The notes below the pieces were generated by a model that worked only from the letters and a program-made list of their open reading frames with translations, did no database searches and was not told the DNA's origin. Source: Diadema antillarum (lineage: Eukaryota). From it: a stretch of 64,000 nt of DNA. How positions within the stretch are numbered: position 1 is the stretch's first letter; each line of letters opens with the position of its first letter. The stretch lies in the NCBI RefSeq assembly GCF_040938485.1, contig NW_027271411.1:496001-560000 (forward strand), in the 5' to 3' direction. Position numbers and translations under genes: made by a program. Below, piece after piece: positions 1 through 64,000 of this stretch.

Positions 1-24
1 TCAAACATGGTGTACAATACAATA

Positions 25-169
25 CTGTACGAGCTGAAATTTTCGCGGTGGTTTTATTTTCGCGAATTTCGCGAATCGCCTTTGAACCGTGAAAATAACA
101 ACGCGCGAAAATGTCCTCCAAGCAGCAATTCGCGAAAATATCTGAACGCAAAAATTTCAGCTCGTACAG
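25..169. mobile_element. Tc1/mariner-type MITE
   Basis: TIRs CTGTACGAGCTGAAATTT / AAATTTCAGCTCGTACAG, both flanked by TA; internal CGCGAA repeats; no ORF. Confidence 0.75.
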
Positions 170-1955
170 TAGGATGAGAAATGCAAAGTTGAAGAGTTGT
201 GCATATTGATTCGAAGATTGTACACTGTAAAGGTTGTTTGTAATACTGGTTTTTGTGTGCCAAATCTGTAAAAATTTGGCGTGGACTACAGTATAAGTAT
301 TTTGAACACGACAGAAAGAAAGGACATGTAGGTTTGTTTACCAAAGAGTGGCTATTGTTAAGGAGGCCAGGAAGTCACATGTCATACTATCTGAACCAGG
401 AAGCAAAAGGTCAATGGTGACTTTCATTCAATTCCATTAGAAATATATTTCTATCTTTCTTTACACTCAGCATAGCAAATATAATATTTACACAAATCAC
501 TTTCAGGACACATAAAAGCACATCACTACACATAATTCTAGTATCATAGTACACATGTACACAGATCTACAGTAGTCCAGCTAGACCATGATACAAAAAA
601 TGAAACAACATGACATTCTTTTCACTGAACTTTCCACCATTCGATCCAGTACGTGAGACGCCAATCAGTTGATGATCTCATTTCTTTTTAGAATGCATTA
701 GGAATACAGGCAGGGCACTATAGGGGTATGGTGAGGTTTTTTGTTGTTTTGATATGAGGGAGCTGTCATACAATGTACATATCACTTTGTGTTGAAAATA
801 CAACAAAACTTTGGTCAGATTTGTCGCCTGTCACCACCCCAAGACCAACATTTTTAACATTTTTCAACATCTAAATAAATTGCAAATATATTTATTTTAC
901 TCTTTTTTTAGCACTGTCAGTGTCAGGTATTGAATTTGTAATTGTACATGTAGGCCTACTGTGTGTACAGTAACATACATGTAGTAAATTTCTAGGTATC
1001 ATGAAAGATGTGGAGTCTCTGCTTTCTTAAACTGCAGTAGACAGATTCTATTCAGAGACGGCAGACAGTGTCATGTCAGATGTATCCAGAAACTGGACTC
1101 TAAAGTCTAACACTACTATAGTAGATACTATACAAGTCTCTACATAGTTCTGGACTAGATAATTTGATTCTAGTACAGTAGTAGTATTTACACTCAGTAG
1201 ACAGCAGGTTCTAGACTTCTCTGGTCTAGACTTTCTACTGGACTCTAGATCTACGTGTAGATTCTTCTTCTTCTTCCTGTACTGTGCAGAACCTCCTGAG
1301 ATTATTGTACTCGCACCCTTGGTGGGCTCTCCTACGTGACACTTAAACATGAGACTCAAGGCATAAAAGTACACAAAAAATATAAACATAGGCTATTTCT
1401 TTTTAAAAAAAAGTTGTTAAAATCATTCTGTTCTGCCCTGAGTAGCTAGTTGAAAGTGACATCTTTGATCTTTGATCTAGATGTCAAGTGATGTCAAGTT
1501 CACTACATCTTGAGGCAGGTGGTTCCACAGGCGGATGGTGTCTGGGAAAAACATCCCTCTCAGTAGTGATACATTTTGTACATATGTAGATTCTGGGAAT
1601 GATAAACCTCTTGTGTCCGCTAGTTTGAGTGCTGAGTGGAATCAATTAATCATCACATCAGGGATCATGTCAATGAGATTGTTGGCAATGTGGTTTTGGT
1701 TTCCCCGGTGTTTGAGAGAGTCCCACTTCAGCTGCTCTAGCGTGGTGTGGTAGTAACACTGCTTTCTCGCGAGTAGTGTACAAAGCAGACAGCACTGCAT
1801 TGGATTGATTCGACCTTGGTTTTGTTCCTCTTTGTACGAGGGTCCCAAACACAGCCGGTGTACTCCACAATAGTCAGACAAGACTGTTGTAACAATTGTC
1901 TTGATGGCAGATGGGCACTTGCTAAAGGGATGGGACTCATTCCTTTGTTGGTGAT

Positions 1956-3618
1956 CAGTCCGGGAAACCCGCTCATGAGGACCGCCCCCGCGTACGAGGA
2001 TGGTCCCTCCTCATGAGGACCTCCCCCCGCCTCATGAGGCCCCCCGGGGAACGCCTCATGAGGCCCCGCATTCACTTCTTATTCATCTCACATCTGACGT
2101 ATAAATTGTCGCAACTTTGCACGGTGATTTTTTGTTACACACACATGTCCACTATCCATGATGAAAAGAAGAAAAAATCCTGTCTGTTTTTTTTTTTTTA
2201 AATCGAGTTTTAATCACCCGATGCAGAGCGCCCATCAAAACACGGGCGCCAGCGCGTTCGCACAATGCAAGACTGCCGCACCTAGCGGCCTGATCCGACT
2301 AAATATTTTCGATGCTTTTTTCTGCGGCTCTCACCTCTCCGTGCACGAATCAGCCTCGTGAAGCTGAAGTCTGACATCTTTTTACACAAATTCGTAACGA
2401 GAAAAATTAAATCAGTACTAACCTGATCTTGTCCATATATTCCAAATTACTATTCCACACTGATAGAGTAGGTGGGTAGATGACATACTCCAGTTTGTTA
2501 GCAAAATAATCACTTTGTAGGTATGACGAGTTCACTTTCTTCGTCAATTCCGCCCACGATTCCGCCGCCCGCTTGCGTGTTTTTTTTAGACGGCACAGAT
2601 TGGGGAAACTAAAAATCTATCGGGGACCCTATCTCTAAACCTAACCCTAATCCTAATCCTAACCCTAACCATCAAACCCTAACCCTAACCCTAACCCTAA
2701 CCCTAACCCCAACCCTAACCCTAACCATAACCATAACCAAAAACCCTAACCCAACGTTTTTCCCATAGGTTTAACACGCGACATGCCCCAATCTGTGCCG
2801 TCTTAAAAAAAAACGCCGCCCGCTTACCGTTTGGGCGCTTTCTCTGGAATCATCCCGCGACGTGAGGTACGTCGCATCACATCACGCATCCAGCACATAC
2901 CAGTCTGGTACTTAGTATGTGCTGGATGCGTGATGTGATGCGACGTACGTCGCGTCGCGGGATGATTCCAGAAAAAGTGCCCAAACGGCGGAATCGTGGG
3001 CGGAATTGACGAAGAAAGTGAACTCGTCATACCTACAAAGTGATTATTTTGCTAACAAACTGGAGTATGTCATCTACCCACCTACTCTATCAGTGTGGAA
3101 TAGTAATTTGGAATATATGGACAAGATCAGGTTAGTACTGATTTAATTTTTCTCGTTACGAATTTGTGTAAAAAGATGTCAGACTTCAGCTTCACGAGGC
3201 TGATTCGTGCGCGGAGAGGTGAGAGCCGCAGAAAAAAGCATCGAAAATATTTAGTCGGATCAGGCCGCTAGGTGCGGCAGTCTTGCATTGTGCGAACGCG
3301 CTGGCGCCCGTGTTTTGATGGGCACTCTGCATCGGGTGATTAAAACTCGATTTAAAAAAAAAAAAACAGACAGGATTTTTTCTTCTTTTCATCATGGATA
3401 GTGGACATGTGTGTGTAACAAAAAATCACCGTGCAAAGTTGCGACAATTTATACGTCAGATGTGAGATGAATAAGAAGTGAATGGGGGGCCTCATGAGGC
3501 GTTCCCCGGGGGGCCTCATGAGGCGGGGGGAGGTCCTCATGAGGCGGGGGGAGGTCCTCATGAGGAGGGACCATCCTCGTACGCGGGGGCGGTCCTCATG
3601 AACGGGTTTCCCGGACTG
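1956..3618. mobile_element. Non-autonomous fold-back DNA transposon (near-perfect palindrome), Academ-like by termini and TSD
   Basis: Termini CAGTCCGGGAAACCCG / CGGGTTTCCCGGACTG, 4-bp TSD TGAT (1952-1955, 3619-3622). Arms are reverse complements up to a 14-nt loop at 2901-2914; the mirrored ORF pairs 2158-2361/3192-3395 confirm the symmetry. The superfamily is an inference. Confidence 0.85.
2575..2816. mobile_element. MITE containing (TAACCC)n telomere-type repeats, 9-bp TSD (MuDR-like by TSD)
   Basis: ~30-bp TIRs GCGT-T(n)-AGACGGCACAGATTGGGG / CCCCAATCTGTGCCGTCTT-A(n)-CGC; direct repeat CGCCCGCTT at 2566-2574 and 2817-2825; degenerate CCCTAA array at ~2635-2752. Confidence 0.75.
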
Positions 3619-4781
3619 TGATACAGTCTATTCTAGTAAAACTGTATGTTACTCTAATTTAATTTAATACCCATCTGGGGTTTCACATACAGACTAACAT
3701 ACCTGTCACAATTAACATTATGATTTAAAGAGTAGGAACTCCTAAATGAAGTAAAACCACCAAAAGACAATGTCGCAATGATCAAATTAGCATGTTTATG
3801 TGGGGGGGGGGGGTAACGAATTACAGATTGTAATTTAAGCTGGTCAGTGGTAAATTTAAGTGTTCATAGCTGTTAAGTGTTATGTTTATACAGAATTTAT
3901 GCTGCATTTGACTTGGCTTCCTCTTTTTTTATCGTCTATTCAGAGTCTACTGTCTACTGTAACAGGTTACTGACAATGACTGACTGCCGTCCACTGGCAC
4001 TGACGGTCGAGAAGTAGACAATAAGACCATGAAGAGTAAATTTTATTCAGACTAATTTATATAGGACCTAGTTCTACTACATGTAGAATCTATCACTTCA
4101 AGACAACTCTAGAACTATCATTAATTTAAATTTACTTACATTTCGTTGATTGTCATCGGAGGCCTCACAATTCACATGTGACAAAGACGTCAGGAAAAGG
4201 AAAATTAGGACGAAAAACGTGGCGCACATTTCGCGATGAATTTTGATAGACATGACGAGCCCTGCTTTTTAGGTTCTTGTGTGCAAGTAGACGTGCTGTC
4301 ACGTATTTCCGACTGCGATTAATGTGATTCCCAGTAGTTCAGAACTGATGTACGTCAGTTCAAGTCACTCGTAGCTCTTCCTCTGCGTCGTGCATGCTAC
4401 CTCTTCCATCCATTCACCCGTGAGCACAGTAGTGAGTGTGTCGTTTCGAGTTCATGTACACATACTTGAGTACACATGATCATGTGACGGGATTGATTTG
4501 AGTAACGTGACCTCCAGCCGACATGCAGCTGTGTTTTGAGTCCATCGCAAGCGCCGTCGACCTCTAGATCTCAAGAGGGCGCGCTCATTCTTTTCACACC
4601 GTAAATACTTTTAGTACGGTTTTTTTTTTTTTTTCTGTACTCGTCGAAAAGATTTTTCTTACCACCTTTTGTTACTGAGGAAAAACTCTTTGGTACTCGT
4701 ACAGTGTTTTTGCGTACCAAAGAGTATATTCCAATAACCATACTCTTTGGTGTATACAGACTCTAGTAAGCTAGCTCTTGA

Positions 4782-7220
4782 GGCCCAAAACCACTATTTC
4801 GGCGCAATTGGTCAAAAATCGTGTCGCTTATGTTCCTTCTCACCTAGGAGGGATAAAAAGCTCTTTCAAAATGCTCCGGTGATTTTATGTGATGCCAAGG
4901 GACATATAGACAAAAACTGAAATCATTTCGAAGGCGAGATTGTACCACTAAGCCATCGGTGGAGGGTTAAGTTCGGCCAACAGGCTCAAAAGTGCATGTC
5001 GCCAACGATGATTTTTTATGTTTTCTCAACTTTGTGGGAAAATGTGAGCATAAAGAAGAAGCTTACTCACAGTTTCAGAAAAGTAGCCGAAAGTTCTATG
5101 AAAACCTATCACAACTTTACAAGCTTATCATTCTTTAACAACAAACTACCTGATGGAAATGTGTCGCCAGATCTGCTGAAACATACGTTACCATCCTTTT
5201 GTACTGCAAACTTGGTAACGCTATTACAGTGAATGCTACACAATTGTATTGTTTTTCTGACCAAAAGGGGTCTAAGTTTATGTTAAAAAATATTTCATCA
5301 CTCAGCTTCAAAAGACATGCGACTGCTAATCTCGCAAATATAGATTTTAAAAAGGTAGATTTAAGAGAAGTAACATACGTTACCATCTTTGTAAAAAGTA
5401 TGAAGGTGCATGGCTCTGAATGATTGTTCTAAAGTTGAGACTTATGGAGTAGATTGTCCTCATACCCATGGGTGGCAAAAGATTCATCATTATGTTGATA
5501 ACTTATACGATTTAATCCACAAGTGTAACATACGTGATGTAACTTACGTTACCACCAAATGACAGAAAGCTTAATTACACCATTAATTACCACCTAAATG
5601 TATATTTCTCGAATCTGTGCCGTCGATTTGAGGCCATGGGATAGCTCAGCAACCTCTTTTACTGGCATCTTGAGCATTGGCAGGGCGCAAAATACCTTTA
5701 CATGATGTGTTGAAAAACTGAGTAAGTGTTTGATTGTTGGAAATGTGTTGTTGTTTTTCATAGAATCATGCTTTACTTCTGTTTATTGTGTGTTTATTAA
5801 GTCAGTAGGTTTCACCGTAAAAATCCAGTAATTACTTTGCTGTACAGGCTTATTCTTTTGAAATAAATCACTCAATCTATTAAGTAACGTATGTTTCAAA
5901 TTTTGGTAACGTAAGTTTCAAGATGTTGTCATGTTAATAACAGACAATCTACGGAAAATCCCATTTAATCTGAGACAATTTAATTGCTGCAGTTATGATG
6001 TTGATGAATTTCTACGTCAAAACATATCAAATTCATTTACAGTTGTATGTTCTTGTTTGTTTGGAGGATGCAGTAAAAGGGGACATAATCATAGTATCTT
6101 TAAAAAAATCGTTTGGTGGGCGTTGATGTTCAACTTGGCTTTAATGATGTCATATTTCAGGTATAAGCAATGAATTTAACATTGTTTTAAGAAAATTCAA
6201 TGCATAGCTAATAAGATTATAGATTACAAAGATCTCTAATTCAAAACTAGTGGACCAGGTCCCTGCATTAATGTAGTAACGTAAGTTTCTAGTTTTGGTA
6301 ACGTAAGTTTCATCAATTCATGTCATTGAAAAAGGATATTTTAGAGAATGTGCGTGGATAAAAATAACATTTAATTGTTCTAGAACTATATTGTTGAAGG
6401 AATTCTGTAGGGAAATACGTCTTTTCTATTATATTTATCTTTGGTTATCATAAACCAATATGGTGACTTACTCCCTGACTATTTTTAATGGAGAAAATAA
6501 ACTCAAATTTCTGTCGTAATGTCGTTGATGATCTCAAAGTGAAGAAACACACATTTTGAACGAAGAAAAGGCAACAAAAATACAGTGCGTTAGAGAAATG
6601 TAATTTCAACTACATTGTATTACTGTTACCATCATAGATCAGGCCTACATGATAATAATAATGATAATGATAATAGTAATTATAGTAATATATGTTTCAG
6701 TAAGCTATATGTTTAAGACATTAACATTTTTTGTTCTTCCTTCTCGTTGAAGTTATACAGTTGCAATGGGGAAGAGCAGTGCTAGGATTAAAACCCCATA
6801 TATAGGGAACGTGTTAGCTGTAATCAGAATGGCAAAAAAGCATATCTCTAAGCAAAGATTCAAGAAAAAAAAAACTTATGCCCGTCTCATAGTTAACAAA
6901 GAAAAGAAGCAAAGTTACACATCTTTTTTTTTTTACCCTACCACATCAGGGTAATTATAGGGGAGGGGGTTCAGGCTCCCTCGCCCCTTTGCCAGCAGTC
7001 AAAATATAAACAAAAGGAAATAAAAAGAAAAAAATGAATCGCGGACTCACCCTCCCCCGTTTGAAATAAAACAAACAAACAAACAAACATGAAATTGGGC
7101 TTGTACTGGCAGCATCGAATTGAGCTGAAGCCTTTTTTTTTTTACATTTCTTCAATTTTCTTTTCTTTCTTTCTTTTTCTTGCTTGTCAGTCGATGAAAC
7201 CCGGCAAAAGAAATGAAACC

Positions 7221-7252
<32 letters not shown>

Positions 7253-9030
7253 CGGGAGCTTTTTATTTTTCTGCCCGTCAGGAGATTAATACTGGAAGTG
7301 GTCGACTTTTTCTAACTCCTGACCCCATCCCCCACCCCATAAAAATCCTACTTACGGGCCTGCATGCCAATCATTATCAGTACCTTTGTTGTGCATGCAT
7401 AGCAACTTGTCCTTTCACTTTTCTTTTTAAAGATTCAAAACATTTTTCCTGGAGACAATTTCAAGATACGGCAAGAATTATTAATGCAAGACTTGTTATT
7501 CTTGTTATCCTTGTGGATTATATATACTGTTTTATGCATACATAACAAGGAAAATCGAGTACATCATTTTACTAATGACAATTTCATTCATCCTACCCAG
7601 TATTGTGCTAATGAAACTGTGTAAGTTGACGTTATTTCATGGACCTCATTTTGCCAAAGTCAACTTAGTAAAGTGGTCATTTATTTAGTTAACAAAGAAC
7701 ATTTCTCGGTTCCTTCTTTCCCTATCTCTCCTTTACCGAGTTCAGACATTTTAAATACAAGCAATACGGCGTTATTGTTCATTATGAAGCACTTTAACAG
7801 AGTAATCATCTCGTTTCTGCCGTTTCTTGTTTCATACAAGTGTTAAAAATTTTGTGAATACTATTTTATTGCAATTGCTATTTTCAAACTGTTCCTGCAT
7901 AGAGTAACTGTTGCGACAGCTGATGAGTCTGCAAAGTTATGGATTCGAAACATATCTTTCAACAGCATGAAGATAACAAGTTACAAGACATCAATATGAA
8001 GATAACAAGTCACAAGACATCAAGCATACGAAAACTTTCATTATGATAAAATTAAAGTGAAACCTACGTTACCCACCACTCGTTTTATATTACACGTACA
8101 TCATGACAATATTTTCGTCCGTGAAGGCACGAAACAGCATGTTCCCAACTCTTATCATTTCAATGCCATAAATTCATAAGTATGAAGCCAATTGTCTTCA
8201 AAATATCAACAGTTACGGATTACTGTTCTACTGAAGAGTTTATACGAGGACATGTTATAAAGTCTTGCAGTTTTACAACTATTTTAATTGTTATTTTTGA
8301 GAATTGTATCGCCATAATATTGCGACATCGTGTTATAATATTCGTTCACTTAGAGTTGAAGAGAAATTAGTGTAAGAATATATACAAAAACCAAAAAGAA
8401 AATGTTCCAAAATTTGCTGCACATGTAGTAGTATTGTCTTTGTAACTTACGTTACATTAACGTGAAACATACGTTACGTGGAATCTAACGATTATACTTT
8501 TGCGCATATAGTTTCACATGTTTCATCGATGATACTCAAGAATTACCTGGCAATTTGGGACTGATAAATGGTGAAAAATATTTTCTGAAGAAAGTCTGAT
8601 GTCAAATTATAGAGAAAACAAATTAACATTACCTGTCTAAGGTTTAACACAATATATATAGGACATGCTGTGTTCAGTATAGCATACAGGTCATTTGCCA
8701 TCCTTCCCATCTGCAGGCAGCATTTACAAACATGGCAGCCGATGGTATACTTCACATCTGACGCATAATTATCTCAATCATAGAATGTAGTCACCAATCT
8801 TAATGCATTTGAAATAGAATGACATAGTAACGTATGTTACATGATGAAATTTACGCCCCATGGAAGAAATTATCGCACCTTTAAAATAAAGCAAACTATG
8901 TGTTCATATTTTTCAACTACAAACTTGAATATTTGTCTCGTGGATTGGTATAAAAATGAAACCTATTCTAACAACTTTAATTTTCCCGTTTTGTGATTGT
9001 CCAATTGTGCCGAAATAGTGGTTTGGGGCC
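4782..9030. mobile_element. Degenerate 4.2-kb TIR DNA transposon (Zator-like by GG termini and TIR length)
   Basis: 30-bp TIRs GGCCCAAAACCACTATTTCGGCGCAATTGG (4782-4811) and its reverse complement at 9001-9030 (28/30). Flanks TGA/AAA are each one change from TAA. No intact transposase ORF seen. Confidence 0.65.
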
Positions 9031-9183
9031 AAAGAGCCATCTATTTTTTTAAATACATACATCTATCTATTCTATTCATCCACTCATCCCTAAATCTATC
9101 TATGCATGTATCTATTATCTTTCAATTTATTATAATAGCATGTTTTATACACATACATTTACATACACTTTGTATAATAAATA

Positions 9184-9430
9184 GAAGAGTTTGTTCGCAA
9201 AAACCGATAAGTCCATTTTTGAAGATTTTGAAGTACGGTCTCTGTCATAAAGTACAAAATAATACCTTTTAAATGATATATTGGTTACTACATATAAAGG
9301 TACATTTTTGAAGTTATGGTCAAAAGAAGCAAAAATTGTCTTATTATTCTCTTTATTTTTCTTGATCTTTAATCGCAAATATCTCCATTTGGCAAATATG
9401 GACTTATCAGTTTTTGCAAACAAACTCTTC
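9184..9430. mobile_element. MITE, Sola1-like family (second copy at 44391-44633)
   Basis: TIR GAAGAGTTTGTTCGCAAAAACCGATAAGTCC; interior matches 44391-44633 in inverted orientation. Confidence 0.7.
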
Positions 9431-9810
9431 AATCTATTATGAAGAGTTTTATCGCAAAATGGGCCAAGCGACATTTTTACAAACAAAAACTGAAGTAAGT
9501 CCACAATAAGATAGAGAAAAAAAAACTTTCGAATGACACCTTGCGAGATAACAACAAATATTTTCGAAATTCTGATTTCAAATATCCTGTATTTTCTTAT
9601 CAGGGCATACTGTTTGTTTGTTTGTTTGTTTGTTTTCAGCAGCCTCAATTGCAAATACCTCAACTGAACAGGCCTGGTCGGAGTAACTAAGTAGCTCATT
9701 TTGCGATAATAAGATATTATACTTAAAGATGACAATGGTCGTTCAACGATTCGATAAATCTTCACATAACTTATTGTACCGGTATATGACCAGGTATATT
9801 TAATAGACAG

Positions 9811-9813
<3 letters not shown>

Positions 9814-9853
<40 letters not shown>
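9814..9853. repeat. (CA)n microsatellite
   Basis: Direct reading. Confidence 0.95.
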
Positions 9854-9856
<3 letters not shown>

Positions 9857-10274
9857 ATAAAGTAAGATTACCCTGAGTTTTCAGAGTCATACGGGAAAAG
9901 GCAGCTCGTTGTTCACGTGACTAGCATCCGACGAATTATTATAAACCCAAGAGAAATATCCGACAGAAACTGTGTTTTTCATTCCATTGTAAGACTGTTA
10001 TTTGCTCTGTATGAAATAATGGAAAATATGGGCAAGAACATAACAATGTTTTGACGAGCAAGCATAGTCACGATTAATATAAACAGTAGTTTAATGTTTT
10101 AACATTGCAATCATCAAGTTCATCAGGGGCATCCTGATATAATCAAGCCACCTCGCTTTCTATGTAAGATTCAAATTGAGGGTCTACAGATGGATATGAA
10201 TAATTTGATGCATTGATATTGTTAATATACCTCCGGCATTCCACTCTATTCATAGACAGTAGTTGGGGTTTTTT

Positions 10275-10279
<5 letters not shown>

Positions 10280-10320
<41 letters not shown>
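10280..10320. repeat. (CT)n microsatellite
   Basis: Direct reading. Confidence 0.95.
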
Positions 10321-10322
<2 letters not shown>

Positions 10323-10387
10323 GCTGCCCATGACAACCCAAACGCCATAGGGTTGTCAAATCTAACAACTGTTGCATATTCAATAAA

Positions 10388-10676
10388 CGGTTACAGCTCG
10401 TTATTCCGAAGGTTCGTTATTCCGAAGGCTCTTCAGTCTGAAGATTCCTTATTCCGAATGTTCGTTTTTCCGAATTTCATTTTCGGATGAACAAATCTTC
10501 CGAATAACGAACCTTTGGAATAACGCCACAAATGTTCGGATTAACGAACCCTTTTTCATTTTCGGATTAACGAACCTCTAGGTGTAGGGAATTTGCATGT
10601 TTCCGATTAACGAACCTTCGGAATAACGAACCTTCGGAATATCGAACCTTCGGAATATTACAATGTACAGCACCCT
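10388..10676. mobile_element. MITE with inverted arrays of a 15-bp unit (TTCGTTATTCCGAAG)
   Basis: Repeated GTTCGTTATTCCGAAG on the left and CTTCGGAATAACGAAC on the right; flanked by an AATAAAC direct repeat. Confidence 0.6.
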
Positions 10677-11353
10677 AATAAACGCGTCTATCAATTCCAA
10701 AAGAAAACGACAGTTACATGTTTGCCTTGTACACGCGCGTACAGTTGTATTTGTTGTCTTGGTTAGCTGAATAAACTAAAACAATAGGCCTAGTAGGCCT
10801 TGATTTGACTGTTGGGAAGAAAATCCTAGTCTTTTGTTGTCGTTGTTGTTGTCGTTAAACAAATTATTTTATATCTTTTCACCAATGTCATAATCCTTAC
10901 ACTCTGATGAATCATTTCACCAAACGTAGATCACAATCCATCTTCAGCTTTGCTTTTGTTTTGTTTTGTTTCTTTTACTGACAAACAATCCCTTTTCAAT
11001 ATACATTCATATGTGTTGTGCAAAATATTAAATCTACAGTATCTCAATAACAGAACGTACCTTTTAATACTCACTTTCATTCATTCTATCCATTGATTGA
11101 AGTTTATCAATTTTAAAAAAAGAAGAAGAAGAAGAAAAAAAAAAAACCCGCCCAGCAGCTACTTTACTCCCCTGTGCCCCTTTTCCGCCCGCCACCGGCC
11201 CACCCGGAGCACCGGCCCCACTGGACAGTACCCCCTCCCCCCCCCCCCCCCCCCCCTCAACAACAACAACAAAAAAAAAAGTTGAAATATTGATCGGTCG
11301 AAATGTGTTTTTCATTATCGATCATTCGAGCGTGCAGCAGCAGCTTGGCGAGT

Positions 11354-11365
11354 AAAATGGCGGCG
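11354..11365 (+). promoter_or_regulatory. YY1-type motif overlapping the NDUFA13 start codon
   Basis: AAAATGGCGGCG matches the established YY1 consensus (AANATGGCGGC). Confidence 0.45.
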
Positions 11366-14300
11366 TCATTCCGACAAGATATGCCGCCGAAAGGCGGCTA
11401 TGCTTCCATAGATTACAAGCGAATGCTGCCAAAGAGGGGTGCATCAGGTAAACTATATCATTCTTGACATATTAGAGGACTCTGGGTCGATTTTCATGTA
11501 AATTGATCTTGTTAAAAGGACCGTAATCTAATCGCAGATTCAGCTGCTGTGCTTTGAGCTTTTGGCTTTGCAGTAGGGCCTATTACGTTGTCCCATGCAT
11601 TAATTTCGGGGGATGTGATGGGCGACGTTGAACAGTACAGCATCTGTAACCGCATCATGCAGCGCAGCAGCGACCCCAATCATTGCCAATACGTACCGTA
11701 AAGGGTAAATTTACTGTTACTGTGTTACGCTGTTACTGTGTTACAGCGCTCCGCGCCGGGGTTACATCATGTGATCAAAATCCAGGACATTCCGAGACTC
11801 TCCCAGCGTACGCCTACGTCTGTCTGACACAAGCAATTTGTACATGTTAATGTATGTATTAGTAAGTTATCACTGGATTGTACACCTAATCGGAAGGACA
11901 GAGGAGAGAGAGCAAGCAAAACCGTAGCTAGCTACATGTAACTGTAAGTCAAAACATCACAACTGCAACTGAGTGACGTGAGATTGATGAGTGCACAACT
12001 TCGTCTTCACTCTACTAGTCTAAAGCAAGGCTGACACTTGCACGATTCTAGACTGTGGCGCGCATTGGCACGACTTGAGTCGTGCCAGTGCGCAAACTAG
12101 TCGTAAACTGGCGTGAAGTGTGCGTAAACCTGTCGTGACTGCGTGCCATGTCGGGACAAGAATTTTGAACTGTTCAAAATTTTGGTCATGACAAAATTTC
12201 GCGACCGGATCGTGAACTACAATGTGTATGCACAAACTGTTCATGAACTCGTCATGAACTCGTCAGGATGATGCGGGAGGATGCGTGCCAGTGCGTGCCA
12301 GTGCGTGCCATGCCACGACTGTCACGAACTGCCACGAATAGTTCACGAACAGCTCACGTCGAGTTCACAAGTAGTTCACGACATGTTCACGAATTGGTGC
12401 GCGTCGCAACGTGGCCGTGCCTTCCCACTGACATGGTCACGTGTACTTCACGCATTGATGGCATGAGCAGTTCACAACTAGTTTACGCACTTCGCGAACA
12501 GTTTGCGCATGGCACGAGCAGTTCATGACTACTGCGCGACAGTGGCGCTCGTGTCAGTGCGGGAGTATATTGTATACATTATTGTAGGGCTTCCTGGACA
12601 CTGGTCATGCTCGACATTCCTTTGTGACGTTCTTCGAGGTGGGGTTGCCTTTTCTTGCTCTTCTGCCTCTTCCAGCCTTTTCTGCTGCTCTTCAACAATG
12701 GCTAGAGCAGCTGCCAGGTATAGGCATCTTCTCTTCTCTGCAATGATTGTGTCTCTGGCATTCAGCATGTTGTCTCTTCCACAGCCAATCCAAAAATGAC
12801 CAGGGGTTGGGGAGGCCCCCTTTTTATATGCCGTGCCCAAGTCGGCACGACACTGTCCGAATTATGCAAACTCGTCGTGCCAATGCGGGAAGTGCGTAAA
12901 CTATGCGCAAACTATGCGTGAACTCGTCGTGCCAGTTTGTGTCAATGTGGACACTGACGGGCACGCATTCGTGAACTATATTCGTGAACTCGTTCTGAAC
13001 TCGTGAACTATTCGTGAACTACTCGTTAACAGTGCAGGAGCCTCCCAGTTCATGCCCCAAAATGGCATGACTTGCCACGACAAAATTGTGGCCAAAAGTG
13101 GTGCAAGTGTCAGCCTTGCATTAGCCATCATGCCTTCATGGGCTTTATTGCCATGCCAATTGCTGACCTAGGGGGCCTACCTCTAGTCTAATGTCAGTAT
13201 TGACTACCCTGGACCTGGTACATCATGGTACAACATTGTAGTGGTACTGAATTCTCCATGAACGTGATCGCCCATCACGTCGAAGATTCCTTAACAGTTG
13301 AAAGCAATCTGCCCATAATTCGACCATTAATTTACACTCTCCATGGGAGCAGGGGAGGTCAACCTTTGTTGTGGATTTTTACTCGAAATGTTGTAGATCT
13401 ATATAACTAGACACTAAGTGTAACTAAAGTTAAATTTGATAATTGTAGTTTGTAACCATTGTGTTGTCTACTAGTACATGTAGCGCAAGCCACCCATAAT
13501 TGTACTACAGTGCCATCCAAAATTTGACTGCCTGCTGCTGCATGTAGAAACCTGTAATGCCATGGCATTACATTGTGTACAGTGCATTCCCGTTAGAATG
13601 AACATGGTTATAACGAAATTCTGGTTACAACGAATTAAAAATTAGGGCTGCAACATTCGTTTTATGTGTTTTTATTGTTTATTTGTTCACTTATAATGAA
13701 ATTTCGATATAACGAAAGAAAACTGCCAGTTCCTAGGACTTCGTTATAATGGGAGTCCACTGTATTTCCTGATTCACACCCTAATGTTAATCTGCACAAA
13801 TTTCTCTGATATCTCACCTGCTGCCCAGTACCAAATGTGTAGTGTAAGCATTTAGTGGAAAGTATTGACTGGAGTAGTTGTTTTCAGTCACCTTATGAGT
13901 GCTCCCACCCAGAGCAGTACTTGAAAGGAACAACAAAAGTCTCAAAGGTTTACTACACCATGTCTTTTGTTGACCACGTTGTTGCAGTTTTTAGCTCTTT
14001 TTATTTGCTTGTACCAGTAGATTCAACATGCCCCCAAAAAGAGATATCTGAGGATGGATTGAAGATCCTTTTGATTGAATTGCATTTATCTCATTTCCTT
14101 CTTAGGTTATGCAATGTTTGCGATGGCTGGAGGTGTCATGGGATTTGGTTTTGTGACTATGTACTTTAGCAACAGGCAGAGAAGGTAAGTGTAGTTTGTT
14201 TCTTCCTCCTCTTATTTCTTCTACGTTGGTATTGATATTCTTGTTTCGTCCTTTTCTTCAGTTGTAAAGATGCCAGTTTAAGTGATTCTGTTATTCTCAT

Positions 14301-16832
14301 TACAAGCCCTCTCTGATAGTAGATTAATGCCCTCTCCTATTTGAGTATAGTGTTATAATCTGTGAAGTACAATATTGTAGTAAAGGTACATGAACAGTTG
14401 TCTTTAAATGCAAGTACCTCAAAGAAACCTAAAATGGGTTGCTGTAATCAACAAAGAATCCATGGATGCCACTCTAATTTTCAATAAGAACAAGCAAAAA
14501 AAAAAAGTGTGTGTGACAGTGAAATGTACGTTATTTGAACTGCCTTGTGCCAGTTTTTCATGTTTTATTGTTTTTGTATTGTTTGAATTAATTTTGAAAC
14601 AAATTATCTCAAATGGGGCCCCAATTTCTTTTTCGTTAAGTAACGACAAAAACATGTTAATTTGGTGTTTGTTAGTCCATACAGCAAAGTACATTTTCTA
14701 ATTGTTACAAATTAGTCATTGACTGAGCTCATTTGAACCATATTGGCCTCCTGAAATTGCACAGCTATCTCCGTCTGTAGAGATGTTGCTGATAGTCTCT
14801 GATGCTAGACTCAAAAGCCATGTTATTTTATATACTCATTTAATCATTCATTCCAACCATGCAGGTAAAAGCATATTATGAAACTCTCAGTGCAGTACAT
14901 CAGTGGAGACTAATTTCAATCTCATTTTTCCAGGAAATGGATCCAAGAAGACCGTGAATCCAAAATTGCTCTCATCCCACTGGTTCAAGCAGAGCATGAC
15001 CGAGAGTAAGTTGCATTGATTGCAGAGGGTGGTGAGGAGGTTCAGTTGGTAGTGGGTCTGCCTCACATCCAAATGACTCAGGTTCAATTCCCATTGAGTC
15101 TAGCTGAGCACTGTTATGTGTGATGATATACCATTCCCTCTTGTAAGAGGCAAGACACTGTCCTTTGGATGGGACATTCAAATGGAGGTCCCTTGTGTGA
15201 ATTAGTTACAACTCATGCAGGTAAAAGATCCAAGTTCATTCCTTCATTGCAAGTTGCTGGGTGCTAACCTGATGAAGTGGTCAGCTCGTCTACCCACACT
15301 AAAAAAAAATGGGCGAATGATGCCGTCTCCTCGTGGTTTGCCCTAGGTGACTAGCAATTGTCAGCTAATGATATCAACCAGGCACAATGTGTCATACAAA
15401 AAAAAAGAAAGAGATAATGACTGACTTTTTATTTCTGTTTGTTATTATTGTATTATCATTCTTATCATTACCTCCACCAAGGGAGGAGGTTACGGTATGT
15501 TTTCGTTACCGTTGGTTTGTGTACCAGAGTGCGTTCGTTAGTTAGTTTGTCTGTGTGCAAAATAACTCAAAAAGTAGTTAACGGATTGGGATGAAACTTG
15601 CAGGAAAGGTTGAGAATGACACAAGTAACAAACTATTAACTTTTGGTAGTGATCCAAGAATTTTGGGGGAATTTATGAAGGATTGTTGATATTTTGGCAG
15701 GTAGGGTCAATGAACTTGGGAGTTCAGGCTGTGCGTATGTGAAGTTTGCCTGCGCGCACCAAAGTGTGTGCTCTAGTTTCTGCTGGGGCGAGGCGCACTG
15801 TGCAGCTGAGGGTTTATGACGTAACAAAGGCTTCTATATTGGGAAATCAGGCAACTTTCAGCACACAATGCTGTAAGTACATATGGGTGGAAATCATTGA
15901 TATCTCTATGGAAGAACAAGATCAGTGGTGAAAATGATTTGCATGCTTGGCGGAGGTCTGCGCTTTCAGAGTGCTTTTCTTGTTATTATTGTTTTTTTAA
16001 TCATTATAAATCCTACTATACAACACCAACCAACAGTACTATCCTGCTAGTACACCTAGTTATCAGCAGTAGTTATGAAAGCAAATATCTTTAACAGTCT
16101 GGTTTATTTAGATAAGAAAACTTTCAAATAGAAAACATTTGTACCATTGCAACCAAAAAGCTTGTCCGAGCATTGCCTACCATAGACCATGCATCACAAA
16201 ACCAACAAAAATTTGCATGCCAAGATTATATGTGAGGACTCAAAATATAGATGAAATGGGTGAACCTAGTCAGTTATTTAGGTAGGTTAGAAGAGTTCAT
16301 TTGAATTGAATTATACATCATTTAAAACCTTGAAGTCTTTTTTTTTTTTTAGAATCTGCCCTTAACTAGAAATTTGTGTCTGGCAACTTTTTGTTGGCTC
16401 TGTGATGCAGGGTCACATATGGGAACTTGGTAAATGAGATAGCTTGTTACCAGGTTCTCGGTAATCAGGAATTCATAGATACAATGTATTAATACTTGTG
16501 CTAAAAATGCCTCATCATGCGTGCTTTGTATATCTCAGAACTGCCTATCAAAGTTAATATTTCTCACTTGCTCTCTCTTTATCTCTCCATGTTCATTTGT
16601 TTTGTTTTGTGTGGTTGTGTGCTTGTTTGTTGTTAGGGTTCTTCTGAGGTTGCGGTATAACCGAGAGCAGGAGGCAGAGATAATGAAGGACGTGCCTGAC
16701 TGGACTGTTGGGGAGAGCGTCTTCAACTCCAAGAGATGGCATGAGCCGAGTCTCCTGGACCTGTATTTCCTGGAGCCGACCAGTGAGAGGAACAAGATCA
16801 TTCAGGGTTTCAGCACCTTCACGGGATCGTAG
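11357..16832 (+). CDS. NDUFA13: NADH dehydrogenase [ubiquinone] 1 alpha subcomplex subunit 13 (GRIM-19), 145 aa
   Basis: Exons 11357-11447, 14106-14184, 14934-15005, 16637-16832, all GT-AG and phase-compatible (438 nt). Protein [35 protein letters not shown]...[15 protein letters not shown]...[20 protein letters not shown] has the GRIM-19 signature. AATAAA at ~17498. Confidence 0.96.
12025..13119 (-). mobile_element. Internally deleted PIF/Harbinger-type (or ISL2EU) DNA transposon in NDUFA13 intron 1
   Basis: 19-bp perfect TIR GCAAGGCTGACACTTGCAC / GTGCAAGTGTCAGCCTTGC. Interior is rich in TCGTG/CACGA repeats. The minus-strand remnant [28 protein letters not shown] resembles a Harbinger transposase N-terminus. 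TSD ambiguous. Confidence 0.7.
13580..13762. mobile_element. Tc1/mariner (Tigger-like) MITE; inverted second copy at 22952-23145
   Basis: TA|CAGTGCATTCCCGTTA...TAATGGGAGTCCACTG|TA. Confidence 0.75.
15025..15420 (+). mobile_element. tRNA-derived SINE with Deu/Nin-type central domain
   Basis: A-box-like GGTTCAGTTGG, B box GGTTCAATTCC (15081-15091), core CTGTCCTTTGGATGGGACATTCAAATGGAGGTCCC...GTAAAAGATCC resembling the recalled DeuSINE core, A-rich tail. Confidence 0.65.
15467..15984 (+). mobile_element. Helentron-associated non-autonomous element (HINE/DINE-1-like)
   Basis: Subterminal inverted repeat ACCTCCACCAAG (15470-15481) / CTTGGCGGAGGT (15946-15957), GTTT/GTCT-type microsatellite after the 5' block, 3' hairpin GCGCTTTCAGAGTGC, T-rich flanks. 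Confidence 0.65.
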
Positions 16833-18155
16833 ATCGTAGCAGCGGGCATGTCCTGCTGTCGGGTACAATGCAGTCTGGAAAGTCTAGCTGTGTGGAAAGG
16901 TTGGCATGCAAGTATGAAGGGTTTATGTCGAGTGGATGAGCCATGTCAAGTAGAACGTTGAAATTGGTTAGTTCTTTCTTGCTGTGAAATTGAGAAAACT
17001 TGGGGATTTTGATATCAAGCCATCAATAGAAAGTGTGGTCCAAGAAATACCAAAGTCTATCCTTGAACCCTTTCCCTTGTCGGCCGTGTGGGCTGCTCCT
17101 GTGAAAGCTCAGATGGTCAACTTTCTGGATAGTACGCCATGACTGTATTGTACCAATCAGTGTTAGATGATATGTGATATAATGTGGAAATCCTCATATA
17201 AGGTATATGCCTACAGTGATGCAAGTCTGATGTTTCTGACTGTGTGAAATTTTACTTCTTGTGTTTTATCTTCAAAGAAAACAATCACACTTTCATTCAG
17301 CTCTTAGAATATTTCGGGCATTTCTCATTAATTTCAATCAGTCAGGATTGGTAGCTATTGCACAGAGCTAATACGATACTGGTACTTCACGTATGCTGTT
17401 GCTTCATGAACCCCTCAATTGAAATCTCTTTGACCCTGTGGAAGTGAAATTTGACTGTATACCTTGGAAAAATCAGTTGTTACCGAGGTTTATTGTAAAT
17501 AAACTTGTCAAAATGACAATATTGACTCTATGGCAGTCTTCAAGGAGCTTGCTTTAATAGGTGTTCCCTTTTCTGTTTTGTTTTTTCTCTCTCCTGTTTC
17601 TTTAAAGGGAGTTGGCCTCAAATATGTATCGGGATCAAGTGAATGCAACAATGGTGGTAAAACATATTAGTGATAGTTTGAGGAAAATCAGAAAGTCTAT
17701 TCAAAAGCTATGAATTTATATAGTTTATAAAGTTTGTGATGTCATAGTAATAATAAAATGCTAATAAATGAAATATGATATTTTATCCTTTCAGCATAAT
17801 GAAAGAGCACTTGACTTACCTCCTTCAGGAACAGGGGGAATGATATTACCCTTAATATATATCAAGAATAAGTCATTGACGATAAAATTTATGGCATTCT
17901 CGTTACATTTCTTTTTTTATATCCACTTCCGTGATGTCATGAAATGTAGGTTTCTTAAGAAGCAATGGTGGCACTCAAATTTAATAAAAACATTCAAAAT
18001 TCTTAACTATTTTAATGAACTGTCCGGTCTTCCAAAAATTTAACGGATATGTTCTACTATTTCTGCATTCACTGACTCCTCATGCATGGTGTGTATGTTT
18101 TGGGTAAATTCTCCCGTAACTGACTGGGTCATAAAGGACAGAATGGTTATATGGG

Positions 18156-18164
18156 ATGTGTGTG

Positions 18165-18222
<58 letters not shown>
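18156..18222. repeat. (GT)n microsatellite
   Basis: Direct reading; others at ~18850-18878, ~27380-27405, ~63251-63290. Confidence 0.95.
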
Positions 18223-18224
<2 letters not shown>

Positions 18225-18847
18225 CCACACTAAGAATGTGTTCTGTGGAGTGCTTCTACATTTCTGTCAAGCTGTGAATAATACGTATCGTCAGAGTTTC
18301 AAACTCCTTTGTGTGATTTTTTTTTTCTTCATCAGAAATAAAATATTTTCTAATGAAAAACATACCAACAACTGGGTACAGAAGATTGCAAAACATCAAA
18401 TATTGGTGATGATTGTAGTGTCATTATCTAATCTGAAGCTTTTGTTTTGATGCTCCTTTTAATTGTTAAGAATTGGTAAAAAAAAAATTGTAAGATTTAT
18501 GATGCAAGTTTATTCTATCCTATAGGCCTAAATGTGTACTTATGTACAGGTACAGTTTAAACAATTCAACACCATTGAAAAAAAAAATCTGACTGTCAGT
18601 TGGCCACCTGACACAACAGGTCTTTGTAACTTGTGAAGGAGAAATGTCCCCTAAAACATGAAGTCATCTTCAAATTTGTTGCCATTTTTATTTCATTTAA
18701 TTAGTCCTCACGATCTGGATTGTAAAGTAACTCAATTTCTGTTTTATTTTTACGTAAGTTTACTTTGGTCTTGGGAAACATCGCCATTAGTATCCTATGC
18801 TCTTCATGTGTCATGATCATGAAAGGATGAATATATCTTCTTCATTT

Positions 18848-18882
<35 letters not shown>

Positions 18883-19294
18883 GTCATAGCTGAGCAAAAT
18901 AAACACAGTACACCCTCAAATAGTGTAATTTTTCCATAACTGTACTTTGGCTTTAGAACTCATCACCATTATTATCGTTTGATCTTTATGTTTATGTTTC
19001 ATGTTCATAAAAAGTATATATTTCAGGATAAATACATCAGGGTTTTTTTTTTTTTTTTCAGCCAACAATGTTTGTCGAATGTTTGTCATTTATTTTTGAG
19101 TGTGTATGACTGAGGATGAATGTTTTCTCTGGAAACAAAATGAATATCACATTGCATAACTTTCATATTTTGTATATCCATTCCATAGCAAATTTTAATG
19201 CATTCAACATGGCAGCATATTTACAGTTACAGTGTACAATCACATTGCCATCGCAATTAAAAGACAGAGCAGTACAGGCAGACAAGTAGCTTAG

Positions 19295-19859
19295 AGGGCA
19301 AACTCACCTTCATGTTAAAACATATGGATTGAGAGCATACAGCAATATTAGTTGAAAACATTAGTGAAAAGTTTGAGTAAAATTAGACAATCCGTTCAAA
19401 AGTTATATGAGTTTTTTTAAGTTTCAGTTCCGCAATCGCTGGATGTGAAGACTACTAGAGCTTGTGATGTCATACGTGTAGAACGATAAAAGAAAATTTG
19501 ATGTACTTTCACATTTCTCTCATAACAAAAGAGCACAAGACTTGCCTCCTCCAGGAGGCAGGGGGAGTAATATTACCCTTATCATATATGTCAGTTACAA
19601 GTTGAGAGGATGTGCACTTTTTCAAAAAAATGAAATTTTGTAGAATTCTCTTTATATATTCCTTATATTGTTCTATGCATATGACATTATCAACTGTAGT
19701 AGTCTTCCTAACCAGCAGTGACTACAGAAACTTTAAAAAGTCATAACTTTTGAACGGATTGTCTGATTTTCCTCAAACTTTCACTGATGTGTTATACTTA
19801 TATTCATTTGCTGCATTATCTCAATCCACATGTACCGTATATAAAGGTGAACTTGACCT
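19295..19859. mobile_element. Kolobok-like MITE with TTAG target duplication
   Basis: Degenerate TIRs AGGGCAAACTCACCTTCAT / ATAAAGGTGAACTTGACCT; TTAG on both flanks; a related partial copy lies at ~17600-18040. Confidence 0.55.
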
Positions 19860-20734
19860 TTAGAGCATCGGCTAATATTCATGGTGCTCATTTGGAAGCC
19901 GTGTTATCAGGTGTTAGAGCTTAAAACATTTAAATGATGCCATCTACTGTTATCATGTGTACTGAAAACGTGTCCGGAAAAAATGTTACCAAAAATAAAT
20001 AAATGAATAAATAAAATAAGATGTTTCTATAGTAGCTTACATCTTCTTTAAGTTTCCACGTGTTCTGGTCAATATTCTTGGAAGATAATCAATTTTTTCG
20101 TAAAAGTAACTCCTACTTCCAGAGAGGAGATAGACCCAACCTCACTCATCAAAAATGATGAAGAGGGATCACATTATCCTTGAGGAAAACCAGCCTCATG
20201 CCAAATTTATTCCTATACTATACTACACTGATTCTTCTACTACAGTATTTTATACTATAAATACACTGTATGTCCTGGCGTCATTACCTACATACGCGAG
20301 TTCTACAGATTATTATTGAGCATCTCATTCAGATGAATGTAACAGGTCAACCACGGGGGTATGAAACAAAAAGCACTCGGCATTCTATGTTCCTTTCCGC
20401 ATTTACAGTGGATGCATTTTCTCTTGTCAAGCACACTGCGGGGGGCAAAAGACGGTACATGATCAGCTCGTTATCTGTACACTGCAATGAATAAGTTTAA
20501 TGCCAGACAAGACCTCACAAAATGTTGTTAAAAGGTTTCAGCTCTAAATGAATATATTGTATGTAACGTATGAATATATCATTATGATTTGCTCGCTGGG
20601 ATAAAGCAAAAGACAATTCAAGAGCCGCAAACTCGTCTTTAAAAAGTCCAGATTTTTGGCAGCATATGCCAGTTCGAAATCTTTGCTGTCGTCCACAGGT
20701 TACGGACGTTGATGAGCGCCCTCATTCGAGTGAT

Positions 20735-23700
20735 TCAGATAGTGAAGGTTCCAATGGGCACGGAGCTCTTCTGCAGCTTGTTGCTGTCGTACTTGTGGCG
20801 CTCCACCCGCTTGGCCGTGTAGGTGGTGAGATGGGTGGTGTCGAAGTAGCGGTTTTTTTCAATGTGGGCGTCGAAGTGCGAGGCACGGAGCTGTAGGGGG
20901 AACAGGAGGTACTAATATAGGTAACCAACTGATTTTAATCAAAATCTGTATCATATAGGCCTATCATATTACACCAGTTTTACTACATATTGTATTTTAA
21001 TTCATCAAACTTGTAATTCCGTCTCCAATCCCCGCCTGAACGAGAGAGGAAAAAAATGTCGAACTTAGAATCACAAACCCACCCTCAAAAAAAGAAGTTA
21101 AGTTTTAACAGATGAAATAGCAAGCAGGAACTTGACGCTGAATAGGTGAAAACTAAGACTGAAACAAATGAAGGCTCGTGAATTGGAGCTGCAAAAAGTG
21201 GGTTGAAATTAAAATAAATCTGATCTGTCAATTTCTGACTCGGATGTTTGGTCCAACCTTTTGATCAAAATAGATGATATATACAATCCGATATATTTGC
21301 CATACAGACGGTTAAACCAGAATTAAACACTCACTCAAACTGCAAAGCATCTCCGCAGATATCATTATCCGAATGTCATGCTCTATAGGCATACTATTAT
21401 TCTTCACGCGATTTTAAGAAATATGACACAAGGGGGAGGGGAAAGTTTGTGATATTCTCCTTTCAAGGCTGAAGTCTTACCTTGTTGATTTCGTCTCCTT
21501 GGATGACTCCATTAGGAGTGATGCCATTCTTATACGGTGGCGGGAAATCTTCGGTGGTCGTCGACATGTTGTGAAGGTCGCCTGAGAATCGAACACAAAA
21601 TCAGCCTCTTGAGACAAAACCATAGTATATTCATTTGTATTGCAGCTCTTGCCACAGTTTCTTAGAATAGTATCACTGTTGAAATTGACGCAGTTCTACG
21701 GGGAAAAAGTATTATCAGACTATATAATGCTGAACCAGATATCGTGACACCTTATGTAGGCCAAAATGTCATCACTTGATATCATGCAATGATTATTGAA
21801 AGAAGACTGAAAAAAATGTTCTGAATGTTGCGTTCAATTGTATTCTAGATTCACACAATGCGCATCAATGTTTCCAACGAAGAAATGAATGATGTTCAAT
21901 GTATACGTGGCGTTAGAATCGCTATTGCACAACTGGCAGTTAGACTTTTATCTTCTCCCGAAATACAATCAGCGGGGAACAATGATGATGTGCGTATTAA
22001 AGAATAGCAACGTCGTAAATAATCAGTGCAGTGGATTCTTACCGAATCCATCGAGAGGTACGATGCTCTTCTTGTACCCGTCCGCCCGAACGGCAAAGGC
22101 CGAATTACCGAGCGCTGGGTAGGCATCTGATTGGGTGGTTGTGTAGTAGGATGAAAGTTTCCGAGGTTCTCCGAAAGTGACGTCGCTGACCGTTCTCTTC
22201 ATCGCGCCCGAAACGATTTCGTTTCGGAAACCAGATGGGGGCTGGGGTGGACAAAGATAATGATAAGAAAAACAAAACACGCGCAAATTAGACTTTACGA
22301 TAGAGAATCTTGGGTAATTCTTATTTCAGTAAACTTACATGGTCAAATCTTGCGCATCCACCTTTCTTCGACTGCAGCATGGTTACCGGTGTTGGATATA
22401 ATTATCTGGAATTTCAATTCTGATTTTTTTTTTTAAAGTGTAGGCCTACTATATCTCGTCTATATCTCTTTCTGCAAGTTAACTGAGCCATATGCAAACA
22501 ATCAAAGCTGTTGATGGATATGTTTTGATAGGTGTGTGTTTAAAAGGAGCAGAGGAAAACTATTTTTTCTTTTAATATATTCATTTCATATCTTTCCCTA
22601 TCTCGGCTGTGGTCTGGCAAAACTACGCATTTCGTTTGTGGCGATTGTAAGATATTCACATCTAATGTTTAAATGCTTGCCGTTTTTCATAGCGATTAAC
22701 ATAACTTAGAATTGTTTCGATAAAAATGGTGAACTTATAATCTTTTATATAGCTAACTCAAAGTACATGTTCATCATCAACCCAAAGAGATATTTTACTT
22801 TTTTTTTCTTCCAAACTATTCAAGGCATATAATCAACCGCATAATGATGTAGCATGCAGATTTTACAAACGATTATTTTGTAAGTCTATCAATACATCCT
22901 ATATCCATTTCTCAAACTTAATGGCCAACAATAATTGCCATATATAATGTACAGTGGACTCCCTTTATAACGTAGTCCTCGGGACCGGCAGTTTTCTTTC
23001 GTTATATCAAAATTTTGTTATGAACAAACACTTAAACGATTGACAAAAAAAAATAAAGAGATGATAATGTTTCGGTCTGATTTTTTTTATTTCGTTGTAA
23101 CCGGAATTTCGTTATAACCGTGTTCGATATAACGGGAATGCACTGTACATAGTGATGTGAGTGTGCGAGAGGGAGAGAGAGTGGGGGTGTGGCGAGAGAT
23201 CAAGGGAGAAAGGGAAAAGAAAGAGATAGATAATGGAGGGGTCGGATGGGGCTAGAAACTAACCAGCTGATGGTACACAGAGTAGTTAGTTGTAGTTGTT
23301 CTCTCCGTCACTCTGTTGGGATCCAGGTCGCCCGATGGAATGTTGCTGGCGTTGCTGTCGTAGGGCACGAACTTCGTGAAAGCTGTAAGGGATTGAGAGT
23401 CGAGGTTGCATTGAAAGTGGACTGGTTTACCATCGTATACACATTCATTCAGACGATCCAGAAAAAGTTGTTCTGAAAACTAAGAAAGATTGCCCTCTTA
23501 AGGGATCGAAACATCGCATAGACCTACAAGAAATGCCTGCCTTTAGAGCATGGCAGCAGCTTGTTCGTGCAAACTACATAGTTTCCAAATATATATTATA
23601 ATGTACAGTGACTTAAAAGAAAATAAAAGTGTGGAAACGGCTCTGCGTAGCTGATGGGTTTGACAAATTGATAAACGTGGACTACCCACTGCCTGTTTCT

Positions 23701-37019: not shown

Positions 37020-40000
37020 TTACACATCTCCTTCCAACAAAAGGCACAACTTGCTGATAGGCCGCGTATAAGCACCCAACTTTGTCTTCACTTCTACGCT
37101 GCGAACGTAGCCCTCAGCATCTGGTAGTGTGCGCGTCACTCTCCCCAGCAACCAGGTGTTTCGTGGCAATGTCTGGTCCACCAGCAGCACCAAGTCACCA
37201 ACCTGGAGATTGCGTTGTGGCTCCACCCACTTCTGCCTCTGCTGCAACTGGGGAAGATATTCTTTCGTCCATCTGCGCCAGAACAGATCTGACATGTACT
37301 GCACCTGACGCCATCTTCGTCTGGCATACACATCAGTCTCTCGGGTCACCGTTGGTGGTAGTTGTGGTTGTGACTTCATTAGAAGCAGATGGTTTGGAGT
37401 TAATGCTTCTAAATCAGTTGGGTCATCTGACACCTTGGTAATGGGCCTCCCATTAATGATGGCTTCTGCTTCGCAAAGGAGTGTCTGCAAACCTTCGTCA
37501 TCTAGTGTCTGCTGCTTTACAAGGTTAAACAGCAACTCTCTCACCGTGCGTATCTGTCGTTCCCAGACGCCGCCATGATGTGAGCCCCTGGGAGGATTGC
37601 AGCTCCACTGTATGTTGTGTTGCAGCAGTGCATCGTTGATCTGTGCTTGATTCCATGCATCTATCTCTCGTTTCAGTTCTCTTTTTGCTCCAACCAGATT
37701 AGTGCCATTGTCAGATCTCATTACGTGCACTGCACCTCTCCGTGCAATGAACCTTCTAATGGCTGCGATGCATGAATCTGTACTGAGACTGTCAGCCTTC
37801 TCGATATGCACTGCTCTGACTGCAAGGCATGTGAACATCACACCATATCTTTTCACAACTGAACGTCCTCTCTTCACATCCAGTGGGCCAAAGAAATCGA
37901 CACCTACCCTTGTGAATGGAGGATCATCGGGCTTGATTCTGTCAGCTGGTAAGTCTGCCATCTTCTGCTGAAGAACCTTTGCTCGGTTACGTCTGCATTG
38001 GATACAGGTCCCCGTTATCTTCCGGACGGCAGAATTTGCACTTGGCATCCAGTAGTTCTGGTGAAGTCGAGCCAGTACGTAGTTTCTCCCACTGTGCCCT
38101 GACATCTTGTGTATGTGTTCTAGGATCAACTTTGACACATGACTCTTCTTAGGGAGAATTACAGGATGTTTCACATTCATGGGAAGTGAACCTCGACTCA
38201 GCCTTCCTCCAACTCTCAGCAGGCCCTCATCCAGCTCTGGGTCAAGTCTATAGATAGGACTTGTTCTTTTCACTCGTGTTTTCCGTTCTCCTTTACTTGC
38301 TGTTTGGATTGAGCCTTCGTTCTGTAGTCCCTCAATTTCACATGGGAATGCTTCACTCTGGGCAAAACCCACAATCTTTGCTTCTGCAGCTTGCATTTCC
38401 TGAAGTGTCAGTCTCCCTTTCAGGGATTCATCTTGAGAAGTGGTCTGCTCCTTCTTCTGACTCATCCATTTCACAAATCGCCTCAACCAGCACACTGCCC
38501 TTTTCAGTCTCATCCAGTCTGAGTAGTGATGGATAAGTTCGCTTGTGGGATTTGAAGTTTCCTCTTTGGTCACTTCCGTGGCAAGGCATGTTTTCTTCAA
38601 TTCCAATTCAACATGCAGATTGCTTGGCGAGACTTCGCTTCTTGTCAGCCACTCCTCATCTGGTGTTTGGAGGAACTCTGGGCCTTCCTTCCAGACATCT
38701 GACTGCAGAAACTTATTCGCTTCGATTCCTCTTGAACACATGTCGGCAGGATTAAGTGAAGACTCCACATACCTCCACTGGTTTGGTTTGGATCCATCTC
38801 GAATCACTGCCACCCTGTTCGCTACGAATGTCTTGAATCGTGACGTGTCGTTATTTATGTAGCCAAGAACAGTCATACTATCAGTCCAGAAGAAGGTCTC
38901 ATCTACCAAGATGTCAAGCTCTTGCTTGATCATGTGGTCAACCCTGACCGCTACAGTTGCTGCTGTCAATTCCATTCTAGGAATAGACACCTCCTTCAGT
39001 GGTGCAACTCTAGCTTTGCTCGTCACAAACTTCACCTGTACTCTTTCTGCATTTTTCCATCGCAGATATGTGACGCTGCCATAGCCTTTTTCACTGGCAT
39101 CACAGAAATGATGCAGGGTGACTGACTCTGGCTCAAAATCTGGCGGTTTCAAGCATCTTGCCATCTTGAACTCCATCAGCCTTGGTAGTTCGGTCTTCCA
39201 GGTGTGCCATTTCCTCAGCAAGTCCGGTGCAATCTTGGCGTCCCAGCCCAACCGAGATCTACATAGCACTTGGAGCAACTGTTTGGCTGGCAACACAACT
39301 GGTGCTACACATCCTATGGGATCATACACAGAGCTCACAGTGGATAAAATCCCTCTTCTTGTCTCAGGTTTGTCCTTCAGATTGATCGTCACACCCAGCG
39401 TATCTTCATTTGTAGACCACACAATACCCAGTGCCTTCTCATTGATCTCATTCTTGACATCTAAGCTCAAGTCTCGAACACTCTTTGCTCTTTCCTCCAC
39501 TGGGATCTTGGCTAGCAACTCTGGCTCATTGCATAGCCACTTCGTCAGACGAAATCCCCTTCCTCTGCAGATCTCTGTCAAGTCTGACACCAATTTCTCA
39601 GCCTCCTGTACACTCTGCGTTGAGCACAAACAGTCATCGACGTAGAAGTTTCGATGCACAGTACGAATGACCTCATCTGAGAAGCTACCTGTCTGGTCCT
39701 GTGCTGCTCTTTTCAAGGCAAAGTTGGCACATGATGGTGATGATACAGCACCGAAGACGTGTACCTTCATTCTGTGCTCTGTCAAAGGTCGCTCAATGTC
39801 GCCGTTCTCCCACCACAGAAATCTCAACATGTCTCTGTCTCTTTTAGGTACACGGATCTGTGAGAACATGCCCTCTATGTCTGCTTGCATTGCCACTCTG
39901 TCTTGACGAAATCTGGTCAATACTCCAAACAACTTGTTTGCAAGATCCGGCCCCTGTAGCAGCTCCCTATTGAGAGAGAAGTCTCCATACTCAGCTGAGC

Positions 40001-42305
40001 AATCAAAGACGACCCGCAGCTTCCCTTTTTGAGGATGTACCACACCATGATGGGGAAGATACCACACTCTTCCATCATTTCTTTGTATTTCTTCCTCAGG
40101 TACTTTCTCCATGTACTCTTTCTTCATCATGAAGTCTACAAAGTCTGTGTATTCCCTTTTGAAGTCTGCTTGTCGTTCAAACCTTCTCTTCAAATGGCCT
40201 GCTCGCTGCATTGCTTGAAGTTTGTTATTTGGCAACTTCACATCGTCTCTACGGAAGGGAAGAGCTATCTCATAATGACCATCTTCCAGCTTCATCGACT
40301 GCTCTACCTTCTTGATGAAGATTAAGTCTTCCTGTGACTTCTCTTCCTTGTCATCAATGATCCTTTCATTGAAATCTTGATTGAACAGCCTTTCAAACTG
40401 CTGGTCAATGTCGGCCTTAGCCTTCACTCTGTGAGACTGGATTTTGTTTCCTTTAGCTCCATCCCTCGATACACCGTACACCAGCCATCCAAGAACTGTT
40501 CTGCATGCAAAGGGCCCATTTGGAACTTCACTGCTTATCACCTCTAATGGCTCCATTGCCCTCGGAACATTGCTTCCTATTAGCAATCCAACGTGCGCCT
40601 CTTCTGCTAAGGAAGGCATTTCGATGTTCTGCAGATAGTGCCACTTCTGCACATCCTCTTGCCTAGGAATGTCTTCCTTGTCTACTGGTATGTACTGTTG
40701 TGAGTAAACTTCTGGCAGTCGTATGATGTTGCGTCCTTGCATATCCATAACCTCTAGGTCTCTCAACACTTGGCTGGTTGTAATCTTTTCGTCTGTCATG
40801 GTAGACATGTGGAGGTTGATCGTCTTGCCTTGCACATTCAACGTTGTTGCCAGCTTTTCTGTACAGAAGACCGCGTTACTGCCAGAGTCGATGAACGCAT
40901 ATGTCTCTGTGCACACGCCTGTCCTTCGTGAGCGTACTCTGACAGGCACAATGCCTGGCAAGGTGTCATTTCCTGGTGAACTTGTGTTTAAGCTGCACTT
41001 AATTGTGTTTGATGCCACCGCTTGATTTTTGTTCTCACTATTCTGTTGTGGCTGCTGTGTAATAGTGGCAGAAGCCTCTGGTTCTATAGCTTGCTGCTGA
41101 GTGCCAGCCGAGTTGTTCTCCCTTTTAGGTTGATCCACCTTAAACTCCCTATGCAGCACTGTTGGGTGTTGTTTGCTACAAATGCTGCACTTCAATCTCC
41201 TCTTGCAATTTCTTGCAAAGTGGGCAGCACCTTGAAGACAGCTAAAGCACAGACCTTCTTTTTTGCAAAATGACAGGCGGTCTTCATATGGCTTGGATGC
41301 GAGCAATGTGCAATCAGCCAGAGCATGTGTCCCTCTGCTGCAGAACAAGCACACTTCCTTCTTGCTCTCTGCTTTTGCTGCAGGCATCGCTGATGTGCTG
41401 AAACTTGATTTGCCTGCACTTGCAGACACCTTGCCTGTGCCTACGAATTTTGCTGGTGGTTTAGCCTGGTACTTCAGATTCCCATACACCGGATTCGTTG
41501 CAATCCTTGCTTGCTTGGCGATGAATGACACCACATCATCAAAGGTTATGTTGCCTTGCTTCTCCTCTTGGATGTCATCTGCTCGATTTCTCCATTTATC
41601 CCTCAGCTTGTATGGGAGCTTTCCAATGATCAGCCTTATGTTGTGAGAGTGGTTGACCTCTGACTCCATGTTGAGGTCCCTTGCAAGATTGTGCAGCTCG
41701 GTTACGAAAATCGAGAAGCGATGAAGTTCTTCTCCATCTTCTGGTTTGATGTCAGGCCATTGCACTGCTTTCATCATCATTGTCTCTACGATGAGCTGCC
41801 TATTGCCAAATTTCCTTCGCAGCAAATCTTTTGCCTTTCTGTAGGCCACAGTCTGGTCTTGGCCGTACATGCAGCTTTTCACGATGGCATTGGCTTCCCC
41901 CAATGTGTATTGGTCCAAATAATACAGCCGATCAGAGTCACTGTAAGTCTTAGCTTCGATGGTATGTTCGAATGCTCGCACGAAGGAGTGGTAATGTAGT
42001 GGGTCTCCTGTGAATGGTTTCACCTGCTTTTGTGGCAGAGAGGCCTTCATGTTTTGCTCAACAAGCATCCTCATCAGCTGATTCTGTTGCTGTAGAAATG
42101 ACAACATTGCTGCATTTTCCATTCCTGCAGCACTAGCTGGTGCTGACATTTCCTCATGTGCGTTTCCATTTGCATGCATATTAAGTGGCTGCATTCTTGA
42201 AAAGCCTGTTTCTAAGCTCTCTGGTGTCCTGAGTGGACTCGATGGTTGAGGCATGTATGGGTCTTGATGATACATTGGATAATCATCCGACGTCTGCTCA
42301 TCCAT
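37020..42305 (-). CDS. BEL/Pao Gag-Pol polyprotein, 1761 aa
   Basis: DUF1759-type gag (LPQKQVKPFTGDPLHY), three Cys/His knuckles (CLFC..H..C, CFSC..H..C, CSIC..H..H), protease FIDSGS, RT YLPHHGV/ADIEGMF/FYVDD, RNase H HHFCDASEKGYG, integrase H-H-C-C, VDFFGP, SDNGTN, GGVWER, and a C-terminal VGDLVLL..W.LGRV domain. Domain order PR-RT-RH-IN. Confidence 0.97.
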   Translation of the reverse strand: MDEQTSDDYPMYHQDPYMPQPSSPLRTPESLETGFSRMQPLNMHANGNAHEEMSAPASAAGMENAAMLSFLQQQNQLMRMLVEQNMKASLPQKQVKPFTGDPLHYHSFVRAFEHTIEAKTYSDSDRLYYLDQYTLGEANAIVKSCMYGQDQTVAYRKAKDLLRRKFGNRQLIVETMMMKAVQWPDIKPEDGEELHRFSIFVTELHNLARDLNMESEVNHSHNIRLIIGKLPYKLRDKWRNRADDIQEEKQGNITFDDVVSFIAKQARIATNPVYGNLKYQAKPPAKFVGTGKVSASAGKSSFSTSAMPAAKAESKKEVCLFCSRGTHALADCTLLASKPYEDRLSFCKKEGLCFSCLQGAAHFARNCKRRLKCSICSKQHPTVLHREFKVDQPKRENNSAGTQQQAIEPEASATITQQPQQNSENKNQAVASNTIKCSLNTSSPGNDTLPGIVPVRVRSRRTGVCTETYAFIDSGSNAVFCTEKLATTLNVQGKTINLHMSTMTDEKITTSQVLRDLEVMDMQGRNIIRLPEVYSQQYIPVDKEDIPRQEDVQKWHYLQNIEMPSLAEEAHVGLLIGSNVPRAMEPLEVISSEVPNGPFACRTVLGWLVYGVSRDGAKGNKIQSHRVKAKADIDQQFERLFNQDFNERIIDDKEEKSQEDLIFIKKVEQSMKLEDGHYEIALPFRRDDVKLPNNKLQAMQRAGHLKRRFERQADFKREYTDFVDFMMKKEYMEKVPEEEIQRNDGRVWYLPHHGVVHPQKGKLRVVFDCSAEYGDFSLNRELLQGPDLANKLFGVLTRFRQDRVAMQADIEGMFSQIRVPKRDRDMLRFLWWENGDIERPLTEHRMKVHVFGAVSSPSCANFALKRAAQDQTGSFSDEVIRTVHRNFYVDDCLCSTQSVQEAEKLVSDLTEICRGRGFRLTKWLCNEPELLAKIPVEERAKSVRDLSLDVKNEINEKALGIVWSTNEDTLGVTINLKDKPETRRGILSTVSSVYDPIGCVAPVVLPAKQLLQVLCRSRLGWDAKIAPDLLRKWHTWKTELPRLMEFKMARCLKPPDFEPESVTLHHFCDASEKGYGSVTYLRWKNAERVQVKFVTSKARVAPLKEVSIPRMELTAATVAVRVDHMIKQELDILVDETFFWTDSMTVLGYINNDTSRFKTFVANRVAVIRDGSKPNQWRYVESSLNPADMCSRGIEANKFLQSDVWKEGPEFLQTPDEEWLTRSEVSPSNLHVELELKKTCLATEVTKEETSNPTSELIHHYSDWMRLKRAVCWLRRFVKWMSQKKEQTTSQDESLKGRLTLQEMQAAEAKIVGFAQSEAFPCEIEGLQNEGSIQTASKGERKTRVKRTSPIYRLDPELDEGLLRVGGRLSRGSLPMNVKHPVILPKKSHVSKLILEHIHKMSGHSGRNYVLARLHQNYWMPSANSAVRKITGTCIQCRRNRAKVLQQKMADLPADRIKPDDPPFTRVGVDFFGPLDVKRGRSVVKRYGVMFTCLAVRAVHIEKADSLSTDSCIAAIRRFIARRGAVHVMRSDNGTNLVGAKRELKREIDAWNQAQINDALLQHNIQWSCNPPRGSHHGGVWERQIRTVRELLFNLVKQQTLDDEGLQTLLCEAEAIINGRPITKVSDDPTDLEALTPNHLLLMKSQPQLPPTVTRETDVYARRRWRQVQYMSDLFWRRWTKEYLPQLQQRQKWVEPQRNLQVGDLVLLVDQTLPRNTWLLGRVTRTLPDAEGYVRSVEVKTKLGAYTRPISKLCLLLEGDV

Positions 42306-42971
42306 CTTTACAAATGGCTATCTGAAGTCACTTTGCTCCCAAATAAGCAAACGTGAACTAAACCTTGAAACTTGCTGCTTGCTTCCAGCCTGTTTCACTC
42401 TTAGTCCTGGTACTGCTTCATCAAGTCTTATCCAAAACTTGTTTAATCCTGGCCTTGCATTTACACTGTAATGTTTGCAAGTAATGTCCTTCAGGATTTC
42501 TGTAGTCCTGGCCTTGCTTAAAATATCATCCAAGACTATGCTGCTTTGGTCCTCCTACTATCTTCAATACCGGTACTAGACTGTCGACTGTAGGTCTAGT
42601 CCAAGCTGGCTTCCAGCTGTACTGGTACCAAAGCAATTTGTGTACTGTATTAGTCCTAGCCTTGTTTATGACTGCTCGTAAGCTGTAGAGCTCTAGATCC
42701 TTCCTTATTCCAAGGCTCTACAAACAGTTGGTCCTCCAACACTAAGATCCAGACGGTCCAAAGTCCATACTACCATGGAGTTGTAAGAGTAAGACCACTT
42801 TCTATCCAATTGCAGTCAATATCCAGTTCGGACTGGGTATAACAGTACTCTCACATTAATATAAGATCTATTTCCAGACCTCTTCTCCTTTTAGTCTTCC
42901 AGTCCAAGATTCTTCCACCATAGACTAGGTACTAGTCAATGTGGCCTTGTGTCGACATCTATTTGCTAATA

Positions 42972-43450
42972 TAGTCTTGGCCTTTTACTTGCAGATCTGT
43001 TCCACGACTATACTCAGTAAAGTCCTGGCCTTGTGTTTACTCAGATCTGTTCCAAATCCAAGACTCCTTCACTTTAGCATTTAGTCCTGGCCTGTATACT
43101 TGCAGATCTGTTCCAAGACTCATTGTACTTTAAGTACCCTGGTACTTAGATCTAGTCCTGGCCTTAAGTACTAGCAGTAGCAGATCTGTCCCAAGACTCC
43201 TTCACTTTAGCATTTAGTCCTGGCCTGTAATGCTGTATACTTGCAGATCTGTTCCAAGACTCATTGTACTTTAATAAAGTACTTAGATCTAGTCCTGGCC
43301 TTAAGTACTAGCAGTAGCAGATCTGTTCCAAGACTCCTTCGTAGAGACTAACGTTAGAGTACTTAGTCCTGGCCTTTCTTGCAGATCCGTTCCAAGACTC
43401 CTTCACTTTAATACTTAGTCCTGGCCTTCATTGCAGATCTGTTCCAAGAC
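42972..43450 (-). repeat. Bipartite degenerate tandem array in the retrotransposon 5' leader
   Basis: Eight units of box A (TAGTCCTGGCCT) plus box B (GCAGATCTGTTCCAAGACT) with variable spacers; period ~49-82 bp. Confidence 0.9.
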
Positions 43451-43734
43451 ACTGTCACTTTAACGTTAGTACCGATTGCAGGTAGGCCTACTAGACCAGT
43501 CCTGGCCTTACATTGAAAGAGTTAGACTTTCTTTCCTTTCATCATTCATATTCCAAGACTAAATCTAGATGTCTAACTAGCCATACTTGTACTTGGTAGG
43601 ACTGGTTTAATTACTTCACTGTATCCACTGAAGTCGCCTCTGTTCCAGTTCATGTTGAGACTCACTGTTTCCACCCAATCAGTTCTGTCACTACACAGTC
43701 TCATTCTCCAAACGAGGCAATCTTTCAACTGAAA

Positions 43735-44374
43735 TGTAGCTGCTGGTTATTGCTACTGACTCTTATATGCTGTAATGTATGATACCCGGGCACTTTGTGT
43801 AATCTTGGGTTGGCTCTTTCTTGTCACGCCACTCTTCCGCCGATCCGTCTCCCGATTTCCACTTCCATTCACACTTCATCATCCGATCATCACACACACT
43901 GATGCTCTGTACACACTTGCGCTGTTCTGGCACGGTACGGTACTCACAAACTTGCAGCGAATCACGATCAAGTAACTGTGCTGTGGTATTGTCCACCGTG
44001 TTCTTTAATGCATCGTTTCACGTCTGACTCACTATTTTCTACACTTGAACACTTGAGACACGATCGAGCATCAATGAAGGTCAACACGATGAATTCTTCA
44101 CTGCCTGTCTGTTCTACATCCTTACATGATTACCGAGCAGAAAAGGTGAAAAGGTGGAAAGGCGGTACAAAGTGGGAAAAGCAGAAGTAGGAGGTTGAAA
44201 GATTGTGCGCCTCCCCCGGGTCACAATCACAGCATCCCTGCCCGTTTCCGTTAGCCAAGTCCTCTCTTCTCTTTATATGTGGAGTCTGTACTGCCTATTA
44301 TACTAGTGAGATGCTGTATGCATTTTCAGATTCGACCACAAGGTGGCGCTATTCCTGTTAAATCGGCAGTAACA
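43735..44374 (-). repeat. 5' LTR (640 bp)
   Basis: Minus strand starts TGTTACTGCC and ends CAGCTACA; TATAAA at 44277-44272; ATTAAA near 44005. Confidence 0.95.
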
Positions 44375-44390
44375 TCGGGGGATTGCAATT

Positions 44391-44633
44391 GAAGAGTTTG
44401 TTCGCAAAAACCGATAAGTCCATATTTACCAAATGGAGATATTTGCAATTAAAGGTCAAGAAAAATAAAGAGAATAAGAAATTGTTTGCTTCTTTTGACC
44501 ATAACTTCAAAATGTACCTTTATATGTAGTGACCAATATGTCATTCAAAAGGTATCAAATTTTGTACTATGACACAGACCATACTTCCATATCTTCAAAA
44601 ATGGACTTATCGGTTTTGGTGAACAAACTCTTC
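44391..44633. mobile_element. MITE, Sola1-like (AATT TSD)
   Basis: AATT|GAAGAGTTTGTTCGC...GAACAAACTCTTC|AATT; an AWWT duplication is the recalled Sola1 preference. Confidence 0.7.
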
Positions 44634-45027
44634 AATTTTTCTCAGTGTATCGTAGTAAAAGGTCGGGGGAATACTTGCGTACATTTTGTGCAAGGACAAA
44701 AAAACAAAACAAAAACAAAAAAAAAAATTGTGGGGTGTTTGCTTGTTTGTTTTTATCTGTATAGTGTTCCACTATTGTAACTTTACTTACTAATATATTG
44801 TTGTAGAGTTCTTAACTGGAGAGGGCAGCACACCCAGTCAACAATACATATCTATGTATATATATATATCAGAGTCTCATGAAAAGTGATGACTTTTTAT
44901 ATATTATATAAAAAGCCGTGACTTTTGATGAGACTCTTTGATTTTCCTTACACTTTAACCAAGTTTCCCCATATTTTTGCATCCACTGAATCAGTTATCT
45001 ATGTTTGTTTGGGAAACTTCCTTTTAA

Positions 45028-45410
45028 AGGGTGTGTACAGTTCTGGTCGAGGTGAAGATTTAGCTTTTAACGTTTTGTGAGATATTCAGAAACCACTCTA
45101 TGAGATGTCAAAGAGCATGTGGTTCTAAGGGGTATCAAAAGTTTATTCGATGAAAATCGGTTTTGAAATGGCTGAGATATCCAAAAACAAGGTGAAACAA
45201 AGAGATACTAATAAAGTTGGGGCATGTCGCCTTTTATTATTAGCACTTTTTTGGATATCTCAGCCATTTTTAAACCAATTTTTATCAAATAAACGTTGAA
45301 TCCTTCTTAAAATCACATGCTCTTTCATATTTCATAGAAGGCTTTTCATTATCTCACTTAGGAATGTTCAAAACATGAATCCCTACCTCAACCAGTACTG
45401 TACAGTCCCT
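45028..45410. mobile_element. Kolobok-type MITE
   Basis: TTAA|AGGGTGTGTACAGTTCTGGTCGAGGT...ACCTCAACCAGTACTGTACAGTCCCT|TTAA. Confidence 0.75.
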
Positions 45411-48400
45411 TTAAAGGATATAATTATGAATCTGCTCTCAACACACAAACATATAATACACGTACTCCCTTATTTCATTGCTCATTTTTCTGCTGCATAG
45501 GAATACATAACATCATCAAAATTACAAAATATATAAGATATATGAGTGGCAAATGAAGCAAACTATGTTTCTTTCTTGTTTAATCATAATGAAAAAAATC
45601 ATGGTCCTTGGCAATAACATTTCATACAGTACTGTACATGCAGCATTCAAGACATTTGATGAAACTAGGCTCTGAAAATATATTGTAGCAAAATATTATG
45701 CAAAACCAATACAGGAAAGCAATATTTTTCACACAGCCTTTGGTTCTGCTCTATGTATTCAATTTTCAATGCTTCACATTTACTTGCCAGCAGTGTTGTC
45801 TCCTGTTACTTGTATCTCAGACAATAAAAGAGACTAGAGCATTACAAAATGGAAGAAAAAAATGAACAAAATCATTCTTGAACATAATGGAGTACACCAC
45901 AAAGGGTAGTGTCTGCTTCAAATGCCTATAGATGAACTCAGCATGCTGAATGCACTTACAGCAGTATAATTCATACATGTACAAATCAAAACATTGGATT
46001 TGTTATTGCACTGCCATGCAGCAATGTACACAGCCAGACACTTAAAGCACATCTTTCAAGGTCAAGGTCAAGCACTCCCTGTATACTGAAGACCTATGCA
46101 TACATGCAACAAAAACATGGGAAGGGCTGTTCCTGTCCACTGTCAAAACATGAGATACACTCATAATCTTCCTTTATTAGTCAGTGTGCCCCATTTGCAA
46201 CCCTGAAAACAGGTTCCTTTCATAAACTGGTATACTATAGAGGTAAGATAAATTCAGACTGTTCCTCACAATAAAACCGGAATCTTCTTCGTGATGGACA
46301 GAGAAACAATTCTTCCAGTGAATTTAGACAAAAATGTGCATTCGGACCTCGAAAAATTCAAAAAGTTTTTCTCAGTACAAAAGGGGAGCGTATTCTCAAG
46401 TGACATGGGGCTAATTTTCATTAAAAAAAACAGCAACAACTCTGAGACGTATTACTCTAAGATTTCATACAGATGTACATGATGTTGGGAGACATTATTC
46501 TTCAACCATGCAAAACTCTGTGATGTTTGCAATGGAATATGACATTTGACCCATTGTCTATGGAAAGCTGGTGGACTCTGTGCAAAGTGTACAGCCATTT
46601 CAGACTCTAGGTGCTGATGGGTTAATTTTAATTTTCATTTCACATTATTTGCATGCTGCCTTTGTCATGATGTATTCACACATTTTACATTACACATCTA
46701 AATTTCCTCAAAATCAAATACGGTAGACTACGTTACGTACCTACTAAGTCCTGAAACCTGAAATGATTCCACTGAAATAATGTAACCTAAATTGAAGATC
46801 ATGGGGCAATGAATTTGATCTGAAATGCAGCCCTGCATCTGAGATGTTCACTTCTAGGGTCTGGGAAATCAGAAACATTGCACTGTAACATCTAGACTTG
46901 ACAACAAAGTAGACATGTTGACCTATTCACATCATCATGTCATGAATATATGACATTTCATACTATAATATTTCAGCCAACTATTCATAAGGTTATACCA
47001 GCCAGAAGATAGGTTTACTATCATTCTGTCCTGAATACAGTGAATCAATATCCACATAACACAACATCAACATGCTTGAAGGAAGAAATTAACCCAAATA
47101 AAATAAAATTGTACATACATCACTGACATAGTGCAGTAGACTGCATGAACTGAAATTTCAGTCTGTAATTTCACACTTTGACCTGTAAAATTTTGATCTC
47201 AGTCTGCTGTTCTACCTTCTACTCAATCTGCTGCCTTGATTTATTTATTTTTTGACTCACAAAAGAAGATAAGATTTAATGTAAGTCATGAGATCATTCA
47301 TTTTACTTCTGTCCAACTGTCAACATGTTTGGACAAAAATGTCTTATATCTATAAATGTCTAACTAAAAAAAGGAGGTGTTTCAGTGGCTTGCTTGAAAT
47401 GCTGTGTATCGATGCCAGTCTGGTAAGGAGTATTGCAGCATTCTGAGGCCTGAAAATGCATATTTTTGGTGGAAACAACATTTTTCCTTTAATGCAATAG
47501 ACATGTGTGGTAATGCCATTTTGGGGAAAGACAGTATATTCCATGAAACCTGCAGTATTTTGGCCCCCCAAAAAATAGAAGACGAAGAAGAAAAAAAAAA
47601 TAGTGCAAAGAAAGAAACAATCGGCATCTCTGACTGTGGTATATGTGTATCAATGACAAGGCACTCTGTAAGACCAGTGCTAACACTAGATAAGCAACAC
47701 AGGGTAATGAATATTACACCATGACATATGTGACCCTGCATCACAAAACCAACAAAAAGTCGCCAGGCATTAATTTTTAGTTAAGGGCAAATTCTGAAAG
47801 AGCAGACTCTAAGCTTAAAAATGATAACTCAATTCAAATGTTAGTAAGAATGCACAAGTGGAAAAGTGTGAACTGAGAAAAGAGGCTCTGAAGTAAAGGG
47901 TCTATTCAAGCACTTAATCTTTACTAAGCCGTGAGAACTGTGCGATGAATGGATGTTAACCACAGGAGCAACAACAATGAAAGGATTATCAGATAAAGCT
48001 GAAATTAAGCATGCTTTATTAACACATTCTGTCCATGATTAATGTCAACTTTCAAAGCAGTAGCATTTTGCTTTCAAAAGTTATCATAGTTGAAAGTGAA
48101 GAGTGTGCAAAGGATATGAAAAGGGGCCTCTAAGACATACCTGATCACACTACTCCACAAAAAAGGGTTGTAGAAAAACTGCTGAAAACACACTTTCCGA
48201 TTCATTTTATGATCCCAAACTTAGGAATAATGTAAAAGAAGAATAGCTCTTTAAGAAAACACGAGAAACTCAAGACTGTCTTGGTTGACCTGTTTCACCT
48301 TTTTTGAGTCCTCATGTAAAATCAGGGGGTGAGACTTTTTGCTGGCTTTGTGATGCACGGTCACATATACACTTGTACCATCCATGCATAGTGCCCAGTG

Positions 48401-49381
48401 TGATGCAGAGAAGATAGCATGCATTTTACACAAGATGCATGAAACAATAATCAATTTATAGTGTGTTTAAATGTTGGATTATACAAACTTCTCAGATAAG
48501 GCAAGATTCAAACTGGCCAAATTTGCTCAAAAAAATTAAACAAAAAACACTGACATTGATAAGTGAGGTAAAGAAATGTTCGAGAGTCATTGAAGACTTG
48601 CACCAACAGGTTCCATCAAGAGTTTTCAATAAACAGGAGCATACCGTGTATAATGACCTGCATCAACAAAAAAGGAAAAGTGGGTAAAAGAAAAAGCGGA
48701 AACTCTTCCGAGATTAATCCTTGCACTGGACCAATTTCAGAAAGAATTTTTTTTTTTTAAATCATTGATGAGAAATTTCTGCAAAATTCAATGTCCAAAA
48801 CTATTTGCTTGCTATCCTATTGGTAATGCTTTAGTTGAGCAGAGTAATTTGTAATGCTTTTCTATTGCAAGATATTTCATGTTTGAATTTATTAGTAAAT
48901 ACTGTAAATATAATACAGTAAATATTTTAGAATGGTCAACTAAAGAGAAAATAAATGTTTTTAAGATCCATTGTACAGCAATCTATTTTGTGCTCAGGAT
49001 CATTAATTATATTCTCAGTAGTAAGATGAAATGCTGGAATCATTTCATATTTGCTAAACATCTTTCTGCTCTGTTAGATTTGTTATTAAGTCCTCAAGAA
49101 ACCTCAGGCAACAATACCAAGTTGATATTTTTTTTTACATAGTACAGCCACATCTGAGCTTTTGACAAATAACATCTGTAAAGCTGACAGAGAAAAAATA
49201 GAAGCATGAAGTGTACATCACCAACCAGAAGAGTTTATAATAGCATTAATTCTAAGCACACATACTAAATGGACACACACAATCCAATGGATGCTCTCTT
49301 TCATATTTGAGCACATTTGTGTTTGTGTCTAGTGCAGTTGATCATAACAGTTGTTTTGACAACACCATAATCTCGCACCAA

Positions 49382-50692
49382 TCATGTGGGCTTTTGATCC
49401 ACTGCCTTTTCCTTCTCTCTATCCTCTCTGCGCTTTTTTAACTTGAATTTCAGTAGAATCAGTTCGTGCTTCTCTTTGGAGAGAATGAAAGAATTAAGTT
49501 TTGGCTCATAGCCGACGGCTGTAAGCTCTTTGTGCCGTTTCTTTATCAAATCAATACTCCTTGCAAATATCCTGGGTGTCCGGATGATGTCCTCTACTGT
49601 GAAACCGAGTTCAAGGACAAGGTCAATGTGGCTCTGTATCGTCTCCACGCTGGCATGAAGCAGCTGTGGATGCCTGCGGACAAGGTCCTTCAATTTCTCA
49701 TTGCTCAGCACCAGCCGCTTCTGGAGGTACTCACATCGCGACTGCAAGAATTCGGTCCCGATCCGGATGGAACTCGGGCAGTATCGAATGACCGAGATCA
49801 GGTCCTCTCCCGAAAAGCCAAACTTCCTCAAAAATTTGACGTTGGTCTCCAGTTCTGAGACCTGGCGTACAAACAGAGTCGGGTCATTGCGCATGACGTA
49901 TCGGATGACCCTATTCTGATCCCCAACAAACTTCTCTTCCGTCATGACCTGTTTAAGATAAGAGGCTACACGCTCCACGCCATTCTGTACTCGATAAAAC
50001 AAGGATGGGGTGTATACTAAGGTGTAGCATATGTTCTTGTCAGTAACTTCCAGGTACTTCATGTATTCTATGTTGCCAATGACTGTCTCTGGTGTGCTGT
50101 AGAAGCGAGGCGCTCGCTGGAAGATGTTTGCAAGCTGTTCCACCCTGAGTCCAACAGTCACCAGGTAATCCACCAGTTCCTGGACCAACTTGACATCCTT
50201 CCTCAGAAACGATGCATCCTTGTAGATGATATTGATAATATCTGGATCATCCAGACCTAGCCCCCTGAGAAGGTCTACATGCTGTTTGAGACTATACGCA
50301 TCCTGCTTGAGCACCGTGGGCCGTAGTTTCTGGAGTTTGTCACAATCAATACCGAGACTAGCTAGAAAATCCATGCTCTTCTTATTTGGCACAATGCGTT
50401 TGCGGCTAACGGCTTCACTGGAACACCTTCTTCCATTCCAGTCATTGTTAATGTCACATCCAATAACCAAAGGTTTAGGAAAAATTGTGGCAGCTGTTGT
50501 TGATTCATCTCGACCAATTCTTGTATGATGGACGACTGATCTGACTTCATTCCAGAGAGGTCTTGTAGGACTGGGATAGCTGCTTGGCACTGAGACTGCT
50601 CTAATGTACATTGAGCTGCTCTGGGAACTTCTCAGAAGTGCTGAGGAGAAATGCCTCGTTAGCAACGAGGTAGTAATGCAGAACTTCATCAT
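49382..50692 (-). CDS. Mitochondrial transcription termination factor (mTERF) family protein, 436 aa, mtDBP/mTERF1-like
   Basis: Single coding exon after the acceptor at 50707-50708. Ser/Arg-rich N-terminal targeting-like peptide, then repeated mTERF motifs (LRGLGL..I..II..DASFL, LRKFGFS..LI..I..CPS.I, LV..HPQLL, LGFT.EDIIRTPRIF) and a basic C-terminus. Probable 5' UTR exon with donor at ~51785. Confidence 0.85.
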   Translation of the reverse strand: MMKFCITTSLLTRHFSSALLRSSQSSSMYIRAVSVPSSYPSPTRPLWNEVRSVVHHTRIGRDESTTAATIFPKPLVIGCDINNDWNGRRCSSEAVSRKRIVPNKKSMDFLASLGIDCDKLQKLRPTVLKQDAYSLKQHVDLLRGLGLDDPDIINIIYKDASFLRKDVKLVQELVDYLVTVGLRVEQLANIFQRAPRFYSTPETVIGNIEYMKYLEVTDKNICYTLVYTPSLFYRVQNGVERVASYLKQVMTEEKFVGDQNRVIRYVMRNDPTLFVRQVSELETNVKFLRKFGFSGEDLISVIRYCPSSIRIGTEFLQSRCEYLQKRLVLSNEKLKDLVRRHPQLLHASVETIQSHIDLVLELGFTVEDIIRTPRIFARSIDLIKKRHKELTAVGYEPKLNSFILSKEKHELILLKFKLKKRREDREKEKAVDQKPT

Positions 50693-51035
50693 GAATTTGC
50701 TGTTACCTGGCAAGGAAAGAAACAAAACAGAACATTTTAGTGATATTTCTTATAACTTCTACCTCTAGTTTTAAAGTCGCAGTGGGTAGGAATGACATCA
50801 CAAAAGGAATTAAGATTTTTCTTCACTATCAAATTCATTTTACACCCTCACCATATCCGAACACTGATATTAATAAATTTAAAATTTACACAAATTATCT
50901 GTTTGCTAAAAAAAAAAAAAAATCAAAACATCACAAAGTTAGCTTTAAGATTGTCAGCTTGATGAAAAGTTGGGCCTTTAGTATACTTTTAAAGCAAACC
51001 AATCTCCTGGTTACATTATACATACTATACACTTT

Positions 51036-51480
51036 GGGTGCATTTGAGTGCTCTACAGCAAACCAAATCAAACTGAACCAAAGCGTACCGTACCATACTG
51101 TGCCAGATTTGGAGCATTCAAGCGCTCTGTTGAGAAAGCGTACCTCACGTTATTTTTGGAAAAGGTCACACATTTTTGTAGCAAGAATGTCATTCACCCG
51201 AAGCTTGAACTACTTACAGCTGTCCTGAACAAAGAGAATGACGTCTTTGCATTGTGACGTATGCGCATGATACGCACATACATTACAGCGAACTTTTGGT
51301 ACACTTTGGGTAATTTATGTTTTTGTTTTTGTTTTTTGAGCCAATCGGGAAGTGGTCCACTTTTTGGCTCGGTACAGGGACAGTACGGTACGGCATGTAC
51401 ACTTTAGGAGCAATCGAGCGCTCCTCTGGCGCGGGTATGGTACGGTACGGTTCGCTTTAGGAGAGCGCTCGAATGCACCT
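51036..51480. mobile_element. Harbinger-like MITE in the mTERF 5' UTR intron
   Basis: TIR GGGTGCATTTGAGTGCTCT / AGAGCGCTCGAATGCACCT; internal CGTACC repeats. Confidence 0.6.
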
Positions 51481-52154
51481 ATTATAGATCCTCCCTGTAC
51501 ATAATTTTTTTGTTTTTGTTTTTGTTTTGTAGATGCCCACTGTCACTGACAGCACACACAACACAAACGTCAAACACACATCGCCCAATAAGAACGATAG
51601 CAACATGAATACACATAAATGGGACTATTGTATACCGTTGCCAGTTTTCGTCACGATACGTTCGCCGTAAATAATTATGAAGATTTTCTTGGAAACATGG
51701 ACCTACGGCACGATAATTGGTACGTTACCAGTATGGGTATTGGTAGGATCATTACTGTGCGTGTCTTTACACTATCAATACTTACGAACTTGAGTTGAGG
51801 TTAATTCTGGTGAAAGGGACACCTGCGACCGCGACCGTAAAACACGGGAATTCCCAAAATTGAACGCAGTGCAAAAGCGCCCTCATGAAGCCGGACCTAG
51901 TACAGGATGTACCTAGCTACGAAAAACGAACCTACTCGCGTCGTGAGTTTCACTTGATAGAATGAGAGGGAATTTCGATTGCCATACGAATTTTTATAGA
52001 AGCGGAAAAATTGAATGATCCATTAAAAAATTATTAATGTTCAAAGTTTCGGTACCACCATCGCTGGATGAGAAAATTATTACAGTTTATGACATTATTC
52101 AAAGAAAATATTAGAAATTTGGTTTGGTGGAATAATCAATACATGAAGGACTCC

Positions 52155-52462
52155 CAGTGGCGGATCCAGGGGGAGCGCACCGGGCGCGCGCCCCCCTTTA
52201 TTTTTTGTTAAAACAACAGAAATAAAAAGAAATAAGAAATTGGGGGGAGGGGTGCGTACGCCCCGGTCCCTTTAATTTTGTATAGGCGCCACCTCTTTAC
52301 GAAATCAAAAGTGGGGAGGGGGGGGGGGCACTTCCGGGTTTCATGAGCTAACAGGGTGGAAGGGCCAAAGTGGTGACACCTTATGTATTTCCTTTGTACG
52401 GTGCAACAAATATATTCGGGGGGGGGGGGAGCGCCCCCCCCTTCCCGGTTCCGCCGGCCCTG
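52155..52462. mobile_element. Composite of two GC-rich CAG-terminus MITE halves
   Basis: Left end CAGTGGCGGATCCAGG belongs to the 24897 family; right end CCGGTTCCGCCGGCCCTG comes from a different family. Confidence 0.45.
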
Positions 52463-53744
52463 TTCATGTATTCCACCAAAGTTAAACTTGATCGTTGAAT
52501 TGCAATCATAAAGGTGCAGAAAACCCAAGGGAGTCTAAGGGATTTATTATAGCTGCATGGCTGGCTGCATGGGGAGGGTGTCGAAGGGGTGTTACTTATG
52601 CACAATTAAAATGAAATATGAAACACAATATGCTCCTAACTACATGTAGCTAGATGTACCTCGTAAAGACATGGAATGTGTGAAAATGTCAAACCCAAAA
52701 GTGTACTAAATCTTTGGAGAGGAACCAAGCGGGGAAAGGGTAGATTTAAGGAGATATCCCCTCCCGCACTCTTGATAAAGTAGTTCGGAAATATATCAAT
52801 ATTAATGTGAATTAAATAAGTCTATATTATACAAAAGACCTGTACAACAGAACGAGGGAGGTTTTGCATTTTCAGATTTGAAAATCACCGATCTGAGATG
52901 CACATACATGTATTAGTTGGGGGAGTCTGAAGGTTCCCATGGGGTCAACTGATATACACGAACCTTAGGACCTTAACCATGGGTCCCAAAATGCAGACAA
53001 GAGTAAACCGCAGACATCACATGGCCTTAATCCATATAAAATTATGTTAAGGCCTATCTGTGTTGTCCAGAAAAGATTATCTTCCATTGATATCTGTTTT
53101 ATTTCTTTTTAGAAAACGTCGTGAATCGCAATATTATTCACCTCTTTTCCAAAGTATAGATTGCGTTTAATCATAGTGATCAAGGCTGAGCTCATTATAA
53201 GTTTTTGCTTTCGCTGACCCCATTCAGGTGCCTCTTTTGTGTAGAACAAAAGAGTTGGTGAGCCCATCAGGGCACGTTCTATTCATACATCGCCCCGATC
53301 GATATTTTCATTGTTCGATGGCATATGTATAGTTGACCGTGGAAAGGGAATATGGCCGCGGCTTGACTGCTTTCTCACACTGTGTGAATTACCAACCCGT
53401 CTTGGGCTCTGTCGACAATATCTCGTTTGGGGGCATTGAAGGCTCTCGGTGAATAGCACGAGGAACGGGATTGATTAGAAATGATGATAATGATTTGTTA
53501 GATAGTTTGCATTTATATAGTATGTCTAAAGTTCAGTCTCTTGGGCACTGACTTTGAGCATATTAATTTTTTCTTAACAATGCAACAATGTAAGAAGACA
53601 CAGGGGAGAAGGAAAACTTCTTGTCATGCTTGTTGATGCCGAGGATCCTAACGACAAATATATTTGGGTGTCATCCGCATAAAGCATATAGAGCTCAATC
53701 CATGCGCTTCTATAATTCTGGAGATATATAGGCACACGGTACAA

Positions 53745-54000
53745 TTACTCTCTAAAAAAAATCGAGTGAAAATATTCACTCTTAAAAGAGTGAATACAAA
53801 AAAGAGTGAATTTCGAGTGAAATTGGAGTGAATTTTGAGTGAAAATGTTCATTTTCACTCATTTTGGAGTGACGTCAGGGATCACTCCAAAATCTTCGAG
53901 TGATCCTGAAGTCACTCCAAAATGAGTGAAAATGTTCATTTTCACTCATTTTGGAGTAACGTCAGGGATCACTCCAAAATCTTCGAGTGATCCCTGACGT
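53745..54000. repeat. GAGTGA/TCACTC-rich array with a ~75-bp tandem duplication (truncated TIR element end)
   Basis: Unit GAGTGAAAATGTTCATTTTCACTCATTTTGGAGT.ACGTCAGGGATCACTCCAAAATCTTCGAGTGATCC occurs twice. Confidence 0.7.
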
Positions 54001-55927
54001 ATTATGGACATAAAGTGATTTCCATTGTCCCACGGAATTCCTCATGACATTCCATTATATAACAATAATAACAATAACTATAACATCAACTAGCAACAAG
54101 TATTAACAACAGTAACAAAAATAAATTAATGAAAAACGCAAAAGTACATATGTCCCGTTTGTCATGGGAAGATGAACTAATCTACAAATTCCTAGATATC
54201 AAAAGTATAAATCGATGTGCACAAAATATATTACATCATACATATACCGGTAATAAAAAAATCTCTTGAATTTGAGGCAATGAAGGTGGATAGATTTTCA
54301 AAATAATACCTTTTAACTAACAATTTCCTCTTTTCTTCATAGACATTCGAGTATATGATAATGAAATTCATCTCCTACAAAATTTTTCTTGCATTTTTCA
54401 CAAGTTCTCAGTTCTTGAAAGGGATATGTTCAGATGCGAGCTCATGCTCCGTGAGCTTCGCTGATTCCCTCACATGAACGACGGAAGTGACGAATATGGA
54501 TATCAGCAAATCAACGCTGGGCAGCTGTTCAACACTGCGCCTGCGTAGATTTATGTAGCTTCCCCCTTCCCTTCGGCCGTTGCGTTAGCAAAATAGAGTG
54601 AGCGAAATTTGTGGGAGTAGCAGCGATCTCCGTAAGTATTTGCCATAGAAAAATAAAAAGGCGTCTGCTAGGCTGCCTGATAATCCAGAAATAATAATCT
54701 GGACTATTTCTGTTCGTTTGATTTTGGTTATAAAGTAATGCCTTTCATCGTATGAGTACAGACCGACCGTAGCTAGTAGTAATGAGTAAGCCTTCGAATG
54801 ACCGTGTCTTTACACGTTGTACACACGATGCAAAACTGCCTTGTTGAGCCTGCCTGCCTACCTCCCCTTCGGATATGGATGGCGGAACGCTCATAAGAGT
54901 GCAGCAGCGTAGCTTACTGTTGCATGCCGAGCCGAAATATGTGTTTTACGTTTACGTTGGGCTTCGAAAAACCGTGTATCATAGAGTAGACTTCGTAAAG
55001 GAAACGGCTGTCCACTGATATATTGCTGTGTGCAAGCTAGTTCGCAGTCGATTAGAGATTGCGGAATATGGGTAAATATCCATAAAGTTTATTCACATGT
55101 TCACGTTAAAGTTTACCTGACCTTCACCTAAGTTTGGTCAACAAACGATGCTGCGTGCCGACGCCACACAGCCGTTAATTTGCAATGTTGTGTGTGTTAT
55201 AGTATAGGACAGGGCCCAGCTCCAGGATTACCCAGAAATGTGTAGTGTTTGCACTGTAAAGTGTTGTCTATGCTGAACTGCTATATATTGGTGAAATTTT
55301 GATGGCATGTTCACGAGTCTTGAGAACATCACTTCCATTCAGAGCGTCACTGATTTAGTTGCAAAAGCCCAAAACCCAATGAAACACATTGCTGTTGACT
55401 TTTTAGAATTTTAGAATTGTTCATTGTTGGTTCTAACGTTGGACTCTATCTCAAGATCTGCAGTCTGATTCTCTGGTTGGCAGTATAAAATTCTATCTGG
55501 TTTATATTTCTGGTCCTACTTCTAACGTTAGGTTTCATCAGCTAACAAGGAAAAAAGAAAAAAGGCCCTCAGAGGCTCAGTGCATCTTTCTACTAACTAC
55601 CACTTACTTCTGGGTTTCTTCAGCTGAAAAGCAAAAAAAAAAGAAGAAAAAAAAATGATAATAGATGTAATTTTCATAATATGAAAAATAAAAAATACTA
55701 AAAATAGAAATACCCCCCCCCCAAAAAAAAACAAAAACAAAAACAAAACAAAGAAAGGCCTTAGGCCTATACCCGCACAGATGCTGTCTGTTTTGTTGTT
55801 GTTTGTTTTCCTTTCTTTTTTTTTTTGGGGGGGGGGGTGCCATTTCTGGGGTGATTTTATTTTATGTCCTTTTTTGTATTTTCTATTTTTTTATTCTATT
55901 TAATTTTATTTTATTTATATATTTTAT

Positions 55928-56062
55928 NNNNNNNNNNNNNNNNNNNNNNNNNNNNNNNNNNNNNNNNNNNNNNNNNNNNNNNNNNNNNNNNNNNNNNNNN
56001 NNNNNNNNNNNNNNNNNNNNNNNNNNNNNNNNNNNNNNNNNNNNNNNNNNNNNNNNNNNNNN
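55928..56062. other. Assembly gap (135 N)
   Basis: Direct reading. Confidence 0.99.
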
Positions 56063-56382
56063 GACCATATTTGTTTCAATGTATTATCCTAAAGAAGTGT
56101 GTGTGTGTGGAGGAGGGGGGGGGGGGGGGGAGGGCAAGCCCCCGCCCCATTCCGCCAGCCCAGCAGAATGTATTAAAATCTCTTCTTCATTGACCAATAT
56201 TGTAATGACCCTTAATAATTCACAAACTGCTGTTGTTGACGCTATGGTATGCATATTTTTTTTTTTGTTGTTCAATTTGCCATCAATTAGACATAAAGTG
56301 TATTCCACACCTTGCAAGTAAGGCCAGGGGTTGCAGGACTTGTGGGGGTGCTGCAGCTATCATGGGCCTACTGTAGTGTAGG

Positions 56383-56828
56383 CAGGGCTCGACACTAACG
56401 GTGGCCCGGTGGCCCGGGGCCACCAAAAATGAAAGTCGGGCCACCAAATTTCAAAAAAGGGCAAATTTGGTGGCCCGCCTCGGGCCACCAAAATTTTTTG
56501 AAAAGTATGTCAATAAATTCGTAACTTTTTGCGCCGGAAATTAGCAGTTAAATTTGTTCAAAGGATGGATGAAAAGGACTGAATGAATGCCTGAGAGTGA
56601 GTGTTGCAAGTTTGTTGAAGTTTATTTATGAGTAGATATGTCCGACTTCTAATTCTTACTATCATAAATCTTAAATATTTGACTCATTAAAAAAAAGGAC
56701 TTTACATGTTTTTTATTGGGTTTTTTTTCGGGACACCAAATTTTTCTCTAGGGCCACCAAAAATTTGAAATTTAGGATTTTGGTGGCCCCATCGGGCCAC
56801 CAAACAAAAAAGTTAGTGTCGAGCCATG
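56383..56828. mobile_element. P/hAT-like MITE with 7-bp TSD
   Basis: TIR CAGGGCTCGACACTAAC / GTTAGTGTCGAGCCATG, subterminal GGTGGCCC repeats, GTGTAGG on both flanks. Confidence 0.75.
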
Positions 56829-57926
56829 GTGTAGGAATAGGAATGTTTCCTTGACCACAATACCCTCTCTGAGCTGTAAAATCTGCAGTATTGTCATTAT
56901 GTGTTGCTTGTAAACTTTGTTGAAATTGATGTACACAGGCGCTTTTAGTTCTCTACTGCATAGCAAACATTTTGCATGTTTGAAAGGCCTTTTTTAGCTT
57001 ACCTGAGCCGTAGGCTCATTAACATGTACATCCATTGTGCATCATGCGTATAGCCTTTTTACCTTTTTATTCATTTTTTTTTCCTTTAGAACCCAATGGT
57101 GGTTTTTTGTTCAACTTGGCAGATAGCATCCCTAGGGGAATGGGGTCTCAATTTATTCAATTGGGCAGCATGCCCCTCCCCACCCCTTCCCCCCCCCCAA
57201 AAAAAAAAGTACAAACAGACAAACAAAGGAATCTTGGAACCAGAAGCAGAGGCCTTTTGGTCCTGTGGGGGGTTCAAATTGAGGCCAAAATTTGAAATTT
57301 TCATCTTGAAAATGCATATTTTCATCAAATTTGGCAGGTGTTATAGCTATGGTTATCGATAATTTGTTAAAATGGGCACCATTGCCCACCTGGGGCCCTC
57401 TGGAGCACAAAGGGTGGGGGAAAGACAGACAAAGCCAAAAGTACCGTAACAATTCTTTACAAAGCTAATCTTGTCCTATGAATATTAAGTGAGATTGGTG
57501 ACTGTGATTTCAGGTTTGTCAAAGAATCTTCGTAAATCATCTTCTCACAAACTGTACGGTAAGTGATAAGCTAAGTTTGTGCTATCTATGTAAGATTGAT
57601 GACCATAGTTTCAAGTTTGTTTTTGGCAGATCTGGGGATGGGGGGGGGGGCAAATTGGGGCTGATTCTACATTTTCATCTTCTTCTTGAGAATGCATGTT
57701 TTTACACAGATTTTTATCAAACTTGAAAGTTGTTATCGCTGGAGTGTAGAAACAATGCCCAAGGGGGGGGGGGGGGGTGGAGACAAAGCCCCCCAAATTT
57801 TTACAAATAATCTTTACAAATATTCTTAAAACCAGAAGTTTACTAAAGCTAAGTTAGCACTATATGAGTAAGTTGATTAGTGCAGTTTCTGATCATGGTA
57901 CTTCCAGCATTGAGCTTTGCGTGCGT

Positions 57927-57957
<31 letters not shown>

Positions 57958-58390
57958 GGGAATGACCAAATTTGGGCCAAATTATCACATTTTTTTCTTC
58001 TTGGAAACACATGGTCAAATTTGTCACTCAAACTTGGCAGGCATAATCACTAGGGTGACAATGTAGGCCTATACATTGTACAAGGACCCCAGAACCCCCT
58101 AGCTGAGAATCTGACAAATTAAAAGAAAAAAAAAATGTTGTTTAAAACCAGAATTTACACAAAGTAAATACATTAGTTAACTTTACTTTCAAGGTTATTT
58201 ATGGAAGATCCAAATTGTTTTCTAGATTTTCCACTTCTTTTTCAGACTTTATCACGTCCAGGTGTATGTAACATAATTTTTCAACAGTAGCGTTTATATT
58301 TTCAAAATGTTTTTTTAAGCTGATAAAATTTTATGAAAAAAGAATTGTTTTTGTTTACTCTTCCAGCCAAGCCCTGTACCAATCCAGCAG

Positions 58391-59737
58391 ATGATGATCA
58401 TGGAGGAGGAACAGTGGACGAACCTGAAGAAGCACCTGGCTGTGTACACGGTGGAAGTCTACTGCTGCAAGCTGTGCAATGACTACTCCTCCACTCACAA
58501 GAGCCTAATGGCCACCCACCTGCACACAGTGCATCCAGACGACTTAACAGAGTCACCGCCAGAGTCCAAGGTGGAAGCCACATTGCCCACAGCAACGGAG
58601 GGAGACGCCCAGGTTGTGAATGCAGACGATATTGTGGACAGTGATCTCAAAGAAGACGGAAGCTCAGATTTCGCGCTGGCCCGACAGGTTGCGGAGAACG
58701 AACAAATCGAAAAGACCATCCTGCAGATTTTGCAAACGAACAGCGACATCAGTGTGCAGGCAGCCGGCCAAGATGGCAAGGCCCAGCAGAGGGAGGACAA
58801 GGAGAACAAGCGCTCAAAGAAGAGTAAGAAGAAGAAGAAAGGAAAGAAGCAAGAGCAAGGAGTACCCAAGAGGAAGAACAGGAAAACATGCAAACTGTGC
58901 GATTTCTCCACCAAAGAATCTGATGAGTTCCGGGCCCACTTGGAGAAACACTATTCGGACCCAAGCAGTCGCACCTGTCAATTGTGTGTTAGAGTGTTCA
59001 AAACATACAAGGAACTCATGAAGCACACGAGACGCGGTTGCCCGCCTGGTCGGCAGGTGTACAAGTGTGACGAGTGCGGGAAAACATGCAATGACAAACG
59101 AGCTATCATGGAGCACATGGTCGTTCACTCGGAGGACAGGCCCTACGCTTGCCGCGTCTGCGGGAAAACGTACAAGACGAAGAAGATCCTTCGACGGCAC
59201 GAGGGCATCCACGCCATGGAGCGAGACACGTACCAATGCCCTGAGTGTGCGTTCAAGACGCACTGGAAGACGAACATCAAGCGGCACATCCTGGAGGTCC
59301 ACAAGAAGGACACACGCCCCCTTTTCTCCTGCACACATTGCCCCTTCACCACCCCCAACAAGCGGTACATCGAAAAGCATAAATTCGGCCACTGGAAGGA
59401 CTGCCCCTACATGTGTGAGACGTGTGGGAAAATGTTCAAGGTAGAGCAGGAAATGGAGGCCCACAAGCAAACCCATGCCCAACCGGACATTGCCTGGCAA
59501 CTCATCCAGCTCCAGAACAGCGAACCCCAGCTGGTGGAAGAAACCATTGTCCAGTACCAACCTCACATTCAGATGCACACGCAGGAGATTCAGATCCATG
59601 ACCATGACTCCAATCTCCAGCCTGTGCAGGTTACCATAAATGAACAGGATGAGGCAACCAGCACCATTGTCTTGTCCCAGATTCCTGTGGTTCAGTACTT
59701 GGACATAGTATCAAGGGACGTTGTTGAGCAAGAGTGA
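58391..59737 (+). CDS. C2H2 zinc-finger protein, 448 aa
   Basis: One N-terminal finger (CKLC..HLHTVH), an acidic spacer, a basic NLS-like run (KRSKKSKKKKKGKK), seven tandem fingers including an SEDRPY linker, and a Gln-rich tail. Acceptor at 58365-58366; probable UTR exons end at ~54632 and ~57558. Confidence 0.92.
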   Translation: MMIMEEEQWTNLKKHLAVYTVEVYCCKLCNDYSSTHKSLMATHLHTVHPDDLTESPPESKVEATLPTATEGDAQVVNADDIVDSDLKEDGSSDFALARQVAENEQIEKTILQILQTNSDISVQAAGQDGKAQQREDKENKRSKKSKKKKKGKKQEQGVPKRKNRKTCKLCDFSTKESDEFRAHLEKHYSDPSSRTCQLCVRVFKTYKELMKHTRRGCPPGRQVYKCDECGKTCNDKRAIMEHMVVHSEDRPYACRVCGKTYKTKKILRRHEGIHAMERDTYQCPECAFKTHWKTNIKRHILEVHKKDTRPLFSCTHCPFTTPNKRYIEKHKFGHWKDCPYMCETCGKMFKVEQEMEAHKQTHAQPDIAWQLIQLQNSEPQLVEETIVQYQPHIQMHTQEIQIHDHDSNLQPVQVTINEQDEATSTIVLSQIPVVQYLDIVSRDVVEQE

Positions 59738-60441
59738 CATTGTCTTCTTGTTGCAGAAAATTTTTAAAAGGAAATGTGCCTCATGAGTTTTGTGATTTTA
59801 GAGACTCTCAGATTGAATGCATTTTTCATGATTTTCTTTTCAATATGGACAGTGATTGATTTCCCTTCAGTGTGTGTGTTTGCGTGTGTGTACAAATGAT
59901 TTGGTTCTCCCTCCAAAGACATGATTATACTTCACAAATAACCAAGGATGTGTTCAAATCAGTGACACGACATTTACTCTTGTGACATTTGTTCTGGTCT
60001 TATTTTCTTTTTTTCTGCAAGGACTTGGGGTTAGGGTTAGGGTTGTTACAGGGTTATAAGTTTTGTTTGATGTGGGGATTATGATTAGGATAACGGTTAG
60101 CATTATGTTTGTGGGTAGAGTTTATGTTTGGCTTAGCATGCAGATATTTCATGGGAGCAATTGTTTCAGGAACAATGTCATGGAACTGTTCAGTTCATGT
60201 CTTTTTTGCAGTGCCAACATACAAAATGTGTAGACCGTACCAAGGGTATGTTGAGATTGATTTTAAAGGGAACTGCTGGGTTGTGGAATACTTTTGTTTA
60301 TCTCCTTATATGCTTTAAAAGCGATGCAATGAGATATCTGTAGCATGGTCGTATGACTTTCTGTGAAGAGAAAACCAAGAATTGATTGATGGCATTTAAT
60401 TCTGCATGCAATTTTTGTTTGTTTACAGCTGGGCATCTTAA

Positions 60442-60526
60442 CCCGTTGAGGACGGTTTGATTTTGCTACAACACGCATTTCCCATAGACACCTGCCCGAG
60501 TATACTCGGGACTCGTCCTCAACGGG
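60442..60526. mobile_element. 85-bp piggyBac-type MITE
   Basis: TTAA|CCCGTTGAGGACG...CGTCCTCAACGGG|TTAA. Confidence 0.85.
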
Positions 60527-62708
60527 TTAATGATACAATGTATGTGTATGTCCAATGCAATATTGCTTTGAAATCACTGGGTTCAGTGTGTCAGTGGTAG
60601 TAAAGTGCACCCTGCATACGCACATACAGTGTACACAAAGTGTAGACTGGCTATATTCTAACATAAGCATGTGTGGTGTTTGCAGCTGGATGCATGCAGG
60701 GGCCAGTGATACAATCGCTCCATGTTACATCTATTGCATCAAATGATATATCATTACAGAGTGCCACCTGGGCAAAATATTGCACAAAAGTTGTCTTTTA
60801 GTGGAATTGGTAGGAATTCTTAAGTTAAGTAGTGTATCCTGCCATGTTGCAAAAACAAAGCCTTGAAATATCCATACATTTTAATTATTGAATATACCAG
60901 GTGTACATTGACAACACATCAACATGTATGGCAAGTAGATGTATCCAATCTTGATTACCAGGTAGCCCAATATTGTTAAAATTAGCAATGACAGTCCTTT
61001 AGACTTCGTGAAATAGATGACTCAAATGTCCTATGGTATGAAAGAGTATGACCAGAAAATATGGAAATGATTAGGTTATAATGCCATTAACAGTCAAGTG
61101 GCTATTTCTTGGCTTACTTTGTCATATTTATGATTTATCTTGATTGTTATCATCATCATCATTTGAGCCATCTGATCTGCTGCAGGTAGACAACATGAAA
61201 CCATACCATTCTGTCAGACTATGTTTTTGAGAAAATATATCTATAACTATAAACACTATTTACAATTTTGTTGTATATCAAGATTCCACTGTAATGATCT
61301 GTTAGACAACCTCAGCATTTTCTCATTTTTTTTTTTTTTTTTGTGAAGGTGTCATGTCATCACAGTGGCATACAAATGTATGTATTTTTTTTTCTTTTGT
61401 ATTTCTTTAATGCTTTGGTTTATTTGGGTTTTTGGCTTTCACCCAGACTTCCTTTGCGTTTGCAATTTAGAAGTGAGAGTATTTCATGAGGCTTTCTTTG
61501 TCATTGACTCCAAAAACTATTCAGTGCATTAGTCAAATCATGATACAATTTTTGTAATTAAATTAACTTTGTGACAAATCTGCCAAGAGCTTCACAATTT
61601 TTAAACTCCAGTTTATTAGAGACCATCACTCCAGGCACTTCATGATGCTTTGAATCAAAGATCAAAGGGAAAGACCTAACTCATGCACATAATTATTTCC
61701 ACATGTAGTAAGAATACAGTTTTGTGCCAGTACAAGATACAGTCCAAGGGATGGAACGCAGTTTGTTCTTTGAAAGTTGTGAATGTGCCCGAACTAAATG
61801 GGTGTTTTACATACTGACATGCTCTGTAAAGATTGTTTGTTTTGTTTTCGTTTTCCATCTGAAATTAGATGGCTGGATAGCCCATATTCAGCTACATTAG
61901 CTGGTCTTTCATGGGGTCCAATTGTATGTACTTGCATTAGACTGCTTCGCCTGGTTACATTATGCACCCTGCTCTTTGTGATGATTGAATGAAGCGGGAT
62001 CTTGCATGTTCATGGCTTGTGACTCTCTCACACATGGGACCTTAATTTTATGCCCTGTCCAAAGGAACAGAGTTTTTTCCTGCACTAGAGGTGAGAGTAT
62101 GATAATACACAACATTGGTCAGGAAGACAAGAAGACTCAATAGGATTTGAACCCATACCCCAACCCAAACTATTCGATTGCAAGATGGATACGTACACTA
62201 CTGACTGAATGTTTGTGCACTATAGGCCTATTATATGTCAATACTGGAAGAGATATGATCCAAGGGATAAAGGGTAGTTTGCTCTCAGAAAGTTATAGAT
62301 GTGCTGAAAGTCTGTACATGAGATTTTTTCCGCCATTCAGTCATGGAAAAGGGTTCAATAATTCAAATACTGTACAAGCTAATGCGTACAGTGTACACAA
62401 TTTCTCATTTTTACAGTGGTGTGATTTTGCCTCTGATACTCTGTATGTCAATATGGTAAATGTAAATTCTTCTAATTGTTTGATAAGAATGACTATGTGA
62501 ACTTTGATATTTTTGTACTTCTCTACAAAGGTACTACTGTAATACCTGTGATGCTTTCACCATGCTTTTTCTTTTTTTTGTTGTTGTTCCAAGGGTGTAA
62601 ATTTCATGTTTAGGGAGAAAAAAGAATTTATGTGAATAATAATGATATTTTTAAACAGTGATGTACACATGAAAATGTGCTTTCATTTTCTTACAAAACA
62701 GAAACCTG

Positions 62709-62855
62709 GGGCCCATTTCTGAAAACTTAGCCATCAGTGACAACTGTCACATTTCTATGACAAATTTGCTCTCAGCCAATCCGCTGCAAGGATTTCAGTA
62801 GCTTGTCACATCTATGACAACTTGTCACTGATGACAAGTTTTATGAAACAGGCCC
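62709..62855. mobile_element. Harbinger-like MITE with CTG TSD
   Basis: CTG|GGGCCCATTTCTGAAAACTT...AAGTTTTATGAAACAGGCCC|CTG; internal TGTCAC/GTGACA repeats. Confidence 0.7.
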
Positions 62856-63248
62856 CTGGAGTGAGAGTTGCATGGATTTAGTGGTGGTGATGTAAGTGTT
62901 TGGAATACGAGTCTAATATGTGTTTCCAGGGAAGAGAGAAAGCATAGCAATTAGCATAATTGTCTGTAGTGGTGAATATGTGTTGTTTTGTTGTCATAGC
63001 AAATGAATACCAGTACACTACAGGCGACTCCCACTTTAACATATTGATTCATGGGACCTGCACTTTTCTTTCGTTAGATCAATATTTTGTTATGATTGTA
63101 ACAAATGAAGTATCTAAAGATAATTATAGAGAATACTTTTTGGACCTGAATTTTCACTAGATTGTGTCAGGAATTTCGATAACTCTGTTAGTTATAGCAG
63201 GAGTGCACTGTGGGTACCTACACTGAATGCATATTATCCAAATGATAC

Positions 63249-63294
<46 letters not shown>

Positions 63295-64000
63295 CTTTGA
63301 TTTGTACATACTGTACGTACCAGACCTACCAAGTGTCATGCGTGAGGGGGTCTTTCTCATGCTCACAAGCCTGACAAGCTTTCATTTGAATGCCTCGCAA
63401 AATAAATAAAGAAAAAAAAAAAACCCGACAGATTTACAAATACCAAAGTAGTCGCCTTCTGAGGAAAAATACGTTTTTTTTTTTTTATATTAGAAATAAC
63501 AAAGAATTTATACTCAGTATGCACCACTTTGTTCAATTATTTACAACTTGAAATCCTGAAGCTGCCTACTGTAGTCCTACAGGGGGGTTCAGGGAATAAT
63601 TTTTCTGGTATCACATACCGGTAGCAATTTGCTATGCATTTTAGTATGACTGCTATGCAAAATGCGCTATTTGCACAACATTTTCATTACAAAAACTTGT
63701 ACACCATTTTGTTAAAGATGTAGGTCCTTGACTAAGATTGCTATTCAATTTTGAGAAGGAAAATTATTCACTAGGATTTCATCCCCCACCCCACCCTTGG
63801 ATGTGTAATCTCACACCTAGCTGATCTAGTTGCATCTTTTAGGTTCAGCGTTGGTCAGTGCAGAGTGTTTATAGAGTTAGGGAATAATGCCTTACATACT
63901 TTAAAAAGTTGTGTGTGGGGGGGGGGGGGGAGGGGGTGGTCAATCAGTTTATAATCAATTCATTACACTTTATGTTCTAGCCGACTCTGATACAAAGCCT

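Follow-up and report, generated by a model that had tools for sequence, protein, structure and literature searches.

The window analysed here, a stretch of 64,000 nucleotides from Diadema antillarum, carries an intact LTR retrotransposon on its minus strand, and all features of this element are given on that strand unless marked otherwise. The 5' LTR (43735..44374; 640 nt, TG...CA) equals the 3' LTR (34081..34711; 631 nt) except for one 9-nt indel and two substitutions, and because the pair differs by so little, the insertion must be young. Comparison of the flanks gives a 5-bp target-site duplication (44375..44379, with its second copy at 34076-34080). Between the LTRs lie a 5' leader of 1,429 nt with 20 upstream ATGs (42306..43734), a single open gag-pol frame of 1,761 amino acids counted from its first ATG (37020..42305), and a 2.3-kb 3' untranslated region that ends in a polypurine tract (34712..37019). 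The gag-pol protein comprises DUF1759, a triple Cys-His box, a DSG protease motif, RT, Peptidase_A17, integrase and DUF5641 (Pfam matches PF05380, PF03564 and PF18701), and the LTRs, the polypurine tract and the PR-RT-RH-IN order are those of BEL/Pao (Belpaoviridae). The three Cys-His boxes (residues 323-388), DSG (477), YVDD (892) and DAS (1073) are BEL/Pao features in the portion of PMC554778 available, and the element is a BEL/Pao element, placed by the Pfam matches together with these motifs. The third finger of its Gag, CX2CX3HX4H, differs from the Suzu form given in that portion of PMC554778. The closest homologues of gag-pol are Diadema antillarum proteins (98% identity), followed by proteins of Lytechinus (62%) and Strongylocentrotus (55%), and its protein cluster has 13 members.

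Several further features were seen in and around the element. The 9-nt stretch exclusive to the 5' LTR (44278-44286) is missing from most of the contig depth in public runs X1 and X2. Both LTRs carry a CTCF-like motif on the plus strand (44336-44349 and 34673-34686), with one mismatch to what we take to be the CTCF consensus, and the window holds three such matches where 0.2 would be expected. The 3' untranslated region (34712-37019) is non-coding, with no open reading frame of 150 amino acids; its middle, in contrast to the remainder of the element, is AT-rich with hardly any CpG, and the 3' regions of relatives are mostly short compared with its 2.3 kb. It contains an exact 24-nt repeat (36950-36973 and 36734-36757), each copy of which folds on the sense strand into a hairpin whose 7-bp stem includes two G-U pairs and closes a 7-nt loop. 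Inside pol, the 120-nt stretch 38901-39020 folds strongly, with z-scores of -4.2 in sense and -3.6 in antisense; none of the 36 windows sampled scored lower. Elsewhere in the window, an inverted repeat at 1956-3618 has 563-nt arms that are 99% identical and flank telomere-like CCCTAA repeats, and an mTERF gene (49382-50749, minus strand) and a C2H2 zinc-finger gene (58337-59737, plus strand) flank the region.

The first-pass annotation had referred to a primer-binding (PBS) region, but no tRNA-type TGG site follows the LTR, and the window contains no tRNA gene. Elements with the Tf1-like mechanism use the 5' end of their own transcript, cut by RNase H, as primer. The signature of such self-priming is a stretch of at least 10 nt, beginning 0-5 nt after the LTR, that is complementary to the LTR (PMC6317226, in part). 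In the window element, 43718..43729, located 5 nt after the LTR and devoid of TGG, is exactly complementary to one contiguous 12-nt LTR stretch (44194..44205), which is therefore a candidate self-primer; none of 300 LTR shuffles reached 10 nt. The same signature was found in five of the eight loci whose LTR ends are fixed by direct repeats (the window element, L002, L026, L046 and L055, against a null of 0-3%), whereas L021, L044 and L060 lack it, and L060 has a TGG-type site. Eight more loci (L005, L006, L007, L009, L047, L052, L053 and L059) show this pattern with an LTR end that was inferred from the match itself. The paired stretches are 10-14 nt long and nearly always start with GT, with an LTR partner ending in AC, while the letters differ from family to family. 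According to the ICTV profile, the primer site of Belpaoviridae is an 18-nt complement of tRNA-Arg or tRNA-Gly (PMC8742986), which the window element does not have; its placement in BEL/Pao nevertheless stands on the protein features. Self-priming of this kind is known from Tf1/sushi, Tcn1 and TAR, which share the LTR-complementary stretch as defined in the accessible part of PMC6317226, although these elements belong to Ty3/gypsy and Ty1/copia and not to BEL/Pao.

The leader contains a tandem array, located between the 5' LTR and gag (leader 43734-42306) as had been reported from the sequence. Its core (42973..43451) comprises eight units, each composed of box B (AGUCUUGG), AA, the palindrome CAGAUCUG, 6-17 nt, AGG, box A (CCAGGACU) and a linker of 11-33 nt. 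The eight A boxes were found at plus-strand positions 42973, 43021, 43083, 43154, 43216, 43291, 43365 and 43417, at most 1 nt off the earlier list. Box A (CCAGGACT on the minus strand, which is the sense strand) is exact in seven of the eight units and box B in six. The 8-nt palindrome, described before as present in every unit, is likewise exact in seven, but the one at 43389 reads CGGATCTG; in public runs, the other letter stands at this position in most of the X1 contig depth, in all of X13 and in a minority of X2. Units 3-4 and 5-6 (43083..43335) are a recent two-unit duplication with a period of about 137 nt. The earlier observation that the boxes stay fixed while the spacers vary held up well: over the six non-redundant units (5 and 6 being omitted as recent duplicates), the 29-nt core is 95% identical, compared with 47% and 50% for the two spacers and 42% for shuffled spacers.

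Boxes also extend beyond the core, as had been suggested. Six B-like and five A-like boxes occur in the remaining 951 nt of the leader, compared with no B-like and one A-like box in the 8,225 nt of the element tested downstream. These include an upstream B...A pair without a palindrome (43498..43560), a set of degenerate boxes at 42652..42911 (B at 42911, 42743 and 42717; A at 42659), and a distal module by the start codon, also without a palindrome (42403..42537; B 42537, A 42511, A 42452, B 42439, A 42410). The two-box pattern matches eight times in the window, always within the leader (seven core units and a distal one at 42505), and never in 100 shuffles. The flanks are constant on one side of each box, in that the letter A follows box B in 13 of 14 cases and AGG precedes box A in 12 of 13, while the opposite flanks vary. 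We consider the array to be real, selected-looking and apparently undescribed; the literature searched, mostly outside subscription journals and Repbase reports, held no description of the array, of a BEL/Pao dimerisation or packaging signal, or of BEL/Pao self-priming.

The composition of the array is variable among copies. Contigs of four public runs contain joints that skip 143-145 nt or step back within the array, although unit counts drawn from these contigs are unsafe, being short-read assemblies across a repeat. In organism C, short-read contigs have the same boxes with different spacers between them. At a loose end of one X3 contig, box A is preserved except for a terminal change, and a different, longer palindrome apparently occupies the palindrome position, which is a single low-depth hint. 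Such variation is what would be expected if the array were a neutral tandem repeat, in which RT slippage on a hairpin-forming unit changes the copy number and the boxes persist because the switches occur within them. The differences in unit number and order, the recent duplication of units 3-6, the absence of the boxes from 83 related loci and the presence of unrelated short leader repeats in L010, L014 and L052 are all in keeping with this explanation. Nevertheless, the spacers have drifted almost to background while the cores remain 95% alike, and template switching, which reshuffles spacers, would give the boxes no shield against point mutation; in addition, the distal leader has further, irregularly spaced boxes, and boxes are retained in a second organism. 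We therefore regard neutrality as rather improbable.

Fixed boxes separated by variable spacers also recall a processed repeat-spacer RNA with acquired, CRISPR-like spacers, which had been offered as an alternative. This likeness is only outward, since the spacers are 6-33 nt long, alternate between two classes, turn up more than once in the array and have words in common, and since no Rfam family was matched at the gathering score (the lone match had an E-value of 0.56). The chance that this idea is right is close to nil. A separate candidate, that the leader is decayed Gag coding sequence, was dropped, as tblastn with all the proteins collected gave only three weak matches (E 0.011-0.031).

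The complementarity of box B to box A claimed earlier is indeed there, and the palindrome between them makes every unit a gapped palindrome. For any two units, the model predicts antiparallel pairing through three 8-bp helices (B:A, palindrome to palindrome, and A:B) with lopsided internal loops between them. In the folding model, this three-helix rod is preferred over two separate hairpins in all seven pairs of neighbours, by 2.8-13.9 kcal/mol. Nearly every core B box is paired to some A box, with a partner that shifts with the settings, and in every pairing register the AA after box B faces the AGG before box A. These core purines are predicted to be unpaired, with probabilities of 0.59-1.0 at a span of 150. 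Around the core, the nested B:A helices of the distal module have probabilities of 0.72-0.98 and 42335-42460 folds with a z-score of -3.28, whereas the upstream pair is weak in the whole-leader ensemble (0.06-0.25) and no B:A helices are predicted among the degenerate boxes at 42652..42911. Local 120-nt z-scores across the array are modest (+0.5 to -2.5).

The first-pass annotation had pictured the array as eight separate hairpins, each exposing its palindrome in a loop through which two genomes could kiss. Single units folded alone do form the B:A hairpin (-5.1 to -12.6 kcal/mol), and co-transcriptional folding could trap some of them, since four of the eight own-unit helices reach probabilities of 0.46-0.79 when pairing is limited to 80 nt. 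One whole-leader model also leaves the palindromes of units 3 and 7 unpaired to 54% and 80%, respectively. In the unconstrained ensemble, however, the own-unit helix has a probability of at most 0.03 in seven of eight units, and the palindromes are 62-99% paired, so that they are predicted to be mostly paired in cis, to an extent that depends on the span limit. Moreover, the stem of unit 8 is mismatched. Its variant box A at 42973, which was thought to convert a wobble into an A-U pair, faces AGUCGUGG within its own unit, which makes a G-A mismatch, and it is a perfect partner only to box B of unit 7. Together with the preference for rods in all seven neighbour pairs, these results make eight kissing hairpins very unlikely; the model predicts instead that neighbouring units zip into rods that bury the palindromes.

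Dimerisation was evaluated with a folding model that cannot score kissing loops or proteins, and the gains given here are thus computed without them. The predicted homodimer gain of the array (-12.6 kcal/mol) is no different from that of 25 shuffles (-11.3 +/- 2.0) and close to that of four control regions (-9.1 to -12.5), and single units showed no gain beyond shuffles (20-161 of 200 shuffles were as low). The extra drive to dimerise that had been proposed was therefore not found, which can be understood because a multiplied unit can satisfy itself in cis. Self-complementary sequence, as expected of a dimer-initiation site, is present in the 5' leader: palindromes of at least 8 nt number 18 compared with 5.0 expected, although this excess comes mostly from repetition, as the distinct ones in the array are 4 versus 1.7 (p 0.09). 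In the leader after the array, there are 14 distinct palindromes of at least 6 nt against 8.1 expected, a number reached by none of 100 shuffles, and no palindrome excess was found in the LTR, gag, pol or the 3' untranslated region. The position, the fixed boxes and the B:A complementarity are supported, and the suggested role in packaging or dimerisation is plausible, but free kissing loops and a gain from dimer formation are unsupported.

Selection on the sense RNA had further been argued from the strand on which the boxes can pair. The array folds with z-scores of -3.85 in sense and -3.40 in antisense, and the argument rests on one inherited G-U pair; among nine variant boxes, pairing is kept in sense only in three, in antisense only in two, in both in one and in neither in three. 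The strand asymmetry of the array is thus weak. Across ten units of this one array (unit 7 being misaligned), none of the eight pairs of the B:A helix has a compensatory double change. All three substitutions in the 16 core boxes hit the terminal pair or the wobble pair, a regularity noticed after the fact.

This near-symmetry of strands and lack of covariation would suit a DNA-level enhancer or insulator, in which CCARGACT, in either orientation, would be the site of one host factor and the palindrome that of another, with the spacers left to drift. Box B and the reverse complement of box A are one motif, one letter apart, which fits a single DNA-binding protein. In addition, AAGGCCA resembles what we take to be an NR5A half-site of nuclear receptors, although the C of the presumed NR5A core, CAAGG, stands before few A boxes. 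Enhancer or insulator arrays of this kind are also known to combine fixed boxes and freely varying spacers within a 5' untranslated region (PMC3286476, in part). On the other hand, on one and the same side the shared motif is flanked by AGG in box A but by TT in the reverse of box B, each constant within its class, which is predicted by a helix junction and not by a single DNA motif. An array acting as DNA is hence unlikely in our view, if still to be reckoned with. We favour an RNA function because conservation is confined to the pairing letters and the purines AA and AGG that face each other, because B:A helices recur by the start codon without a palindrome, and because relatives have leader palindromes with covarying cores, as described below.

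An RNA structure in this position might also serve translation or splicing, by hiding the 20 upstream AUGs within the 1,429-nt leader, by acting as a platform for internal entry or shunting, or by being intronic and therefore present in unspliced RNA only. A donor-like GTAAG word at 43511 stands just before the array, the palindrome clusters of L002, L010, L047, L052 and L068 begin at or just after a donor-like word, and another structured module lies right next to the start codon. However, the pyrimidine tract of the acceptor-like sites by the start codon is weak, and it is not obvious that a self-complementary unit would be needed. We think control of translation or splicing distinctly improbable as the explanation of the array, and it would be compatible with packaging rather than exclusive of it.

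Related sequences were collected from 83 loci with about 35-59% identity, of which metagenome contigs supplied 72 and genome contigs 11, and no related locus was found in viral contigs. The boxes occur in none of the 83, and the two-box pattern had no match in the genome or viral contigs searched. A FastTree phylogeny of RT placed 57 loci (15 of the 72 were left out for short RT matches), none of them inside the urchin clade. The 11 contigs carrying L073-L083 belong to bacterial genome bins, in which BEL/Pao sequence is most likely contamination from an animal host.

The 15 relatives with a defined leader have leaders of 15-544 nt. All 15 palindromes of at least 10 nt found in them come from four loci, and the other 11 leaders have none. 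Four loci that form one clade with a support of 98 (L010, L047, L052 and L068; RT identity to each other 67-72%), likely fish-derived because an Amphiprion protein falls in their wider clade, share four leader palindromes in identical order, whose cores covary while the flanks diverge. The clusters (L010:390-470, L047:660-740, L052:1400-1497 and L068:28-118) follow a splice-donor-like word. The last two cores are near-constant in all four loci, whereas the first two change symmetrically (AGCT or AGCGCT; GGCC or GATC), with one only 6 nt long in L010. As monomers, these clusters fold no better than shuffles (z -0.45 to +1.27); as homodimers, they gain more, with one to two of 40 shuffles as low in each case, for stretches that were chosen for their palindromes. 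Leader palindromes therefore appear to be selected in this lineage, but they are neither general, as 11 of 15 leaders have none of at least 10 nt, nor homologous to the urchin array, as the boxes are absent from all 83 loci. The four-palindrome cluster is thus an analogy to the urchin array and not its homologue, and it offers a second, cleaner candidate dimer signal for BEL/Pao. L002 has three leader palindromes other than those of the four-locus cluster (1463-1553), namely an 18-nt perfect palindrome containing the donor-like AG/GTAAG, followed by palindromes of 10 nt and 8 nt, and in L014 (1069-1176) five 22-nt tandem repeats fill a short leader. Repeats upstream of L016, L024 and L078 were dropped because their location in a leader is not established, and the fold of that in L024 is at shuffle level.

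On balance, we hypothesize that the array is a tandemly multiplied RNA scaffold for packaging and Gag docking in a BEL/Pao leader, to which we assign a probability of about 0.45, a little short of even odds. In this model, a repeated structural RNA module would dock Gag and thereby help to package the genome. Any two units would be able to zip antiparallel through three 8-bp helices, with AA predicted to face AGG whichever copies pair. The resulting purine junctions, about a dozen per RNA, may be docking sites for Gag or its nucleocapsid, like the G x AGG loop of HIV-1; the only feature that points to psi-type Gag binding is these conserved purines, predicted to be unpaired. The short helices would mostly be satisfied in cis and might, once Gag brings two RNAs together, exchange partners with the other genome in a multitude of registers; an extended dimer would result, in place of eight kissing loops. 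The unit itself may have been multiplied and reshuffled through template switching during reverse transcription. Replication of BEL/Pao is poorly understood according to the ICTV profile (PMC8742986), and the array is a small, testable candidate signal with natural variation in unit number, although it would be ordinary if it proved to be a DNA enhancer or a neutral repeat.

The Gag protein of the window element is short at its N-terminus, with 124 residues from the first methionine to the conserved DRL motif (41900-42305). The corresponding part has a similar length of 130-171 residues in Lytechinus, Strongylocentrotus and two further proteins; the sister group has 189-213, five other relatives have 339-451, and three more, which may be partial, have 39, 45 and 230. 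The N-terminus is therefore 200-300 residues shorter than in many relatives, and the part that is missing looks, by eye, helical and coiled-coil-like. It is conceivable, though we hold it for a long shot, that in this element, which would also be self-priming, a multivalent RNA scaffold stands in for the 200-300 missing residues and its helices cross-link genomes. If so, the number of units would be a natural dial for assembly.

Among known leader signals, the dimerisation and packaging signal of MLV is similar in its location between the primer site and gag and in its palindromes, which are paired in cis in the monomer and capable of pairing in trans, and the UCUG that ends each palindrome of the array recalls the UCUG-UPu-UCUG Gag sites of MLV (PMC3265304, in part). 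The MLV signal differs, however, in having two different palindromes within about 170 nt (PAL1 and PAL2) and GACG loops, as described in the same part of PMC3265304, whereas the array repeats one gapped-palindrome unit eight times, in variable number and without GACG loops, and is known here from sequence and prediction. SL1/DIS of HIV-1 likewise has a palindrome beside a helix whose conserved AGG purine loop serves as a Gag-binding site in that virus (PMC10483063, in part). By contrast, HIV-1 has just one such element, whose 6-nt palindrome sits in an apical loop, while in the array AA faces AGG and the palindrome is 8 nt long and predicted to be paired in cis.

Among LTR retrotransposons, the gypsy and ZAM insulator or enhancer arrays and the Mag-lineage repeats of Culex are also repeats in the 5' untranslated region (PMC3286476, in part). 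Unlike the reading preferred here, the gypsy and ZAM arrays act as DNA, and the accessible part of PMC3286476 describes no self-complementary unit in them. Dimerisation palindromes near the 5' end are known from Ty1, in which PAL1 and PAL2 mediate dimerisation of the genome (PMC6844567, in part), and from Ty3, in which PAL6 does so and only one of six palindromes mattered (PMC11381356, in part), so that palindromes alone prove nothing. Ty1 and Ty3 thus resemble the urchin element in being LTR retrotransposons with such palindromes, but in the portions of these sources available they have one or two sites and no array. Exposure of the palindromes is doubtful in the array and the gain from dimer formation was not found; with these reservations, the array would work like the MLV signal combined with the G x AGG loop of HIV-1. 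A tandem gapped palindrome that pairs in many registers would be a design unlike that of retroviruses, Ty1 and Ty3, with their one or two sites.

Follow-up and report, generated by a model that had tools for sequence, protein, structure and literature searches.

The window analysed here is a stretch of 64,000 nucleotides of the sea urchin Diadema antillarum (assembly GCF_040938485.1, contig NW_027271411.1, positions 496,001 to 560,000 of the forward strand), and all positions given below are those of the window unless another contig is named. Its minus strand carries a young, full-length LTR retrotransposon, whose features have been collected in Table 1. Alignment of the two LTRs has shown two mismatches and one 9-bp indel, and both begin with TG and end with CA. 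The single, uninterrupted gag-pol ORF has given Pfam hits to DUF1759, RVT_1, Peptidase_A17 (the Pao peptidase, E 2e-49), Integrase_H2C2 and DUF5641, and the element is therefore assigned to BEL/Pao (Belpaoviridae). At least 16 full copies, 88-99% alike over LTR plus leader, with near-identical LTR pairs have been found in the genome, several of them with uninterrupted ORFs, so that the family has been active recently. The leader between the primer-binding site (PBS) region and the gag start codon is unusually long, and the stretch between the pol stop and the polypurine tract lacks a long ORF and could be a decayed third gene or non-coding. The DNA just outside the 5' LTR is a high-copy repeat, with a contig depth of 30-85 in two public runs as compared to 0-4 inside the element.

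Table 1. Positions of the element and of its proposed priming structures in the 64,000-nucleotide window.
Feature	Position	Strand	Sequence or size	Remark
5' LTR	43735-44374	-	640 bp	TG...CA
3' LTR	34081-34711	-	631 bp	TG...CA
Target-site duplication, upstream copy	44375-44379	-	CCCGA	
Target-site duplication, downstream copy	34076-34080		CCCGA	
gag-pol ORF	37020-42305	-	1761 aa	uninterrupted
TATA-like motif	44269-44279	-	CATATAAAGAG	72 nt upstream of the primer segment
ACCCGG(G) motif	44214-44222			upstream of the primer segment
Helix 2, LTR strand (predicted)	44210-44213	-	GAGG	
Bulge between helices 1 and 2	44206-44209		CGCA	
Proposed self-primer, helix 1 LTR strand	44194-44205	-	CAATCTTTCAAC	proposed cut and 3'-OH after C44194
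Poly(A) signal	44004-44009	-	ATTAAA	only one in the LTR downstream of the segment
Spacer between LTR end and proposed PBS	43730-43734	-	TTTCA	5 nt
Proposed PBS, helix 1 template strand	43718-43729	-	GTTGAAAGATTG	
Helix 2, template strand (predicted)	43714-43717	-	CCTC	
Leader between PBS region and gag start	42306-43717		~1.4 kb	
Region between pol stop and polypurine tract	34730-37019		about 2.3 kb	
Largest ORF in that region	35611-35961	-	116 aa	
Polypurine tract region	34712-34729	-	AAAATTAAGGGGCCGGAA	abuts the 3' LTR
Copy of the primer segment in the 3' LTR	34540-34551	-	CAATCTTTCAAC	
High-copy repeat outside the 5' LTR	44389-44480			

Following the LTR end (..CTACA), the sense strand does not present a TGG within 24 nt, the first one being located only at +25 to +27. 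Instead, the bases at the place where a PBS belongs are an exact 12-nt complement of an internal segment of the element's own LTR, and GAGG can pair with CCTC across the bulge. The initial annotation had reported this complementarity and had proposed a tRNA-independent self-priming in analogy to Tf1; the observation has been confirmed, and so have its reservations about the distance of the TATA-like motif and the 5-nt spacer. Chance is excluded, as in 2000 dinucleotide-preserving shuffles of the LTR the longest complement to the first 30 nt after the LTR has never exceeded 11 nt. The downstream TGGAGAATG, which had been noted as a match to the 3' end of tRNA-Ala, is not a PBS, because it lies at +25, reads TGGAACATG in the closest diverged subfamilies and is absent in the other species.

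Within the family, the 16-mer GTTGAAAGATTGCCTC occurs exactly 19 times in the 1.75-Gb genome, always just after an LTR of this family or of two diverged subfamilies (L031 and L035). The LTRs of these subfamilies are only about 75-80% alike, as judged by eye from the alignment, but have kept both the PBS block and a strongly conserved LTR block ending in CACAATCTTTCAAC, whereas the TATA-like motif has not been kept. In L031 and L035 a ~75-nt block sits just after the PBS region, flanked by the direct repeat GA(A/G)(C/A)ATGAGACT, and this block is lacking in the window copy. The spacer varies among copies (TTCA, TTACA). The primer segment is invariant in 28 of 30 family LTRs, and the family is too young to show covariation by itself. 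One Diadema sub-lineage of two independent insertions, 97.9% alike (C496:341875/353354 and C529:2093177/2109276), carries CAATCTGTCAAT in both LTRs with an unchanged PBS, which results in one wobble and one mismatch. This fits the idea that progeny LTRs inherit the segment from the parent's 3' LTR and the PBS from the 5' side, the insertions then being first-generation progeny of a parent with a mutated 3' LTR, but it could also mean that perfect pairing is dispensable.

In order to test whether the complementarity co-varies, as had been suggested by the initial annotation, relatives have been retrieved from the same genome by a protein search with gag and from other species by a protein search followed by retrieval of the encoding contigs. 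LTRs have been defined by self-alignment and, where readable, by target-site duplications, and the longest exact complement between the LTR and the first 40 post-LTR bases has been determined. Ten of 11 intact relatives from five animal classes carry an exact 11-14 nt complement between an internal LTR segment and the bases 0-6 nt after the 5' LTR, each with its own sequence. In the element described here (Diadema A) the distance from segment start to LTR end is 471 nt. The other pairs (LTR segment / post-LTR site, spacer, segment start to LTR end) are TGGTCTTTCAAC / GTTGAAAGACCA (3 nt, 450 nt) in S. purpuratus 1 (67% protein identity), CGATTTTTCAAC / GTTGAAAAATCG (3 nt, 301 nt) in L. pictus (66%), CAGTTTTCAAC / GTTGAAAACTG (3 nt, 554 nt) in S. 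purpuratus 2 (48%), GGTTTTTCAAC / GTTGAAAAACC (3 nt, 522 nt) in an ENA contig of unknown host (54%), TGTTTTTCAAC / GTTGAAAAACA (4 nt, 236 nt) in the brittle star Amphiura filiformis, AAGTTTCCTTTAAC / GTTAAAGGAAACTT (6 nt, 465 nt) in the Diadema sister family B (55%; gag 48% identical), CACAATAGTTTTAC / GTAAAACTATTGTG (0 nt, 526 nt) in the acorn worm Glandiceps talaboti (49%), CGGTTTTCTTAC / GTAAGAAAACCG (3 nt, 260 nt) in the carp Cirrhinus mrigala (46%), and GGTTTTCTTAC / GTAAGAAAACC (3 nt, 194 nt) in the goby Mugilogobius chulae (45%).

Aligned on the 3' end of the LTR segment, pairs 1-11 are Watson-Crick in 110 of 110 cells without a single G.U, and 8 of 11 positions show two to four different pair types. 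Column-wise shuffles of the PBS letters among elements have given 75 +/- 4 paired cells and have never reached 110 (0 of 20,000), while sliding the PBS by 1-2 nt has given 27-49. As the register was found by searching for the complement, the figure of 110 is partly a consequence of construction, and the real weight lies in the recurrence of an event with a per-element chance of about 0.1-0.2% at the same place, with different sequences, in 10 of 11 elements. Non-cognate combinations of primer segment and PBS have given only 2-9 contiguous pairs, except between the two closely related fish elements. The exception among the 11 is a young relative on a long branch (L101, an ENA contig, protein P0051), with 100% identical LTRs and TG..TA ends, which has neither an LTR complement nor a TGG-type site after the LTR and whose primer is unexplained. 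A mosquito relative has shown no LTR pair in its locus. Diadema family C is one old, decayed insertion without complement and is uninformative; it is present twice with identical flanks (C207:472900-488000 and C451:2119000-2133000), which suggests a segmental duplication or an uncollapsed haplotype in the assembly. The pol tree of the twelve proteins has been poorly resolved, with 1 of 9 inner branches well supported, and no claim is made on the order of events or on the named BEL/Pao superfamily (Sinbad, Suzu or other) to which the clade belongs.

Regarding the predicted RNA structure, the helix is part of the minimum-free-energy (MFE) fold of the R-U5-PBS RNA in 8 of 9 elements, with a mean pair probability of at least 0.75 in seven, and the goby helix is not in its predicted fold. 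For the present element it is found in both the MFE and the centroid structure, although the overall stability of the region is not unusual (z = 0.76). In eight of the ten elements the cofolds have shown a second helix of 3-8 bp following an internal loop 5' of the primer helix, Diadema B and the goby being the exceptions, which is reminiscent of the complex Tf1 primer structure named in the Lin and Levin titles cited in PMC4600332. The helix ends abruptly after a conserved ..AC on the primer side in all ten elements, a plausible cleavage landmark.

The position of the segment relative to the transcription start is the weak point. TATA boxes lie 41 and 40 nt upstream of the segment in S. purpuratus 1 and L. 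pictus, which predicts a start about 10 nt before it, so that the very 5' end of the RNA would form helices 2 and 1. The motif ACCCGG(G), conserved 10-12 nt upstream of the segment in Diadema A, S. purpuratus 1 and L. pictus, lies near the start predicted for the latter two. In Diadema A, however, the only TATA-like motif would leave a ~40-nt 5' extension, and in the fish elements, with TATA-like motifs 80-85 nt upstream, the tail would be similarly 40-50 nt, rather than the segment sitting at the very 5' end as in Tf1; the other elements have shown no clear TATA. A single AATAAA or ATTAAA lies 65-294 nt downstream of the segment in all nine elements scanned, and no TATA-like motif has been seen in the 25 nt inspected downstream of the segment, consistent with the segment being in R. 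The two public runs holding the sequence consist of contigs with low shares of the query and have yielded no informative 5' ends.

Taken as a whole, the complementarity is real, selected and clade-wide, with hardly any remaining doubt. We consider it most likely, although cleavage and priming are inferred, that it serves as a Tf1-like self-primer in a deuterostome BEL/Pao clade. In the proposed mechanism, transcription would start in the 5' LTR upstream of 44213, and the 5' part of R would fold back to form helices 1 and 2, thereby closing the ~460-nt R-U5 loop. The element's RNase H would cut the RNA after ...CAAC, by analogy with Tf1, and the new 3'-OH would be extended through the spacer into U5 and R. 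Plus-strand strong-stop synthesis would then copy the primer back into the PBS, as happens with tRNA primers in retroviruses, so that primer and PBS stay perfectly Watson-Crick; this is an inference from established reverse-transcription mechanics, and it would explain the total absence of G.U pairs. The copy of the segment in the 3' LTR would supply this sequence to both LTRs of the progeny. The polarity is right, as the 3' end of the LTR segment faces the LTR edge.

The main alternative, which we regard as unlikely, is that the LTR-leader helix is a selected long-range structure closing the R-U5 domain, for packaging, dimerisation, translation control or presentation of the PBS region, while an unidentified host RNA acts as primer. 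Covariation alone indeed proves pairing and not priming, the helix is predicted in the MFE folds, and U5-leader interactions appear to be a feature of retroviruses. However, the paired bases occupy the only position from which a primer can copy U5, nothing else near the LTR is conserved across the clade, including any shared TGG-type site, and a purely structural helix would normally tolerate G.U pairs. A host tRNA, tRNA half or other small RNA as the partner, with the LTR match being incidental or a mimic, seems very doubtful. It is favored by the ICTV profile, in which BEL/Pao elements are tRNA-primed (PMC8742986), by the half-tRNA primers of copia-type elements (PMC6317226), and by the 3' part of the primer sequence (..TTTCAAC), which is shared by several echinoderm families. 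On the other hand, two families in one genome (Diadema A and B; S. purpuratus 1 and 2) have different sites, each matching its own LTR, which a shared host RNA cannot explain. Although a complete host tRNA set, including halves and modified bases, has not been scanned, no tRNA gene lies at the 31 examined of the 40 one-mismatch genomic matches of the 16-mer, ARAGORN has found no tRNA in the window, and no Rfam family matches the region. A tRNA family search of the whole genome, in which only 63 of about 107,000 candidates were scored, was dominated by one tandem family and was not usable as a tRNA set.

Similarly doubtful is a transcription start downstream of the segment, in which case the segment would be transcribed only in the 3' LTR and the pairing would cyclise the genome (3' U3 with the 5' PBS region), or a 3'-derived fragment would prime in trans. 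The start is unmapped, this element lacks a TATA at about -30 to -40 from the segment, and 5'-3' cyclisation seems to operate in Ty1. Nevertheless, the TATA-like motifs found lie upstream of the segment, and in family B and the fish elements the poly(A) signal is only 65-76 nt past the segment, which would leave a very short R. Chance complementarity has nothing in its favor beyond the match having first been picked out by eye, and is refuted by the shuffles, in which 0 of 2000 reach the observed match for two families, and by the recurrence among relatives.

Self-priming has been demonstrated for Tf1 and predicted for Tf2, Tj1, the Tf1/sushi group of Ty3/gypsy (sushi-ichi, Maggy, Skippy, Cft1) and the plant and fungal Tcn1 (PMC4600332, PMC6934838, PMC6317226). 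As in these systems, in which the perfect complement is 11 nt in Tf1 and extra helices surround the duplex, a stretch of the 5' LTR RNA matches the bases just after the 5' LTR. The present element, however, is not a chromovirus; its domain set is BEL/Pao and its nearest proteins all carry PF05380. Its segment may lie 10-40 nt inside the transcript rather than at nucleotide 1, and the spacer is 3-6 nt in most members. For the TAR lineage of plant Ty1/copia (Houba, Osr-1), self-priming has been predicted from a complement of at least 10 bp in the 5' LTR starting 0-5 bp after the LTR (PMC6317226), a criterion that the present element fulfils; a cross-phylum covariation series does not seem to have been reported there. 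Drosophila copia and other half-tRNA-primed elements likewise lack a TGG next to the LTR, but their PBS matches an internal stretch of a host tRNA (PMC6317226). Canonical BEL/Pao elements (BEL, Pao, Tas, roo) share gene content, TG..CA LTRs, a short target-site duplication and a polypurine tract next to the 3' LTR, but are described as primed by host tRNA-Arg or tRNA-Gly through an 18-nt PBS (PMC8742986), of which no counterpart has been found here. A large survey of BEL/Pao does not mention primers (PMC3118150), and no paper linking BEL/Pao with self-priming has been found in the literature searched, although an earlier remark in the older literature cannot be excluded.

BEL/Pao is the least studied LTR-retrotransposon superfamily, and its replication is assumed, by analogy, to be tRNA-primed. 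A self-priming clade would correct this description, would explain why PBS-based annotation tools fail on these elements, and would offer a ten-member covariation series for studying how an RT/RNase H recognises and cuts an RNA duplex, with the exclusively Watson-Crick covariation as a testable signature of a PBS regenerated from its primer. It is somewhat more probable than not that a whole deuterostome lineage of BEL/Pao elements (echinoids, a brittle star, an acorn worm, teleosts) replicates without a host tRNA, cutting a primer from the 5' R of its own RNA and re-copying it into the PBS in each cycle. Self-priming would then exist in all three LTR-retrotransposon superfamilies, which fits the idea that hairpin or self priming is old and that tRNA priming came later (raised in PMC3601003). 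At the opposite end of the element, the polypurine tract core AATTAAGGGGCCGG has been found exact or near-exact (one or two changes) in the sea-urchin, brittle-star, acorn-worm and fish relatives, although the LTRs themselves are unalignable.
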